Assembly: GCA_041500865.1 (NCBI GenBank)
Contig: JBGQMY010000003.1
Span: 1-64,000, forward strand
Length of the DNA: 64,000 nt
Source of the DNA: Candidatus Micrarchaeia archaeon
GTDB taxonomy: Archaea; Micrarchaeota; Micrarchaeia; Anstonellales; J096
Reading direction: 5' to 3'
Below, piece by piece: positions 1 to 64,000 of the stretch. The notes under the pieces were generated by a model. The model was not told the origin of the DNA. It searched no databases and saw only the letters and a program-made list of their open reading frames with translations. How positions within the stretch are numbered: position 1 is the first letter of the stretch; every line of letters starts with the position of its first letter. The position numbers were made by a program, and so were the translations under genes.

Positions 1-88
1 TATCATTCTCTGAATATAAAAACGTTGTGATTGGCGCGAAGGCGCGCGCCGAAAAAAATTAGGCTTTGCTGCGGCAACGACGATGGGT

Positions 89-124
89 CAATTCATTCCC
101 GGATTGAAATCCGGGGATTTCTTG
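89..124. mobile_element. possible relic IS200/IS605-family end hairpin
   Basis: CAATTCATTCCCGGATTGAAATCCGGGGATTTCTTG: hairpin CCCGGAT-TGAA-ATCCGGG framed by AATTCAT and GGGATTTCTTG, resembling IS200/IS605-type ends; no transposase in window. Confidence 0.3.
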
Positions 125-160
125 TCCAGCACGATTAAAAAATAAAAATTAAGGGCGTTT

Positions 161-706
161 TCAGCCCTGCAGAACCGACGTTGAGACGCTGACTGTCATT
201 TTCCTTAGGTTGTTTATGTCAGCAAGCGAGTCCGGGACTTCAAGGTAGTAAAACACCACCACGCCGTTGAACTGCTCGTTCGCGCTTCCCGTGGCCTTTG
301 TTCCGGGCGCAGTCGAGAAGTAGCACGGAATCTGCGAGCTCGTTGCCTTGGAGAATGTTGCAGTGTTTCCCGGCTCTATCGTAGGCTGCGTGCCCAAGTC
401 AGGTACGTTCGATATGCTGCTTGGTTCCGCCCCTTTGTAGCACACTGCCTTGTATACCTTTATGGCTTTTCCAAGCCCGTTCTGGAGCGCCATGGATATC
501 TGAAGCGAACCGTCAGTTGAGCTTGTCGTCTGCACTATCGGCTGCGTGTCCCCGCACGAGAATCCAACAGGCGTCATGCACCTCTGGACCTTTGACATGT
601 TGGTAAACAGCAGCAACAGTATGCCAAGAACTATCACTATCACCAGTATTGCCCACCCGTACGTCATCAGGTACTCAAGTGCGGCCTGTCCTTTTTTGGT
701 TTTCAT
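161..706 (-). CDS. type IV pilin-like protein with class III signal peptide
   Basis: KKGQ|AALEYLMTYGWAILVIVIVLGIL prepilin motif; last gene of pilus operon; ATG at 706 preferred over 742. Confidence 0.85.
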   Translation of the reverse strand: MKTKKGQAALEYLMTYGWAILVIVIVLGILLLLFTNMSKVQRCMTPVGFSCGDTQPIVQTTSSTDGSLQISMALQNGLGKAIKVYKAVCYKGAEPSSISNVPDLGTQPTIEPGNTATFSKATSSQIPCYFSTAPGTKATGSANEQFNGVVVFYYLEVPDSLADINNLRKMTVSVSTSVLQG

Positions 707-738
707 GTTTTCATCACACCTCTTTTTTGCAAAAAGCG

Positions 739-1809
739 TCATATGCCGAACCCCTGGAACAGGACTCCGACAAGGCTCGAGCCTCCAAAGAATATCAGGT
801 ACGCGACCAGCGCCATTATCGGGAAGAACTTTATGCCGTCGTTCTCGTTGCCCGTGTATGCCGCGCCGATTATGTACGCCGTAATGAAGTTGGTCACGAA
901 AATCATGACCAGCGAGAAGTAATAGAAATCGCCTGGCGTTATCGGAGGCCTTCCGAGGAAGAAGTTCCCCACAAGCGAGCCGGACGCCATCTGCTCCGTG
1001 CCGCTGGCAGGGGCGACCATCGCGAACGCGTTGAACAGTATCTCTATCAGCTTGTTTGAAACCGAGAGAAGGAACGGCACGCCGAACGCTGCGGCGAAGA
1101 ACAGGAAAATCACGTACACTATCAGCATGGACTTTATGTCCCTCCTGACTATGATGACCTCCCTTATGTCCTCGCTCAGCTTCTCCAGAACCACGCCGAC
1201 CTCGGCGCCGCTGGATATGGCCTGCTTGAGTATCTCAATGAAGCGCTTGAACAGCGTGGAGTTGAAGCGCGACGCAAGGTCGTCAAGCGCGTCGTTCATC
1301 GTCGTGCCTGAATAGGACTCCTTTATCGCCCTCCTAACCTCGACTGAAAGTATGCCGAACTCCGGCTTTGCCGAGTTCCAGAGCGCCTGGTCAACCGGCA
1401 TCCCGCCCCTCACGTTGGACGACACCATTGAAAGGAACTCCGGAAGCACGCTCTCAACCGCATTCCTCCTCGCATCCGCAAGGAAGACGTAATATGCGAC
1501 TATCAGCGTCCACGAGAACAGCACGGCCACTACCGAGAACGCCAGCGCAAGGACAGGGAATATGGAGCCCATGTTCGCCTGGCTTATGCTGAATGAAAGG
1601 TCCTTCAGGAACTGCTCAAGCGGGAAGAAGAAAAACGAGGAAAGGAGCGCCAGCACGAATATCGTGCTCAGCAATACTACCGAGACGCCTATGAAGTATG
1701 CGCCTGGGTTCGGGCTTCCTGCCTCGCTCATTATCCTATCCGCTTCCCTTTCGTAGTTCTTCGGGAATTGCTTGCCAAGATGGAACAGTGTGTTTATCAT
1801 TTTAATCAC
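739..1809 (-). CDS. type II secretion F / TadC-FlaJ family membrane platform protein
   Basis: multiple TM helices, LPEFLSMVSSNVRGGMPVDQAL T2SSF motif; alternative ATG at 1800. Confidence 0.85.
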   Translation of the reverse strand: MIKMINTLFHLGKQFPKNYEREADRIMSEAGSPNPGAYFIGVSVVLLSTIFVLALLSSFFFFPLEQFLKDLSFSISQANMGSIFPVLALAFSVVAVLFSWTLIVAYYVFLADARRNAVESVLPEFLSMVSSNVRGGMPVDQALWNSAKPEFGILSVEVRRAIKESYSGTTMNDALDDLASRFNSTLFKRFIEILKQAISSGAEVGVVLEKLSEDIREVIIVRRDIKSMLIVYVIFLFFAAAFGVPFLLSVSNKLIEILFNAFAMVAPASGTEQMASGSLVGNFFLGRPPITPGDFYYFSLVMIFVTNFITAYIIGAAYTGNENDGIKFFPIMALVAYLIFFGGSSLVGVLFQGFGI

Positions 1810-2651
1810 CCTAGGAAGGCGTACCTCGGCCTCGAGCTTTTGACGAAAGCGAGGAACATGTACTGCACGAAGCCCAAAAGAAGGGCAACGAGTATCAGGT
1901 ACACCAGCGGTATCGACATGTTCTTTCCAACGAAGGAAAGCAGTATCATCACGAATATCATGCCCAAAGACGGGAATATGACCGCGATGACAAGGTAAAA
2001 CATTATCAGCGGGTTCAGCTTCTGGCCGTATTCCTTGACCTCAAGGATCTGCTCCCTTGATATCTGGTCAACGGTCGCCCCTAGCGCCCTTGCGACGTTT
2101 GCGCCCGAGACAACCGAGTTGGCTATCTGTATCAGTATCCTCCTGAATGACGGGGACGGCGTCTTTTCCGCAGTGTCCCTCAGCACGTACGTAAGGGGCT
2201 CGCCGAACGTCACGCGCTCCACTATCTTCTTTATTTCGTCGCTTACGGCGCCGTAGCCGTGCGTGGTCCCGACAAGCGCGTCAAACAGCGGCATGCCTGA
2301 CGATATCTCAACGATTATGTGCTTCGCGGCAAAGACAATCTCGTTGTCAATGTCCTTTTTCCTCTTGATTATCTTCAGCTCCGGATAGATATACCCATAG
2401 TAGAAGAAAGCCAGGAACACCGCTATGAACACGATTACCGGCAGCGCAAGGCTTATCCAGTAAAGCACGGCCAGCCAGGCCGAGATTGCGGTCGTGAAAA
2501 GGGCCATTGCAAGCGCAGTCAGCACGACCCCGTCCAGGAATTCGTCAGGCTGTCTTTTGTCCCCTGCCATGTTAAGCTTCCTGCCCAGTCCAGGCAGATA
2601 CGGCAGCATTGCGTCCGAAATGTTCGATATTATTGGCATCCTTTTGCTCAT
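1806..2651 (-). CDS. type II secretion F / TadC-FlaJ family membrane protein
   Basis: EISSGMPLFDAL...FRRILIQIANSVVSG pattern, TM helices, operon context. Confidence 0.85.
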   Translation of the reverse strand: MSKRMPIISNISDAMLPYLPGLGRKLNMAGDKRQPDEFLDGVVLTALAMALFTTAISAWLAVLYWISLALPVIVFIAVFLAFFYYGYIYPELKIIKRKKDIDNEIVFAAKHIIVEISSGMPLFDALVGTTHGYGAVSDEIKKIVERVTFGEPLTYVLRDTAEKTPSPSFRRILIQIANSVVSGANVARALGATVDQISREQILEVKEYGQKLNPLIMFYLVIAVIFPSLGMIFVMILLSFVGKNMSIPLVYLILVALLLGFVQYMFLAFVKSSRPRYAFLG

Positions 2652-4273
2652 GTTTCCTCACCCTTAGGGAAATACTTGTCCACCAGCTCGTCGGGGAGCC
2701 CCTTTTCCTTTGCTATTCCTCTTCTGGCGTGCGCGATGGCGGCGGACTTGCCCATCTCGCCCTTTATGTATAGAAGGAACGCCTTCCTGTCCCTTGCCCC
2801 CAGCTCGTGGAGAAGCTCGGCCTCCTTCATGCCCGCTATCTCGCCCACGACCGCCGAAAGCACGTCCGAGCTCGTTATGAGCTCCTGCTTCTTCTCTTTT
2901 ATCGCATTTATTTTCTCCCTTACGGCCCCGAACCTGCCCGGATAGCCCTTTGCTATCGCGTCCTTCAGCGACTCGGCCTCCTTTTTGTCGAATATGTCCT
3001 TTGAAAGCGCAGCATCCACCTTTTTGCAATGCAGCTCAATGAAGAATTTCGCCGTTTCGCCTATTATCCTGGAGTATTCTATAGCAACGTGGTTTGAGTC
3101 ATTGACAAACTGAATCTCTATCCTGCTGAGCAGGACGCTGTCTCCTTCCGCGATTTTCTTGGCATTCTCGTATTTTGACTTCAGCTCGTTTGACGTTGCG
3201 TCAAGCGATTCGGCCAGCTCATTGACGCCCGATTCAATCTCCGATGAGAGGTGGCTTTTCACAAGCGAGGGAAGGTCCGCCGTCTTGACCTTTTCGCCCT
3301 TCATCCTGTCCCTCAAAAGCATGATTTCCGAATCTATCTTTTTCTTCTTTTCAAGGTTCTTCTCGCCTATCTTCATCTTCGTAAGTTCAAGAAGCCTCTT
3401 CGTTATGTCTATCCTGTCCTGGTAGACGTTGGACTTCACGCTCTCGTTTATGGAGGATATGTCCTCCTCCGCCTTCTTGGCTATGTCCCATGACAGCATC
3501 TCCGGCTCTGAAATCTTCGGCTCCTCGTGCTCATCAATGTACGATATGTGAATTTTTCCCGAAGGCGCGCGCTCGGCTTTTCTTTCGGCCGGCTTCGCAA
3601 CCTCTTCCTCATCGGCCTTCTTCATGTCTTCTTCCGACATGTTGATTTCCCCTATGTCGCCCTTGCTCTCTATCTCGGCAACTTCAGCCTCTTCCTCTGC
3701 CTCTTTTTTTGCAGGCGCTGCTGCGGCTGCCCCGGCCTCAAACTCCATCTCCTCAGGCTTAACCGGTTTCCTTGGCGCAGCCGGCTCCTCCGCCACCTCG
3801 ATTTCCGCTTCTTCAGGCGCCGGCCTGGAGACAGCCTGCGCTTTCCTTTCCTCTGCCGGTGGCCTCTGGACCTCCTCCTGAACCGGCTCTGTGCCCATGG
3901 CACTTTCAGCCTTCTTTTTCCTTATGGCCGCTGCAATGGACGTTGCGCCCCTTGACGGGGCTTCTGTAAAAGTGACCTGGGCTTGGGCAGAAGCCCTTTG
4001 GGCAGCTACCCTTTGGGCTGCAGCAGCCGGCAATGCGACCGCCTTCCTTGCTGCCTGCGGCGCTCCGGGCATTCCGGACCTGACTGATTTTATCCTGGAT
4101 ATCTTGTACAGCTTGTCCAGCCAGAGATACATGTCTGACGATTTGAACGTGCCATATGGGTATGTCGTGGTGAATGAGTACCGTGGCGAATCCGGCGCCT
4201 TGGCAAGCGGCTCCTTGGCTGACGCTCCTGCCTTCATCATCTCGTCAATCCTTGCCCTCAGGTCAACGTCCAT
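2648..4273 (-). CDS. hypothetical protein in pilus operon (Ala/Glu/Pro-rich linker, helical C-terminus)
   Basis: long ORF translationally coupled to neighbour; ATG at 4273 avoids overlap with ATPase gene. Confidence 0.7.
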   Translation of the reverse strand: MDVDLRARIDEMMKAGASAKEPLAKAPDSPRYSFTTTYPYGTFKSSDMYLWLDKLYKISRIKSVRSGMPGAPQAARKAVALPAAAAQRVAAQRASAQAQVTFTEAPSRGATSIAAAIRKKKAESAMGTEPVQEEVQRPPAEERKAQAVSRPAPEEAEIEVAEEPAAPRKPVKPEEMEFEAGAAAAAPAKKEAEEEAEVAEIESKGDIGEINMSEEDMKKADEEEVAKPAERKAERAPSGKIHISYIDEHEEPKISEPEMLSWDIAKKAEEDISSINESVKSNVYQDRIDITKRLLELTKMKIGEKNLEKKKKIDSEIMLLRDRMKGEKVKTADLPSLVKSHLSSEIESGVNELAESLDATSNELKSKYENAKKIAEGDSVLLSRIEIQFVNDSNHVAIEYSRIIGETAKFFIELHCKKVDAALSKDIFDKKEAESLKDAIAKGYPGRFGAVREKINAIKEKKQELITSSDVLSAVVGEIAGMKEAELLHELGARDRKAFLLYIKGEMGKSAAIAHARRGIAKEKGLPDELVDKYFPKGEET

Positions 4274-4286
4274 CAATCCAGCCCCG

Positions 4287-5780
4287 TCATATCCCGAATT
4301 CCCATTTCTTGTTGCCGTTCGCGTATTCCAGGACAAGCTCCGGGTCGTCATAGTAGGTTGAGACGATGTGGCCGACCTGGTCGACCTCGAAGTACTTGTT
4401 TGCGACTGTCCAGCTCAGGACTGCGATTTTCTCCTTCAGGTCCTGGTTTATTTCCTTCGGCGACAGGCCCGCATAAAGCTCAAGCGTATCGGCTATCCTG
4501 CTCAGCTCGCCTATCTTGTTGATGGAATCCTTTTTGCTGTCCCACCTGTAGATGGTGTTGAGCTCGCCCATCTTCTTGACTTCCGAAAACTCGAAGCATC
4601 TCCTGATGTTGAACCTCCTGTGCCTGAGCTGCACGACGATTCCGGCAAGCGCGTCAAGCACCTCCTTTGGCAGGTTTATGGGCGGCGTTGTGAGCCTGGA
4701 TATGGTCTGGTTCGCGTCGTCTGCGTGCAGCGTCGCGTAGACGCTGTGCCCTGTGTGCATGGCCTCGAAAAGCACCTCTGCCTCCCTCTGCCTCCTGACT
4801 TCCCCGACCAGTATCCTGTCGGGCCTCATCCTGAGCGAATTGACCATCAGGTCAAGCATGCTTATCTCGCCCTTGCCTTCGGGGTTGGCCTCCCTGGTCA
4901 CCAATGGAACCCATTGCAGGAACTTCGGAAGCGTGAGCTCCCTTGTGTCCTCAATGCTGATGACCCTGTGGTTTGCAGGGATGAACCCCGCTATGGCATT
5001 CAAAAAAGACGTTTTTCCGCTTCCTGTCCCTCCTGAGACGAGCAGCGAAAGCTCGTTCTGTATTGAAAGCCATATCAATGCCATGATTTCCGGAGACGAC
5101 GTGCCGTTCGCGATTATCGTTGAGGCTGTCCACGGGTTCTTTGCGAATTTCCTGATTGTTATTGTGTTTCCGAACGAGGATATCGGGAACAGCGTGGAAT
5201 TGACCCTGTCGCCGCTGCTTATATGCGCGTCCAGCAACGGGTTAAGGATGTTTATCTGCCTTCCTATCCTCCTTGCGATTAATGATGAGTAGTTGAGTAT
5301 CGTTTCCTCGTCTTTCACCTTGACGTTGGTCCTTGACCAGCCGAACCTCTTGTGGTATACCCAGACCGGCTCGGATGCCCCGTTTATGACCATTTCCTCA
5401 AGCGTGTCGTCCGCGAGTATGACCTCAAGCTGCCCCAACCCGAGGCTGTGCTGCACAAGGTACGTTGCAAGTATGTCCTCCTTGTCCTTCGTCAGGTTGG
5501 GAAAATTGGCCTGAAGCACTTCCCTGGCAACGCCGTAGAACTTGTCCCTTACAGACTTTTCCTTCTTCGGGTCAAGTATGTCGGCAATGTCGATTTCGAC
5601 CCTGGACATGACCTCGGCCTTCAGCTTCGTCTCAAGCAGCATCCTCGTTGCGTCGGATATGCCTGGTATCTTTACTTCGTAAAAAGGCACGAAGTCTGTG
5701 GAAGACCTCGAAATCGTAACCACTACGGGGATTCCCTCGTTTTTATAGTTGTACGTGTCCAGGACCTTTGTTTCCGCCAT
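4287..5780 (-). CDS. type IV pilus assembly ATPase (VirB11/TadA/FlaI family)
   Basis: Walker A GGTGSGKT, IEDTREL, LRMRPDRILVGEVR, His box HTGHSVYATLHA. Confidence 0.95.
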   Translation of the reverse strand: MAETKVLDTYNYKNEGIPVVVTISRSSTDFVPFYEVKIPGISDATRMLLETKLKAEVMSRVEIDIADILDPKKEKSVRDKFYGVAREVLQANFPNLTKDKEDILATYLVQHSLGLGQLEVILADDTLEEMVINGASEPVWVYHKRFGWSRTNVKVKDEETILNYSSLIARRIGRQINILNPLLDAHISSGDRVNSTLFPISSFGNTITIRKFAKNPWTASTIIANGTSSPEIMALIWLSIQNELSLLVSGGTGSGKTSFLNAIAGFIPANHRVISIEDTRELTLPKFLQWVPLVTREANPEGKGEISMLDLMVNSLRMRPDRILVGEVRRQREAEVLFEAMHTGHSVYATLHADDANQTISRLTTPPINLPKEVLDALAGIVVQLRHRRFNIRRCFEFSEVKKMGELNTIYRWDSKKDSINKIGELSRIADTLELYAGLSPKEINQDLKEKIAVLSWTVANKYFEVDQVGHIVSTYYDDPELVLEYANGNKKWEFGI

Positions 5781-5941
5781 TTAAACCATCCCTTTGGACT
5801 CCTTTTTAGACGATGTGTTTTTAAGTGTTTGTTTTTTGTGGCCTCCTTTTACGTCTAAAAAACGTGGGCTTCCAGAGACGGTAGAATTTGAGATGGTAAA
5901 ATATCACCGTTTAAAAATGGTACCCCACAGGGTAATTCATT

Positions 5942-6847
5942 ATGGGCGACCTCAAAATAAGGAAGGGCGGGCTAGAGATAGGCCTGGACCGCGGATGCGG
6001 GGATTACACATTCATCTCGCATGCGCATGCCGACCACCTGGAGAGGGCCAAGAACATAAAAAAGCTCATATCCAGCAAGGAGACTGCGCTTCTTGCAGGC
6101 ATATCCAAGGATGCGGAAATCCCCGAAGGGGTGACGCTGCATGACGCAGGCCACATCCTTGGCGCAAGGCAGCTGAGGGCGGAAACCGAAAACGGCGCCG
6201 TAGTCTATACCGGGGATTACAGGCTGAAAAAGGGCATTTTCGACAATGGCGGCGAGATTGTGGAAACCGACCACCTCATGATTGAGGCGACGTACGGGGA
6301 CCCGGCTTTCAGGTTCCCCGAGCCTTTTGAGGTATACGAAGACCTCTCAAAATGGATGAAGGAAAAGACAAAGGACTCAAACGTCTTGATTGGCGCATAC
6401 AGGATGGGGAAGTCCCAGGAGGTCATAAAGGTGCTAAACGAGTACCTGGGCATCGTCCCTGTCGTAGGAAGCTCCATCCACAATGTTGCCGAAATCTATA
6501 ACGGCCTGGGGCACGGCCTTGAGACGCTTATGATAGGGACGGACGAGGCGCAGGAGTCGCTGGATTCCGGGTTCGTAGCGATACTCCAGCCGAACAAGGT
6601 CAACAGGGCGTTCGCAAGGGCGCTTGCCGCGGCGCACAGCAGGCCGTGCCTTTCCGTTTCGGTTACAGGATGGAGCATCAGGTACGGCATGAATGTTGAC
6701 CAGTCGTTTCCGCTGAGTGACCATTCGGATTATTATGACACGGTCAGGTACATGGAAGAAAGCGGGGCGAAAAAGGTGACATTTTTTGACGGCGAGCCTG
6801 ATTACCTGTCAAAGGCCGCAAGGAGCCTTGGCATAACCGTTGTTTAA
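5942..6847 (+). CDS. MBL-fold / beta-CASP nuclease
   Basis: SHAHADH, AGHILG, YTGD, EATYG, LSDHSD motifs. Confidence 0.85.
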   Translation: MGDLKIRKGGLEIGLDRGCGDYTFISHAHADHLERAKNIKKLISSKETALLAGISKDAEIPEGVTLHDAGHILGARQLRAETENGAVVYTGDYRLKKGIFDNGGEIVETDHLMIEATYGDPAFRFPEPFEVYEDLSKWMKEKTKDSNVLIGAYRMGKSQEVIKVLNEYLGIVPVVGSSIHNVAEIYNGLGHGLETLMIGTDEAQESLDSGFVAILQPNKVNRAFARALAAAHSRPCLSVSVTGWSIRYGMNVDQSFPLSDHSDYYDTVRYMEESGAKKVTFFDGEPDYLSKAARSLGITVV

Positions 6848-7486
6848 TCAGCCGAACCTGATTGCGAACGTTGTCCTGTAAACCCTTTTTCCCTGTTTCA
6901 GGCCCCAGAGCTTCTTGCTTATCTTGTAATCCCTTATGCCCAGCTCCTTGATGACCGCAAGCGCGCCCTTGGACGAGCCGACCTTGAAGTCAACGCCTTC
7001 CCTTAATTCTTCCTCTGAAGCCACGAACGTTTCCTCGGCAAGCGCGGCTGCGAACGCCTTTCTCCATTTTGCTACGTCCCTTGGGTTCCCCCTAAGCTGG
7101 ATTATGGCCTCATAATAGTTTCCTGCCTTCTTGTTGCATTGCTCGCAGATGGACTTCTGGATTTCAACCCTTACGGGGACTGTTATGGGCACGTTGCCCC
7201 TGTCTGTTTCAATTTCAAACGTCAGCGTTGAGCTGTTTATGCCAATGGCCACGTTTCTGGCGTCCCTGCCCTTCACTTTCGCTGTAAGCCATTTGCCGAT
7301 TGCCTGTGGCTGGACAGCTATCCACTTCTTGCCCCGCAGGACGGCCCCGCACCTTGGGCACAGCGTGACTGAAAAGGATTTTGGAATCTCAATGTACGGC
7401 GTGTAGCAGTCTATGCATAGCATGTCTACGAACGGCTTGCTGCCCTTTTTCGCACCGCACTTTATGCAGACGTCAATCTCGGCCAT
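6848..7486 (-). CDS. NMD3-family ribosome biogenesis protein
   Basis: four CxxC pairs, YYEAIIQLRG, C-terminal G..VYRTTFAIR. Confidence 0.85.
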   Translation of the reverse strand: MAEIDVCIKCGAKKGSKPFVDMLCIDCYTPYIEIPKSFSVTLCPRCGAVLRGKKWIAVQPQAIGKWLTAKVKGRDARNVAIGINSSTLTFEIETDRGNVPITVPVRVEIQKSICEQCNKKAGNYYEAIIQLRGNPRDVAKWRKAFAAALAEETFVASEEELREGVDFKVGSSKGALAVIKELGIRDYKISKKLWGLKQGKRVYRTTFAIRFG

Positions 7487-7516
7487 GATGGGGATAATGC
7501 TGATTCGGTTTAAAAA

Positions 7517-8461
7517 TCAGGCGGCAATGCAGTCGCCGAAGGATTTCATGAACGCGTTTCCGGTTATGCCCGCAAGCCATTCTATTGACTTGAGGAATGC
7601 GGCCGTTTTCTCTTTGCCGCTTGCCTTGGCGATTGAGGGCGCGGTCTTGTGTTCTTTATCTTCTGCCTCGATGCTTGCGTTGTGTTCAAGCAATAAGGCG
7701 CAGGTTGGGGTGTGTCCATACATTGCGGCAAACATGAGCGCAGTCATGCCGTATTCGTTCTTTGCATTTACGTCTGCGCCCTTCTTGATTAGCAGTGCGC
7801 AGGTGTCGGTATTCTCGTTCCGTGCTGCATACATGAGCGCGGTCCTGCCGCGGTTGTCCTTTACATCGATGCTTGCTCCTTTATCGAGCAGTAAAGCGCA
7901 GGTTTGGGCGTGTCCGTTCCTTGCGGCACACATGAACGCTGTCCAGCCGTCGTTGTCCTTTGCCTCGATGGTTGCGCCTTTTTCAAGCAGTAAAGCGCAG
8001 GTTTCGGTGCGTCCGTTCCATGCGGCATACATGAGCGCAGTCCAGCCGTCATTGCTCTTTGCCTCGATGCTTGCGTTGTGTTCAAGCAGTAAAGCGCAGG
8101 TTGGGGTGTGTCCGTTCATTGCGGCATGCATGAGCGCAGTCCAGCCGCCATTGCTCTTTGCCTCGGTGCTTGCTCCTTTTTCAAGCAGTAAAGCGCAGGT
8201 TGGGGTGCGTCCGTTCCATGCGGCACGCATGAGCGCGGTATCGCCGGAGTTGTCCTTTGCGTCTATGCTTGCGCCTTTCTTCAACAGCCTACTGATTTCT
8301 TCAGCATCTCCGTTTCCAGCGGCACCCAGGAGGGCGTCATTGAACTGCTTCTGCGCTTTTTCTGACAGTTTCGGCTTCTCGCTTGGCGCCGGCTCTTGCC
8401 TGCGTTTTATGATATGCATCTTCTCAAGCGCGCGCCTGAGCAAGGGCTTCCTTTCCTGCAT
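7517..8461 (-). CDS. ankyrin repeat protein, C-terminus CIAA
   Basis: ~8 repeats G.TALM.AA.NG....C.LLL..GA; ATG at 8461 lies ~25 bp from a TATA-like box. Confidence 0.9.
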   Translation of the reverse strand: MQERKPLLRRALEKMHIIKRRQEPAPSEKPKLSEKAQKQFNDALLGAAGNGDAEEISRLLKKGASIDAKDNSGDTALMRAAWNGRTPTCALLLEKGASTEAKSNGGWTALMHAAMNGHTPTCALLLEHNASIEAKSNDGWTALMYAAWNGRTETCALLLEKGATIEAKDNDGWTAFMCAARNGHAQTCALLLDKGASIDVKDNRGRTALMYAARNENTDTCALLIKKGADVNAKNEYGMTALMFAAMYGHTPTCALLLEHNASIEAEDKEHKTAPSIAKASGKEKTAAFLKSIEWLAGITGNAFMKSFGDCIAA

Positions 8462-8500
8462 GGCTTTGTTGTGCGGCAAAGGGAATAAAAATGGCTCCGC

Positions 8501-8521
8501 GAAGCTTTTTGGAAAAAGGCT
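8501..8521. repeat. palindromic intergenic repeat family 1 (GAAGC-T5...A5-GGCT)
   Basis: related copies at 14839-14915 (three) and 30568-30592. Confidence 0.6.
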
Positions 8522-8540
8522 TTGGCGAAAACAGGCTTAG

Positions 8541-8578
8541 CGCCCAGCCTTCCTTTGTTTGGCGCTGCGGCGCCCTAA
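8541..8578. repeat. ankyrin-locus intergenic repeat with hairpin
   Basis: similar to 11779-11817; compensatory change GGCGC-TGCG-GCGCC vs GGCAC-TGCG-GTGCC. Confidence 0.65.
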
Positions 8579-8584
8579 TCAAAG

Positions 8585-9721
8585 TCATGCTGCAATGCAT
8601 TCGTTGAATGATACCATGAACGCGTTCCCCCCAATCGCAAACAATTCCATTAATTTGAGGAACTCCGCGGTGTCGGTGTATCTGGTATATGGGTTGTTGG
8701 GGTCTGCGGCCTTGTGCAGGGCTGTCTTGCCGCGATTGTCCTTTGCGTTTATGAATTCCTTTAAGTCCCCGTCTGTTTTTGCGTATTCGTCTATTAGCAA
8801 TTTGCAGAAGTTGGTTAATCCGTATTGTGCGGCCTCGTGCAGGGCTGTCTTGCCGCCTTTGTCTTTTGCGGCAATCAGTTCCTTTGCGTCCCCGCCGGCT
8901 TTTGCGTATTCCTGTATCAGCAGCAGGGCGACGTCCTGGATAAGCCCAGACCGCGGAGCATTGTGCAGGGCTGTCTTGCCGCCTTTGTCTTCTGCGGCAA
9001 TCAGCTCCTTTGCGTCCCCGCCTGCCTTTGCGTATTCCTGTATCAGTAGGGAGCATAATTGTGCCTCTTTCGAAGCTGCGGCCTCGTGCAGGGCTGTATT
9101 GCCGCCCGTGTTCCTTGCGGTTATGATTTCCTTTGCGTCTCCGCCGGCTTTTGCGTATTCGCCTATGAGCAGGATGCCGATTTCAATATGCCCTTCCCAT
9201 GCGGCATGGTGCAGGGGTGTGGTGTCATAGTAATTGTCCTTTGCGGCAATCAGTTCCTTTGCGTCCCCGCCGGCTTTTGCGTATTCGCCTATGAGCAATT
9301 TGCAGGTTTCGGCGTGTCCCTTTTCTGCGGCATCATGCAGGGCTGTACCTTTACACTTGTCCTTTGCGGCAATGAGTTCCTTTATGTCGCCGCCTGCCTT
9401 TGCGTATTCGCCTATGAGCAGGGCGCAGGTTTCGGCGTGCCCATCCAATGCGGCATGGTGCAGGGGCGTCTTGCCTTCATTGTTTCTTGCAAGGACTGAA
9501 TGACGGTCCTTATCCTTTGCAGTCATGTCCGCGCCTGTCTTGATGAGCCGCAGCATCTTTGCATTGTTGCCATTCTTTGCGGCGCTGATAAGCGCATTGT
9601 CAAGCCTTCTTCCGGCAAACAGCCTCCTTATCGACCGCGCTGCCGATGCCAGCACCTCCCTTGTGCGCTCCAAATGTTTTTTGGGCTTGCTGGCCTGCCG
9701 TGGCCTATGCCGCTGCTCCAT
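8585..9721 (-). CDS. ankyrin repeat protein with ~42-aa extended repeats, C-terminus CIAA
   Basis: TALH.AA repeats each carrying an EYAKAGGDAKELIAAKD insert. Confidence 0.9.
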   Translation of the reverse strand: MEQRHRPRQASKPKKHLERTREVLASAARSIRRLFAGRRLDNALISAAKNGNNAKMLRLIKTGADMTAKDKDRHSVLARNNEGKTPLHHAALDGHAETCALLIGEYAKAGGDIKELIAAKDKCKGTALHDAAEKGHAETCKLLIGEYAKAGGDAKELIAAKDNYYDTTPLHHAAWEGHIEIGILLIGEYAKAGGDAKEIITARNTGGNTALHEAAASKEAQLCSLLIQEYAKAGGDAKELIAAEDKGGKTALHNAPRSGLIQDVALLLIQEYAKAGGDAKELIAAKDKGGKTALHEAAQYGLTNFCKLLIDEYAKTDGDLKEFINAKDNRGKTALHKAADPNNPYTRYTDTAEFLKLMELFAIGGNAFMVSFNECIAA

Positions 9722-9751
9722 GCCTTTGTTGTGCGGCGAAGGGAATAAAAA

Positions 9752-10324
9752 TCAGGAGGAAATGCACATGTCAAATGCGGAAAGGAACGTGGGGACCGGT
9801 TCTTTGCCGAATAGATTTTGCAGGCGTTCTATGCGCCCAAGATATGCCATGACCTGGTTTCTACCTACATGTCCAGCAACCATGCGCGCAGTGCGTTGGT
9901 TCTGGCTCTCTTCTATGTTGATGTCCGCGCCGCGCCCAGCCAAGAACTTGCATGCCTCAATGCGGCCCCAGATTGCCGTATATATAAGTGCCGTCCTGTT
10001 GTAATTGTCAGTTGCGTTTATATCCGCGCCTTTTTCCAGCAATAGCGCGCATGTTTCGGTGCGGCCTTCCCTTGCCGCCCACATCAAAGGAGTCATTATG
10101 CTGCTTTTTGACCTTGCCTCAATGTCTGCGCCCGCGTTGAGGAGCTGCTCGATTTTCATGGTTTCGCCATGATAAGCGGCATTGAAGAGCGCCTGGTCCA
10201 ATTCATCCTGGGTTTTCGCAACGATTGCCGGCTTTTCAGGCTCTAGTTTGCGGAAGCAGATTCTGCGCAGTGTCTTGATTATTTTGGATTCCCGCATTTT
10301 TTCCAGTGCGGCCATTCCTGCCAT
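9752..10324 (-). CDS. ankyrin repeat protein, C-terminus CISS
   Basis: TPLMWAAREG, TALIYTAIWG repeats. Confidence 0.9.
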   Translation of the reverse strand: MAGMAALEKMRESKIIKTLRRICFRKLEPEKPAIVAKTQDELDQALFNAAYHGETMKIEQLLNAGADIEARSKSSIMTPLMWAAREGRTETCALLLEKGADINATDNYNRTALIYTAIWGRIEACKFLAGRGADINIEESQNQRTARMVAGHVGRNQVMAYLGRIERLQNLFGKEPVPTFLSAFDMCISS

Positions 10325-10399
10325 GTTCCGGGATTGCGCGATAGATTATAAAAAACCACCTAATGCGCCTTTTTAACACTTTTCATCCCAAACAAATGC

Positions 10400-11758
10400 A
10401 TGCAGGAAAAGCCAATCTTGAATAATGGCGAGCCTAAACAGGCAAGGCAGCCATTGCTGGACAAGGACGCGGCACAAAGGGCGCTGGACTGCGGCCTTAT
10501 CAGCGCAGTGATGGACGGAAAAATCGAAAACGCAAAAAGCCTCGTTGAAATGGGCGCAAGCGTTGAGGCAAAGGACTATTGGGGAAAGACCGCGCTGATG
10601 TGCGCATGCATGCAGGGCCATGAGGATGTCGCCTTGTTTCTTATTGATAACGGCGCCAGCATGAATTCAAAAGACAATGGCGGATGGACGCCGATGATGT
10701 TTGCGGCGAACAATGGATTCAACGAAATAATAGGGATGCTTATTGACAAGGGGGCAGATGCCTATGCGGTGGACAACGCGGGGCACACTGCGCTGATGCA
10801 CGCGGTTCACGAAGAGCGCATTGACGCCGCGAGGTTCATGACAAAAAAGGGATTTGGGCTGAAAACGCACAGGATAAGGTGGATTGACGACATACCTTAT
10901 GCCGCAAGCGAAGGAAGGGAGCTGATGATGAGGTTCCTTGTTGAAGAAGGGGCGAATATCGACGCAGTCGGAGGCATGTTCTCCACGACTGCGCTTGATT
11001 ACGAGATAAGGTGCGGGAACTTCGGATTGGCGAAGTTCCTTTTGGACCATGGCGCCAACATCGACAAAGGAGACAGCTTTGAAAAGACTGTGCTGATTCG
11101 CGCAGTGGAAAACCGCAACATCAAGGCGATGTCGTTCATCCTGGAAAACAAGGCAAATATTGACGCAAGGGAGCAGACCAAGAAGACTGCGCTGATGATT
11201 GCATGTGAAAATGGGCATATGGAAGCGGTCAGGCTCCTTGTCGAGAACAAGGCATCGCTGGATTTGGGGGCGATGACTGCGCTGCTGCATGCATTGCAGA
11301 ATAGGCATGCTGAAGTCGCAAAATTCCTGATAAAGAGCGGCGCAGACGTGAATGCGAAGGACATCAACGGCTTGACTGCGCTCATGTGGGCGTCACCCTG
11401 GGCAGACACGAACATCGCCAGGATGCTTCTGGAAAAAGGCGCCGATGTGAATGCAAGCGACAAGGAAAGAAAGACCGCGCTGATGCACGCAGCCGAAGGC
11501 AGGAACATCGGAACCATAATGTTCCTGGTGGACAACGGGGCATGGATAAACACAAAGGACATATATGAAAGGAATGCCGTGGATTACGCGCTTAGATACG
11601 ACAGCAGCAGGACGGACATGCGCGTGCCGTACACCGATTCGCAGGGCGACGGGATGGAAACTGCAAGATTCCTGAGGTTCGCCCACATGTTCCAGCCCCT
11701 TGTGGGGATAGGACCGCTGAGCGAGCTTGCGCTGGATTTCGCTGCATGCGTTTCGTAA
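10400..11758 (+). CDS. ankyrin repeat protein, C-terminus CVS
   Basis: ~11 ankyrin repeats. Confidence 0.9.
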   Translation: MQEKPILNNGEPKQARQPLLDKDAAQRALDCGLISAVMDGKIENAKSLVEMGASVEAKDYWGKTALMCACMQGHEDVALFLIDNGASMNSKDNGGWTPMMFAANNGFNEIIGMLIDKGADAYAVDNAGHTALMHAVHEERIDAARFMTKKGFGLKTHRIRWIDDIPYAASEGRELMMRFLVEEGANIDAVGGMFSTTALDYEIRCGNFGLAKFLLDHGANIDKGDSFEKTVLIRAVENRNIKAMSFILENKANIDAREQTKKTALMIACENGHMEAVRLLVENKASLDLGAMTALLHALQNRHAEVAKFLIKSGADVNAKDINGLTALMWASPWADTNIARMLLEKGADVNASDKERKTALMHAAEGRNIGTIMFLVDNGAWINTKDIYERNAVDYALRYDSSRTDMRVPYTDSQGDGMETARFLRFAHMFQPLVGIGPLSELALDFAACVS

Positions 11759-11817
11759 GGGAACCAAGGTTCCCTTGACGCTCAACCTTCCTTTTATTTG
11801 GCACTGCGGTGCCCTAA
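11755..11817. repeat. ankyrin-locus intergenic repeat (two hairpins)
   Basis: 5' part matches 63277-63309, 3' part matches 8541-8578. Confidence 0.6.
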
Positions 11818-11853
11818 ATGCTTTTTTCTTTCCCGTAGACGGCTTTCTTTTTC

Positions 11854-11997
11854 GCAAAAATAGCTTCTTTTTTCCCAAGTATTTTTTCTTTGCAAAGGAG
11901 AACTTTTGCGCCAGCAGGCGCCAAACATAGCTTCTTTTGGGGTGAAGGCAAAAATAGTTTCTTTTTCTCCAAGTACTTTTTCTTTTCTAAAGAAAAA
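11854..11997. repeat. degenerate tandem A/T-rich repeat
   Basis: GCAAAAATAG(C/T)TTCTTTTT..CCAAGTA.TTTTTCTTT twice (11854, 11948). Confidence 0.6.
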
Positions 11998-12004
11998 GGA
12001 CTTT

Positions 12005-12140
12005 TGCCAAGGGGGGGACTCGAACCCCCGACCTCTAGATGGCCCAAAGCGTGCCTATCATCGCCGTTTTCCAACGGCTCAGCACTCACAAAAGCGTGTT
12101 TTATGAGTCTAGCGCTCTAAGCCGGCTGAGCTACCTTGGC
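12005..12140 (-). tRNA. tRNA-Met(CAT), elongator type, with 61-nt intron (12041-12101)
   Basis: GCCAAGG/CCTTGGC acceptor stem, CTAGA-CT-CAT-A^A-TCTAG anticodon arm, canonical BHB at 37/38. Confidence 0.92.
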
Positions 12141-12219
12141 TTGCATTAGGGATAGCCATGCATTATTTTTAAAACCCTGCTGTAGCGTTCCGCCTAACGT
12201 ATGTGAACGTCAAAAAACG

Positions 12220-12513
12220 GCAGCAAAATAATGAGCATCCGGACAATGGGCACTCATTGGCAAGCCCAAGGACTTAGCGTTGGGCGGGGGTCGGATTCCC
12301 TCGCGGATGGCCTGCAGCGTGCGCATAAGCGCGCTATCCTGCCCCTTATCTCCAGCCGCCCCTGGGAAGGCCCCTGCCGGCTCGTTGCACCTTATATGCC
12401 AGGCCAGCTCCAGGCGGAAAGGCCCAAACATGCCGTCAAGCCGTATCTAAGCGCCTTGCCAACGAAAACCTGCAGAAAGAGCCTTGGGACAGTGATTTTA
12501 TCGTGCCTGCTGC
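12220..12513 (-). ncRNA. candidate ~295-nt structured non-coding RNA, class unassigned
   Basis: GC-rich intergenic region with nested long-range helices and a possible pseudoknot; T-run downstream. Confidence 0.5.
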
Positions 12514-12542
12514 AAGGCCGATAAAACCCCTTTTCCAATAGG

Positions 12543-13388
12543 CTATTCGCACCTGAATGTCATGGTGTTGCAGAACATGCCGTGCGGGCAGTTGTCGTCG
12601 CTTGCGCACCTGCCCTGCTGGGGCACGCATGTGCTGTTAGGCGCGCAGTACTGCCAGTTGTCGCAGTCTGCGTTGCTGTAGCAGTTTCCGTTCATGACCG
12701 TGCACTTGTGCGTCCTGCTTGCGCAGAACTCCAATGCATTGCAGTCGGAATGGGTGTCGCAGTATCCAAGCGCCGCCTTGCACTTGTGGGACGGCAGCTG
12801 GCACAGCTGCCACGTGCTGCATTCCTCGTCCCCGTTGCAGAAGCCGGACTTCGGCGTGCACATGTGCGTCTTCACTGTGCAGGTCTCCCACGCCTCGCAG
12901 TCGGTGTCCAGGTCGCACCTGTCGGCCATCGGTATGCATCTTTGGAGCGTCGTGTTGCAGTACTGGTACGAGTTGCACTCCGTGTCCTTCGTGCACCTGC
13001 CCGCCTTCAGCTTGCAGACGTGGCCCTTGGTGTCGCAGGAATACAGCGGGTTTGTGCAGTCTTCCTCGACGTTGCACCTGCCTTCAGCCGCTATGCACTT
13101 GTTGGCGGTAGTGTTGCACCATTCCCACAGGTTGCAGTCGGCGTCCTTGCCGCACAGGCCCTGCTTCGCTATGCAGGTGTGCGTCTTGCCGTCGCAGGTC
13201 TGCCAGCCCAGGCAATTGGAGGACGAGTCGCACATGCCAGGCCTTGACTCGCACGCCTTGTCCGTTATGTTGCATGACTGCCAGCTCTTGCATTGGTCGT
13301 CGCCCGTGCAGCTGCCCTGTATGCAGCCGAAAGAAAACATGAATGCCGTTGCTATTGCCGCAATCGCCAAAATTCCTATGTGCTTCAT
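12543..13388 (-). CDS. Cys-rich repeat lipoprotein-like surface protein
   Basis: signal peptide ending FSFG-C, ~10 repeats of ~26 aa C..D.DC..W..C....H.C....G. Confidence 0.8.
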   Translation of the reverse strand: MKHIGILAIAAIATAFMFSFGCIQGSCTGDDQCKSWQSCNITDKACESRPGMCDSSSNCLGWQTCDGKTHTCIAKQGLCGKDADCNLWEWCNTTANKCIAAEGRCNVEEDCTNPLYSCDTKGHVCKLKAGRCTKDTECNSYQYCNTTLQRCIPMADRCDLDTDCEAWETCTVKTHMCTPKSGFCNGDEECSTWQLCQLPSHKCKAALGYCDTHSDCNALEFCASRTHKCTVMNGNCYSNADCDNWQYCAPNSTCVPQQGRCASDDNCPHGMFCNTMTFRCE

Positions 13389-13454
13389 CAAAAATACACC
13401 CTTGCTTAGATTTTTACACAAATGTTTTTAATGGTTTGGAATGGAGTTGGTAAT

Positions 13455-13682
13455 ATGCTTTACAGGATACCCATGGATAGGGGCGCATTCAGCGGCAAAC
13501 TGTTCTACCTTGATAAGGATACGGACGCGCCGTACTGCAAACAGCACGGGGCCATGAACGTCGTAACCGTCGTAAGCAAGAATGGAAAAAAGTACCTGTG
13601 GTACAGGTGCCTCGTCTGCCACATAGGGGTCGTTTACGACAAGGATAACAAGACAAACCAGGGCTGGGCCGAGGCGAGGTAG
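13455..13682 (+). CDS. small zinc-ribbon-like protein
   Basis: CKQH...CLVC; abuts next gene. Confidence 0.6.
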   Translation: MLYRIPMDRGAFSGKLFYLDKDTDAPYCKQHGAMNVVTVVSKNGKKYLWYRCLVCHIGVVYDKDNKTNQGWAEAR

Positions 13683-14081
13683 ATGGACGCTGAAGGCATG
13701 ATGAAGAAGCTCGACGCTTTGAAAATCAAATTCAGCGTTGTCGGAAGCTACGCGCTCATGGCAAACGGCTACAAGGTCAAGCCCAACGACGTTGACATCA
13801 TAGTTGATAAGAAAGATGTTGAAAAGGCGAAATCCGCGCTCTCGGAGTTCGGGGCAGAGGCGGAAGTCTACGAAGGGACGCCAAAATCAAGGGTATTCAC
13901 TCCGCAAGAGTACAAGGAGCTGTTCCTTTCAAAGTTCACCAACGACGACCTCATGATAGAGAAGCTCGCAAGGCACGCGGTTGACGAGCCGAGGCTGCTC
14001 GCGCTTTTTGAGGGAACGGAAATTATGTTCGTACTTGAAAGCATGAAAAAGGATATTGAACGGAAGCTTGCGAAAAAATGA
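13683..14081 (+). CDS. minimal nucleotidyltransferase-fold protein
   Basis: VVGSYAL...NDVDIIV (GS...DxD) motif. Confidence 0.7.
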   Translation: MDAEGMMKKLDALKIKFSVVGSYALMANGYKVKPNDVDIIVDKKDVEKAKSALSEFGAEAEVYEGTPKSRVFTPQEYKELFLSKFTNDDLMIEKLARHAVDEPRLLALFEGTEIMFVLESMKKDIERKLAKK

Positions 14082-14830
14082 GCGCCCTGGACTGGATAGC
14101 TTTGGCCATTGCCGGAATATACTCCAAGCTGCTTTCACTTGTCCAGCACCTTGGCACGCCGCTGCACGAGTCATGCCATTTTGTCGCCGCGTCGCTCGCC
14201 GGCCTAAGGGTCAGTGAGTTTGTGCCGTATTACGCGCTTTCCAAGGACAGGAATGCGCTGAAGGCGCAGGGCGTACTGGGCTATGTCAGGCACGAGAAGG
14301 CAAGGGACGAGGCAGTCAACATAATAGTCGGCGCATCGCCCCTGCTTGCGCTTTGTTTCGTGATACTTCTTGCTGACGCATACCTTGCAGACATGTACGG
14401 GAAGGCGCTTGTCAGCATAGTCGCGCTCGTTTTCCTCACGCCCTCGCGTAAGGATACGTTTGAGGACTTCTCTGACGTGGGGGCCACGATCATGAACATT
14501 CCCCTCATAATATTCATAAGGCTCGTTGGCCTGCTTTTCAACTCAAACGTCTTGCTGGCGATGGCGTTCCACGTTTTGCTGGCAATAGCGGTCCTGCTCC
14601 TTGTCATTGCCATGAAAACGCTTGTCGTCGCGTTCCTGTTCGCGTCGCTCCTCACGCTGCTTTCGTACAGGATGGCAAACGGCATATTGCTGTTCATTTC
14701 CAAGATGCTGTTTTACCTGACATTTCCGCTGTCAACCATTTTCTGGGCCGCGTGCGCAATATCTTATTATTACCTTGGGACAGACTATTTCAGCGCGATA
14801 ATCGGCTATGTCCACGACATCTGGCCGTAA
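14078..14830 (+). CDS. membrane protein, M50-like metalloprotease motif
   Basis: LHESCH (HExxH), GYVRH, GASPL, PS..D and several TM helices. Confidence 0.6.
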   Translation: MSALDWIALAIAGIYSKLLSLVQHLGTPLHESCHFVAASLAGLRVSEFVPYYALSKDRNALKAQGVLGYVRHEKARDEAVNIIVGASPLLALCFVILLADAYLADMYGKALVSIVALVFLTPSRKDTFEDFSDVGATIMNIPLIIFIRLVGLLFNSNVLLAMAFHVLLAIAVLLLVIAMKTLVVAFLFASLLTLLSYRMANGILLFISKMLFYLTFPLSTIFWAACAISYYYLGTDYFSAIIGYVHDIWP

Positions 14831-14838
14831 TACCCCCT

Positions 14839-14915
14839 GAAGCCTTTTTGGAAAAGGCTCCAGCGAAGCTTTTTAGAAAAAAGCTTCAGCAAAAACGGGC
14901 CTTTTTTGGAAAGGC
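14839..14915. repeat. three tandem copies of palindromic repeat family 1 between convergent genes
   Basis: GAAGCCTTTTTGGAAAAGGCT, GAAGCTTTTTAGAAAAAAGCTTC, GCCTTTTTTGGAAAGGC. Confidence 0.6.
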
Positions 14916-14918
14916 GCA

Positions 14919-15947
14919 TCAGTTCATCTGGTCGTAATACTCCTTGAGCCTTCCGTGCATGAGGTAAGGCGCGCTCTTTAGCGACTCTATGTCCCTGCTC
15001 CCCGTAAGGAACATGCAATGCCTGAACTGGCGCGTCCACATATTGACTGTTTCGTCAAGCCTCTTTTCCTTGTGCGCCTTGAGGAAAGGCATGGCTGCCC
15101 CGAACATGTCCGCGCCTATCGCGAATGATTTTGCGCCGTCTATGCCGCTCCTTATGCCGCCTGTCGCGATTATCTTTGCGAACGGGGATGACATGATTAT
15201 TGAAAGCGCCGTTGGTATGCCCCATTCTTCAAACCCCGGAATCTTGCCGTTTCTTAGATACTCGACCTTGCTCCAGCTTGTGCCTCCGGAACCTGCAACG
15301 TCAATCCATTCTATCCCGATTTTGCCAAGCCGGAAAGCAACGCCCTTGACTATGCCGCCGCCGACCTCCTTTACGATGACCGGTATTTTCAGTGCGTCCT
15401 TGAGCGCCGCTATTTTTTCCTGCACGCCTTCCCAGTCCTTGTCGCCTTCAGGCTGAATCAGCTCCTGGAGCGGATTGAGGTGCACGGCAATTGCATCAGC
15501 CTCTATGGATGATGCGGCCTCGTCTATCTTCATTATTTCGTACCTTTTGAGCTGGATTCCGCCGATGTTGCCTATCACAAATGCGCCAGGATGCTCTTTC
15601 TTCACGTAATAGGTGTCCCTAAGATTTGGGTTTTCAACCATCGCCCTCTGGCTTCCGAGGCCCATCGGTATCTTGTACTTTTCCGACATTTCCGCAAACG
15701 CGAGGTTTATGGGCTTCGCGCCCTTGAACCCGCCTGTCATCGCTGAAATCAGCAGCGGATGGCTGAACGCCTTTCCAAGGAACTTCGCCTTTGTCGATAT
15801 TGAATCGTAATTGATTTCAGGCATGGCATTGTAAAGAAGCTCAACGTCGTCCAGGCCAGTGGCCTTGGAATATTGGGATTCCTTCCTCAGCGAGGCGAGG
15901 ATGTGCTCCTCCTTCCTTTTCTCTATCTGGCTCGTGTCCTTGGCCAT
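14919..15947 (-). CDS. fni: type 2 isopentenyl-diphosphate delta-isomerase
   Basis: RKEEH, SAMTGG, GSQR, HLNPLQE..QPEGD, KEVG.G, GGTSW. Confidence 0.95.
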   Translation of the reverse strand: MAKDTSQIEKRKEEHILASLRKESQYSKATGLDDVELLYNAMPEINYDSISTKAKFLGKAFSHPLLISAMTGGFKGAKPINLAFAEMSEKYKIPMGLGSQRAMVENPNLRDTYYVKKEHPGAFVIGNIGGIQLKRYEIMKIDEAASSIEADAIAVHLNPLQELIQPEGDKDWEGVQEKIAALKDALKIPVIVKEVGGGIVKGVAFRLGKIGIEWIDVAGSGGTSWSKVEYLRNGKIPGFEEWGIPTALSIIMSSPFAKIIATGGIRSGIDGAKSFAIGADMFGAAMPFLKAHKEKRLDETVNMWTRQFRHCMFLTGSRDIESLKSAPYLMHGRLKEYYDQMN

Positions 15948-16123
15948 GTTCCTGAATCGGCTGAAAGGGTTTAAAATGCTTCCATGGCCGCGGCTTTGCC
16001 CCTGAACTTCCCTGATTAAGCGACTTTGGGTCCAGAGCCCATGGCGGCCCTGAAGCAAATGGCGGAAATGCCTTTGTTCCAATAAAAATAGGTATTAAAG
16101 CTTTCCGTTGCAATGCTAATAAG

Positions 16124-16849
16124 ATGGTCGAAAACGTAAAAATCGTGCTTTTCAAGGACATGAAGAAGATGGGGCTCAGCAGGCCCAAGTTCATAGTCGG
16201 CTTCCCGACAATCGGGCTTGTCGGCAGTATATCTCTTGCGTATCTTACCAGCACCATGGATTTTGAGTTTGTCGGAACCATAAAAAGCAGCAGGTTCGCG
16301 CCTGTAGTTGCGATACACGACCACAAGCCGATACCGCCATTAAGGATAATGGTGTCCAGCAAGAGCAACCTCGTTGCCATAGTTTCCGAAATGAGCATCC
16401 CGATGACGATGTCGCAGAGCGTGTCTGATGCGATACTTTCGCTGTTCAAGGAGATGGACGGCGAGATGATAGTGGTCTTGGGCGGGATTTCGCTCGGGGA
16501 GAAAAAGGACGGGATTTATTACATTCCCTCGACAGACCGGGCAAAGGCCCTGTGCGAGACAAAGAAGGTCGGCGAAAGCATAAAGGAGGGCGCAACGACA
16601 GGCGTAACGGCATTATTGATTATGGAGACCGCGATGAGGCGGATAAACGCAGTGACGCTTTTGGCAGAGGCAAACCCTGACATAAGCGACCCCAGGGCAA
16701 GCAGCAACATACTCAAGTCCCTTTCAAGGCTGATTGACCTGCCGATAAAGACGGCGGAATTGGACAGGGAGGCAAGGGAAATCAGCGAGCAGGTCAAGGA
16801 AACGGAGCTGAAGTCAGCGCCGTTCCGCGGCGGGGACATGTATCGCTAG
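16124..16849 (+). CDS. proteasome assembly chaperone (PAC2 family)
   Basis: GFPTIGLVGSI, PPLRI, DPRAS. Confidence 0.85.
   Translation: MVENVKIVLFKDMKKMGLSRPKFIVGFPTIGLVGSISLAYLTSTMDFEFVGTIKSSRFAPVVAIHDHKPIPPLRIMVSSKSNLVAIVSEMSIPMTMSQSVSDAILSLFKEMDGEMIVVLGGISLGEKKDGIYYIPSTDRAKALCETKKVGESIKEGATTGVTALLIMETAMRRINAVTLLAEANPDISDPRASSNILKSLSRLIDLPIKTAELDREAREISEQVKETELKSAPFRGGDMYR
16832..16849 (+). repeat. direct repeat, copy 1 (3' end of PAC2 gene)
   Basis: GGGGACATGTATCGCTAG vs GGGGACATGTACCGTTAG at 18320-18337 (16/18). Confidence 0.7.
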
Positions 16850-16881
16850 TGTCCCTTAATTCAAAGGAACTATTTTTTGCG

Positions 16882-17313
16882 CTATACGTTTATGAGCTTT
16901 AGTTGAACCTTGGCGTTTATGTTAATACCTGACGGCACATCCAGCTTAGCCTGCACGAACCAAGGTATGGTTGAGGGATCGCGTATCTTGGATTTGAGAA
17001 AATTTGCCAATGGATTATCCGGCATATCAATTGGGGCAAGGGAGAGCGAGGAAGGAACTGCTATGGAAAATGCGTACACATCCCCGTTGTTGTATATTTT
17101 TTCTCCCGAAATCTGTTGTGGAATCTCGTGAAAGATTTGGGGTGGTCTTCCCTTCCAAACCATCATTTCTCCATGAAAAATTATCTCCAAGCTACGGGCT
17201 TGCAGCGGTTTTGGCAGATTAAGATAAATCTTGCCGTTGATATTCTGCCCTGGCTTGAATTCAAGGCTTTCAAGTTCAATTTTTATGCTGCCATTGTCGC
17301 CAAATCCAAACAT
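16882..17313 (-). CDS. arrestin-N / SpoOM-like beta-sandwich protein
   Basis: IKIEL....FKPGQNINGKIYLNL.KP..AR.L.I.F.G; W.V.AKLDVP; AT-rich. Confidence 0.6.
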   Translation of the reverse strand: MFGFGDNGSIKIELESLEFKPGQNINGKIYLNLPKPLQARSLEIIFHGEMMVWKGRPPQIFHEIPQQISGEKIYNNGDVYAFSIAVPSSLSLAPIDMPDNPLANFLKSKIRDPSTIPWFVQAKLDVPSGININAKVQLKLINV

Positions 17314-17415
17314 GCTGCCACCCATTTTTATATTTACTCGGCCTGTTTTAAAATATGCCGTAATATCTAAATCAATGAGCACATAGTTTTTAAATAAGCG
17401 AAGATATATCTTATC

Positions 17416-18294
17416 ATGGAATTGGCAAAAGTCGATCAGATTTTGTTCGGGATAGTTTTTCTGGCAGGGAGCTTCATGTTTGTATTGATCTCCCTTTGTC
17501 TGACTTTATTACCAGGCGGCTATATCCTTAATTCGCTGCCTGAATGGGTTCTATTGGGAGCATTCTTTATTTTTTTTATCGAGGCAGTAGCATGGTGGCT
17601 AAAGGGAACCCTTGCCATGGACGAAGCAAAGCTTGAACAAAAGAGCGCCACCCTCTGGTCGCAGTTGGGCCGCTTTCGCCAATATTTGGATGCGTTTAGG
17701 GTCGTGATCACTTCAATATTACTCCTGATAATTTTTGGCGTTGCTTTTTATTACATATTCAACAGTCTCAAATCAGGAATGGTCTTCAGAATCCAATTCT
17801 TTGTTTTGCTTGCGACATATGTCTTTTATCTTGTCGTAAGGAGCCCGCTATTGTCATTTCTGGAAAAACTGTTTGCGCCAGCAAGCAAGATGTTCCGCGG
17901 CAACCTGCCAAGCTACACGTTGAATGGCAGTGGGCTGACAATAGATCTTAATATAAGGAATCTATGGGGCCCGTCAGAGAAATATCTGGTTAATATAAAC
18001 TTTGATGAGCTTGATGAGATAAGGACATTCACGTTCCAAGAAGCAAGCACATTCCTTAGATATAAGATAGGTCCTAATGCTGAACTACTGGCAAAGCAAG
18101 CAAAGGGCATGTACAGTTACATGAAACATGAGATACCGAGGCCATCAACCTATATAGTACACGCTACTTCAAGCATCGGCAAAATCGTATTGCTAAGGGG
18201 GCCTGAACTTCTTTATTTTGTCGCTTTTGACAAGGACGACGTCAGCGACCTTCTGGACGCTTTTGAAAAATACAAGAAAAAGGCAGGAAAGTAA
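17416..18294 (+). CDS. hypothetical membrane protein (4 TM plus soluble domain)
   Basis: 292-aa ORF, AT-rich codon usage. Confidence 0.7.
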   Translation: MELAKVDQILFGIVFLAGSFMFVLISLCLTLLPGGYILNSLPEWVLLGAFFIFFIEAVAWWLKGTLAMDEAKLEQKSATLWSQLGRFRQYLDAFRVVITSILLLIIFGVAFYYIFNSLKSGMVFRIQFFVLLATYVFYLVVRSPLLSFLEKLFAPASKMFRGNLPSYTLNGSGLTIDLNIRNLWGPSEKYLVNINFDELDEIRTFTFQEASTFLRYKIGPNAELLAKQAKGMYSYMKHEIPRPSTYIVHATSSIGKIVLLRGPELLYFVAFDKDDVSDLLDAFEKYKKKAGK

Positions 18295-18319
18295 GGTTTT
18301 GCATGCAAAGCCCCAACTA

Positions 18320-18337
18320 GGGGACATGTACCGTTAG
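18320..18337 (+). repeat. direct repeat, copy 2 of PAC2 3' end
   Basis: see 16832-16849. Confidence 0.7.
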
Positions 18338-18402
18338 GCCTTGTTTGAATCAGCTTAAAAAAGAAAGAACTGGGTATCAAGAACACCTGCTTGGTTATTC
18401 TG

Positions 18403-19488
18403 TCATACGGCTAATTCCTTGGCAAATAGCCTATTGAATCTTTCCACGACTCTTTTCCTGAAATTATAGCTATTTGCAAATCTGGCATAAGCAAGCCAGC
18501 CTTCCAGGCTTTTCACTATTTCTTCCCTGTTCATCTCTCCTTTATCGCATTTCCGTTTGAACATGTCAAGGCGCTCCCAGATTCTTCTGGCATTGCTCTT
18601 CTTGAGAAGCCGGTACCCATGAAAAATCCTGAAGCCAAGAAATGCTATGCCCCGTTCCAATGGAATAATGCTGGACTTTTCAGGATGGAGCCTTATCTTG
18701 AGCCGGTATGCCAGAAACTCGCTTATTTCAGCGTTCCACATTTCAAGCATTTTCCTGTCCCTGTGCAGAATCACGAAATCATCCACATAGCGGATGTAAT
18801 ATCTGGCCCCAAGCCGCTCCTTTGCAAAATGGTCGAATCCGTTCAGGTATAGATTGGCAAAGAATTGCGAGGTCAGGTTTCCAAGGGGCATCCCTTTCCC
18901 ATGAACTTCAGCTTTGTGGTTTGCCAATATCATTCTTACCAATTGCATAATATCCGGATCCTTTATTTTACGGCTAATCATCTCCAATAGGATTTCATGT
19001 TCAACTGTCGCAAAATAATGCAGAATGTCCGCCTTGAGGGCATATCCGCAGCAAACGGATTCTTCATCGCTAGGCTCTTTTTCTGCTTTTGGCTTGCAGA
19101 AAGAGACCGCGCGCATGAACCGCTCCAGTCTCCGTATCGCATTATGCGTTCCCTTGCCTTTCCTGTTGGCAAATGAGTCAAAGATGAAATCCTTTTCAAA
19201 AATGGGCATTATGACGTTGCATAATGCATGGTGCACAACGCGGTCCCTGAAATGGGACGCGCTTATTTTTCTGGTCTTTGGGTCCCTTACGAGGAATACA
19301 GTTGGCGGGCGAGGCGAATAGGCAAATGCCTTCAGCTCGGATTCCAATTGCCTGAGATTATTTTCAAGATTGGATTCGAACTCAATTACATAATCCTTCA
19401 GCGTTTTCCTTTTTCTGGCTTTCTGAAATGCAAGCTTAAGGTTTTCATAGGAGCAAACCTGCGGATAAAGATGCCTGTAGGATTTCAT
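18403..19488 (-). CDS. DGR reverse transcriptase
   Basis: FRDRVVHHAL, KGKGTH, LKADI..YF, GMPLGNLTSQFFANLYL (SQ typical of DGR RTs), YIRYVDDF, FLG; no endonuclease domain. Confidence 0.95.
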   Translation of the reverse strand: MKSYRHLYPQVCSYENLKLAFQKARKRKTLKDYVIEFESNLENNLRQLESELKAFAYSPRPPTVFLVRDPKTRKISASHFRDRVVHHALCNVIMPIFEKDFIFDSFANRKGKGTHNAIRRLERFMRAVSFCKPKAEKEPSDEESVCCGYALKADILHYFATVEHEILLEMISRKIKDPDIMQLVRMILANHKAEVHGKGMPLGNLTSQFFANLYLNGFDHFAKERLGARYYIRYVDDFVILHRDRKMLEMWNAEISEFLAYRLKIRLHPEKSSIIPLERGIAFLGFRIFHGYRLLKKSNARRIWERLDMFKRKCDKGEMNREEIVKSLEGWLAYARFANSYNFRKRVVERFNRLFAKELAV

Positions 19489-19515
19489 GGGTTTCGCCAA
19501 GCGCACAGATAAATG

Positions 19516-19779
19516 CCCCTAGGGTGCAAGCCCAAGTCATTCCGAACGCATTGGACGGCCTGTAGTTCGCGTTGACGTTCTGCCTGTTGTTGCCGTTGTT
19601 GTTGACGTTGCGGACCAGAAGGCCTCAAGAGTAACCCGTCTGCCACAATGGCACTTTCGTGCCAACACCGCCGCTTCACGCTTTCAATCCATGATTTACT
19701 CAATGTCGCGGCTGAATCCCATGTCTGGCTTTAACCAGCACTGCAGACAGGTGTGTGGCCTAGGCTTGCACCCTAGGAA
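19516..19779 (-). ncRNA. predicted DGR template RNA
   Basis: 15-bp perfect inverted repeat 19518-19532/19763-19777, extended by G-U pairs on the minus strand; internal GAAA tetraloop hairpin. Confidence 0.7.
19536..19624 (-). repeat. DGR template repeat (TR)
   Basis: GGCCTTCTGGTCCGC-AAC-GTC-AAC-AAC-AAC-GGC-AAC-AAC...; ungapped match to 20042-20130. Confidence 0.95.
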
Positions 19780-19803
19780 TAGGGAAAAGGATGGAAAGCT
19801 TAT

Positions 19804-20715
19804 TTAAAGCGCTTTCCCTACCGCATCCAGGAATTCCCTGATTGGCGCTACGATCTGGGCGTCGATTATGCCAGGCATCCTGCCAACAGCGCTTACAGCC
19901 CTATTATATGCGGCTTTCAGCTCATCAGCCGAGATGCCGGGCACTTTGATAATCGTCTCTTTTTCAGCCGGTTTTCCTGACTGAACATTAGAGGCAAGAA
20001 GCGCCTGGATTTTTTCGGTGTCCCCTTCGGGGACTTCCAACGCCACCCCGAACGCACCGGACGGCCCGAAGTACGCGTAGACGCCCTGCCTGCCGTAGCC
20101 GAGGTCGTCGACGACGCGGACCAGAAGGCCCACATATGAAGAACCATTCAGCCTCCAAAGATATCTTGCATCCGGGCTTTGCGGCACCTTGTCTCCATGC
20201 GGAACGCCTGTTTCCTTATGCGGCATGTACAAGCCATCAGGACCTGGGAATTCTGGAACCGGTATCAGCCTGTCTTTTGAAATGTCCAAAACCATTGAAT
20301 CTCCGTCTTTCTGGAAATCTTTTGAGGTTAGACCCAGTGCCACAAGCGCAACGTTCTTTTCGCCCTTATAATCCCCTGTTGTCGGCAAAACTATCCTTGA
20401 ACCGTCTCCTGCGGAAAAGACTATCTCCTTTCCCAGTCTAACGCCTGGCTTTTCATAGGCGATTGAGGCGTCAACAGCGAAAGGCGTCATTGGAACCAAG
20501 CTTCTCCATGTCGCTCCAACGTTAAGCGCAACATCCGCTGTGTTATGGGATATGACTAGGCAATTGGTTCCATGCACATTGTTGAATTCCTCAACTAAAG
20601 GATGGGCATCAAAAAGCTTTGTTGTTCCGCTGTTCCTTAGAATCAGTATGTTCTTCTTTTGTCCGTTAGCCTCTAACTTTATCAGTTCCTTTCCAGCAAT
20701 TTGGATTTGTGACAT
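19804..20715 (-). CDS. DGR target protein (303 aa), internal variable region
   Basis: codons ~196-225 (GLLVRVVDDLGYGRQGVYAYFGPSGAFGVA) form the VR. Confidence 0.9.
   Translation of the reverse strand: MSQIQIAGKELIKLEANGQKKNILILRNSGTTKLFDAHPLVEEFNNVHGTNCLVISHNTADVALNVGATWRSLVPMTPFAVDASIAYEKPGVRLGKEIVFSAGDGSRIVLPTTGDYKGEKNVALVALGLTSKDFQKDGDSMVLDISKDRLIPVPEFPGPDGLYMPHKETGVPHGDKVPQSPDARYLWRLNGSSYVGLLVRVVDDLGYGRQGVYAYFGPSGAFGVALEVPEGDTEKIQALLASNVQSGKPAEKETIIKVPGISADELKAAYNRAVSAVGRMPGIIDAQIVAPIREFLDAVGKAL
20020..20034 (-). promoter_or_regulatory. DGR post-VR homing hairpin
   Basis: GTCCCC-GAA-GGGGAC 7 nt 3' of the VR. Confidence 0.75.
20042..20130 (-). repeat. DGR variable repeat (VR)
   Basis: 20 mismatches to TR in 89 nt, all at TR A positions. 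Confidence 0.95.
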
Positions 20716-20824
20716 ACGATATATTGGGAACCAAAGGATTTAAAAAACACACCTTTTAACACAAGATTACACATAGATGCCGCTGTTAGAAAAACTAATA
20801 AACCTACCCCTAACATAAGCCTAT

Positions 20825-21406
20825 ATGTCCAAACCGATAAAGGGAACACAGACGGAAAAGAACCTTCTCAAGGCATTTGCCGGCGAATCCCAGGCAAGGA
20901 ACAGGTACACGTTCTTCGCGTCCGAGGCAAGGAAAGCCAATTATGAGCAGATATCCGCGATATTCCTTGAGACCGCAGAAAACGAGAAGGAGCACGCAAA
21001 AGTATTTTTCAAATACCTGGAAGGCGGGGATACTAAGATAACTGCGACTTATCCTGCAGGAAGGATAGGCACGACCGCGGAGAACCTGCTTGAGGCGGCA
21101 GACGGCGAGAAGCTAGAATGGGGCACGCTATACCCGGAGTTCGAGAAAGTCGCAAGGCAGGAAGGCTTTCCGGACGTTGCAAGCTCGTTCAAGGAGATAG
21201 CCGAAGTCGAGATGCACCACGAGCAGAGGTACAGGGCGCTGCTGGACAACATCAAGACCGGCGCGGTGTTCAAGAGGAAAGGGGACGCCGTGAGGTGGAA
21301 GTGCAGGAACTGCGGCTACATCCACGAAGGGCCCGAGGCGCCAAACCAGTGCCCGGCATGCAAGCATCCGCAGGCGTATTACGAGCTGCTGTGCGACAAC
21401 TTTTAG
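20825..21406 (+). CDS. rbr: rubrerythrin
   Basis: [23 protein letters not shown]-terminal CRNCG...CPAC. Confidence 0.95.
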
Positions 21407-21411
21407 ATTTT

Positions 21412-21885
21412 TCAGTTTAGCAGGAACACTGCCGCGTTCAGCAGCGCGGCAAAAGACACCCAAGCAATGTAAGGAGCCAGCAAAAGCCCGGCCGTCTTGG
21501 ACACCTTATTGAATTCATTTATCGTCATTGCGATTGAAGCCCAAAGCGCGATGATGCACAAAAGGCCCAGAAGCGGGGAATGCATGCCGAAGAAAAGGAC
21601 AGACCATAAGACGTTAAGGATTAGCTGGACTGCAAATGCCGCCATGGCGCTTTTGGTTTCACGCGTTTTCCGTTCCATGAAAACCAGGTATGCGGCAATG
21701 CCCATCAGGATATATAGGATTGTCCAAACAGGCCCGAAGACCCAATTTGGAGGCGAGAAGAACGGCTTGTTGAGGCCGGCATACCAGCCTGTTATTGAGG
21801 GAAACGTGAAGATTGGGCCGATTGCGCCTGCAATTAAGCAAACAACAACAAAAGCAACGGCGATTGCGGTGTCCCTTGCGTCCAT
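21412..21885 (-). CDS. tspO: TspO/MBR family protein
   Basis: WYAGLNKPFFSPPNWVFGPVWTILY, PYIAWVSFA. Confidence 0.92.
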   Translation of the reverse strand: MDARDTAIAVAFVVVCLIAGAIGPIFTFPSITGWYAGLNKPFFSPPNWVFGPVWTILYILMGIAAYLVFMERKTRETKSAMAAFAVQLILNVLWSVLFFGMHSPLLGLLCIIALWASIAMTINEFNKVSKTAGLLLAPYIAWVSFAALLNAAVFLLN

Positions 21886-21937
21886 GGCTGGCTTTCTGCT
21901 CAGCATTTTAAAATACCTTCCAAACACCATTTGGTAC

Positions 21938-22022
21938 GCAGGGGTTGCCAAGCCCGGTCAAAGGCGCGGGACTTAAGATCCCGTCTCTCAGGAGTTCGTG
22001 GGTTCAAATCCCACCCCCTGCA
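21938..22022 (+). tRNA. tRNA-Leu(TAA)
   Basis: GCAGGGG/CCCCTGC acceptor, CGGGA-CT-TAA-GA-TCCCG, long variable arm. Confidence 0.93.
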
Positions 22023-22152
22023 TTCGCACCGGCTCATGCAGTGGCTGGTTTGGAGCTTCGGCTCCAAATCCCTCCAACCGTCCGCGGTTGAAGGTCCCAC
22101 CCCCTGCATAATTTTTTAAACTGGTTAAACCGAAAGATTCACTGGGGATGCA

Positions 22153-22728
22153 ATGGAACTCACGCTGATGCTTTTTTTGATTGCTGTAATCGTAATCAAC
22201 GCCATCCCCGCATTCATGCCGCCAACGTGGGTATTGCTGGCGTATTATTCCAGGGGCAGCGGCGTGGACCTGCTGGTGCTTGCCGTGCTTGGCGCAGTTT
22301 GCTCGACAATCGGCAGAATCGTGCTTGCCAAGTGGTCCGGCCCGGTCACGTACCGCTTCTTCAGCAAGTCCATGGCCAGAAACGCAGAATTCGCGCATGA
22401 AGAAGCGGCGAAGCATCCGGGCGCGGAATTCGTAAGCTCCTTTGTCTATGCCCTCAGCCCATTGCCGAGCAATACGGTATTCATCGTTACAGGCGCTGCA
22501 AATCTCAGGCTTCTTCCGATTGCAGGGGGCTTTTTTGCAGGGCGCGTAATCTCGTATTACCTGATTATGAATTTGGTGCGCTTTTCAATGTACCAGCTTG
22601 GTAGGATGTTTTCATTCTACGACCCTACCGCATGGGTTCTGGACTTTCTCGGGATTGCGCTCTCCTTGCTGGTCTTCACAATAGACTGGAGGGGCCTGCT
22701 CCAGAGAAAACCCGGAAAAAAAGCTTGA
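22153..22728 (+). CDS. DedA/VTT-like membrane protein
   Basis: PAFMPPTW, LSPLPSN..F, GR motifs; hydrophobic. Confidence 0.7.
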   Translation: MELTLMLFLIAVIVINAIPAFMPPTWVLLAYYSRGSGVDLLVLAVLGAVCSTIGRIVLAKWSGPVTYRFFSKSMARNAEFAHEEAAKHPGAEFVSSFVYALSPLPSNTVFIVTGAANLRLLPIAGGFFAGRVISYYLIMNLVRFSMYQLGRMFSFYDPTAWVLDFLGIALSLLVFTIDWRGLLQRKPGKKA

Positions 22729-22811
22729 GGCTTTTTGACAGGGAAGTTAAGCCGGCAAAGGGCGTCATTACGGCAAACAGCCACAAGGAACTTGTTGAGG
22801 CGCTTGAAAAA

Positions 22812-23867
22812 TCAGGAATTGGACTCAATCAGCGAAACCAGGTTCCGGATTCCGTTCATCTTCTTGCCCGTGCGGTAGAAGACGTCAAGGTTCCGCCTGA
22901 GCCTCCTTGCCTTCTCTATGGCCATTGAAAGGCTGTACTCGTTGAGGCTGGACTGCTCCAGGTATTCGCCGATGCCAAGCTCTTTCACCATCCTGCAGTT
23001 GTTCACCCTCTCCGGATACCTTGGATTTGGGATGCAGACCATGGGCTTGCGCGCCATTATGCTTTCCATTATGCCGGTGTGGCCGCCGTGCAGGACGTTG
23101 AGCATGCTGCCGCCTACGAACTCACGGACGTTTTCAACGTATATCAGGTTGCCCTCGCGCGGCCTGCTGCCGCGCATGATGAAATTGTAGTCCTTCATCC
23201 GCTTCGCGACTTCAGCTATGCCGCTTTCGGTGTTGAAGCCGGCGCCCAGGTTCAGCACGATTGAGCTGTTCTTCACCTTCCTTATGCTTGAAAGGTCCAC
23301 CATCGGGCCAAGGAACTCCGCCGTCTTCGGAAGGTTGTGGTGGATGTTTTTCGCGCATATGGCATAAGGCAAGGGAAAATCCGGAACTGCAACGATGTTG
23401 GAGCTTGAGAACGCGGACGAAAAGAACTTGTCCAGCCCCTTGACAAGCGCCTTCTGCATGCCTGAAAAGAACACGGAGTTGTCCGTGTTGTTTGAAACGA
23501 AGATGACCTTCTTTTTCAGCATGGTTGACAGCATCAGGCCGAACATTGAGGAGTCAATGACAACCAAGTCCGCGCCCTCAATCGCCTTTTTCGCTGTGTC
23601 AATCGTTTTCGGGTCAAAGCGCTTGACGATTTCAGCTATGGAGGCTGTCACGTCCAGGCCCTCCTGGCCGAGCTTTATGTCATACGGCTGCTCGACGTCA
23701 ATAACGTCCACATGGCCCTCCTTCAGGTATTCGGAGCCCTGGCCGTAGCTTAGCACGCTGCCCCCTGTCCTGCTTATGACAGGCAGCATCCTCGCGGCAT
23801 GGCCGTAGCCGAGGCCTTCCACTATAAATGAAACGTTCTTCGGCATGAGAAATTGACCCGTAGCCAT
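22812..23867 (-). CDS. GT-B glycosyltransferase (GT28/MJ1255-like)
   Basis: GLGYGHAAR, HGGHTGIMES, ERVNN. Confidence 0.8.
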   Translation of the reverse strand: MATGQFLMPKNVSFIVEGLGYGHAARMLPVISRTGGSVLSYGQGSEYLKEGHVDVIDVEQPYDIKLGQEGLDVTASIAEIVKRFDPKTIDTAKKAIEGADLVVIDSSMFGLMLSTMLKKKVIFVSNNTDNSVFFSGMQKALVKGLDKFFSSAFSSSNIVAVPDFPLPYAICAKNIHHNLPKTAEFLGPMVDLSSIRKVKNSSIVLNLGAGFNTESGIAEVAKRMKDYNFIMRGSRPREGNLIYVENVREFVGGSMLNVLHGGHTGIMESIMARKPMVCIPNPRYPERVNNCRMVKELGIGEYLEQSSLNEYSLSMAIEKARRLRRNLDVFYRTGKKMNGIRNLVSLIESNS

Positions 23868-23951
23868 GTCTGCCTGGTGTTTTAAAAAGAATTGCGGCAT
23901 CGGATTAGGTTTTTAAATGCTTTACCCAAAATGTCCCTTAGCTGGGCTTGT

Positions 23952-24051
23952 GGGCTCGTAGCTCAGTCGGTAGAGCGACGGTCTTATATGGCGCGTTCTA
24001 GCACAAACCTAAGTTAGCCGTAGGTCCTGGGTTCAAGTCCCAGCGGGCCCA
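23952..24051 (+). tRNA. tRNA-Ile(TAT) with 27-nt intron (23989-24015)
   Basis: GGGCTCG/CGGGCCC acceptor, ACGGT-CT-TAT-A^A-GCCGT, BHB (CTTA/TAAG helix). Confidence 0.88.
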
Positions 24052-24064
24052 CTTTTTCAATTTT

Positions 24065-25072
24065 GTGGTTGCAATGCCGTGCATAAAGGTGGAAAAACTG
24101 AAGGCGGAGAAGGCCATAAGGAGCCTGGCGGCAAAGGGCCTGATTGACATGTCCTTCTCAGTCATGCATGACAAAAGCCACGTTTATATTCCTGTAAAGG
24201 AAAAAATCAGAGGATACGCATACTCAATGAAAAGGCCAAGGCCAAGAAAAGCGGGGCCGCGCAACCTTTCAGAGGCGCTTGGATTGCAGGGCGTGAAAGC
24301 CAAGAACGCGCTGTCCTCGTTTGACCTGCTTGGCAACATTGCGGTCGTGGAGCTGCCGAAAGGCATGGACGCAAAAAAGGCAGCAAAGGCCATCATGTCA
24401 ATCCATAAGAACATAGAGGCAGTTTATGCAAAAAAAGGCGGCATGGAAGGGAAATACCGGGTAAGGAAGTTCAGGCTGATTGGGGGAAAGGGGAAGAGCG
24501 TCGCAAGATACAGGGAAAACGGCGTGGCAATGGAGTTTGACGTAAAAAAGGTGTTCTTCTCGCCAAGGCTTTCAACAGAAAGGAAAAGGGTCGCCGGCCT
24601 TGTAGGAGAAAACGAGAGCGTGCTCGTGCTTTTTGCGGGCGTCGGGCCTTTTGCGCTATGCGTGGCAAAGGAAAGGCCAGCAGCGAAAGTGATAGGCATA
24701 GAGCTTAACGCAGAGGCTGTCAAATGGTTCAAAAGGAACATCAAACTGAACAAGCTGGGCAACGTTGAAGCCGTGCTGGGCGACGTGAAAAAGGAGCTTG
24801 CCAAAAGGGAATATGCGGGATGGGCGGACAGGATTGTCATGCCGCTGCCCAAGGATGCGGAGCGCTTCCTGAAGGATGCAGGAAAGGCGTCAAAAAAGGG
24901 GACAATAATCCATTTCTACACGTTCGTGGACGCGAAAAGGCCGCTGGAGCACGCAAAGGAAAAGATAAAGGCCAATCTGGAAAGGCCTTTCAGGATAATC
25001 CAGGCCAGGAAGGTCAGGGACTACTCGCCAAAAACCGTGCAGGTCGTGGCTGATATAGAGATCCTGGGCTAG
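24065..25072 (+). CDS. Trm5/Tyw2-family tRNA methyltransferase
   Basis: FDLLGNIAV, FFSPRLSTER, FAGVGPF, DRIVMPLP. Confidence 0.88.
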   Translation: MVAMPCIKVEKLKAEKAIRSLAAKGLIDMSFSVMHDKSHVYIPVKEKIRGYAYSMKRPRPRKAGPRNLSEALGLQGVKAKNALSSFDLLGNIAVVELPKGMDAKKAAKAIMSIHKNIEAVYAKKGGMEGKYRVRKFRLIGGKGKSVARYRENGVAMEFDVKKVFFSPRLSTERKRVAGLVGENESVLVLFAGVGPFALCVAKERPAAKVIGIELNAEAVKWFKRNIKLNKLGNVEAVLGDVKKELAKREYAGWADRIVMPLPKDAERFLKDAGKASKKGTIIHFYTFVDAKRPLEHAKEKIKANLERPFRIIQARKVRDYSPKTVQVVADIEILG

Positions 25073-25140
25073 TCTGGCACTGGCACCTTTTGGCTGGCAT
25101 GGGGCTGGGGTGTGCGTTCAAAATGGCAGCAAACGCAAGG

Positions 25141-25251
25141 TTAGAAGGAAAGCGTCACGCCCTTCTTCTTTTCAACCGTTCCCTCGCATCCCATGTCCTC
25201 CAGGTCCTTCATGTCCTTGAGCGTCATGCTTTCTATTGAAATTCTCATCAT
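25141..25251 (-). CDS. putative 36-aa small protein
   Basis: MMRISIESMTLKDMKDLEDMGCEGTVEKKKGVTLSF; GGTGA RBS and TTTATAAA box upstream. Confidence 0.5.
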   Translation of the reverse strand: MMRISIESMTLKDMKDLEDMGCEGTVEKKKGVTLSF

Positions 25252-25345
25252 GGTCACCAATGAATGCTCCGGATTCCTTGTTTATAAAGAAGGGCAGACC
25301 TCATTGCCAGAAGCCCAGGATGATGGGCGCTATGCCGAAATGATA

Positions 25346-26470
25346 CTATTGTTCTTTATTGCCGTCGACCTCTGGATTGCGCAGCGTGGTGTTTCCGTCA
25401 AGCCCGTCTATCTCGACGCTTGCCCTGGTAGACATCCTGGCGCTCACAAAGTCACCCAGCCGCTTCAGCGGCGCCTTTTCGGCGGCTTTGAACATCTCCT
25501 GCTGTATTGCCCCGTCCACCCAGGCGTTTATCTGCTCCCAATCGCCCTTGTCAATTGCCCTGGCGATGGCAGGGGCCTCCTTTTTCACATCGTTGATATA
25601 GCGGCACTTGGCTTCTAATTCAATGACCTTGAACCTTATGAAGGCGAGCCTCTTGTTGACTTCGCCCTCCTCCCACCCCATTATGGACTTTATCTTGTCG
25701 TTCACTGCATTCATTATCTTCCTTATTCTCCTGTTGACGAAGAAGTCCATGAGCTTCCCTGTGGTGAAAAGGACCGTGGAAACGACGAACGCCCCTGTCC
25801 CGAGGACCATGGCCACATTGCTGCTTCCGGCCACTTTCTCAACTACGTCCCTCAGGTTTGACGCGAATGCTGCGGTCGTCACGCCAAGCGAGGCGGATAT
25901 TGCGCTTAGGTACGTCATTATCCTTGGCCAGGACTTTTTTGAAAGGAATTCGTTGGCATAGGCTATGTCCTTTGACTGCTGTTTCTTAAGCACGTCTATC
26001 TCGCAGTCGGCGCTTTCCCTTATGTCTTTTATAGTGTAAAGCTCGCTCATTATCATTGAGTATACCGTTGAGACAAACTTGAAGTCCTTGAGCGCATTGT
26101 ATCCCATGCCGATCAGTTCGTGGTTTATCGTCTCAAGCCCGCAAATCCTCGCGTTTATCTCCTTTAGCGCGTTTGGTATGCTGTCGCAGTTGAACACCTG
26201 GTGGGCTTCTGCCATTATGTTGGATATGAACCACGGCGCATCGTACTTGTCCTTTGCTATTATTGAATTTAATATGATTTTCAGCTTTGTGTCATCGTCT
26301 ATGAGTTTACTTATGACCTGGTTTTCCTCGCACTTGGTGTAAACGCTGAGAAGCACGTCATTGGCATTTTTCTGGAAAACGCTGCGCCTGTCCTTTGCGC
26401 TGAACTTTCTGGTGTACTTTAGCCTTCTGGGCTTTTCCTGAGGGCCCTGGTTTTCTGCCATTTGCGCCAC
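25346..26470 (-). CDS. hypothetical helical protein with two TM segments
   Basis: 374-aa ORF with host-like codon usage. Confidence 0.7.
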   Translation of the reverse strand: MAQMAENQGPQEKPRRLKYTRKFSAKDRRSVFQKNANDVLLSVYTKCEENQVISKLIDDDTKLKIILNSIIAKDKYDAPWFISNIMAEAHQVFNCDSIPNALKEINARICGLETINHELIGMGYNALKDFKFVSTVYSMIMSELYTIKDIRESADCEIDVLKKQQSKDIAYANEFLSKKSWPRIMTYLSAISASLGVTTAAFASNLRDVVEKVAGSSNVAMVLGTGAFVVSTVLFTTGKLMDFFVNRRIRKIMNAVNDKIKSIMGWEEGEVNKRLAFIRFKVIELEAKCRYINDVKKEAPAIARAIDKGDWEQINAWVDGAIQQEMFKAAEKAPLKRLGDFVSARMSTRASVEIDGLDGNTTLRNPEVDGNKEQ

Positions 26471-26534
26471 CTGTGATATATTGTGGTCAATAGGGTATTT
26501 AAATGGAGACTATCCGACGGAAAAAGCCCTTTGC

Positions 26535-27824
26535 CTAAGGCGAAATCCTTGTCCTGTCCCTTGGGAACAGCATGGCCTCCCTTATGTTAGGGAGGTTGAG
26601 CGCCTTCATAGTCAGCCTTTCAAGGCCAAGGCTCCAGCCTGCATGCGGCGGCGCCCCATAGCGGAATGAATCAATGTAGAACCCAAAATCCGCAGGCTCA
26701 AGGCCCCTTTTCTTTAGCTGCGTTTCAAGCATGGCAGGCACGTGAATCCTCTGCGCGCCGCTGCTTATCTCCAGGCCCTTGTACATTAGGTCAAACGACT
26801 TGCAGATTTCCGGGTTGTCCTCTTTGGGCATTGAGTAGAACGCCCTTATCGCTGTCGGGAACTCGCTTATGACATATGCGTCCTCGTTGAGTATCTCGAA
26901 TATCCTCTTCTCGTGCTCCTTTGAGAAGTCCTCGCCCCATTTGATTTTAACGTTATTTTCATTGAGCAGGTCTATCGTCTCTGTGTAGGTATACTCCTTG
27001 ACGTTTTTTACCTCATGGATTTCCGGGTTGACTGACTTGGCTGGCCCGAACTCGGACGCCTTCTTGATAATATACTTGAACGCGTCAACTAGGCATTTTA
27101 TGGCCATCTTGTCGTCGCAGAAGCCCATTTCGCAGTCCATCTGCACAATCTCGTTCAGGTGGTATATGGTGTTGTGCTTCTCTGCCCTGAACACGGGCAT
27201 CGTCATGAACACCTTTTCAAGGCCGCCGACAACTGCCATCTGCTTGTACAGCTGCGGGCTTTGCGCAAGGAAGGCCTTGTTCTCGAAATACTGGACCTCG
27301 AACACGTCCGCCCCGCCCTCGGTGGCGGCCCCTACAAGCGTAGTCGGATGGATTTCAACGAACCCGTTTGAGAGCATGAAGTCCCTGAACGCAGTGACTA
27401 TGACTGACTTTGTCCTGAATATTGAACTTACGCCTTCGCTCCTCAGGTCTATGAACCTGTAGTTGAGCCTTGTGTCTATCTCGGACGGAACGACCCCCGT
27501 AGGGTCAACAGGCAGCTTCCTTTCCACTTTTGAAAGCACGCTCATGTCGGAAAGGACTATTTCAACGCCGTCCGGCGCTATGCTGTTTTTTGAGACAATG
27601 CCTTCAACGAAAATTACGTCCTCCTTGTTTACGTTAGTTTTTGAAAAGACGTCATCGCCAACGTCGTTCTTCTTTGCAATGACCTGGACCTTCCCTGTCC
27701 AGTCCCTCAGAAGTATGAACGCAAGCTTGCCCATCCTCCTTGTTTCGTGCACGTAGCCGGAGACTGCAACCTTGGAACCGGGTTTCAGCTTGGCCTCGGC
27801 GACCGGGATACGGGACGACAGCAT
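26535..27824 (-). CDS. aspS: aspartyl-tRNA synthetase (archaeal type)
   Basis: LAQSPQLYKQ, FRAE, EISSGAQRIH, PPHAGWSLGLERL. Confidence 0.95.
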   Translation of the reverse strand: MLSSRIPVAEAKLKPGSKVAVSGYVHETRRMGKLAFILLRDWTGKVQVIAKKNDVGDDVFSKTNVNKEDVIFVEGIVSKNSIAPDGVEIVLSDMSVLSKVERKLPVDPTGVVPSEIDTRLNYRFIDLRSEGVSSIFRTKSVIVTAFRDFMLSNGFVEIHPTTLVGAATEGGADVFEVQYFENKAFLAQSPQLYKQMAVVGGLEKVFMTMPVFRAEKHNTIYHLNEIVQMDCEMGFCDDKMAIKCLVDAFKYIIKKASEFGPAKSVNPEIHEVKNVKEYTYTETIDLLNENNVKIKWGEDFSKEHEKRIFEILNEDAYVISEFPTAIRAFYSMPKEDNPEICKSFDLMYKGLEISSGAQRIHVPAMLETQLKKRGLEPADFGFYIDSFRYGAPPHAGWSLGLERLTMKALNLPNIREAMLFPRDRTRISP

Positions 27825-27828
27825 CTAA

Positions 27829-28167
27829 TCACAGCTTCTTTGGCGCTTGCCTCTTCTCCTCCTTTTTCTCCTCTTTCTTTTCCTCTTCCTTTATGAAGCC
27901 GTTCCTCTTGAGTATGTATTTCGGCTCAACGGCCATCATGATGTCCGCATCGCTGTATGCGTAGGCTATCACGGTAGCCTTCCTTTCGCCGGCATGCTGG
28001 TTTATGGACTTCAGCACAAGGGTGTCCGGAAGCACGCCAGTCTTCAGCACTATGGCCTCCTTGACCTCTTCCTTCTTTGGAGTCGTCTTCTCGTACGCTA
28101 TCTCAAAGACGAATTCCTTCCTCCCGATGACCTTGTTCTCAGATTTCGCTATTATGTCTATGTTCAT
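27829..28167 (-). CDS. rps24e: 30S ribosomal protein S24e
   Basis: ENKVIGRKE, TPKKEEVK, VEPKYILKRN. Confidence 0.9.
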   Translation of the reverse strand: MNIDIIAKSENKVIGRKEFVFEIAYEKTTPKKEEVKEAIVLKTGVLPDTLVLKSINQHAGERKATVIAYAYSDADIMMAVEPKYILKRNGFIKEEEKKEEKKEEKRQAPKKL

Positions 28168-28171
28168 GGAA

Positions 28172-28573
28172 TCAATCCCCCTTGAAGACGCGCACTATGG
28201 CCTTTCTGCCCATGGACTCCATGACTTCAACGTCCCTGCCTTCAACGACCTCTGCCTTGAGGTCTTCCGGAACGTATGCCTCGAACATCTCTAACGTGTC
28301 CTTGTTCATGAGCTGGACGGTGTCCCCGCTTACGCTTATGACCTGCGCATTGTACTTGTTTATTACGGGAACGTGGACTTCGCCGTCGCTGCTGGTAAGG
28401 AAGTTCTTCTTCTGCCCGTCAAAGATGCCTATTGCGACTATCCTCATCTTCGCCGCGCCGTGCTTGCCGGGCTTTGAGACGTCTATGCTCACGACCCTGC
28501 ACGGTATGTCGTCTATTATGATATACCTGCCGGGCTTTAGGTCCTTTGCCGAGCCGAAGTTGAAATCCGACAT
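28172..28573 (-). CDS. eif5a: translation factor aIF5A
   Basis: SKPGKHGAAK hypusine motif. Confidence 0.95.
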   Translation of the reverse strand: MSDFNFGSAKDLKPGRYIIIDDIPCRVVSIDVSKPGKHGAAKMRIVAIGIFDGQKKNFLTSSDGEVHVPVINKYNAQVISVSGDTVQLMNKDTLEMFEAYVPEDLKAEVVEGRDVEVMESMGRKAIVRVFKGD

Positions 28574-28614
28574 CCTAACACCAGTTTTTGCTAAAAAGGA
28601 AAGGGCTGAATCTT

Positions 28615-28923
28615 TCAGCCGAAAAGGTTCGCAAGGCCTGCCGCAGCCTCCTCTTCCTTCTTTCCCTCGTCCTTCTTCTCCTCCTTCGGCTTTTCCGCCG
28701 CAGGCGCAGCCGCAGCCGCAGGCGCAGCCGCAACCGCCGTTGCCGCCTTGAGAAGATCCTCGAAGTTCACGCCCTTGCAGGCGTCCGCGAGCACCTTTGC
28801 CCTGGCCTGGTCGGCTTCTGCGCCGGCCGCCTTCAGTATTGACACTATTCCGTCAGCGCTAACGTCCTTTCCCGCCCCGTGAAGGACGAGAACCGCATGC
28901 AAATATGGATCCACTTTTGTCAT
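28615..28923 (-). CDS. rpl12: 50S ribosomal protein L12 (P1)
   Basis: Ala-rich hinge, EEEAAAGLANLFG. Confidence 0.95.
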   Translation of the reverse strand: MTKVDPYLHAVLVLHGAGKDVSADGIVSILKAAGAEADQARAKVLADACKGVNFEDLLKAATAVAAAPAAAAAPAAEKPKEEKKDEGKKEEEAAAGLANLFG

Positions 28924-28941
28924 TTCAATCTACCTCTTTTT

Positions 28942-29886
28942 TTAGCCACCACTCTGTTTCTCAATTGACTTGAGAGCGTTACCCTGTGAAAATGCCTTTG
29001 CCAAAAGCTCAGGCATCACCCCTTCCGAATATGCCCCTGGATTCATCCCGATGCTCCTTCCCTGCCTCATCGCGTTCGTAAGCAGGAACGCCACGTTGGA
29101 TTCGGTCGGATAGCTGGCGTTTATGCTCATGCTGAAGCCCTGCGCAAGCGCCTCCTTGAGGCCTTCCGCAAGCTGCTCAGCCCCTAGCCCGAGCACGTCA
29201 GCATTGAAGATTATCTTTCCGTCAAACGCTTTCCATATGGTCAATCCGACCTTGAACGGCTTGATGCCCAGCATCTGGAGCGCCTGCACCTTTTCTTGCG
29301 TTAGCGTTGCGCCTTCCTTGGCCAGCACGCTGTCTGCCGAAACCGCTATCTTTCCCTTGTCGACTTTGACGTTCAGGCCGGCCTGTTTCAGCTGCGTGAG
29401 CGCAGGGCCAGGCGGCATGTCCGTCTCCCCTGCCGGTATCACTATGTCAAACGGCGCCTTGTCGCCCGGCTTTGCGGCAACGCTGAGCATGTTGCCCATG
29501 AACATGTTGCTTATCTCGTATGGCGAAAGCTCGTTCGCCGCTATCAGGGCGACCGGGAAGTTTATGTCCGCATAAAGCTCCTTGGGCGCATTGCACTGCT
29601 CGAGCGCCCTTTTCACTATCGCGAGCTTCGCTATTTTGAACAGTGCGCCGTGCTTTTCCTTCAGCTTCCTCCTTACCTGCTGCACGAGCTTGTCGGGCGT
29701 CTTGGAAAGGTTGAGCAGCACTATTATCTTCCTTTTCTTCAGCTCGTTGGCCATGTCCTTGACAGCGTTCTGCTTGTCCCTTATGGCCTTCCTCTCCTTC
29801 TTTTCTTTTGCAATGTCTTTGACTGCGCTTTGTTTGTCCGCTTTCTTCTCCTTCGTTTCCTTTGAACTTGAGACCTTGGCTGCCAT
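28942..29886 (-). CDS. rpl10: 50S ribosomal protein L10 (P0)
   Basis: AKPGDKAPFDIVIPAGET..PPGP, LGIKPFKVGL. Confidence 0.93.
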   Translation of the reverse strand: MAAKVSSSKETKEKKADKQSAVKDIAKEKKERKAIRDKQNAVKDMANELKKRKIIVLLNLSKTPDKLVQQVRRKLKEKHGALFKIAKLAIVKRALEQCNAPKELYADINFPVALIAANELSPYEISNMFMGNMLSVAAKPGDKAPFDIVIPAGETDMPPGPALTQLKQAGLNVKVDKGKIAVSADSVLAKEGATLTQEKVQALQMLGIKPFKVGLTIWKAFDGKIIFNADVLGLGAEQLAEGLKEALAQGFSMSINASYPTESNVAFLLTNAMRQGRSIGMNPGAYSEGVMPELLAKAFSQGNALKSIEKQSGG

Positions 29887-30519
29887 CTAGACCACCTTCT
29901 GCGGCTTGCCCATGCTGAGCTTGAAGTATACGCTCCTGACGTTGCCTGTCGGTATCTTCTTCGTGACTGCGTCGAAAATCGTCCTTGCGTTCGCCATTGC
30001 GTCATCTATCTCCATTTTCTCAGTCCCTATGGGCGCCTGCACCGTCGGCAGGTACTTCCCTTTCGTTTGGACCTGCACGTTGTTCCTCGTTCCGTCAATC
30101 GCCTTCTTCACGTCGCCCGGAATCGGTATCGGGTTCTTTCCCCTTGGGCCCAAAATCTTTGCCCAGTTCTTGGCAACCATGCCGATGAACTTCGGCTCAA
30201 CCAGGAACAGGTGGTCCTTTGCCAGCTTCTTCACTTCCTTTTTGCTGAAGGACTCAATCTGGTCTGCTGAGACCGTCGCTTCCGCGCCGGCCTTCTTTGC
30301 CTCGTGCACCGTAAGCTCGGAGCCTATGACAACGACCTTGTTCGGCTTGCCCTTGCCTTTCGGCAGCGGCAGGTTGACGTTGAGCCTGTTTTCCGGCTTT
30401 GAGAAGTCGATTGCCCTGAAGTTTATTATCATTTCCAGGGACTGCTCAAACTTCCGCTTGCCCTTTTCCTCGAGGGCCTTGGATATGCATTCCTTGACCT
30501 TTTCGTCTTTCCAGTCCAT
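29887..30519 (-). CDS. rpl1: 50S ribosomal protein L1
   Basis: KRKFEQSLEMIIN, LGPRGK.P, YFKLSMG. Confidence 0.95.
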   Translation of the reverse strand: MDWKDEKVKECISKALEEKGKRKFEQSLEMIINFRAIDFSKPENRLNVNLPLPKGKGKPNKVVVIGSELTVHEAKKAGAEATVSADQIESFSKKEVKKLAKDHLFLVEPKFIGMVAKNWAKILGPRGKNPIPIPGDVKKAIDGTRNNVQVQTKGKYLPTVQAPIGTEKMEIDDAMANARTIFDAVTKKIPTGNVRSVYFKLSMGKPQKVV

Positions 30520-30657
30520 GTTAATCTCCCTCCCACAACCCCAAAAAGAACCTCGTTCTTTTTCGCTGAAGCCTTTTTCAAAAAAAGGCTTCCTGTGGTT
30601 AAACGGGCATTAGGAGAGATTGAGCGAAAAGTTTAAAAATGGAGACGTTACCCTAGG

Positions 30658-30691
30658 CAGGCCCTTTTTCTTCGCAAAGAAAAAGCCCCTG
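30658..30691. repeat. palindromic intergenic repeat family 2 (CTTTTTCTT.GC.AAGAAAAAG)
   Basis: near-identical inverted copy at 35198-35230. Confidence 0.65.
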
Positions 30692-30711
30692 GGGAAAACG
30701 ACCCCTTTCCT

Positions 30712-31284
30712 TTATTCCTTGGCGCCGACCTGCTTCAGGAGATTGACTATTTCGGCGTTCCCATCGGATTCAGCATATATAAGTATAGTGTAACCGTTTT
30801 CGTCCTTTGCGTTGACGTCCGCGCCTTTGTCTATCAGCAGGCTAACTACATCAGTATGCTTCTTTACTACAGCCCACATGAGCGCGGTGTAACCGTGATT
30901 GGTTTTTGCGTTGACGTCCGCGCCTTTGTCTATCAGCAGCTTGGTGATATTAGTGTTCCCACCATATGCAGCCTGCATGAGCGCGGTGTAACCGTTTTCG
31001 TCCTTTGTGTTAACGTCCGCGCCTTTGTCTATCAGCAGGCTAACTACATCATTATTCCCAAAAGGTGCGGCATACATGAGCGCGGTCATGCCGGAACGAT
31101 CTGTTGCGTTGACGTCCGCGCCTTTGTTGATTAAACTTTTCGCAAGGGCAGTATCGTTATGTTGAGTAGCGTTCAGTAACTCTGCAGTGTAATTCTCCTG
31201 CCCTGTCGGTTGATTGTTTGTCTGTCCCAAGCACCCGAAAAGCAGTACTAATCCAAGAACGATTGCCAATATCGCAGTTCTCAT
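30712..31284 (-). CDS. ankyrin repeat lipoprotein
   Basis: signal peptide ending LLFG-C; near-identical 99-bp repeats. Confidence 0.9.
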   Translation of the reverse strand: MRTAILAIVLGLVLLFGCLGQTNNQPTGQENYTAELLNATQHNDTALAKSLINKGADVNATDRSGMTALMYAAPFGNNDVVSLLIDKGADVNTKDENGYTALMQAAYGGNTNITKLLIDKGADVNAKTNHGYTALMWAVVKKHTDVVSLLIDKGADVNAKDENGYTILIYAESDGNAEIVNLLKQVGAKE

Positions 31285-31328
31285 GCTTCCTATAATCTAA
31301 TATAAACATATAAATCCATTGTGCATGC

Positions 31329-31469
31329 CTATTTTAGCAACTTTGCGTATTTACCAAGGGCTTCCTCTTTGCTTATCAGCCTGTGCTTGCCTTCCTTGAG
31401 CTCCTGGTCCATCCTTTGCATTTTCAGGACCGCAAGGCAATCCTTACTTTCTTTATTTGACTTCTTCAT
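31329..31469 (-). CDS. truncated paralogue of antitoxin 37889-38170
   Basis: LAVLKMQRMDQELKEGKHRLIS vs LAAAKLQKMDEEIKSGKKRVLT. Confidence 0.5.
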   Translation of the reverse strand: MKKSNKESKDCLAVLKMQRMDQELKEGKHRLISKEEALGKYAKLLK

Positions 31470-31522
31470 CAACTCCTCTTTTTTGGCAATCCCTTTTAAA
31501 CCAAAGCCGGCAATGAAAATCC

Positions 31523-34114
31523 ATGCAGGCGCCAAGTGCCGGGCAGGCTTCGCAGCTTTCGTCTGAAACGCTCATCCGGATAGCCAGTATTGATGAAGCC
31601 CAGGCACTGAAGGCGCTGAACAGCAGGCCCGAAGGCCTTACCTCAAAAGAGGCAAAGGCAAGGCTCCTAAAATACGGGGAAAACAGGCCCATTGAAAGCA
31701 AAAGGAAGGGCATGCTCTCAAGGATAATCGACGTCCTCAAGGACCCGCTCATACTGCTTCTTTCCTTCATGGCAATCCTTTCCTTCCTGACCGGGGACAT
31801 GAAAGCCGCTGCCGTAATCGCGGCCATGGTTCTTATGAGCTCGGCATTGAGGATGTCGCAGGAGCTCAAGGCTGACAATGCGGCGGAAAAGCTCAAGGAG
31901 ATGGTGAAGACGACCGCGACCGTCCACAGGGACGGTGTAAAACAGGACATCCCCCTCCATCTTCTTGTCCCGGGCGACATCATCCACCTTTCGGCAGGCG
32001 ACCTTGTGCCTGCTGACGTCAGGATGATAAAGTCAAGGGACATCTTCGTCAACCAGTCCGCGCTTACCGGGGAGTCCCTGCCTGTGGAAAAGCACGCGCC
32101 GAAAATAACTCCGGGAAGCAACGCCCTTGAGCTTGGAAACATCTGCTTCATGGGGACAAACATCGAAAGCGGGATAGGCGACGCGGTTGTCGTTAACACC
32201 GGGACCAGGACGTATTTCAGCTCGATAGCGGAAAGCATAATGAAGGAAAGCCCAACCAGCTTCGAAACAGGCATAAGGAGCTATGCGATTTTCAACATCA
32301 AGCTCATCCTTGTCATGGCGCCGCTGGTGCTGCTGATAAACGGGATAACGAAAGGCGACTGGTTCGAGGCGTTCCTTTTCGCCCTTGCCGTGGTGATTGG
32401 GCTTGCGCCTGAAATGATGTCGATGATAGTCAACGTCACGCTTGCGAACGGCGCGAACAGGATGGCCGAGAAGAAGGTCATAATAAAGAGGCTGCATTCC
32501 ATACAGGACCTTGGCGCGATGGACGTCCTTTGCACAGACAAGACAGGGACGATAACCGAAGGGAGAATCGTCCTGGAAAAGCACCTGGATGTCGAAGGGA
32601 ACGAGAACAACTTCAGGGTCCTTGAATACGCGTATCTCAACAGCGTCTACCAGACCGGCATGAAAAACGTGATGGACGATGCAATCCTCAAGCATGCCGA
32701 GCTTGAGCCAAAGCTGAAGGCAAGGCAGAACTTCAAAAAGATAGACGAGGTCACGTTTGACTTCGAAAGAAGAAGGATGAGCGTCATTGTCCAGGAGGGC
32801 GACAAAAACCCGCTGCTGATATGCAAGGGCGCGGTCGATGAGGTGCTAAGCGTCTGCGATTTGGCGGAAATGGGGGGGCGGAAGTTCAAGCTGGAGAAAG
32901 GGCACCTAATCAAGGCAAAGGGGATAGTGGATGGATTAAACAGCCAGGGGTTCAGGGTAATCGCGGTCGCATACAAGGAAACGGAAAAGGCGAAGAAGGC
33001 GTACAAAGTGGCGGACGAGTCCCGTCTTGTGCTTTCGGGCTTCATAGCCTTCCTTGACCCGCCCAAGGCATCGGCCATAGAGGCGATAAGGGAGCTGCAT
33101 GAGCACGGGGTCCATGTGAAAATCCTGACCGGCGACAGCGAGCTTGTCACGAAAAACATCTGCTCGAAGGTCGGGATACATGCCGAAAGGTTCCTTCTTG
33201 GAAATGACATAGAGAAGATGAACGACGAAAGGCTGGGGAAGGAGGTCGAGCATATCTCCATTTTCGCAAAGCTGCTGCCCAAGCACAAGGAGCGGATAAT
33301 AAACGCTCTGAGGAAAAACGGCCACGTGGTCGGCTTCCTTGGGGACGGCATAAACGACGCGCCGGGCCTGAGGGCGTCCGACGTCGGAATCTCGGTCGAT
33401 ACGGCCGTGGACATAGCAAAGGAAACGTCAACAGTGATACTTCTGGAAAAGGACCTCACTGTCCTTGCCGAAGGGATAAGGCAGGGGAGGGGCGTGTTCG
33501 GGAACATCACCAAATACCTGAAGATGGCCGCAAGCTCCACGTTCGGCAACATGTTCAGCGTCGTCGGCGGAAGCATATTCCTGCCGTTCCTTCCGATGCT
33601 GCCCATACAGATACTGGTGAACAACCTATTGTACGACTTTTCGCAGACGACGATACCAAGCGACGGGGTTGACAGGGAATGGCTCAAGAAGCCCAGGAAA
33701 TGGACCCTTGACAATATCAAGAAGTTCATCTTCATCATAGGGCCAATAAGCTCCATCTTTGACTTTCTTACGTTCTTCGCGATGTTTTACGTGTTCAACG
33801 CATGGGCCAGCCCCGCGCTTTTCCAGACAGGGTGGTTCATAGAGTCGCTTTTCACCCAGACGCTGATAATACACGTCATAAGGACGAACAAAATACCGTT
33901 TTTGCAGAGCAGCGCAAGCTGGCAGGTGATAATCTCCACTTCGCTTGTGTGCCTTATCGGCGTTGCGCTTCCTTATTCGCCCATAGGCCCCGCATTGGGG
34001 TTCGTGCCTCTGCCAAGCGGCTATTGGGTTTTCCTTGGCATCACCATAGCGGCTTACCTGACGCTCACGCAGCTGATAAAGTCGTGGTTCGTGAAAAGGT
34101 TCGGGGAGGATTAG
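31523..34114 (+). CDS. mgtA: magnesium-translocating P-type ATPase
   Basis: TGES, PEMM, DKTGT, TGD, GDGINDAP, KYLKMAASSTFGNMFS. Confidence 0.93.
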   Translation: MQAPSAGQASQLSSETLIRIASIDEAQALKALNSRPEGLTSKEAKARLLKYGENRPIESKRKGMLSRIIDVLKDPLILLLSFMAILSFLTGDMKAAAVIAAMVLMSSALRMSQELKADNAAEKLKEMVKTTATVHRDGVKQDIPLHLLVPGDIIHLSAGDLVPADVRMIKSRDIFVNQSALTGESLPVEKHAPKITPGSNALELGNICFMGTNIESGIGDAVVVNTGTRTYFSSIAESIMKESPTSFETGIRSYAIFNIKLILVMAPLVLLINGITKGDWFEAFLFALAVVIGLAPEMMSMIVNVTLANGANRMAEKKVIIKRLHSIQDLGAMDVLCTDKTGTITEGRIVLEKHLDVEGNENNFRVLEYAYLNSVYQTGMKNVMDDAILKHAELEPKLKARQNFKKIDEVTFDFERRRMSVIVQEGDKNPLLICKGAVDEVLSVCDLAEMGGRKFKLEKGHLIKAKGIVDGLNSQGFRVIAVAYKETEKAKKAYKVADESRLVLSGFIAFLDPPKASAIEAIRELHEHGVHVKILTGDSELVTKNICSKVGIHAERFLLGNDIEKMNDERLGKEVEHISIFAKLLPKHKERIINALRKNGHVVGFLGDGINDAPGLRASDVGISVDTAVDIAKETSTVILLEKDLTVLAEGIRQGRGVFGNITKYLKMAASSTFGNMFSVVGGSIFLPFLPMLPIQILVNNLLYDFSQTTIPSDGVDREWLKKPRKWTLDNIKKFIFIIGPISSIFDFLTFFAMFYVFNAWASPALFQTGWFIESLFTQTLIIHVIRTNKIPFLQSSASWQVIISTSLVCLIGVALPYSPIGPALGFVPLPSGYWVFLGITIAAYLTLTQLIKSWFVKRFGED

Positions 34115-34597
34115 TCATTCAAACCTTTTCAGCGCATATTCCGCGCCGCTCTTTTCCAGCACGCACTCGAAATAGTGCTTGCCCCTGTTGACTATCATCC
34201 GCTCTATTATATGGACGTCGCTCGGGATTATGCGGCCCTTCATTTCCGCCATCTTTCCAAGAGGATACCAGCCAAGCTTGCCTTCTGTTTCGGCCGATAT
34301 CTCGGTTGTTTCTGGGGAAAGCTCGCACACGTTGAGCAGGAAGTGCTGGACAACTGCGCCGTTCTCGACAAGGTGCTCCGAGACCAGGCCAAGATGGGAC
34401 TTGAACACTGCCCTTATGCCGGACTCCTCGAAGATTTCCCTCACTGCGGCATCGGAAACATGCTCGCCCTTTTCCACCTTGCCTCCCGGAAGCCCGAGAA
34501 GGCCCACGTAGTCGCCCTTCTTCCTCTGGAGAAGCAGTATGTTCCTGTCATTGTCTATGAGAGCGGAAATGGCAATCGGAAGAGGATATTCTGGCAT
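34115..34597 (-). CDS. NUDIX hydrolase
   Basis: GGKVEKGE...AAVREIFEESGI. Confidence 0.9.
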   Translation of the reverse strand: MPEYPLPIAISALIDNDRNILLLQRKKGDYVGLLGLPGGKVEKGEHVSDAAVREIFEESGIRAVFKSHLGLVSEHLVENGAVVQHFLLNVCELSPETTEISAETEGKLGWYPLGKMAEMKGRIIPSDVHIIERMIVNRGKHYFECVLEKSGAEYALKRFE

Positions 34598-34667
34598 GAT
34601 TCAGTATTGAGAATAAACAAATATAAAACAGTATGAAAAATGGATTTTGGCAATGAAAAAATGCCCC

Positions 34668-35078
34668 TTATTTGGCGCCATGCTCTTTGAGGAAGGCAAT
34701 GGCCTTTTCTAGGGATTCATATCTTGGATTTGGAATGCGCCTGTCATCCGGCTGCTCCGAACGCAAATGCTCAAGCTCGCGCAAGTTGCCAAGCGGTGTG
34801 CCGGCAGTGCAAATGGTTTTTGGGATGTGTAACAGGGCTTCTTTTGCATTCTCCAGCACGGTCATCTCTTCTTCATCCACGGCATTGGGGTCTGCCCCTT
34901 TCCGGATGAGGCACTCGACTTCCTTATAATCGTAATTCTGGACTGCTTTAATCAGTTTCTTGTTTCTGTGATTCTCAACTACCGCCTTGAATTTCTCTAA
35001 TATGCCGCGAGGACTGGGTTTGTACTGTTCATTAACCTGCCTGCCAATCTTGCTCGGCTCGACTACTGTGCCGTTCAT
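34668..35078 (-). CDS. short ankyrin-containing protein
   Basis: LIKAV...VECLIRKGADPNAVD...T.L; ends FLKEHGAK. Confidence 0.7.
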   Translation of the reverse strand: MNGTVVEPSKIGRQVNEQYKPSPRGILEKFKAVVENHRNKKLIKAVQNYDYKEVECLIRKGADPNAVDEEEMTVLENAKEALLHIPKTICTAGTPLGNLRELEHLRSEQPDDRRIPNPRYESLEKAIAFLKEHGAK

Positions 35079-35231
35079 GTGATATACGATGTATGCAAAT
35101 GCTTAAATACTGATAATGCGCTGACGGTTGATACAAGAGAAGAATGCCCTTTATTTGGCGTCGGTTTTTCCCTGGGCCAAAACGATTTCTTTTTCCGCAG
35201 GCGCTTTTTCTTTGCAAAGAAAAAGGGCCTT

Positions 35232-35304
35232 TGGGGTAACCCGGATTTGAACCGGGATCACAAGCTCCCAAAGCTCGCAGGCTACCAGGTTGTCCCATTA
35301 CCCC
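35232..35304 (-). tRNA. tRNA-Pro(TGG)
   Basis: GGGGTAA/TTACCCC acceptor, CGAGC-TT-TGG-GA-GCTTG. Confidence 0.9.
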
Positions 35305-35351
35305 CTGAAAGGATGGGCATGCAAGAGTTTTAAATGCCTTGTCCCCGGCTG

Positions 35352-35915
35352 TCACAAACCGGCGCATTCCGCAAAATCCAGGATAAACCGCTTATGCCCG
35401 ATGCCGATTAAGCTTTCAAGCGGCTTTATTGCATCCATGATTGCCACAACGCCCCTGTATCCGCGCGTTATCATATGACGCCTGGTTGTTTGCCAGTATT
35501 CTCTTCTTGCATTACCTTTGAAATTCGCGCCTTTGCTTAGCAGCAGCGCGAACGTTCTTGCATTCCCATGCGCAAAGGCCAGCATGAGCGCGGTTATGCC
35601 CTGGTCGTTTCTTGCATTGATTTTTGCGCCCCTTTCCAGCAGCATGGAAACCGTTTCCGTCCTTCCGTTGGATGAGGCGAACATCAGCGGGGTCGTGCCT
35701 GCAATGCTCCTTGACTCAATGCCGATTCCGGCCTTCAGCAGCCTCATTATCCTTTTGGTTTTGCCTGTCCTTGCAGATTCTCCCAGAATGTTTTCCAGCC
35801 GCTTTACCTTTGCATTTTTGGATTCCGCGTTTTCTTGGCCCAGCTTATGGGCGGCAAGAAAAGACGCAATTGACCTTGCTGCGCGGATTGCGCGCCCCGT
35901 TGCATTTATCTGCAT
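35352..35915 (-). CDS. ankyrin repeat protein, C-terminus CAGL
   Basis: GTTPLMFASSNG, GITALMLA. Confidence 0.85.
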   Translation of the reverse strand: MQINATGRAIRAARSIASFLAAHKLGQENAESKNAKVKRLENILGESARTGKTKRIMRLLKAGIGIESRSIAGTTPLMFASSNGRTETVSMLLERGAKINARNDQGITALMLAFAHGNARTFALLLSKGANFKGNARREYWQTTRRHMITRGYRGVVAIMDAIKPLESLIGIGHKRFILDFAECAGL

Positions 35916-35947
35916 GGCTCAACTGTTCGCAAAAAGAGGTTAAAACA

Positions 35948-36853
35948 TTATCCCTTCGTTATGGGTATGCAGCCGTCCTTCGTTACGACGACCGTTTCCT
36001 CGAACTGCGCAATCGGCTGTCCATTGGCTTCTGCAAGCACCGGATACGCAATCAGCACCCTGGCCTTCAGCATCTCTTTTATGCCTGAGTTGAGGAGCAG
36101 CCTTGACTGGAATTCCTTGTGCAGCCACCTTTCGCAGAACGGCATTGTCTTGTAGTTTTCAATGATGTACTCAAGCATCTTCCTGCTCTGCCTCATCCTT
36201 ATGTTGCCCGGTATGAAAAGGCTGTAAATCTCCACGCGGTCCGTCTCCTTTATGTAGCCCGCGCCCTCCTTCGTGGTCACGAAGGGCTCTATGGCGAACA
36301 CGTCTCCTTCCTGGAACTCGTACATCTCGTTGGCAGGGATGTTGGGAATCTCGATGCCTGCATGGAGGTTCATCCACTCTATCTTGTGTCCTGCGAGGTT
36401 GGAAATCGGCTTGCAGCCGTTGTCCTTAATCGTTTCGTATATGATTTTGCTGACGTCATTGACAGGCACGCCGGGTTTTACCGCCTTTATGGCGTTCTCA
36501 AGCGCGTCCCTTGACGCCTTCATCAGCGAACCGTATTTGTTGCCGAGGTCAACCGTCACGGACGTGTCCGTTATCGCCTGCCCTTTCACGAGCCCGAAAT
36601 CAACCTTAACAAGGCCGTCTTCCGGTATCTCAGCCTCATCGTTCGCGGACGGCGTGTAGTGCGCCGCCAATTCGTTTGTGGATATGTTGACCGGGAATGC
36701 GGGCTTCGCGCCCTCCTTCTCCATCATCTGCTCAAGCGTTTCAGCTATGTCAAAGAGCCTCTCGCCGACTATGACAAGCTGCTCCGCGTCCTTCTTGAGC
36801 TTCGCAGTGAGCTTGCCTGCCTCCTTGAGGTCGCCAAGCTCTAGGTTTTCCAT
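35948..36853 (-). CDS. map: methionine aminopeptidase type II
   Basis: AFPVNIS.NE.AAHYTP, KVDFG, NLAGH, AIEPF, QFEETV. Confidence 0.93.
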   Translation of the reverse strand: MENLELGDLKEAGKLTAKLKKDAEQLVIVGERLFDIAETLEQMMEKEGAKPAFPVNISTNELAAHYTPSANDEAEIPEDGLVKVDFGLVKGQAITDTSVTVDLGNKYGSLMKASRDALENAIKAVKPGVPVNDVSKIIYETIKDNGCKPISNLAGHKIEWMNLHAGIEIPNIPANEMYEFQEGDVFAIEPFVTTKEGAGYIKETDRVEIYSLFIPGNIRMRQSRKMLEYIIENYKTMPFCERWLHKEFQSRLLLNSGIKEMLKARVLIAYPVLAEANGQPIAQFEETVVVTKDGCIPITKG

Positions 36854-36900
36854 AAACGAACGTTCCAATCAAAGCTTTTTTAATGGCAGGCGGTTGCCGT

Positions 36901-37554
36901 CTACTGGCCTATGCAGCGCCTGAAATCCAGCAGGAATGCGGCAAATGCCTCTTTGCCAAACGGCTTTTGCAGGGATTCCCAAAAATCCAGGAGCACAATG
37001 TTGTTCCTTTTTGTATTTAATTCCGCCAGGCCGCGGGCATTGCGGCCGTCATCGTTCCTTGTGTCCAAATCAGCGCCATGCATGAGCAGGAGCCTGGCCG
37101 TTTCAATGCGGCCATGTATTGAAGTGTACATGAGCAGGGTGTATTCTCCATGGCTCCTTGCATTTACGTCAGCCCCTTTTTCCAGCAGGAGCCTGGCGAT
37201 GGCAGTATTTCCTGAACACGATGCATACACGAGCGCGGTATAGCCGCAAATGCCCCTGATGTTCACGTCTGTTCCCTTTTCTATAAGGAATCTGGCTACT
37301 TCCGTGCATCCGCAATCCAATGCCCACAAGAGAGCGGTTTGGCCGTGCTTGAATAAGATATTTGGGTTTGCGCCGGCTTCAACCAGCCGCGCGGCATTTG
37401 CAATATCTTCGGGCGCGTTGTTAAATGTCAATGCGGCCATTTCCCTGTTTAGGCTTTCAATCCTGACCGCATTGTCTGGCTCAAGCTTGCATTTATCTAA
37501 TTGAATTGGCATTTTCGCATTTTGCGCATGTCCCTGCATCTGCTCCTGGGCCAT
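36901..37554 (-). CDS. ankyrin repeat protein, C-terminus CIGQ
   Basis: GQTALLWA, GYTALVYA repeats. Confidence 0.88.
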   Translation of the reverse strand: MAQEQMQGHAQNAKMPIQLDKCKLEPDNAVRIESLNREMAALTFNNAPEDIANAARLVEAGANPNILFKHGQTALLWALDCGCTEVARFLIEKGTDVNIRGICGYTALVYASCSGNTAIARLLLEKGADVNARSHGEYTLLMYTSIHGRIETARLLLMHGADLDTRNDDGRNARGLAELNTKRNNIVLLDFWESLQKPFGKEAFAAFLLDFRRCIGQ

Positions 37555-37628
37555 GGGCTTATTGTGCAAGAACAAGGTTAATAATGATACTGGTTGGATA
37601 TTCGGGCCCGAGGATTTAAATCAAGGGG

Positions 37629-37892
37629 TTACAGGCCTAGCCACTTTTCATATTCTTTATGCGTCCCTACAAAATAGAGCATCTTTGTTTTTGCAGATTC
37701 GTTTATCTTGTAGACAAGCCTGTACTGCCCTATCTCAGAAACATAGAAATCAAGCCCTTGCTTCAGATGCCTGGCTTGGATATCCTGCTGCAATTGGAGG
37801 ATTTTCTTTGCCACCCTTTTTTTCATGCTGTTGTCAAGCCTTGAAAAATACCTGTCCCAGTCTGCATGAAAATTAAGGGCATAGGGGCTCAT
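37629..37892 (-). CDS. RelE/ParE-family toxin
   Basis: 87 aa, GQYRLVY.I, FVGTHKEYEKW; ATGA overlap with upstream gene. Confidence 0.8.
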   Translation of the reverse strand: MSPYALNFHADWDRYFSRLDNSMKKRVAKKILQLQQDIQARHLKQGLDFYVSEIGQYRLVYKINESAKTKMLYFVGTHKEYEKWLGL

Positions 37893-38170
37893 TCAAAAGC
37901 CTCTGGATATTTCCTGCGCACGTCCGCCAATGTCAGAACCCTTTTCTTTCCTGATTTTATTTCCTCGTCCATTTTCTGTAATTTTGCGGCTGCAAGCTCA
38001 TCCAGGATTTCCTCGCTGGATTTCACAACCCGGTATTCCTTCCCAAGCTCAAGTATGCCTGCGCGGACTGCCTCCGCCTTTGTCTTGAAGAAACCGGCTT
38101 CTACCAGCCTCTTCAGCGTATCCTCCACAGAACCGTCCAGGTGTATTAATATGTCTGCCATTTCCACCAC
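37889..38170 (-). CDS. ribbon-helix-helix antitoxin
   Basis: LKRLVEAGFFKTKAEAVRAGI; upstream of toxin. Confidence 0.75.
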   Translation of the reverse strand: MVEMADILIHLDGSVEDTLKRLVEAGFFKTKAEAVRAGILELGKEYRVVKSSEEILDELAAAKLQKMDEEIKSGKKRVLTLADVRRKYPEAFE

Positions 38171-38300
38171 AATGTGGAATATATCAAATGGATATATAAA
38201 TATATCATTTTGATAGATTTAAAATGCAAAAACGGGCCCGGGGCAGCCATGGCCGTGCGCGTCCATTTGTCCCAGGCCCTGCGCTGCAGAAGGTGATAAA

Positions 38301-38375
38301 CGGGCCCGGGGGGATTCGGACCCCCGACATTCCGGTCCGAAGCCGGACACTCTATCCAGGCTGAGCTACGGGCCC
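38301..38375 (-). tRNA. tRNA-Arg(TCG)
   Basis: GGGCCCG/CGGGCCC acceptor, TCCGG-CT-TCG-GA-CCGGA; T-loop TCCGAAT. Confidence 0.88.
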
Positions 38376-38490
38376 CTATTTTCGTCTGTCTTGGCCCGGA
38401 GCGATTTTGCCAACAGGCAAAAACGAGCTACGGGCCCGTAATGGATTAGTGCCCCAACAACTATTTAAAGAAAACAGGTGAAACCAAACC

Positions 38491-39000
38491 ATGGAGCTGG
38501 ATGAGAGCGTTTCAAGGTTTCCCTCAATCGGAAGGGAGGGGTTTGAGCTTTTTGCGCTTTGCGCGATTGCGGTCTTTGCGCCGATGCTGGTTACGCAGCA
38601 GCTATTGCTTGGAACGATAGTCAACGCAACGCTGGTATTTTCAGCATTGAGGATAAGCGGGCCAAAGGCATATGTTCCTGCGTTCATACCTTCCATAATC
38701 ACTGTCATGATGGGGTTAGTGCTTGGCCAGCCTGCTGCCGCGGTCGCTGCCATGCTGCCGTTCATATGGCTCGGCAACGCAACCCTCATGTTCATAATGA
38801 GGAAAGTGAAGGATGCATACTGGAAGGCCATTGCTGCCGCGGCTGCAACAAAGGCGGCCATGCTTTTCGCGTCCTCGCTAATCCTGGTTTACTTCGCAGG
38901 CCTGCCTGCGCAAATCCTTGCGGCGTTCGGGATGATTCAATTCGTTACTGCAATGCTGGGCGGCGCGCTGGCATACGCAATGATAAAGGCCAAAAATTAA
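38491..39000 (+). CDS. ECF S-component-like membrane protein
   Basis: QQLLLGTIVNATL, PFIWLGN, QFVTA..GG; ~6 TM. Confidence 0.6.
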   Translation: MELDESVSRFPSIGREGFELFALCAIAVFAPMLVTQQLLLGTIVNATLVFSALRISGPKAYVPAFIPSIITVMMGLVLGQPAAAVAAMLPFIWLGNATLMFIMRKVKDAYWKAIAAAAATKAAMLFASSLILVYFAGLPAQILAAFGMIQFVTAMLGGALAYAMIKAKN

Positions 39001-39002
39001 GC

Positions 39003-39641
39003 TCAGTTGTTCCTTGCCATGCCGACCCTTGTGCTGATGCTGCTGGCAACAGAGCGGAACAGGTCAGCCCTTCCGCCTTTGCAAAGCGACGCCACCGACA
39101 TGAGGGATTCCGCAAGCACGCCTGCCATGTATGCGTCAACCGCCTCCTTTTCCAGCCTGGAGGTCTCATTGAAGACATGCGAGTCGTCGCCGTGCTCAAC
39201 AAGCGCAAGCACTGCCGCCTCTGTGCGCTCCTGGTATGCCAATATCGGAACGAACTCCTTCCCGTGCGGGTGCGACCCCATTGCAGATGCTGCGGCCTTT
39301 TTCAGGCTTATGTTGGACGTCGCCTTTGCAAGCGTCTTTGCGAAAATAAGGGCCTGCGGCATTTCCCAACAGGATAATGCTGCCGCAATGATCTCCATCC
39401 CCGCGTCTCCGGAGGCGAGCATTTTTGCCAGCAATAGCGGACTATTGAACGGGGTATGTTCGTCTACGGGCCGGCGCATTAAGATTGTCTCGGATGGCCC
39501 TTGTACCAGGAAAAACGAACGCTTGGGCGAGGTATTTTCGTGTACGAACGGGGACTTTATCGCGCCAAATTTGCCAAGCCTTTTCAGCTCTCTCTTCCTT
39601 TCATTGGTGGGGATGTCTACAAACGTTTTGGTTTCTGCCAT
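39003..39641 (-). CDS. hypothetical protein
   Basis: 212-aa ORF filling gap, TATA-like box upstream. Confidence 0.55.
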   Translation of the reverse strand: MAETKTFVDIPTNERKRELKRLGKFGAIKSPFVHENTSPKRSFFLVQGPSETILMRRPVDEHTPFNSPLLLAKMLASGDAGMEIIAAALSCWEMPQALIFAKTLAKATSNISLKKAAASAMGSHPHGKEFVPILAYQERTEAAVLALVEHGDDSHVFNETSRLEKEAVDAYMAGVLAESLMSVASLCKGGRADLFRSVASSISTRVGMARNN

Positions 39642-39701
39642 CGGATTTCACCTATATACGCTAATACTTCCAAAGAAGTGTTTAAAAATGTATCATTGTG
39701 T

Positions 39702-40787
39702 TCATTCTTTCTTGGCGTTCTGCAGGAACGCGAAGCAGCTTGCGCCCTGCAAACTCGTGAAGAAAAGCGGGTCCAGCATCTTTATGGATTTGAGTTCTGC
39801 AGGCGTCCTTTCCTTGCTTTTTTCCGCAGCCTTCCTCATGGCCTCAGCCCTTGTCCTTATTGTGTCAGTGCCGGCTTTCGGGACCGGCTGGCCAGGGCCG
39901 CCGACGCACCCATACGTGCACATCATCACTTCAATAAAATGGTATGTGGAGCCTGACCTTATCTTCTCAAGCAGCCTTTCCAGCGAAGGAAAGCCATAAA
40001 CGACGGCTGCGCGCACCTCGTGCTTCCCTATCTTGAACGTATACTCCCTCATGCTCTCATCATGCCTCAGCTCGAGCAGCTCCTTTTTCTCGCCCATGTA
40101 TGCCGCAACAGTAGTCAACAGGGCCTCGGTCACGCCTCCTGTCGCCCCAAAAATGACGCCGTCCTTCGAAGGAACGCTTATCTCCGTTATCGCACTTTCC
40201 TTCATGTTGGCGATGTTGAGCCCTTCCGACCTTGCCCATTCGCCTAGCTCCCTGGTCGTGACAACGTAATCGGTGTATTTCAGGCCGTTCTGCATCTTAA
40301 ACTGCGCTTCGTGCTTCTTTAATGTGCACGGCATTATGCCGACAACGGCTATGTTCTCTGGGGTGCGCCCCCATTCCTTTGAGAAGAACAGCTTTGAGAC
40401 CGCGCCTGCCATCATCATTGGCGTCACGATCTTGGATATCCTTGGAAGCAGCTCCGGGTGCCTTTTTTCCGCATACTCCCTCCAGCCCACGCAGCAGGAG
40501 TTGAAGACCGGGAACGCGCCTGCATCCCCTTTCTCAAGCATGCCGATGAACTCCTTTGCCTCAATGTAGACAATAACGTCCGCGCCGAATGACGTGTCAA
40601 TGACCTCGTCAAAGCCGAGCGCCCTTAGGAGGGAGACAAGCTTTCCCGTAAGCTCGGTGCCAGGGGCGAAGCCGAACTCCTCGCCTATGCTGACGCGCAT
40701 TGCAGGCGCAATCTGCGCAACCAGGTACTTGCCTTTCTTTTTCTCCTCCCTAAGAGCCTCAAAAAGCCCCTTGCCCGAAAGGTCCAT
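39702..40787 (-). CDS. minimal [FeFe]-hydrogenase (H-cluster domain only)
   Basis: APAMRVSIGEEFG, L1 FNSCCVGW, L2 MPCTLKKHE, FGATGGVTEA, L3 EVMMCTYGCVGGPGQP. Confidence 0.88.
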   Translation of the reverse strand: MDLSGKGLFEALREEKKKGKYLVAQIAPAMRVSIGEEFGFAPGTELTGKLVSLLRALGFDEVIDTSFGADVIVYIEAKEFIGMLEKGDAGAFPVFNSCCVGWREYAEKRHPELLPRISKIVTPMMMAGAVSKLFFSKEWGRTPENIAVVGIMPCTLKKHEAQFKMQNGLKYTDYVVTTRELGEWARSEGLNIANMKESAITEISVPSKDGVIFGATGGVTEALLTTVAAYMGEKKELLELRHDESMREYTFKIGKHEVRAAVVYGFPSLERLLEKIRSGSTYHFIEVMMCTYGCVGGPGQPVPKAGTDTIRTRAEAMRKAAEKSKERTPAELKSIKMLDPLFFTSLQGASCFAFLQNAKKE

Positions 40788-40837
40788 GCTCAAGTTTCCG
40801 CCATATGCGTTTTAATGCTTTCTGCCAATATCAAAGC

Positions 40838-41230
40838 ATGGACGCCGGCGCATTCAAGAGATATATGGAGGAAAGGTTCGGCATAAGGCAAAGCGGAACC
40901 GTCTTTGAGGACAGGAACGGCATGGTCAGGGTGTTCTCAAAACAGATTATGTCATCGCCGATAAGGGGAAGCAGGGGGTTCCCGGCATATGACATGGCGA
41001 CGACCCATTATTTCTCCACGATGTTCGGGCATCTTGCCATGCGCAACTTCGTTGAATTGAAAAAGGAGGATGCCGAGGCGCTTGTCTCGGGCAAGGAAAT
41101 TAAGCTGGGCCTTTCGGACGGAGAATACATTGGAAGGCTGAATGAAAGGGGCATATGCACCATTGAAATTGAAAAGGGCATTGCAAGGGCGCACCTTCCC
41201 AAGCTGCTGAAGAGAAACAAAAAAGAATGA
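40838..41230 (+). CDS. PUA/NIP7-like protein (RsmF/Nop2 C-terminal-like)
   Basis: YMEERFGI...FGHLAMRNFVEL..EDAEALVSGKEI; paralogue at 61161. Confidence 0.6.
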   Translation: MDAGAFKRYMEERFGIRQSGTVFEDRNGMVRVFSKQIMSSPIRGSRGFPAYDMATTHYFSTMFGHLAMRNFVELKKEDAEALVSGKEIKLGLSDGEYIGRLNERGICTIEIEKGIARAHLPKLLKRNKKE

Positions 41231-41234
41231 GGAA

Positions 41235-41489
41235 TTACTGGATGAGCTCGCCTGTCGCGAAGTTCCTGCCTATCCTTGATATCCTTATCATGTACTTCTG
41301 GCCGACCTCGGTCTCGCCCTTTACGAATATTACATAGCCGCTTATCTTGGCCACGCCGTCGCCGCTCTTTCCCTTGCCTTCTATCGTGACCTCGAGCTCC
41401 TGGCCGACTTCCACCGGCTTTGCGCCGTAGTCCCTTGGCCCTGCGCCTTCCTCGCTCCCCATTCCTGCTTCTTCATCCATGACATCCAC
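41235..41489 (-). CDS. TRAM domain protein
   Basis: PVEVGQELEVTIE..G..GDGVAKISGYVIFV. Confidence 0.9.
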   Translation of the reverse strand: MDVMDEEAGMGSEEGAGPRDYGAKPVEVGQELEVTIEGKGKSGDGVAKISGYVIFVKGETEVGQKYMIRISRIGRNFATGELIQ

Positions 41490-41614
41490 CTTTCCAAGAC
41501 TTTGAAAAACAAGGGAGGGAAAGGTTTTTAATCAATTTCTTTTTCTGCTGCCTGTTGGAACATGCAACACAAAAAAGCCTGGCATTTGGAAATGCAAATA
41601 CTGGCGGTTTCCTG

Positions 41615-42577
41615 CTACCCTTTTCCCGCAAGCATGAACTGGGCCAGCAGCGCGTCTATCTGTATCCTTTCGTTCGCGCCTTCAGCTATCCTGAAGTTGT
41701 ATTCGCCTATCCTGTCTATCAAGGAGACTTTCAGCCTCTCGTCTATCTCCAGGGAAGGCAGCTCCTTGTAGAACTGTATGACGATGTCCTCCCCGCTGAG
41801 CCCGTATTTTATCATCATCTGCTCGACTTCCTTCCTGGCCTCCTGGAACTTCCCTGCAAGCGCCAGCTTCATTGCCTTCCGGACAGCCTCCGGCTGTGCC
41901 GTGTTGCCGATGCTGAACACAAGCTCCGCGTCTATCTTCTTTGCGTGAAAGGACGCGCCCTGCATGACGTTTATGGCCTTCCTGAGGTCCCCTTCCGAAA
42001 CGTAGAATATGGCGTCTTTCCCGTCTTCAGTCACTTCAATGCCCTCGCCTTCCTCAACCCGCTTTACCATTGAAAAGACGTCCTCCCTCTTCAATTGCAG
42101 AAAGCGGAATACGGCGCACCTGCTCTGTATCGGCTCTATTATCTTGCTGGAATAGTTACAACTGAGGATGAACCTCGTCACGTCGGAATAAATCTCCATC
42201 GTCCTCCTCAGGGCCTGCTGCGCGTCGCTCGTCAACGCGTCAGCCTCGTCAAGGAAGATGATTTTGAACCCTATCTTGTTCGTCCCGATGCTGCGCGCGA
42301 ACTCCTTTATCTTTCCCCTTACGACATCTATGCCCCTCTCGTCGCTCGCGTTGAGCTCAAGAAAATTGCCCCTGGCATCCTCGCCGTAAAGCTCGTGCGC
42401 CATGGCTATGGCCATCGTGGTTTTTCCTACGCCCGGAGGCCCTGCGAACATCAGGTGCGGGAGCGTCCTTTTCTTTACAAGGGACGCAAGCGCCTCCCTC
42501 ACATGGGACTGGCCTATGACGTCCTTTATTGTTTTTGGCCTGTACTTCTCGGTCCATGGAAGGAATTCACCGTGCAT
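41615..42577 (-). CDS. rfcS: replication factor C small subunit
   Basis: PWTEKYRP, GPPGVGKT, LELNASDERG, DEAD, SRC. Confidence 0.95.
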   Translation of the reverse strand: MHGEFLPWTEKYRPKTIKDVIGQSHVREALASLVKKRTLPHLMFAGPPGVGKTTMAIAMAHELYGEDARGNFLELNASDERGIDVVRGKIKEFARSIGTNKIGFKIIFLDEADALTSDAQQALRRTMEIYSDVTRFILSCNYSSKIIEPIQSRCAVFRFLQLKREDVFSMVKRVEEGEGIEVTEDGKDAIFYVSEGDLRKAINVMQGASFHAKKIDAELVFSIGNTAQPEAVRKAMKLALAGKFQEARKEVEQMMIKYGLSGEDIVIQFYKELPSLEIDERLKVSLIDRIGEYNFRIAEGANERIQIDALLAQFMLAGKG

Positions 42578-42675
42578 GGCTGTGATATGGGAAGCGGGGT
42601 TTTAAAAGCTTTTTAAATACAGAAATCAACTCAAACAACCACATTTTTAATACCTTCCATATATAGCCTTTAAAT

Positions 42676-45600
42676 ATGGCAGCCCTCAAAAACAAGCTAC
42701 GAAGAGCAGTCGTCTACACGATGATTGCCGCTAACGCCGGTAATGCGAGCCCGGCATGGCTGCCGCGACATGAAAGATTGGGTGAAACAATGGCTGAAAC
42801 AACCGTGAAGGGCGTTGAAAAGAAGGACGAGGATGCCAGGCTCAAGAAGGGCGCGAAAATGCTTTATGACACGTACAAGAAGCTGTATCCCAAGGTCGAT
42901 GAGAAACAATACTACATGTACCTTACGGCTTTCGGCAAAAAGCTGAACATATACAACGTGGAGGCCTTTAACACAAGCATCGGGGACGTAAGGAACATAG
43001 GGAATGGCCAGATGACCTTCATGGCGATAAAAGAACTTGAAAGGCAGCGCTTGGAGAAGAAGGAGGCTGAAAGCTCCGGAAAGAGCTTTGTCCAGATGCA
43101 GAAGGAAAAAGAAACAAGGAGAGCGGAAACTGCCGGGCAAAGGGCAAAGAAAAGGGAGGCAGTCAAAGAAGAAGTTAGTAAGGTGATTACAGGCGGCGAG
43201 ATAACGCCAGAGACCAAGCCTGCAAAGGTAACGGCTCCGGCCGTCATTGCCGGAAAAGGCATATTCGGGCAGACGCAAGGCGTTTTCCAGACGGAACAGA
43301 ACGTCCTCAAAGGAAGCGACGGCAACGCAATGCTTGACAGCAGGGGCGCGGTCCAATACGCATATCCTTCAAACATGGCGTCGCTGCAGTCGCTTGGAGT
43401 GGTAGATTACAGCGCGCTGAAGGAAGCCACGGGAAATGATTTCATCGACCAGCTCAGGAAGAGCGAGGCAAAGGGCGGAACGGTCGAAGAAAGGGGCCAG
43501 AGGAGCTTCGAGACAACGGCAAGGATGATAGGCGCGATAGTGCTTTACAACTCATTCGCATTCGCGGACAAGGCCGGGACAGTCAAGAAAAACCAGCTGA
43601 AGGATTATTGCGGCGACGACGGATACGCGGAAAACCTCGGGCGCGTGCTTTCGGCAAAGCCGCTGAGGAACCAGGGGCAGTTCATAGGCGAAGTGACGTC
43701 ATTCATAGGGGCATACGTAAAGAACGGAAAGCTGACCGAGATAAACGGGGAAGGCAAGGACGAGAAGGGCAAGTCCAACGTGGGCATGTATGTCTATTCA
43801 ATAGCCGCAATCGGCTCCGCATACACGCAGCGCGTGATAGGCGAAACGTTCGAGAGCCAGATGTCGTACCTCCAGGAAAGGAAGAAGGCCGCGGAGACGC
43901 AGAAGGCGGGGCTGGAAGGCCAGGTCAAGGAAGAGGCAAAGAGGCCCGCTGCCGCGCAGAGAGCCAAAAAATTGGCAGGTGAGGACGCGGAGACGCAGCT
44001 GAAAAAGGCTGATGCAGAAATACAGAGCATAACCGACATGACGGACAGCATCAGCAGCTACAGCTGGTACTACAAGAAGCCCATGACCGTGTCCGAGCTT
44101 TACAAAAGGCACAGGGACGAGGACAGGAAAAGGCTGACAAGCCTGAACGACTATGTCGGGGGCCTAAACATACCGCAAAGGATAAAGAGGCCGTTCCAGG
44201 ACGCGCTTGAAAACGAAAAGACGCAGATGGTGCTGCTCCAGATGGCCATAGAGGAGGCAAACCCCGAAGGGAGGATGACGCTTGCGGAGCTCAGGGAAAA
44301 AGGCAACATCTGGAGAAACTACAAGACGCTTGTCACGCACAAACTCAAGGAGATAGCGACTTACAAGCTCAACAAGGGCCAAAGACTGATTTACGTGATG
44401 CTCAACAACAGGTACGGGGACCTCGTTGATGCCATAGAGGCAAAGCTGGGGCCTGAGGAGACGGCCAGGTTCATAGTGGACCTTGCAGACCCGTCGCAGG
44501 CAAAGAAGCAGGGCATGAGCTACGACGACTACATAAGGGCCACGCTCAAGGATAAATGGATAAATGGAGGCATTTCCCCTGTAAAGGATGCAAAGGGCAG
44601 CATCCTAAAGGACCCAAGGGGCAACGTCATAAAAAGAGGCAGAAGCTGCCTTGATGATTACAGGAGCGGGTTCAACAGCAGCTACGGGCAAAAATCCGGC
44701 AGCCTGGACAGCCAAAGGTTTCCGGACAAGCTGGTTGCGTCGCTTGTCATAGACCACAGGATAACGCAGGCGGAGCTGGACTTCCTGATTGCGAACAGGG
44801 GCGACATGAAGCCGGAGGAGGCGCTCAACGCATTCAACGCCAAGCTCAACGACGCAAAGAAGAATTTCAACGAGAAGTCATATTCCACGGTAAAGCGCAT
44901 GGTGGACGAGGCGCAGGGTCTCATAGGGTTTGACAAGGCGTATTATGAGGAGTTCAGGGACATAATACTTGTGAGGCTGGCCTTGATAGACATGACAAAC
45001 CGGGCAACCCAGCGCACGTCAAGCCTTACGCTGGACGGAATAATTGAAGGCAACCTGTCCGGGGTCAGGGCATTCGGGGCAAAGACGGCGGCGCTCGTTG
45101 CCAAGGTTGACGAGATTGCGCCTTTGGAGAAGATGCCGGACAACATAACCGGCGACGCCAAAGGGGTGCTGCTCCAGAGGGCGCGCACGCAGAGAATCAA
45201 CGCGTACATAGAGCTTTTCAACAACGAGTTCTTCACGCTGAACGATGAAAGATATACCAAGATAACGGTGCAGAGGCTGAACGACTTCAAGCTCAGGCTT
45301 GACACGTGGGAGGAGGTGCTCAAAACGATGAAGGAGGACGACCCGTACCACATCGCGAAGGACACTGTGCTCAGGGCCGGATGCATCCGGACGCTTGAGT
45401 CCATGAAGCAAAGGCTTGACGCAATCATGAAGGAGGTCGGCGACAAAGGCATTGACCTGAGCGAAATAAAGGACCCTGGCGACAGGTTCCTGCTGGACCT
45501 TGTCATAAACGGAAGGGTCATCATCGCAGGAATCAACGGGTTCAGGTATTACGACAACGTCGCAACCGTGGACAGGCAGGGCTTCATACCCGTGATATTC

Positions 45601-48126
45601 TACTTCCTGAACAACATACAGCTCAACGCCGAGGAGAACAGGTCGTACCTTGACCATGTGCTCAAAATGCCGGAAGGCAATGGCATAGACGTGTGGGAAG
45701 CGCCTGAAACAATAGCGCAGCAGCTGGAGACGGAAAGGAGCAACCGCATAGAAAACATGAGGTCGGAAGGCTGGAAGACGATAATGGGAAGCAGCGACAA
45801 GGCAACCGAGATGTACAGGATGCTGGGGTTCCAGCAGGCGTATGACTATTACTCCTCCTACCTGAAAAAGAACAAGGACAGCACATACGATTACAGCGAC
45901 GCATCAGCCCTTGACGCTGAGCTGGAGCGGATTTTCGGAAAGGACATGCTCGACAACGTGAACCTGTCTGTAAAGTTCGCCATGAACATGTACACACCCA
46001 ATAGGAATGTCTCCAAATACGACCTTGACAGGCTGTCTACCCGGTTCAAGATGGTCCTGGCATCCAACCTTGTCCTGGAGGCGCCGTACTACGACTTGAG
46101 CAACACGGCAAAGCAGGGCTCCAAGAGCATTCCCGTTTCCGTGACAAAGAAGGACGGGGCAAAGGAGAGTGTCAATATCCAGTACCACGACAACATGGTG
46201 CAGAGATGGATAGAGGGCTACCGCAGCGCAAGGATTGGCGGGATATCCGTTGACAAGGACATGATTGAGGGCTTCATAGGCAGCATAGCGCAATGCAAAT
46301 GGGCAGCGACGCTCAAGCCTGGCCAGTATTCCATAACGTTCGAGAACGACCTGCACGAATTGAGGTCTTTCGACGTCACGGTAAGCAAGGTCGGTGGCGA
46401 CATGAAAGGCGCGGCAGCCAACATAAAGATAGAGCCGATGTCCACGCTTGAGGACCTGCTGAAGACGCCCGGCGGATTCAGGGCGTACGAGGGCGACAGG
46501 ATAGTCATGAGGAACAAGGCCGACAACAGCGTGGCGCTGGCAACAAAGTCCAATTTCGGGGTTTTGATGGTGGCGAGCGCAAAGGTCGGCGGAAGGGGAT
46601 TCGAGAATGCCGTAAACCAGGTGTCGCTGATGAACGACAACCTCGTGCCTGACGGAAGGCTTGAGGAGGGAACGCAGCCCGCATCGTTCTGGACAGGGCT
46701 GTACTTTGCCGTTACGAAGAAGGAGGCCATGTCATTCATCTCAAACAGGCAGATGGCGCTGTACGACATCGCGGCGACCTTCAGGCCAATCCGCGACATC
46801 AGGCCCGAGGTGCCTGTCAAGGTGACAAAAGTCCTTGGCAAGGAAACGCTGGACTTTGCGGCGCTCATAGGCGCCCCAAGCGATGCCGGAATATCCACCA
46901 CGTGGGTGGATGCCGGCGGAGCGGTGCACAACTGGTTCTCGGAGATGGCTGAAGGAAAACTGACAATAGACGAGAATGGGAACCTTTCTGCGCAGATAAT
47001 GTCAAGGGCGACAGGAACGCAGCTCATGCTCGGCGAGCTCAAAACGGAGCTTGACAGGCTTGGCTACACCGACGGCACGCCGCAAAGGGCCATCATACTG
47101 CAGCACCTGTTCGGCACAGGGCCGTACAACGACAACATGGTAATCGAGGTCGTGGCGACCCAGCAGGGCAACAGGATATTCATAGTGACTAAAGGCGCGC
47201 AGAACATGGCACAGGCGGAGATAGGCATTGAAATAGACAGGCAGACCATATCGGAAATGAGGTACGGATACCTCACCGACAGGCTAAGGCTCTTCATAGC
47301 GACGCAGACGCAGCTGAAGCTCGGGAACGAGATAATAAACGTAAGGGTTGAGCTTGGGAAGACCGCAGCCGATTTCCAAAGCATGAAGAGGTTCAAGGAC
47401 ATCAAGACTGCGATAGTGAACGCATACCTCAGCTCGAACATATTCGGCGCGGGATGGAGCACGGTGCTTTCTGAAAGCGGGAATGCGGTGACAGTGCAGC
47501 CGTACCTTGTGGCTTACCTGGAGCACATGATGCCCAACGACCTGCAGAGGATAATCGAGACCGGCGGCGGAGTTTCCGGAATCCTGGAGACCGCAAATGC
47601 GGAATTCGGCGCCACCCCGCAGCTGACAGGCATAACAGTCGGGCAAGGGGGGGACTGGATGGTAACCCCGAGCCTGAACCTGTACCAGAGATGGTTCACG
47701 GGAAGGCATTTTGACCTGTACCAGAGCGCTTCGGTGCACTACAGGTTCCCCACAGCCGGTCTCGTGGACAGGGTAAGCAAGGGGCATCTTGGGGGAACCT
47801 GGGGGGGTGGGGGGAACCTCGGATTCGACTACATAATAGACAGGAACTGGAGGATGGGCCTTGGCGGAGGGTATGAATACGCCCCAATCTCCATACAGGC
47901 GCCTGTAAGCGTGTTCAGCTCCAGCGCCAGCATATCGTTCAGGAACAGGCTTTCGCTTGAGGTGATGGCCAACTACCAGCTGGACAAGGACTGGGGAACG
48001 GAGAACCTGCCTGTGCTGGGCCGCGGAGTCGTCGCAGGCAAGGCCGCGCTTGTCTACAACATCGGAAGGCTTGACTTCACCCCAAAGGAAAAGGGAACAG
48101 CAGCGAAGAAGGGCGGTAAGAAATGA
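42676..48126 (+). CDS. giant hypothetical protein (1816 aa), helical N-terminal part, beta-strand-rich C-terminus
   Basis: uninterrupted ORF; alternative start 42790 with GGTGA RBS. Confidence 0.85.
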   Translation: MAALKNKLRRAVVYTMIAANAGNASPAWLPRHERLGETMAETTVKGVEKKDEDARLKKGAKMLYDTYKKLYPKVDEKQYYMYLTAFGKKLNIYNVEAFNTSIGDVRNIGNGQMTFMAIKELERQRLEKKEAESSGKSFVQMQKEKETRRAETAGQRAKKREAVKEEVSKVITGGEITPETKPAKVTAPAVIAGKGIFGQTQGVFQTEQNVLKGSDGNAMLDSRGAVQYAYPSNMASLQSLGVVDYSALKEATGNDFIDQLRKSEAKGGTVEERGQRSFETTARMIGAIVLYNSFAFADKAGTVKKNQLKDYCGDDGYAENLGRVLSAKPLRNQGQFIGEVTSFIGAYVKNGKLTEINGEGKDEKGKSNVGMYVYSIAAIGSAYTQRVIGETFESQMSYLQERKKAAETQKAGLEGQVKEEAKRPAAAQRAKKLAGEDAETQLKKADAEIQSITDMTDSISSYSWYYKKPMTVSELYKRHRDEDRKRLTSLNDYVGGLNIPQRIKRPFQDALENEKTQMVLLQMAIEEANPEGRMTLAELREKGNIWRNYKTLVTHKLKEIATYKLNKGQRLIYVMLNNRYGDLVDAIEAKLGPEETARFIVDLADPSQAKKQGMSYDDYIRATLKDKWINGGISPVKDAKGSILKDPRGNVIKRGRSCLDDYRSGFNSSYGQKSGSLDSQRFPDKLVASLVIDHRITQAELDFLIANRGDMKPEEALNAFNAKLNDAKKNFNEKSYSTVKRMVDEAQGLIGFDKAYYEEFRDIILVRLALIDMTNRATQRTSSLTLDGIIEGNLSGVRAFGAKTAALVAKVDEIAPLEKMPDNITGDAKGVLLQRARTQRINAYIELFNNEFFTLNDERYTKITVQRLNDFKLRLDTWEEVLKTMKEDDPYHIAKDTVLRAGCIRTLESMKQRLDAIMKEVGDKGIDLSEIKDPGDRFLLDLVINGRVIIAGINGFRYYDNVATVDRQGFIPVIFYFLNNIQLNAEENRSYLDHVLKMPEGNGIDVWEAPETIAQQLETERSNRIENMRSEGWKTIMGSSDKATEMYRMLGFQQAYDYYSSYLKKNKDSTYDYSDASALDAELERIFGKDMLDNVNLSVKFAMNMYTPNRNVSKYDLDRLSTRFKMVLASNLVLEAPYYDLSNTAKQGSKSIPVSVTKKDGAKESVNIQYHDNMVQRWIEGYRSARIGGISVDKDMIEGFIGSIAQCKWAATLKPGQYSITFENDLHELRSFDVTVSKVGGDMKGAAANIKIEPMSTLEDLLKTPGGFRAYEGDRIVMRNKADNSVALATKSNFGVLMVASAKVGGRGFENAVNQVSLMNDNLVPDGRLEEGTQPASFWTGLYFAVTKKEAMSFISNRQMALYDIAATFRPIRDIRPEVPVKVTKVLGKETLDFAALIGAPSDAGISTTWVDAGGAVHNWFSEMAEGKLTIDENGNLSAQIMSRATGTQLMLGELKTELDRLGYTDGTPQRAIILQHLFGTGPYNDNMVIEVVATQQGNRIFIVTKGAQNMAQAEIGIEIDRQTISEMRYGYLTDRLRLFIATQTQLKLGNEIINVRVELGKTAADFQSMKRFKDIKTAIVNAYLSSNIFGAGWSTVLSESGNAVTVQPYLVAYLEHMMPNDLQRIIETGGGVSGILETANAEFGATPQLTGITVGQGGDWMVTPSLNLYQRWFTGRHFDLYQSASVHYRFPTAGLVDRVSKGHLGGTWGGGGNLGFDYIIDRNWRMGLGGGYEYAPISIQAPVSVFSSSASISFRNRLSLEVMANYQLDKDWGTENLPVLGRGVVAGKAALVYNIGRLDFTPKEKGTAAKKGGKK

Positions 48127-49730
48127 GAATGCTGAAACTGGCGTTTGCGATTTGCCTGCTCGCCGGCGTTTCGCTGGCGCTGCAGTGGGGGGGAAGCGCG
48201 ACCAGCAACGTAAGGTACGACGGCGGAAGCATAGCGACTTCCTGCATTGGCGAGCCAAGGCAGGACCCGTTCGACCTTTACGCCAACATACTGCATACGC
48301 TAACGGTCAACGCAAGCCTGACGCAGAACGGCGTTGAGCCGGCCGAGTTTTCCTCAGGGCCGGCAAACCTGGACATAAGGGTGACGACGAACACCAGCAT
48401 AGGCGCCATACTCGCGTCCTCATCGCTTAATTTCAACCAGAATGCGCAGCCTTCTCCTGCCGCAGCGAACCTTGCGTTTGACAATGCGGAATACAGCTAC
48501 ATAAGCAGCAAGTATCCGGTCTGCATAAACGAGGACCCCTCAAGGCCCGACGACAGGGGCGTGCATTACCTCAACTACATTTACGGCAGCGCAACGTGCA
48601 ACCATGCAATGAGTGCCGCGGACGCAGTAACCGTCAATGTCGGATACAAGCCGTGCATGGCGGGGCCTGTCAGCGGCATGGGCAAGGGATACATGTACTG
48701 CACCGGCGGAACGCTCAAGGTCAATGGGCTGAACGCAGGCACGTTTTCATCCAGCCAGCAGTCATTCAGCACGACGGTAAATCTCGCAACAGGCACGACA
48801 TCCATTCCCGTGTCAGTCACATACCAGTGCTACTTCGTTTTGGAAAAATACCTCAACACCGGGGACGTCCAGCCGATTGAACACCTGATATACCAGATGC
48901 CTGGCGGAGTGCCGATAACGCAGACTGTCAACATACCCATAAACAGGGTCAATCCGCCGCAAATCAACCTCGTGCCGTTCATAACGCTGAACAACACCAA
49001 CTATTATACCGGGACGCATGTAACCGTAAACAAGGTCAATACGAAATTCGACATATCGTTCTTTGTCAACAGGACGGACAATCTCGTGCTGATAGAGACG
49101 CCATACCTGAACTGGTCAATAACGTCAACGCCGCCCGAGCTAATCACCAGGACATACAGGGACTTCAAGCTCGTCCCTCCGCTCACTGTAGGGACGCCGC
49201 ACCATCTGGTTCCGTCAGGCACAACGCCGCCCATAACAATAACGGTCTGCAGGCCAGGATTTGACACTGACACTATCACGCTGAACATCAACCAATGGAG
49301 GTCAATAATAGAGAGCAGCTACGACGACAACAGCATAACAATAACGTTTGACTGCAGCAGCCTGGACAATCCCATGTGCACGTTCAACCCAAGCACCCTG
49401 ATAACGTATCCTGGCCAGACGAAGATGACGAACATGAGCTGCTACGACAAGAGGACTATGGAGCCCATGGACTGCCCCTCATACAGCGATGCGTCAATAA
49501 CCCACGCAAACGGGGAATTTTCGAGCCATTACCTACCCCTGGCATGGACGTATGACATCAGCGAGAATGCGACCAACCTGGTCAATGTAACCGCAATAGG
49601 AGGCACGAACCCTGACGAGGGGACTTACAGCGACACTGTCACGGCGACGTTCCCTGGCAGCTACGTCCAGCCGTTCAGTTGCAAATTCAACCTTGAATGG
49701 GGAAGGCCCGACTGCAGGTATTACATGTAG
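48123..49730 (+). CDS. secreted beta-rich Cys-containing protein
   Basis: signal peptide MRMLKLAFAICLLAGVSLA; Thr/Asn-rich; ATGA-coupled to giant gene. Confidence 0.8.
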   Translation: MRMLKLAFAICLLAGVSLALQWGGSATSNVRYDGGSIATSCIGEPRQDPFDLYANILHTLTVNASLTQNGVEPAEFSSGPANLDIRVTTNTSIGAILASSSLNFNQNAQPSPAAANLAFDNAEYSYISSKYPVCINEDPSRPDDRGVHYLNYIYGSATCNHAMSAADAVTVNVGYKPCMAGPVSGMGKGYMYCTGGTLKVNGLNAGTFSSSQQSFSTTVNLATGTTSIPVSVTYQCYFVLEKYLNTGDVQPIEHLIYQMPGGVPITQTVNIPINRVNPPQINLVPFITLNNTNYYTGTHVTVNKVNTKFDISFFVNRTDNLVLIETPYLNWSITSTPPELITRTYRDFKLVPPLTVGTPHHLVPSGTTPPITITVCRPGFDTDTITLNINQWRSIIESSYDDNSITITFDCSSLDNPMCTFNPSTLITYPGQTKMTNMSCYDKRTMEPMDCPSYSDASITHANGEFSSHYLPLAWTYDISENATNLVNVTAIGGTNPDEGTYSDTVTATFPGSYVQPFSCKFNLEWGRPDCRYYM

Positions 49731-50191
49731 TCTGTTATTGAGCAGAACGCATCCCTGCTCTTGCCGAGCAGGAAAACCCTTTTTTTCATCCTGTTGGCCT
49801 TTTTCATCACGCTTTCGCTTGAGGTAAGTATGTCCCTGAAGCCCGGATACTTTTCCAAATCGGCTTCATTGTCCGCCTTCAGGAGGCTGAACTTTGGATT
49901 GAAATTCTCCGGGACATTGGGCGGGATGAACGCAACCCGCACGTCCATTGCATATAGCTTGTCAAGGAAGCGGATTTTCGGCATCTCTACCTGGATGAAC
50001 AGCATCCGCGTGAGCGCGTCGTATATGTCAAGGTTCTTGCTGACGCCCTTTTCAAGGTCCTTGTCAATTATATGCAGCAAATCCGCGTCTATGCTCCGCG
50101 CGACCTCTATGGCAGGGCCGACCTTCCTCAGCGAGCTGTTGAAAAACGAGTAGAACGACTTGCCCCTGAGGCAGAGCCTGTAGCCTTTCAA
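49721..50191 (-). CDS. degenerate HisA/HisF-like partial barrel protein
   Basis: ADLLHIIDKD..KG...NLDI resembles HisA N-terminus; coupled to hisS. Confidence 0.5.
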   Translation of the reverse strand: MKGYRLCLRGKSFYSFFNSSLRKVGPAIEVARSIDADLLHIIDKDLEKGVSKNLDIYDALTRMLFIQVEMPKIRFLDKLYAMDVRVAFIPPNVPENFNPKFSLLKADNEADLEKYPGFRDILTSSESVMKKANRMKKRVFLLGKSRDAFCSITDYM

Positions 50192-51411
50192 GACAGCTTC
50201 CCCCCTAGCTTGGAGATTGGAACTGCCTCTTCCTTGCCGCTCTTCATGTCCCTTAAAACGGCCTTGCCTTCGGCATACTCCTTAGGCCCGACAATCACGA
50301 TGAACGGCATCGCCATCTTGTTGGCATAGTCCAGCTGCGCAGAAAGCGACCTTTTTGAATAGTTCATGTCTGCATTGATTCCTGCCTTCCTTAATGCCGA
50401 GGCCACTTCAAACGCCTCCTTTTCCATGTCCTTGACCCAGGCGACGTATGCCTTTGCATACGTTTTGACTGAAGGCGGCTGCTCCTTTCTCAAAAGATAG
50501 TAAAGCCTCTCAAACCCGAAGCTTATGCCTGCAGCGCAGTCCGGCTGGCCATACATGCCAAGCAGGCTGTCATACCTTCCGCCTGCGCAAACAGTGCCGA
50601 TTTCCTCGCTGAGCTTGAGCTCGTAGATGGGGCCTGTGTAATAATCAAGGCCTCTGACAAGATATGGCTTTATCTCGGCGTTATTGAAACGTTCAAGGAT
50701 GTACTCCAGCTCCTTCGCGCCTTCCTCGCTGAACTTGGAGAGGTAGGACAAAAGCTTCTTATTGTCGCCCTCCACGAAAACGTCGGAAACGATTTCCTTT
50801 GCCTTTTCCTTGCCAAACGCCTTGGAAAGGTCCGAAAGCACGCCATCCTTTCCGGTCCTGTCGTACTTGTCTATTATCCTCAGCGCGGAATCCCTGTCCA
50901 CGTTCCATTTTGCAGCCATGCCTTCCAGTATCTTCCTGCTGTTCAGCCAGAATTTCGCCTCTGAAACGTCAAACCCTGTTGCCTTCAATCCCTCAACCGC
51001 GAGGCTGAGAAGCTCCACTTCCGCTGACTGCTCCTTCACGCCTATGATGTCGCAGTCTGCCTGCACGAATTCGCGGTACCTTGCCTTCTGCGGCTCCTCG
51101 TTGCGCCATACCGTGCCTATCGCATAACGCTTGAAAGGCTTGTAAAGCGAAAGGTTGGATGCGGCATAGCGCGCAAGCGGAACGGTCAGGTCGAACCTCA
51201 GGCCGATGTTTTCTCCCTCAATCTTGAAAATTTCCTCCTTCACGGCCTCCCCGCTTTTTTTCGTCAGCGTGGAAAGGAATTCCATGGAGCCTGTTTCTGC
51301 AGGGTAGAACCCGTATTTCCTGAACACGGCCCTGAGGCTGTCTGCCATTTTTTCCCTTTGCATGCTTTCCTCCACAGTGAAATCCCTTATGCCTGTCGGG
51401 GTCTGCTCCAT
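50188..51411 (-). CDS. hisS: histidyl-tRNA synthetase
   Basis: LRFDLTVPLAR, RYREFVQADCD, RGLDYYTG, GGRYD. Confidence 0.95.
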   Translation of the reverse strand: MEQTPTGIRDFTVEESMQREKMADSLRAVFRKYGFYPAETGSMEFLSTLTKKSGEAVKEEIFKIEGENIGLRFDLTVPLARYAASNLSLYKPFKRYAIGTVWRNEEPQKARYREFVQADCDIIGVKEQSAEVELLSLAVEGLKATGFDVSEAKFWLNSRKILEGMAAKWNVDRDSALRIIDKYDRTGKDGVLSDLSKAFGKEKAKEIVSDVFVEGDNKKLLSYLSKFSEEGAKELEYILERFNNAEIKPYLVRGLDYYTGPIYELKLSEEIGTVCAGGRYDSLLGMYGQPDCAAGISFGFERLYYLLRKEQPPSVKTYAKAYVAWVKDMEKEAFEVASALRKAGINADMNYSKRSLSAQLDYANKMAMPFIVIVGPKEYAEGKAVLRDMKSGKEEAVPISKLGGKLS

Positions 51412-51459
51412 GAGACAGAAGAAAGCAGGAAGAGTATAAAAGATTAGCGTTTTTGCGCG

Positions 51460-52770
51460 TCAGAGGGAGTTTATCTTTCTGCTGAACTCCATCATCCTGG
51501 GGTCGCCGAGCAGGAACCCCTTCTTCAGCTCTGCCTTGATTGCCCTGAGGAACATTTTCGCCCCTGCCCTGTCCCTCCTTTTCTTTGCAAGCTCATAAGC
51601 CCTTTTTGTTATGGACTCGAAGTCCAGCGCTGGCGTTATCCTGTACATTGAGTTGCTGAGCAGGACCTTCCTTGCCGTCTTTAGCGCCTTTTTCTCCCTG
51701 CCATTGTCGGCTATCCTGAGATAGAGCGCGCGGGCGCCGGCTCCCAGGCCCAGCAAACCGATTACTGCAATGATTCCGTATGTTGCGTACCTGATTATCT
51801 TCTTTTCCGTAGCCAAGAACTTTGCAAACCCTGAAGGCTCGGCATTCTTCGCAGGCTCTGCGGCTGCGACTGTTTGCTGGGCGGCATGGACGTGCCTTAT
51901 TATTGATGCCGCATGATGCTCATGATGCTTCTTTTTGGCTTCCTTTATGATTTTTGTTATTTTTGCGGCTGCGGCATGCACCGGCCTTGGCTTCGGCTTG
52001 GCAGCAAAGGCGGGCTTGCTCGCCCTTGGCTGAGTCACCCTTGTGTTATCTGTCGGCAGGTTCTGCTTTGCAACTGCAGGCGCCTTTGGCTCTGCAATTG
52101 CAGGCTTTTGCGGAACTGCCGTCATGGAGCCGTTCCAAACGTGTTGCGTGTCGTTTGCAGTCGTGGTTGCAGGTTCTGCAGCCTGTGCGCCTGTACCTGA
52201 GCCGCAGTACTTGTCGTATGTGTTTTCAAGGCCGTCCATGACAACGAAAACCGAATTCGGGATGGACCTCAGGTTTGCGCTGGTCGAATCGCCGTTCACG
52301 TAGACCATATGAAGGACGAGGGTGCCGGGCGAAACGACCGGAACGCCCTTTCCCTTTATCTCGCCCACAACGTCACCAAGCAGAAGCAGGGACCTGCGGT
52401 TGAGGCCCTTTGCGCTGAAATAATCGTTTACCACGTCGTTTATCTGCGACGCATCGGTTGAATTGGAGAAAAGCCAGAGCAGGTTGTCCCTTGCCTTTGC
52501 CTCCCTTGCGGTGGGCTTTTGTATGCCAACGTCGCTGAAGATGGAGTCCACTGACCAGGTCCTTTCTGACTCTGATTTGGAGAAAAGCGAGGAAACGAGC
52601 TCCGCCTTGGACGTTGTGTCCGCAAGCGGCTCGGCAAAGGAAATGCTTTTTCCTATTGTCGGGCTTAGCGCAACAGCCATGCCGGTTGCTATGATTACTG
52701 ATATCGGCACTCTTTTTTGGGCATATTTGCTAGCAGTGTTGTTTCTCCATACGCCTTCTGCCTTTACCAT
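51460..52770 (-). CDS. membrane-anchored hypothetical protein
   Basis: N-terminal hydrophobic segment, low-complexity linker, TM, C-terminal domain shared with 52839-53597. Confidence 0.75.
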   Translation of the reverse strand: MVKAEGVWRNNTASKYAQKRVPISVIIATGMAVALSPTIGKSISFAEPLADTTSKAELVSSLFSKSESERTWSVDSIFSDVGIQKPTAREAKARDNLLWLFSNSTDASQINDVVNDYFSAKGLNRRSLLLLGDVVGEIKGKGVPVVSPGTLVLHMVYVNGDSTSANLRSIPNSVFVVMDGLENTYDKYCGSGTGAQAAEPATTTANDTQHVWNGSMTAVPQKPAIAEPKAPAVAKQNLPTDNTRVTQPRASKPAFAAKPKPRPVHAAAAKITKIIKEAKKKHHEHHAASIIRHVHAAQQTVAAAEPAKNAEPSGFAKFLATEKKIIRYATYGIIAVIGLLGLGAGARALYLRIADNGREKKALKTARKVLLSNSMYRITPALDFESITKRAYELAKKRRDRAGAKMFLRAIKAELKKGFLLGDPRMMEFSRKINSL

Positions 52771-52838
52771 ATTTATCCACTATTATATACACAAAAAGAG
52801 TTTTTAAACCTATCTGCCTGTCCCGCCATTTAAAAGGC

Positions 52839-53597
52839 TCAGACGGACTTCAGCCCGGCATAAAAGTCCCTCATCCGAGGGTCATAAGTGCCGAATGCCG
52901 TGGTAAGCTCCTTTTCAACGTCCATGAGGAATGACCTGGCTTCCTTCCTGTTTTTCACTGTCCTGGCTATCGCAATGGCCCTGGCTGTTATCGCTTCAAC
53001 AGTGAGCCCCGGCTTTTTCTTGGACGGAACGGCGATCAGCTTCTGGGACATGATGACATGCCTTGCCCTCCTGAGCGCGATGTTCTCCTTGAAGCGCCTT
53101 ACTATGCCCTCGAACCTTGTCTTGGACCTTGGCTTGGCACGCCTTGGCTTCTTCCGCCTGGATATTGCATATGCCGCGGCTGCAGCCCCTATAATCCCCG
53201 TGCCTGCAAGGATGCCCTTCCATGGCAGTTTCTTGGCAGGCTTTTTCCCATGCCCGGCATCATTTGAGATGGCAAGCGCGTCTCCAAGTTCATTGCTCTT
53301 TTCAGCCTTGGCGGCCATATGCATTGCCCTGGCACATCTGCATTTGGCATGCGCCTTGGCCTTGGCCAGCCCCCCTGGGCTCTTTTGTTCCTCCTTGTTT
53401 TTGCCCAAGACCTTTTTTGGGATGGCCTGCGCTGAGGAATAGCTGGAATCGTGCATCGGGCTCTGTTTTGCCGCATATGCGCATCCGCTTATGGATGACC
53501 CGAATGCCAGCGCAAGCGTAGCGGCCAATGCAAGCGGAAAATTGATTTTCCTGGCCTGTGTTTTGGCATACGTTTTAGCATCAATTTTATTAGCCAT
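52839..53597 (-). CDS. membrane-anchored hypothetical protein, paralogue of 51460-52770
   Basis: signal-like segment, TM, shared DPRM..F C-terminal domain. Confidence 0.75.
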   Translation of the reverse strand: MANKIDAKTYAKTQARKINFPLALAATLALAFGSSISGCAYAAKQSPMHDSSYSSAQAIPKKVLGKNKEEQKSPGGLAKAKAHAKCRCARAMHMAAKAEKSNELGDALAISNDAGHGKKPAKKLPWKGILAGTGIIGAAAAAYAISRRKKPRRAKPRSKTRFEGIVRRFKENIALRRARHVIMSQKLIAVPSKKKPGLTVEAITARAIAIARTVKNRKEARSFLMDVEKELTTAFGTYDPRMRDFYAGLKSV

Positions 53598-53635
53598 GTT
53601 TATCCATTAATATGTACCTAAAACACTTTTTAAAC

Positions 53636-54397
53636 CTATTCCTGAAGCCAGATGGGCTTTCCGTCCTTCATATCTATGGACGCGGCCTGGCTTGCAAAAA
53701 GATTAATCATGTCCGGGCTGTTGATTTGCCTGGCATAGCCAAGCGCATCCATGCCTGCCTTGTCTATTGCCTTGGCATCAGCGCCCTTGCTTACCAGGAA
53801 AGCGCATGTTTCGCTGAATCCCCTCATTGCTGCCCAGATGAGCGCGGTCCTGCCCCATACAGTATCACTTGCGTTTATGCTTGCGCCATTTTCAATAAGC
53901 AGGCTGCATACGCCAATCCTGCCCAGGTATGCCGCCCACATGAGCGGGGTCCTGCCTGACTTGTCTGTTGCATTGACGCTTGCGCCTTTCTTTATCAGGA
54001 GTGCACAGGTGCTGGCTCTCCCACGGTATGCTGATTCCATGAGCGGGGTGATGCCATTCACGTCAGTCGTTTCCATGTCCGCGCCATTTTCCAGCAGGAA
54101 TGCGCATATCCTTTTGTTGCCTGCGCCCGCAGACCCCATGAGCGCGGTTTTGCCGCATTCGCTCTTTGCATTGACGTCCGCGCCAGCCTTGATGAGCCGC
54201 AGGATTTCTTCTGCATTTTTCGAGCCCTGCCATTGGAATTTTGCGTTCCATGCCGCATTGAGGAGTTTTTTGTCCAGTTCCTCCTGCAGGTCAGTGCGGA
54301 GCTTGCTTGGTTTGTCTGGCTCAGGCTTCATCTTTTTGTCAAAAGGCGGCTTTCTGTTAGTTGCACTGCGCCTTTGTTTCTCCGTTTTCTGCGCCAT
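53636..54397 (-). CDS. ankyrin repeat protein
   Basis: ~5 repeats, basic N-terminal leader. Confidence 0.9.
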   Translation of the reverse strand: MAQKTEKQRRSATNRKPPFDKKMKPEPDKPSKLRTDLQEELDKKLLNAAWNAKFQWQGSKNAEEILRLIKAGADVNAKSECGKTALMGSAGAGNKRICAFLLENGADMETTDVNGITPLMESAYRGRASTCALLIKKGASVNATDKSGRTPLMWAAYLGRIGVCSLLIENGASINASDTVWGRTALIWAAMRGFSETCAFLVSKGADAKAIDKAGMDALGYARQINSPDMINLFASQAASIDMKDGKPIWLQE

Positions 54398-54429
54398 GTG
54401 TCCGTTTATGTTAGAAAAAGATTAAAAGG

Positions 54430-55179
54430 TTATGCGGGGCCCGGCGACTGCCGCAAGCTGGCAATATAGGGCTTTCTTTTGGCCGGACCCATGGACGCGG
54501 CGCGCCTAAGCAGGTCAACCGTGCCTGTATGCTCGTTTTCCTGTGCCCATACGTATGCGGTCATGCCCCCATTGTCCTTTATGCTGATGTCTGCGCCTTT
54601 TTCAAGCAGCAGCATTGCCGTTTCCCTGTATCCGATTTCAGCGGCATATGTAAGCGCGGTCCTGCCGAAGTTGTCCCTTGCATCCACGTTTGCGCCTTTC
54701 CCAATCAGCAATGCGCAAATGCCGGCCTGTCCGCCAAATGCCGCATGCATCAGTGCAGTCCTTTCAAGGCTGTCTGTTGCGTCCACGATTGCGCCTTTCC
54801 CAATCAGCAGGGCGCATATGGCCATCAGCCCTGACGATGCGGCGTGCATGAGGGCAGTTCCGCCGACGTTGTCCTTTGCATCGATGGCTGCCGCGTTGTC
54901 AATCAGCATTATGCATGTCTCGGCATGCCTCCGCTGTGCGGAAAGCATCAGCGCGGTCATGCCCCTGCCGTCTACTGCATCTGCCTGCGCGCCCTGTTCC
55001 AGCAGCATTTTGGCCTTGCCTGTCTCGCCGTCCATGGCCGCCTGCAGAAGTTCCAAGCCCAGCCTTTTCTGCCGCCTGTTGGCGGGCCTCTTGCACCCAT
55101 CCGCCTCTGGCTTGAAAAATGCCCTTTCCGGCTTTTTTTCGCTTTTTGGGATTCCGAATTTACCCAATGTGAGGAGCAT
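54430..55179 (-). CDS. ankyrin repeat protein
   Basis: ~6 repeats. Confidence 0.9.
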   Translation of the reverse strand: MLLTLGKFGIPKSEKKPERAFFKPEADGCKRPANRRQKRLGLELLQAAMDGETGKAKMLLEQGAQADAVDGRGMTALMLSAQRRHAETCIMLIDNAAAIDAKDNVGGTALMHAASSGLMAICALLIGKGAIVDATDSLERTALMHAAFGGQAGICALLIGKGANVDARDNFGRTALTYAAEIGYRETAMLLLEKGADISIKDNGGMTAYVWAQENEHTGTVDLLRRAASMGPAKRKPYIASLRQSPGPA

Positions 55180-55260
55180 GTGTCTGTTTATGCATAAAAA
55201 GGATTAAAAGGTTATGCCGGGCCTGGCGGTTGCCGCAAGCTGGCAAGATAGGACTTTCTT

Positions 55261-56334
55261 TTATCTGGTTGCCCACTTATAGATTTCAACGCCCAGGAGA
55301 AACTGAGGCGTTGCGCCGCTGCTATCTATCGCGTTTTCGTCCGCCCCATTTTTCACAAGGAATTTGTATACTTTCCTGTTCATTCCAAAAACGGTTTCTG
55401 CGGCATAGTGCAGTGCTGTCCTGCCTTCCTTGTCGCCCATATCAATAAACTTTTTCACATTCCCGCCGGCTTCAGCATATTTTTGTATGAGGAGGTTGCA
55501 GATTAAAGTCCTGCCTGGCAACGCAGGAATGGCTGCGGCATGGTGCAGGGATGTCCGGCCGTCATTGCTTTTTGCGGCAATCAGCTTCTTTATGTCCCCT
55601 CCGGATTTTGCGTATTCTTTTATAAGAAACGCGCAGGTTTTTATGCTTCCGTAAGCTGCGGCATACATGAGCGGGGTGTTGCCGCAGTTGTCCGCTGCGT
55701 TCAGGTCGGCGCCATTTTCAACCAGAATCTCGCAGGTTTCTGTGTACCCGTAGCATGTTGATGCTGCAGTTATGAGCGCGGTTTCACCGTATTCGTTTCT
55801 CGCATTCACGTCAGCGCCGTTATCAATCAGCAGATTGCATGTCTCGGGATTACGGGCTGCAGCATATATGAGCGGAGTGTTGCCGAACTTGTCCCTTGCG
55901 TCCACATCCGCCCCGGCTTTCAGAAAAGTCTCAATCCCTGCAGAGTCACAAAAAAATGTGTTGGTTATAGCCTCATCAAGAAGCATGCTGTCCAACCGCG
56001 CCTGTTCCATCTTGGAAATCGCCGGTTTCGCATCTGCTGCGGCCTTCCTTTGGCTTTTGTTTTTCTTGGAATAGCAATTCAGGACTTTTATGCAGTTTGC
56101 CAATTTTCTCTGCGCCATTTCCAAGCTAATGTCATTCCAGCAGCCTCCGCACGCCAGCGCGGCTGCGAGAATTCCGGGCATTACCCACGCCGGAATGCGG
56201 ATTCCGATTTTTTTATTGGCGGCTGTTGGGTTATCGGCTGCGTCCTTTGCCTTTCTCGTTATCATGCATATTTGATTTTCGCTGTTTTTTGCGCCATCCG
56301 CTGCCTTTGCCAAAAACGGCTTTTCTGCTGCCAT
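55261..56334 (-). CDS. ankyrin repeat protein with probable frameshifted tail
   Basis: ankyrin repeats incl. EYAKSGGDIKKLIAAK insert; tail homologous to 54430 continues in +1 frame to 55212. Confidence 0.85.
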   Translation of the reverse strand: MAAEKPFLAKAADGAKNSENQICMITRKAKDAADNPTAANKKIGIRIPAWVMPGILAAALACGGCWNDISLEMAQRKLANCIKVLNCYSKKNKSQRKAAADAKPAISKMEQARLDSMLLDEAITNTFFCDSAGIETFLKAGADVDARDKFGNTPLIYAAARNPETCNLLIDNGADVNARNEYGETALITAASTCYGYTETCEILVENGADLNAADNCGNTPLMYAAAYGSIKTCAFLIKEYAKSGGDIKKLIAAKSNDGRTSLHHAAAIPALPGRTLICNLLIQKYAEAGGNVKKFIDMGDKEGRTALHYAAETVFGMNRKVYKFLVKNGADENAIDSSGATPQFLLGVEIYKWATR

Positions 56335-56528
56335 GCCTATAATATCAATATATCATTTTTAAAACACGCATATTCGCTAATTTACACCACAACGAAATCG
56401 CGGCTATTGCCGCCCTTTCTGCTCATTATCTGATATTTAAGAGCGTTTGCATGCATCTTATGGAAAAGAATATCCATTGCCAAAATCCGGTGGGGGGTTG
56501 CCAGTTTGCGGTCGGGATGGGCCAAGGG

Positions 56529-57473
56529 CTATGCCGGGCCTGCGGCTTTCGCGCCCTCCAGCTCGCGCCTGGACTTCCAGAAGAAGAACCCTATGCAAGC
56601 GAATGTGACAATCGGGGATATATACTCGGGTATAGCCATGCCGAACGCCCCCAGCAGCATGACCAGGCCAAGGAAGAATATGGAGTACATGGCCCCGTTC
56701 TTGAGGAACACGTATTTTTTGACGTTCTCTATGTTCCTTATCGTTATGGTCCTTACGATTATGGCGCCCAGGCCGTTCCCTATCAGTATCAGGGGTATGA
56801 AAAATGTGAATGCGAACGCGCCGATAACCCCGTCTATGGAGAACGTCGCGTCAATGACCTCCAGATAGAGCAGCTTGCTTATGTCGCCCATGCTGGAATC
56901 GGCGCTGCCGTCCATCATCTCCTTTTCCCTGGCCTCGGCGCTCTGCCTGAAGCCGTGCGTTATGAAGAACGCAGTGGAGCCTGCAACTGCCGCAAAGGCC
57001 ATGAGCGGCTCCCTGTTTATCGCGAACCATGTTATGGCCAGCAGGATAACGGAAATGGCCGCATAGAACCAAATGCCCTTGCCGTAGAAGAACCGCTCGC
57101 CTGCAAGCCCGAATTTTTTCGGTTCAAGGAACAGCCAGTGGAAAAACAGGAAAATCAGGAACACGCCGCCTGCGGAAAGCAGCAGGGGCGCGCTTTTTTC
57201 CATTGCGTCCCTTACGCTTCCGCTGTCGCTGAACATCGCCATGGCAAGGTCATAGAGGCTGAGGCCGGGATTCGCCGCCCAAAGTATGGCGACCGGAAGC
57301 GCGAACCTTACGACCACAACCGCGATTATTATCCCGTAAAAGAGGAACCAGCGCCTCGCCCTTTCGCTTGTCTTGGAAAGGACCTCCGCGTTTATCACTG
57401 CGTTGTCGATGCTGCTTATGGACTCGAAGAGCGCAAGCCCGAGTATGGTAAGGAATATCAGCAGCAAGTCCAC
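56529..57473 (-). CDS. DUF475 / TerC-like membrane protein
   Basis: SSIDNAVINAEVL, LEVIDATFSIDGVIGAFA, LKNGAMYSI. Confidence 0.88.
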   Translation of the reverse strand: MDLLLIFLTILGLALFESISSIDNAVINAEVLSKTSERARRWFLFYGIIIAVVVVRFALPVAILWAANPGLSLYDLAMAMFSDSGSVRDAMEKSAPLLLSAGGVFLIFLFFHWLFLEPKKFGLAGERFFYGKGIWFYAAISVILLAITWFAINREPLMAFAAVAGSTAFFITHGFRQSAEAREKEMMDGSADSSMGDISKLLYLEVIDATFSIDGVIGAFAFTFFIPLILIGNGLGAIIVRTITIRNIENVKKYVFLKNGAMYSIFFLGLVMLLGAFGMAIPEYISPIVTFACIGFFFWKSRRELEGAKAAGPA

Positions 57474-57514
57474 GGAGGGCTATGCCATGCAAGGTTTAAA
57501 AACATGAAAGAAGA

Positions 57515-58156
57515 ATGGCATCCATGGACTTCGTTGTTAAGAAAACCATGGCCCCGGAATTCGGAAAGGAGACGCTGGAGGACGCGGACAGCATATCCAG
57601 GGGATTGGACTACGACGACGACATCGGGATGGTCAGATACGTTGACGGAAGGAAGATAGGCGTGTATTTCGTGCCGTTCTCGCTCTACCTTGCGCTCAAG
57701 CGGCACGGCATGCCGGCAAGGCAGTTCGGCGTCATCGGGCTGGTGCAAAAGGGCGAAAGGTACGTGATGACGGTACAGGCAAGGAGGACGGTGGAGCCAA
57801 GGGGTATCGGCAGGGTCCTGGACGTTCCGGAAAGGAAAGGCCTCAGCTTCCAGGGCTTCGCATCCGAGTGGGAGGAAAATCCAATTGAGGCCGCATATGC
57901 GGAGCTGGAGGAGGAGCTCGGGCTGGAGGGCGACGACGTCACTGAAGCCAGAAGTGAATTGATAATGAAGGACGACGAGGTGCTCCTTGCCGTGCTTTTC
58001 AGGACCGAGCTGGAGGAGGGCGTGATGCGCAGGCTCAGGTCCCTTGCCGTTGACAGCTGGGAGGCAAAGGAGGTTATGCTGATGACAAAGGCGGATGCAA
58101 GGGAGTTTATCAAGGACAGCCCCCTGCTCGCGGTGTTTGACAGGCTGGTATCATGA
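57515..58156 (+). CDS. divergent NUDIX-fold protein
   Basis: G......ENPIEAAYAELEEELGL. Confidence 0.65.
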   Translation: MASMDFVVKKTMAPEFGKETLEDADSISRGLDYDDDIGMVRYVDGRKIGVYFVPFSLYLALKRHGMPARQFGVIGLVQKGERYVMTVQARRTVEPRGIGRVLDVPERKGLSFQGFASEWEENPIEAAYAELEEELGLEGDDVTEARSELIMKDDEVLLAVLFRTELEEGVMRRLRSLAVDSWEAKEVMLMTKADAREFIKDSPLLAVFDRLVS

Positions 58157-58839
58157 AAATAAAGATATTCCACAATCCGAAAAAGGGATGGGCAGGAAAG
58201 GCTGCCAGGGAGGTCGGGGCATACCTGGCAAAAAACGGACATGCAGCCTGCAAAAAGGGCGCTGGCGCGACAGTGATGATAGGCGGGGACGGGACCGTAA
58301 TACACCACAAGAACGACATAGAGGGGATATTGATAGGGATAGGCTCCAAAAGGTCGGGCATCTGCCAGCTCGGCAGGGACGGCTGGAAAGGCAGGATTGG
58401 GCGCATGCTGCACGCGAAGCCGGAAAAGCTGTTCATGCTGGAAGCGGACATAAGCGGAAGGAGATACGGCGTAATGAACGACATATCGATACGGTCCCCC
58501 GATTTCAGGGCCATCCACACAAGGGTTTCGTGCCCCTATGTTGACCAGGGCTTCTTCGGGGACGGCATAAACGTGTGCGGAAGGCTGGGTTCTACCGGCT
58601 ACAACAGGTCGCTGTTTGGGCCGATAGTGCTCAGCAATGACGCCATTGCGATAGCGCCGATTGCGCCCATACTGCAGCAGCCCAACGCCCTTGTCATGCC
58701 TTTTTGCAGTATAAGCATAAGCTGCCTGGAGAGCGCGTGCTGTGTCATAGACGGCCAACACGTCGTTAAGATGGGCAAGTCGATTGAGGTGCGGAAAGGC
58801 AGAATGATATTGTACGGGAAGGACGGCCTAAGCCTGTAG
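58153..58839 (+). CDS. divergent NAD kinase-like protein
   Basis: IGGDGT, MNDISI, GDG......GSTGY..S..GP, IDGQ. Confidence 0.75.
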   Translation: MKIKIFHNPKKGWAGKAAREVGAYLAKNGHAACKKGAGATVMIGGDGTVIHHKNDIEGILIGIGSKRSGICQLGRDGWKGRIGRMLHAKPEKLFMLEADISGRRYGVMNDISIRSPDFRAIHTRVSCPYVDQGFFGDGINVCGRLGSTGYNRSLFGPIVLSNDAIAIAPIAPILQQPNALVMPFCSISISCLESACCVIDGQHVVKMGKSIEVRKGRMILYGKDGLSL

Positions 58840-58873
58840 CCTGCCCCATAATTGTAAAGGATTGGCTATGTGC

Positions 58874-59557
58874 CTATGGCGCCGGCTCGCTGCCGGCCGC
58901 CCCCAGGATAAGCGCTGTGCCGATGATGTCTTCAAAAAGCAGGTTCAGCCTGTACCTCAAGCCGATTACGTCGTCCATTGACGGCGAAGAATCTTTGTCG
59001 AGCATCAGCGAAAGCTTCGGCTCGCCTTCCGTTTCAACCGAAATCTCCACGCCATCGCCGGCCTGCTTCATGGTTATCCTCTTTTTCCAGTTCTTGGGCC
59101 TGTCGGTTATGGTCATCGAGGAGTCGCATGCGTCGATAAAATAATATATTCCGTTTTCAGGCTGGATGTTCAGCGCCTCGTTCATCACCGCCTCGGCTAT
59201 CAGCATGAATGCCCTGTTGGCGCTGTTTCTTTGCACGAATGAGCTCGTACGTCTCATGACTTTTACGACATCTGCCTCGTACGCCTTTTCCTTGCCTGGC
59301 TCGTTGAAGGAGGCGACTCTTTCAAGGGTCGGAAACAGGGATACCGCAGCCTCAGCGGTTTTTGCCTCTTGCTTTGGCTGGCCCGATGCCTGCTGCCCCG
59401 CAGCTACCGGAGAAACGGCCAGGAGCGAGCACAGGACGAGCCTGCCTGCAAGCCTTGCCAGCCTGCCCTGCCTTTTTTTGCATTCATTCTTGAAAATGGA
59501 GATATTGTCCTTTTTCCGCGCCTTTTTCCAAAGGGCCGCCTTCTCCAGCCTTGCCAC
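58874..59557 (-). CDS. hypothetical exported protein
   Basis: basic leader plus LVLCSLLAVSPVAA; start uncertain (GTG 59557). Confidence 0.55.
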   Translation of the reverse strand: MARLEKAALWKKARKKDNISIFKNECKKRQGRLARLAGRLVLCSLLAVSPVAAGQQASGQPKQEAKTAEAAVSLFPTLERVASFNEPGKEKAYEADVVKVMRRTSSFVQRNSANRAFMLIAEAVMNEALNIQPENGIYYFIDACDSSMTITDRPKNWKKRITMKQAGDGVEISVETEGEPKLSLMLDKDSSPSMDDVIGLRYRLNLLFEDIIGTALILGAAGSEPAP

Positions 59558-59561
59558 GCTA

Positions 59562-60044
59562 TCATCTCCCCTTTGCCACTTGTTCGCCTTCGGTCTTTGG
59601 TGCCTTCTTCCTTGCCTTTGTCTCAACCAGCCTTTCCGCGCTTATGGCATGCGCCTTTTCCGTCACTTCCCTCAATTGCGCCGGAGTCAGCTCATTGCGG
59701 ACAAGCACGACGTTCTGAGCGCCTTGGCTGTTTATGACTGCGAATATGCCTGTATGGGATACCTCTTTTGCCGCCATCCGTTCCTTTTCCTTATTCAGTT
59801 TTTCCACCATCTTCATCTTGCTGAAATTGTCGTGGTTCAGGCTTTCGCCCTTTCCAATGCCAAGGCTTTTCTTGAAATCGTCAACCGTCTTTATCTTGAA
59901 GTAAGACACGTAGTCGCGGTATTCGCTGGTTTGGATTGAGGGGAACTTTGGGCTATTTTCCTTATACAGGGACTTTGCAACATTGTCATATACTTTTTCC
60001 GGCTTTACAGCAACCTTCGTCGTGTCAGACACCATGGATTTCAC
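59562..60044 (-). CDS. hypothetical protein
   Basis: 160-aa ORF; GGTGA RBS precedes ATG at 60035. Confidence 0.6.
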   Translation of the reverse strand: MKSMVSDTTKVAVKPEKVYDNVAKSLYKENSPKFPSIQTSEYRDYVSYFKIKTVDDFKKSLGIGKGESLNHDNFSKMKMVEKLNKEKERMAAKEVSHTGIFAVINSQGAQNVVLVRNELTPAQLREVTEKAHAISAERLVETKARKKAPKTEGEQVAKGR

Positions 60045-60117
60045 CTATAGCCATTTTGGCAGGAAAGAATTTTAAAACGCGGATGCGGATTGCTGGACAG
60101 GTGGATATGGACGCAAT

Positions 60118-60190
60118 TGGGCCCGCCCGGATTCGAACCGGGGGTTTTCTGCGTGTAAGGCAGACGTCTTGACCGCTCGACTACGGGCCC
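60118..60190 (-). tRNA. tRNA-Val(TAC)
   Basis: GGGCCCG/CGGGCCC acceptor, TCTGC-CT-TAC-AC-GCAGA. Confidence 0.92.
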
Positions 60191-60311
60191 TGTCTTATTC
60201 CATCTATGAGCCTGTTAGAGCCTTGGGTGCTTTTTCCAAGCCCAAGAGGACTACGGGCCCCCTCTTTTCATATGGCTAGTATTAGCCGCAATTAGAATTT
60301 AAAAGGGTTCC

Positions 60312-60815
60312 ATGCAACCAAGAACCATGCCGATAACAACAAAGGCAGGGGACGACGGAAAGACCGGCACGCTCTCCGGCAAAAGGGTCAGCAAGTGCAG
60401 CAGCGAGATTGAGCTTTTCGGCGCCATTGACGGGCTCATTGCGATGCTGGGCTATGCGGCCGGCGAGCTCGGAAACGATGAGCTGCTCGCCATCCAAACC
60501 GAGATGGAGAGGATTTTCCGCAATGTGGCAAGGCTTGACGACATAGGCTCATCGTACGTAAAAAGCATTGAGGGAAAAATCGCGCAGAAGGAGAAGGCAG
60601 CAAAAAGCATAAGGGGCTTTGTGAGGCCCATGGGCAAGAGCGCGCTTGCGCACCTTTGCAGGGAATGCGCAAGAAACGCGGAAAGGAAGGCTGTCTGCGC
60701 ATACGAGAAAAAGGGGATGGCGAACATAACCGTTTATTTGAACAGGCTCTCAGACTACATATTCCTGATAGCGTGCGAAGAGGCAATAAAGAGGAACGAG
60801 CTCAGCTTTTTTTAG
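60312..60815 (+). CDS. PduO-type cob(I)alamin adenosyltransferase family
   Basis: TTKAGDDGKT, RVSK, ARNAER, YLNRLSDYIF. Confidence 0.88.
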   Translation: MQPRTMPITTKAGDDGKTGTLSGKRVSKCSSEIELFGAIDGLIAMLGYAAGELGNDELLAIQTEMERIFRNVARLDDIGSSYVKSIEGKIAQKEKAAKSIRGFVRPMGKSALAHLCRECARNAERKAVCAYEKKGMANITVYLNRLSDYIFLIACEEAIKRNELSFF

Positions 60816-61068
60816 CGCTTGCCTTCTTCGGCTCAGGCGCTGCCTTCTTGGTTTCCCTGTCGACCATGTTCCTGAGGTGCTGTACCGCCCACAGTATGCC
60901 GCCGAACAGGAAAAGGTAAACCACGTTTATGTTGAGGCCGAGGAACGTGGCCCCCTGCGGGAACATTATGCCGGATGCCAAGGCGAAAAATGCGGAAACT
61001 ACCGCTCCCAAGAGGCAGAGCGCGCTTATCACGAGGAAAAAGAGCCTCGCGTCCGTTTTCTCAAACAT
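60802..61068 (-). CDS. small two-TM membrane protein
   Basis: two hydrophobic helices, basic tail. Confidence 0.6.
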   Translation of the reverse strand: MFEKTDARLFFLVISALCLLGAVVSAFFALASGIMFPQGATFLGLNINVVYLFLFGGILWAVQHLRNMVDRETKKAAPEPKKASAKKS

Positions 61069-61081
61069 GCTTATCACTTTT

Positions 61082-61138
61082 TTAGTCAGAAGCTACTCCG
61101 TTCATCATTAATCAGACTGGAACGGTCTCATCATCCTG
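61082..61138 (-). ncRNA. box C/D guide sRNA
   Basis: ATGATGA-12nt-CTGA-TTA-ATGATGA-12nt-CTGA, perfect C, D', C', D boxes. Confidence 0.92.
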
Positions 61139-61160
61139 CATAATATGGGGTGCAAAGAGT

Positions 61161-61586
61161 TTATAAAGGTTGGCTGGCTTCGCCCTGCAGAATCCTCTTG
61201 TGGTCCGGCACCATGTTCATTACGTTTCCGTTGTCAAAGAACGCGCAGCCCAAAACCACGCCGTTGTGCGAAACGGCCACATAGCCGCGGGAGCACCATC
61301 CGTTTTTTGCGCTTATGTCCTTTCCGGAGCAGAAGGCCATTGCCTGCTCCCTGCCGACAAAAAGGACGTTGCGCGTGCACATCCACCCGAATGCCTGCAG
61401 GAAATCCGATGACGGTTTAAAGGCGCCGTTCTTTTTTCCGATTACTATGCCGCGCGTCTCCTCGTTCCTTGCATTAAATCCGTCAAGCGAGGACGCATAA
61501 ACGACTGACTTGCCTGCGCCTGCCTCCTTTGTCGAAAGCCCTGGCACAAGGGTTATCCCGAAGCGGCTGAAAAGGTAGTCCTGCAT
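61161..61586 (-). CDS. PUA/NIP7-like protein (RsmF/Nop2 C-terminal-like)
   Basis: YLFSRFGI, FKPSSDFLQAFG...RNV, GKDI, GYVAV...G.VLGCA. Confidence 0.65.
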   Translation of the reverse strand: MQDYLFSRFGITLVPGLSTKEAGAGKSVVYASSLDGFNARNEETRGIVIGKKNGAFKPSSDFLQAFGWMCTRNVLFVGREQAMAFCSGKDISAKNGWCSRGYVAVSHNGVVLGCAFFDNGNVMNMVPDHKRILQGEASQPL

Positions 61587-61591
61587 TTGGC

Positions 61592-62782
61592 TCACTTTGA
61601 AACGGCCGAGCCTATGCCGCAGAAGCGCCACCGCTGGCCTATCCTCCTGCTTATGGCGATTTTGTCGCTTCCGAAGACGATTATGGGCCGCTTTAGCGAG
61701 ATGGCAGCTATGCCCTTGTTGAGCTTCGCGATTACGCCTACCGAGGTCGCGGAATGCACGTTTATCAGCAGCGGCTCCCCCATCCTGAGCGGGGCGTTGT
61801 CTATGTCCTTCCTGTCTATCAGCTCGTATTTCATGCTTATTGAGGAAACCGGGTCGGGTATCGCGCCCTTTATGCTTATCGTGTTCCCTATCAGCGTGTC
61901 GGATTTGGTCAGCGAAGGGTCGAGGAACGTGCCCATGCCCACAAGGCCGCCTGGCCTTGCCTCCTCTATGCTCTCCTCCCCTGCCCTAAGGCCGGATATG
62001 GAGGTCTTAAGCGGCGTGAAGCTGTCCTCAGAGCCGTATCCCGGCTTTATCTCTATCTCGTCGCCAACCTTGAACGTTCCTTTCACGATGGCGCAGCCGA
62101 GCACGCCCCCTTTCAGGTTTTTTATCTCCTCGCCAGGCCTGTTAACGTCAAAGCTCCTTACGACGTATGCGACAGGGACATCCGATTTCTCCCTTTCAGA
62201 CGCAACCATGGTCTTGTCAATCTGCTCGACGAGGTATTCCAGGTTAAGCGCATGCGGGGCCGAAATGGGCACTATTGGGGCGTTCTCGGCAAACGTGCCT
62301 TTCACGAATGCCTTTATCTCATTGTAATTTTCAATCGCCTTTTCCTTTGTCACCAGGTCTATCTTGGTCTGCACTATGATTATTTTCCTTACGCCCATCT
62401 TTTCCAGTATCATGAAATGCTCCTTTGTCTGCTCCTGCGGGCATTTTTCGCTTGCCGAAATCAGGAACAGCGCGCCGTCTATCACGCTTGATGCGGATAT
62501 GGCGGTCGCCATGAGCGACTCGTGGCCCGGCGCGTCCACAAAGGAAAGTTTTCTTACGAAGCTGCACTTGCCGCCGCACTCAGGGTGCTTGTCAGAAACC
62601 CAGTATTTACCGCAGCTTTCGCACTTGTAGATGTTCAAGTCGGCGTAACCGAGCTTTATCGTGATTCCCCTTTTCAGCTCCTCGCTGTGCGTGTCGGTCC
62701 ATTTTCCTGTCAATGCCTTGACAAGCGTGGTCTTGCCGTGGTCCACGTGCCCGAAGAGACCTATGTTAAGCTCAGGTTGCAA
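61592..62782 (-). CDS. eif2g: translation initiation factor aIF2 gamma
   Basis: GHVDHGKTT, RGITIKLGY, zinc knuckle, DAPGHE, RSFDVNRPG. Confidence 0.95.
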   Translation of the reverse strand: MQPELNIGLFGHVDHGKTTLVKALTGKWTDTHSEELKRGITIKLGYADLNIYKCESCGKYWVSDKHPECGGKCSFVRKLSFVDAPGHESLMATAISASSVIDGALFLISASEKCPQEQTKEHFMILEKMGVRKIIIVQTKIDLVTKEKAIENYNEIKAFVKGTFAENAPIVPISAPHALNLEYLVEQIDKTMVASEREKSDVPVAYVVRSFDVNRPGEEIKNLKGGVLGCAIVKGTFKVGDEIEIKPGYGSEDSFTPLKTSISGLRAGEESIEEARPGGLVGMGTFLDPSLTKSDTLIGNTISIKGAIPDPVSSISMKYELIDRKDIDNAPLRMGEPLLINVHSATSVGVIAKLNKGIAAISLKRPIIVFGSDKIAISRRIGQRWRFCGIGSAVSK

Positions 62783-62788
62783 GGCAAG

Positions 62789-63184
62789 TCACTCCTTCTT
62801 GGCTTCCTTTGGCTTAGGCGGCTTTGCGACACTGTCTATCGCCACGCTGCCTTCAGTCACCGCGGTTGCGTTGACCTGGACGATTTCCTGGGTGTATGAG
62901 TCGCCCCTTACGGTCTTCTTGTGCCTCGCGCCCTTGTCCTTTGACTTGTAGCCTGGTCCAGACGAAAGCAGCGCCCTTTCCCTTCTCTGGCCGTGGATGT
63001 CATGCCTCATCGGTATTCCGCTCGTGTCGCTTCCGCCCCTGAGCCTTATTGTCCATCCCGCAAGCCCGATGAAGCCGGCGTCCAGCTCCTCGCCGACCTT
63101 CTTTCCGACAAGGAAGTGCTCCTTTTCCGCAGGAACCTCCACCTGGTATGTCTTTCCGCTTTTTGTGCCTATGTTTAATATCAT
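62789..63184 (-). CDS. rps6e: 30S ribosomal protein S6e
   Basis: GGSDTSGIPMR, KKTVRG, IVQVN. Confidence 0.93.
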   Translation of the reverse strand: MILNIGTKSGKTYQVEVPAEKEHFLVGKKVGEELDAGFIGLAGWTIRLRGGSDTSGIPMRHDIHGQRRERALLSSGPGYKSKDKGARHKKTVRGDSYTQEIVQVNATAVTEGSVAIDSVAKPPKPKEAKKE

Positions 63185-63367
63185 TGAATCGCCTTTGATG
63201 AAAGCAAAGTCTATGTTGGCAGTATTGTTTAAAAAGGTATGCGCATCGCCCCTGGATTGCGGTTTTTAACCCCTTCGTAAGGGGGAAGAATCCCCCTTGA
63301 CGCTCAACCCCCTCTTCATTAGGGTCTTGCTAGCCGTTTTTAATTTGTTCGCCGCATTAATTTGATT

Positions 63368-64000
63368 ATGGAACAGAGGCAGAAGCCCATCCGCGGAGCC
63401 ATGCAAAAGGCGAAATCGCTGTTTTCAGGCAAGGCGAAGCCCGAAGGCGCGAGAAGGTTGAACGAGAAAGAGCAGAAGGAGTTGAATGACAGGCTCTTTG
63501 CCGCGATTTGGGATTATAAAAAATTATTAACTGACGAAATGCAAATCGAAACCCATATTGTAGCGCGTTATACTTCAAGGTCGCGCATCAGGAGGCTGTT
63601 GAGGCTTGGCGCAGACGTGGATGCAAAGGACAGCGGCGGCGAGACCCCGCTCACGCGGGCCGCATGGAAAGGCGATATGGACATTTGCAAAATCCTGATT
63701 GAAAACGGGGCAAACCTGGAGGCAAAAGACGCGTATTGGGGAGATACGGCATTGATGCTTGCTGCCCGCAATGGCAATCAGTATTTGGTTAAATACCTTG
63801 TTTCGCGCGGGGCTGATGTGAACGCAAGGAACAATAATGGCGAAACGCCTTTGGTTCTGGCTGTTGGCGGCAGCACGACAAAGGAATGGAAGACTGTGCG
63901 TGTCCTTCTTCAGAGCGGCGCAAACCAGCTTGGAGCCGCTTTTATGCATGCCAGATTTGACGTGGCTGAATTGCTGAAAAATGCAATGATGAATCAGCTT
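63368..64000 (+). CDS. ankyrin repeat protein (runs off window end; absent from ORF track)
   Basis: hand translation MEQRQKPIRG...GADVDAKDSGGETPLTRAAWKG...GDTALMLAARNG, open to 64000. Confidence 0.88.
   Translation, partial: MEQRQKPIRGAMQKAKSLFSGKAKPEGARRLNEKEQKELNDRLFAAIWDYKKLLTDEMQIETHIVARYTSRSRIRRLLRLGADVDAKDSGGETPLTRAAWKGDMDICKILIENGANLEAKDAYWGDTALMLAARNGNQYLVKYLVSRGADVNARNNNGETPLVLAVGGSTTKEWKTVRVLLQSGANQLGAAFMHARFDVAELLKNAMMNQL

Follow-up and report, generated by a model that had tools for sequence, protein, structure and literature searches.

In the window (that is, the whole stretch of 64,000 nucleotides analysed in this work), the region between a DGR target gene and its reverse transcriptase (RT) encodes an RNA whose inner domain matches the Rfam family RT-16 and whose template repeat (TR) is enclosed by a closing helix, P0; this helix and the internal stem P2 are both conserved and co-vary among related elements, and the locus carries no recognisable Avd. 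These features suggest that the RNA itself probably initiates the synthesis of its DNA copy, with no need for the customary helper protein. We propose, with moderate confidence, that it represents the template RNA of a clade of DPANN DGRs lacking Avd, in which the cDNA would be self-primed from an invariant A and would stop at P2, without any contribution of Avd.

Organization of the DGR Locus

The target gene, the variable repeat (VR), the target hairpin, the TR, and the gene encoding the RT all lie on the minus strand of the window:

19804..20715, minus strand: DGR target gene, 303 aa, belonging to no Pfam or NCBIfam family
20042..20131, minus strand: VR, the 90-nt run matched to the TR
20020..20034, minus strand: target-site hairpin (6-bp stem, GAA loop), located within the target gene immediately 3' of the VR
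19539..19625, minus strand: TR, ending in an IMH*-type GGAAU, with U19539 opposite A19756
18403..19488, minus strand: DGR RT, 361 aa from the ATG

The direct repeat formed by TR and VR covers 109 nt with 73% identity, and within the 90-nt run all 21 mismatches (21/21) fall at TR adenines, in a scan that admitted mismatches only at such positions. The IMH pair consists of GGAAU in the TR and GGGGU in the VR, the latter followed on its 3' side by the GAA-loop hairpin, and about 78 codons of the target gene remain 3' of the VR. The RT matches Pfam RVT_1 (3e-17) and, when compared with bRT (8ub7_A), its best solved relative, it aligns over residues 8-355 of 367 with an E value of 7.4e-48; as judged from this alignment, it is a full-length bRT homologue of the DGR type. 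The closest relatives of this RT are found in Micrarchaeota MAGs.

The first-pass annotation had placed the TR about 180 nt from the target stop and the end of the 3' arm of the inverted repeat about 30 nt before the RT start, and both distances are in agreement with our measurements: the former amounts to ~179 nt, the latter to 29 nt if the RT starts at the ATG at 19488, or to 11 nt if it starts at an upstream GTG (the bRT alignment of the window RT begins at residue 8). The TR lies ~50 nt from the ATG. The sole ORF in the gap (19485-19703, minus strand, 72 aa) is the TR itself read in the VR frame, and it has no Pfam match.

The source genome comprises 1.04 Mb in 36 contigs and is 92% complete. 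Low-depth contigs from four sediment metagenome runs were aligned to 18400-20720: those of X2 and X3 span the VR without differences, and the low-depth X4 contigs differ along the whole target gene and represent a related strain. A TATA-like TTTAAATA box at 19801-19808 (minus strand), which shares bases with the stop codon of the target gene, precedes the 5' arm of P0 by 23 nt; the distance would suit an archaeal promoter with its start at the arm, and the spacing is not conserved in the relatives.

The Inner RNA Domain and Its Distribution

The structured RNA noted in the first-pass annotation is not a new one, since its inner domain is already deposited in Rfam, with a score above the gathering score of the family:

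19626..19777, minus strand: match to Rfam RT-16 RNA (RF03019), 62.4 bits (cut-off 50), E 4.6e-9, full model 1-158

By this full-length match the inner domain is RT-16, of which the source genome carries a single copy. The family is one of the motifs RT-1 to RT-19 detected near RT genes by Weinberg 2017 (PMC5737381), where, as far as the main account goes, RT-10 alone was tied to a DGR and the remaining RT motifs were left to speculation. The published RT-16 model stops at the TR and draws its 5' end as a local hairpin; containing neither the TR nor the 3' arm, it missed the closing helix P0, which, together with its covariation, is new relative to that model.

Relatives of the RT were collected by scanning one genome per species, which yielded 62 loci; these belong to Micr-, Woese-, Pace-, Nano-, and Aenigmatarchaeota, apart from a few in bins with a bacterial label. 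RT-16 reached the cut-off in 56 of the 60 loci scanned (19/20, 19/20, and 18/20), the misses being L008, L024, L053, and L060, and L038 and L061 being left out for having less than 200 nt upstream. As in the window, the match covers the full model and the RT gene adjoins it, as the family description says. The RNA is located upstream on the RT strand in 55 of these 56 loci (the exception is L003), and its 3' end adjoins the TR and lies 91-201 nt from the RT start, except in L001 and L007. A TR/VR pair with adenine-only mismatches was detected in 45 of the 62 relatives, and most of the others lack upstream sequence. Rather than a rare "minimal subtype", the layout is the standard one in a large DPANN clade.

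Some loci depart from this organization. In L003 (1453-1603, minus strand) RT-16 is opposite to the RT strand and 1.4 kb upstream, an inverted arrangement of the RNA module; L034 harbors two RT-16 copies (1534-1732 and 2725-2882), each with its own TR/VR pair; in several other loci (L014, L017, L019, L056, L058, and L062) one TR matches two VRs in adjacent target genes. L001:767-1528 is probably an IS insertion into a DGR, on the basis of an ORF labelled by eye. In the sample of the phylum RT-16 has a patchy distribution, being present in 19 of 151 genomes, in 8/27 and 7/46 genomes of two other families, and in 0/5 of the other genomes of the family of the window, which fits a horizontal spread of the element.

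A Co-Varying Helix Enclosing the Template Repeat

The closing helix and the strand that continues from it into the core are formed by the following elements:

19756..19779, minus strand: P0a, 5' arm of the closing helix, whose last base is the invariant A19756 (alignment columns 20-31 with 591-600)
19753..19755, minus strand: CAC linker between P0 and P2 on the continuous strand, 3 nt, with a nearly invariant C and an invariant A
19516..19539, minus strand: P0b, 3' arm of the closing helix, beginning at the last TR base

The inverted repeat that had been noted around the TR was recovered with arms at 19518-19539 and 19756-19777 (each of 22 nt, separated by 216 nt, with 86% complementarity overall and a perfect core of 15 bp), and its extension through G-U pairs is found in the MFE fold, where 19516-19539 pairs with 19756-19779 over 24 positions with one C.A mismatch. 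Taken by itself, the fold of this single sequence is modestly above chance (z = -2.19; 3 of 100 shuffles are as stable); the decisive support for P0 comes from the comparison of relatives.

The comparative set included 55 RNAs, i.e., the window and 54 relatives, after dropping L003 (strand) and L015 (anchor motif missing). An unconstrained duplex search with long flanks gave over-extended duplexes and was replaced by anchored tests, in which the register of the arms was counted outward from the conserved junctions, namely the base that precedes ACA and the one that follows AAU. The same anchor rule was applied to cognate and non-cognate arms, and a second rule, which misregistered L016, L017, L021, L035, and L039, was rejected. 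Over nine anchored positions in the 55 loci, cognate arms paired at 7.71 positions vs. 6.13 for non-cognate ones, and at least eight of the nine positions were paired in 58% vs. 15% of cases. The mean free duplex energy of cognate and non-cognate arms was -23.9 vs. -17.2 kcal/mol. The cognate 3' arm ranked best in 12/55 loci and within the top six in 33/55, even though arms are common to relatives.

Covariation was counted on a MAFFT alignment (A1, 55 rows), using as structure the fold of the window minus its TR-internal pairs. In the inner, junction-proximal helix of P0, nine of the ten pairs changed on both sides and 88.1% of the cells are paired. At the junction, 30 rows have a C-G pair, 24 have U-A, and one has another combination, and this junction pair switches type at least eight times on a tree of 25 RTs, each of at least 300 aa; the neighboring pairs are distributed as G-C 38 / A-U 11 / G-U 2, G-C 28 / G-U 21 / A-U 6, and G-C 31 / A-U 15 / G-U 6. 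The frequency of G-U pairs implies that the constraint acts on the RNA of this (minus) strand. For the whole structure, none of 500 shuffles reached the observed pairing or covariation, and sliding the partner by 1-3 columns lowered the pairing from 79.3% to 30-41%. All 55 rows have A-U as the pair joining the A of ACAC to the U of AAU; being invariant, this pair and the linker cannot co-vary, so that the alignment can neither prove nor disprove their pairing. The idea that a closing stem encloses the TR, for which the first-pass annotation had indicated RNA covariation among the closest RT homologues as the check, is therefore supported by the 55 rows, in which both P0 and P2 are conserved and co-varying.

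The outer half of P0 is less uniform. Outside the Micrarchaeota subgroup it is only 49% paired in the register of the window, and in the Woese/Pace group the 5' arm bears a bulged apical insert at this position. The inner end is sharply placed: nearly all loci have P0 starting precisely on the final base of the TR, the TR-VR homology stops 0-4 nt into P0b, and in 30 of 43 loci the VR has a fixed GG where the TR has AA.

Two other roles for these sequences were considered and discarded. A bulge-helix-bulge structure for processing or circularization at P0 is not in agreement with the fold, which, inspected by eye, is a near-perfect helix without such geometry. A pairing of the conserved AUUCA/AUACA strand with GGAAU was also rejected, as its U/A variation does not track IMH* in the alignment, again inspected by eye.

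Internal Stems

The RT-16 core lying between the linker and the TR contains the following elements:

19743..19752, minus strand: P2a, 5' strand of the 10-bp stem (helix 3, 98.4% paired)
19634..19643, minus strand: P2b, 3' strand of the 10-bp stem, ending 9 nt before the TR
19721..19741, minus strand: P3, local stem-loop (helices 4-5)
19713..19720, minus strand: conserved single strand, A-rich in relatives, with several invariant columns
19670..19712, minus strand: P4 domain, GCCGC/GCGGC stem plus an AGUA/GAA internal loop (sarcin-ricin-like; helix 6, 96.4% paired)
19649..19664, minus strand: P5, GAAA-loop hairpin, variable in relatives (helix 8, gap-rich and 65% paired)

The 10-bp stem, the GCCGC/GCGGC stem, and the GAAA-loop hairpin had all been recognized from the sequence of the window, and each is present in the MFE fold. 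Their conservation, whose lack among related DGRs would have counted against the first-pass annotation, is not the same for all of them: P2 (with nine of its ten pairs co-varying in the 55-row alignment) and the GCCGC/GCGGC stem are conserved like P0, and the GAAA hairpin is not. As for the internal loop of P4, the part of the JAR3D report (PMC13085918) considered here gives as sarcin-ricin candidates loop 8 of RT-10 and, weakly, loop 9 of RT-16.

Avd and Other Accessory Proteins

The absence of a visible avd, for which a genome-wide HMM search had been indicated as the check, was confirmed within the limits of a genome that is 92% complete: PF05635 gave no match at E ≤ 1, and no Avd-like ORF flanks the element. 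The ORFs near the element in the window belong to unrelated families or to none, and no accessory gene was found among them; an accessory gene, be it avd, HRDC, MSL, or CH1, is typical, and not universal, in DGRs, and neither the PF05635 search nor the nearby ORFs revealed one here. Since Avd is poorly conserved according to Wu 2018 (PMC5758913), a negative Pfam search is no proof of its absence.

The relatives give a similar picture. PF05635 gave no hit in four of the five other genomes with related loci; the positive one contains two copies, which lie ~13 kb and ~45 kb away from its two copies of RT-16 or are placed on a different contig. Of the 151 genomes sampled from the phylum, 19 have RT-16, 14 have PF05635, and five have both; thus 14 of the 19 RT-16 genomes lack PF05635 at E ≤ 0.01, at least 13 kb separates the two wherever both are present, and within family f6 they occur independently. 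An all-against-all BLASTP of 921 ORFs within 3 kb of the 62 loci revealed no recurrent small or accessory protein, and the recurrent ORF clusters other than RT and target families are antisense to the RT. In a Micrarchaeota genome, the PF05635 genes L064:1480-1881 and L063:1426-1836 are strong matches (four-helix-bundle, Avd-family) located at a great distance from any RT, and one of the two is wedged between the B and D genes of an A-type ATP synthase.

DGRs without Avd have, as such, already been published: in the survey of Wu 2018 (PMC5758913), 29% of the DGRs have no accessory gene, and Architecture A accounts for 75 of 372 DGRs, with no avd reported elsewhere in those genomes. The target-TR-RT order without an accessory gene seen in the window is shared with Architecture A and with the Nanoarchaeota (DUSEL4) DGRs (PMC4372165, PMC5758913). 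The latter also possess, according to Paul 2015 (PMC4372165), IMH/IMH* of the GGGGU/GGAAU type and a GRA-loop hairpin inside the target gene, as observed here. A first difference is that the parts of these two papers considered here describe no RNA structure flanking the TR. A second one concerns the gap between target and RT, whose small ORFs were called Avd-like by Paul 2015 on pI and size only, whereas in the window this gap is occupied by the RT-16 RNA. In the literature covered, neither a link between RT-16 and the TR nor the co-varying closing helix nor a permuted arrangement of retron type was found.

Comparison with the RNA of the Bordetella Phage BPP-1 DGR

The best described system for comparison is that of BPP-1 (Rfam RF03022 Phage_DGR, formerly RT-10; PDB 8ub7 series), in which Handa et al. 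(preprint 10.1101/2023.10.23.563531) report a solved duplex that joins sequences on the upstream and the downstream side of the TR. The two RTs are homologous over their full length, and the core elements of the two RNAs are colinear:

Primer strand: in BPP-1, Sp47-56 with TR118-129, A56:U118; in the window, P0a, with A19756:U19539, both invariant
First template base: in BPP-1, G117; in the window, the adjacent A of the TR
Linker: in BPP-1, 2 nt; in the window, 3 nt
Stop duplex: in BPP-1, Sp59-70 with avd369-379; in the window, P2 as the putative counterpart
Beyond the stop strand: in BPP-1, a short stem-loop and the unpaired A80 and A81; in the window, P3 and the conserved single strand (A-rich in relatives)
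From stop duplex to TR: in BPP-1, 8 nt; in the window, 9 nt
RT-binding stem: in BPP-1, a sarcin-ricin-type loop at the 3' end; in the window, P4 with its AGUA/GAA loop
Avd-binding stem-loop: in BPP-1, directly 3' of the TR; in the window, none, only the 3' arm lying beyond the TR

The two systems differ in that the core is 3' of the TR in BPP-1, in a 140-nt spacer, and 5' of the TR in the window, and in that both the Avd-binding stem-loop and the avd gene are missing in the latter. With respect to the cPRT Stop of Handa et al., the position of P2, the following stem-loop P3, and the A-rich strand would fit that element, but both strands of P2 are upstream of the TR. The BPP-1 spacer scores 104.7 bits on RF03022, and no match to this model was found in 19300-20200 at E ≤ 10, so that the homology of the two RNAs rests on the order and spacing of their elements only. 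Moreover, compensatory mutations in the BPP-1 stop duplex are reported in the preprint not to have restored activity, and the pairing logic may thus not transfer simply. For Avd-bearing DGRs and five archaeal genomes, the analysis of the preprint was confined to 40 nt on the upstream and 100 nt on the downstream side of the TR, a range that would not reach P0a.

By analogy with BPP-1, the RNA of the window would be a circular permutation of a BPP-1-type RNA, with its new ends at the site of the Avd-binding stem-loop. The more far-reaching idea that RT-16-type RNAs in general are permuted BPP-1-type RNAs, on which the RT would act with the RNA alone and would prime from the 2'-OH of the invariant A, is put forward as a tentative suggestion, about which we are rather more doubtful than convinced.

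Comparison with Retrons

The ncRNA of retrons (msr-msd) is closed by the a1/a2 repeats, and its branching G lies beside the a1/a2 stem. The RNA of the window resembles it in having terminal inverted repeats, a conserved purine after the 5' arm, and a template whose 3' end abuts the 3' arm, the order of the elements being 5' arm, purine, structured RNA, template, and 3' arm. However, its RT falls in the DGR group (the retron RT model scores 43.5 bits on it, against a cut-off of 235), the conserved base is an A in 55 of 55 rows and not a branching G, and the product would presumably be meant to rewrite a VR. The description of this locus as a retron-like closed RNA is thus acceptable as far as topology is concerned (5' arm, invariant purine, template against the 3' arm); the element is not a retron, its RT being closest to bRT.

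A Possible Mechanism and Its Alternatives

On the basis of this anatomy, we suggest the following scenario. The transcript would run from P0a through the invariant A, the CAC linker, the RT-16 core, and the TR to P0b, and P2 closes, inside the core, a domain holding the stem-loop, the A-rich strand, and the sarcin-ricin stem. P0 would clamp the 3' end of the TR against A19756; the RT would bind the RNA and start the cDNA on the template base beside the A-U pair, so that priming would come from the RNA itself, in the retron fashion, from the invariant A. The TR would then be copied with errors at adenines until the RT stopped at P2, 9 nt before the 5' end of the TR, and cDNA synthesis would need no Avd. 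The priming from the invariant A, the role of P2 as a stop, and the lack of need for an accessory protein are all inferred.

The explanation that competes most directly with part of this scenario is that the RNA is as proposed and an accessory protein is nevertheless required, either a counterpart of Avd that has diverged beyond the reach of Pfam or a factor of the host with its gene elsewhere, in which case the RNA does not replace Avd. We regard this as somewhat unlikely, and as the alternative to be taken most seriously: five of the 19 RT-16 genomes carry PF05635 genes elsewhere and the source genome is incomplete by some 8%, whereas 14 of the 19 gave no PF05635 hit at E ≤ 0.01, the two features are independent within family f6, the PF05635 copies examined lie in unrelated contexts such as that between ATP synthase genes, no small ORF recurs within 3 kb of the 62 loci, and the place of the Avd-binding stem-loop of the phage is empty. 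Less probable, and unlikely in our opinion, is that P0 serves only as a clamp, defining the RNA ends, favoring stability or folding, or acting as a stop or positioning duplex like the cPRT Stop, and that priming occurs elsewhere, from another part of RT-16, a nicked target, or a separate primer. Duplexes joining sequences upstream of the TR to others downstream of it were indeed predicted in 207 of 278 Avd-bearing DGRs and named a stop element in the preprint of Handa et al., and the invariant A-U pair yields no covariation. P0a, however, is ~130 nt upstream of the TR and not beside its 5' end, so that it cannot block the RT there; the place of the stop is held by P2, 9 nt before the TR as compared with 8 nt in BPP-1; and the start of P0 coincides, in nearly all loci, with the final base of the TR, where the phage RNA has its template:primer duplex.

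A further alternative, which we consider very improbable, is that the functional folds are two local hairpins, i.e., the P1 hairpin of the Rfam model and another one located 3' of the TR, with the long-range complementarity as a by-product of a duplicated palindromic binding site or part of a riboswitch-like toggle hiding the RT start region. The proximal part of the 5' arm can indeed form P1, which belongs to the curated Rfam model, in 34 of 55 loci, and most loci have no more than 0-12 nt between the end of the 3' arm and the RT start. The full-length MFE fold contains P0 (at least six of eight pairs) in 35/55 loci and lacks it in 20/55, partly because of registers mis-set by the anchor rule. 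In 47/55 loci P0 exceeds P1 and the 3' hairpin taken together in stability (medians of -23.9 vs. -15.7 kcal/mol), the 3' hairpin having a median energy of only -3.5 kcal/mol. Moreover, the two junction-proximal pairs of P0 fall outside P1 and the first of them co-varies (C-G in 30 rows, U-A in 24), and in the window and its Micrarchaeota relatives the loop of P1 is the complement of the middle part of the 3' arm rather than an identical sequence. Because of its stability over P1, its presence in the MFE folds, the covariation of the junction outside P1, and this loop complementarity, P0 is, on comparative sequence grounds, a real helix, and P1 may be either a placeholder formed co-transcriptionally or the second of two states in a switch.

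The locus suggests a function for the orphan Rfam family RT-16, in addition to providing the strongly co-varying helix missing from its published model. The question that it addresses is how reverse transcription starts in the DGRs that have no accessory gene (29% of those surveyed in Wu 2018, PMC5758913), for which it would offer a concrete and small model of Avd-independent self-priming, made of an RNA of ~265 nt and one protein of 361 aa; such a two-component system would be attractive for engineered targeted mutagenesis. If the permutation reading were true, the core geometry solved for one phage DGR would be ancient and modular, and the priming of DGRs and that of retrons would be mechanistically linked.

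Simple Repeats in the RT Genes of the Relatives

Long simple repeats, consisting of runs of 8-12 G or C or of (GA) repeated 6-27 times, occur inside the RT gene in 30 of 63 loci (L004, L016, L028, L030, L031, L033-L047, L049-L052, L054, L055, and L057 among the relatives), and none of these tracts is in the window. All but one are located at two sites (~aa 133-152 and ~aa 177-211), both of which are insertions of the window RT relative to bRT, the remaining one being at aa 253 in L055; elsewhere in the loci only four such tracts were detected. Of the 51 full-length matches, 23 show a break in the RT frame, which in 18-19 cases falls at a tract of this kind, and the RT then resumes in another frame; three RTs carry tracts in frame. 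This looks like an ON/OFF phase variation or a slippage control of the DGR RT; assembly error at homopolymers may also account for it.
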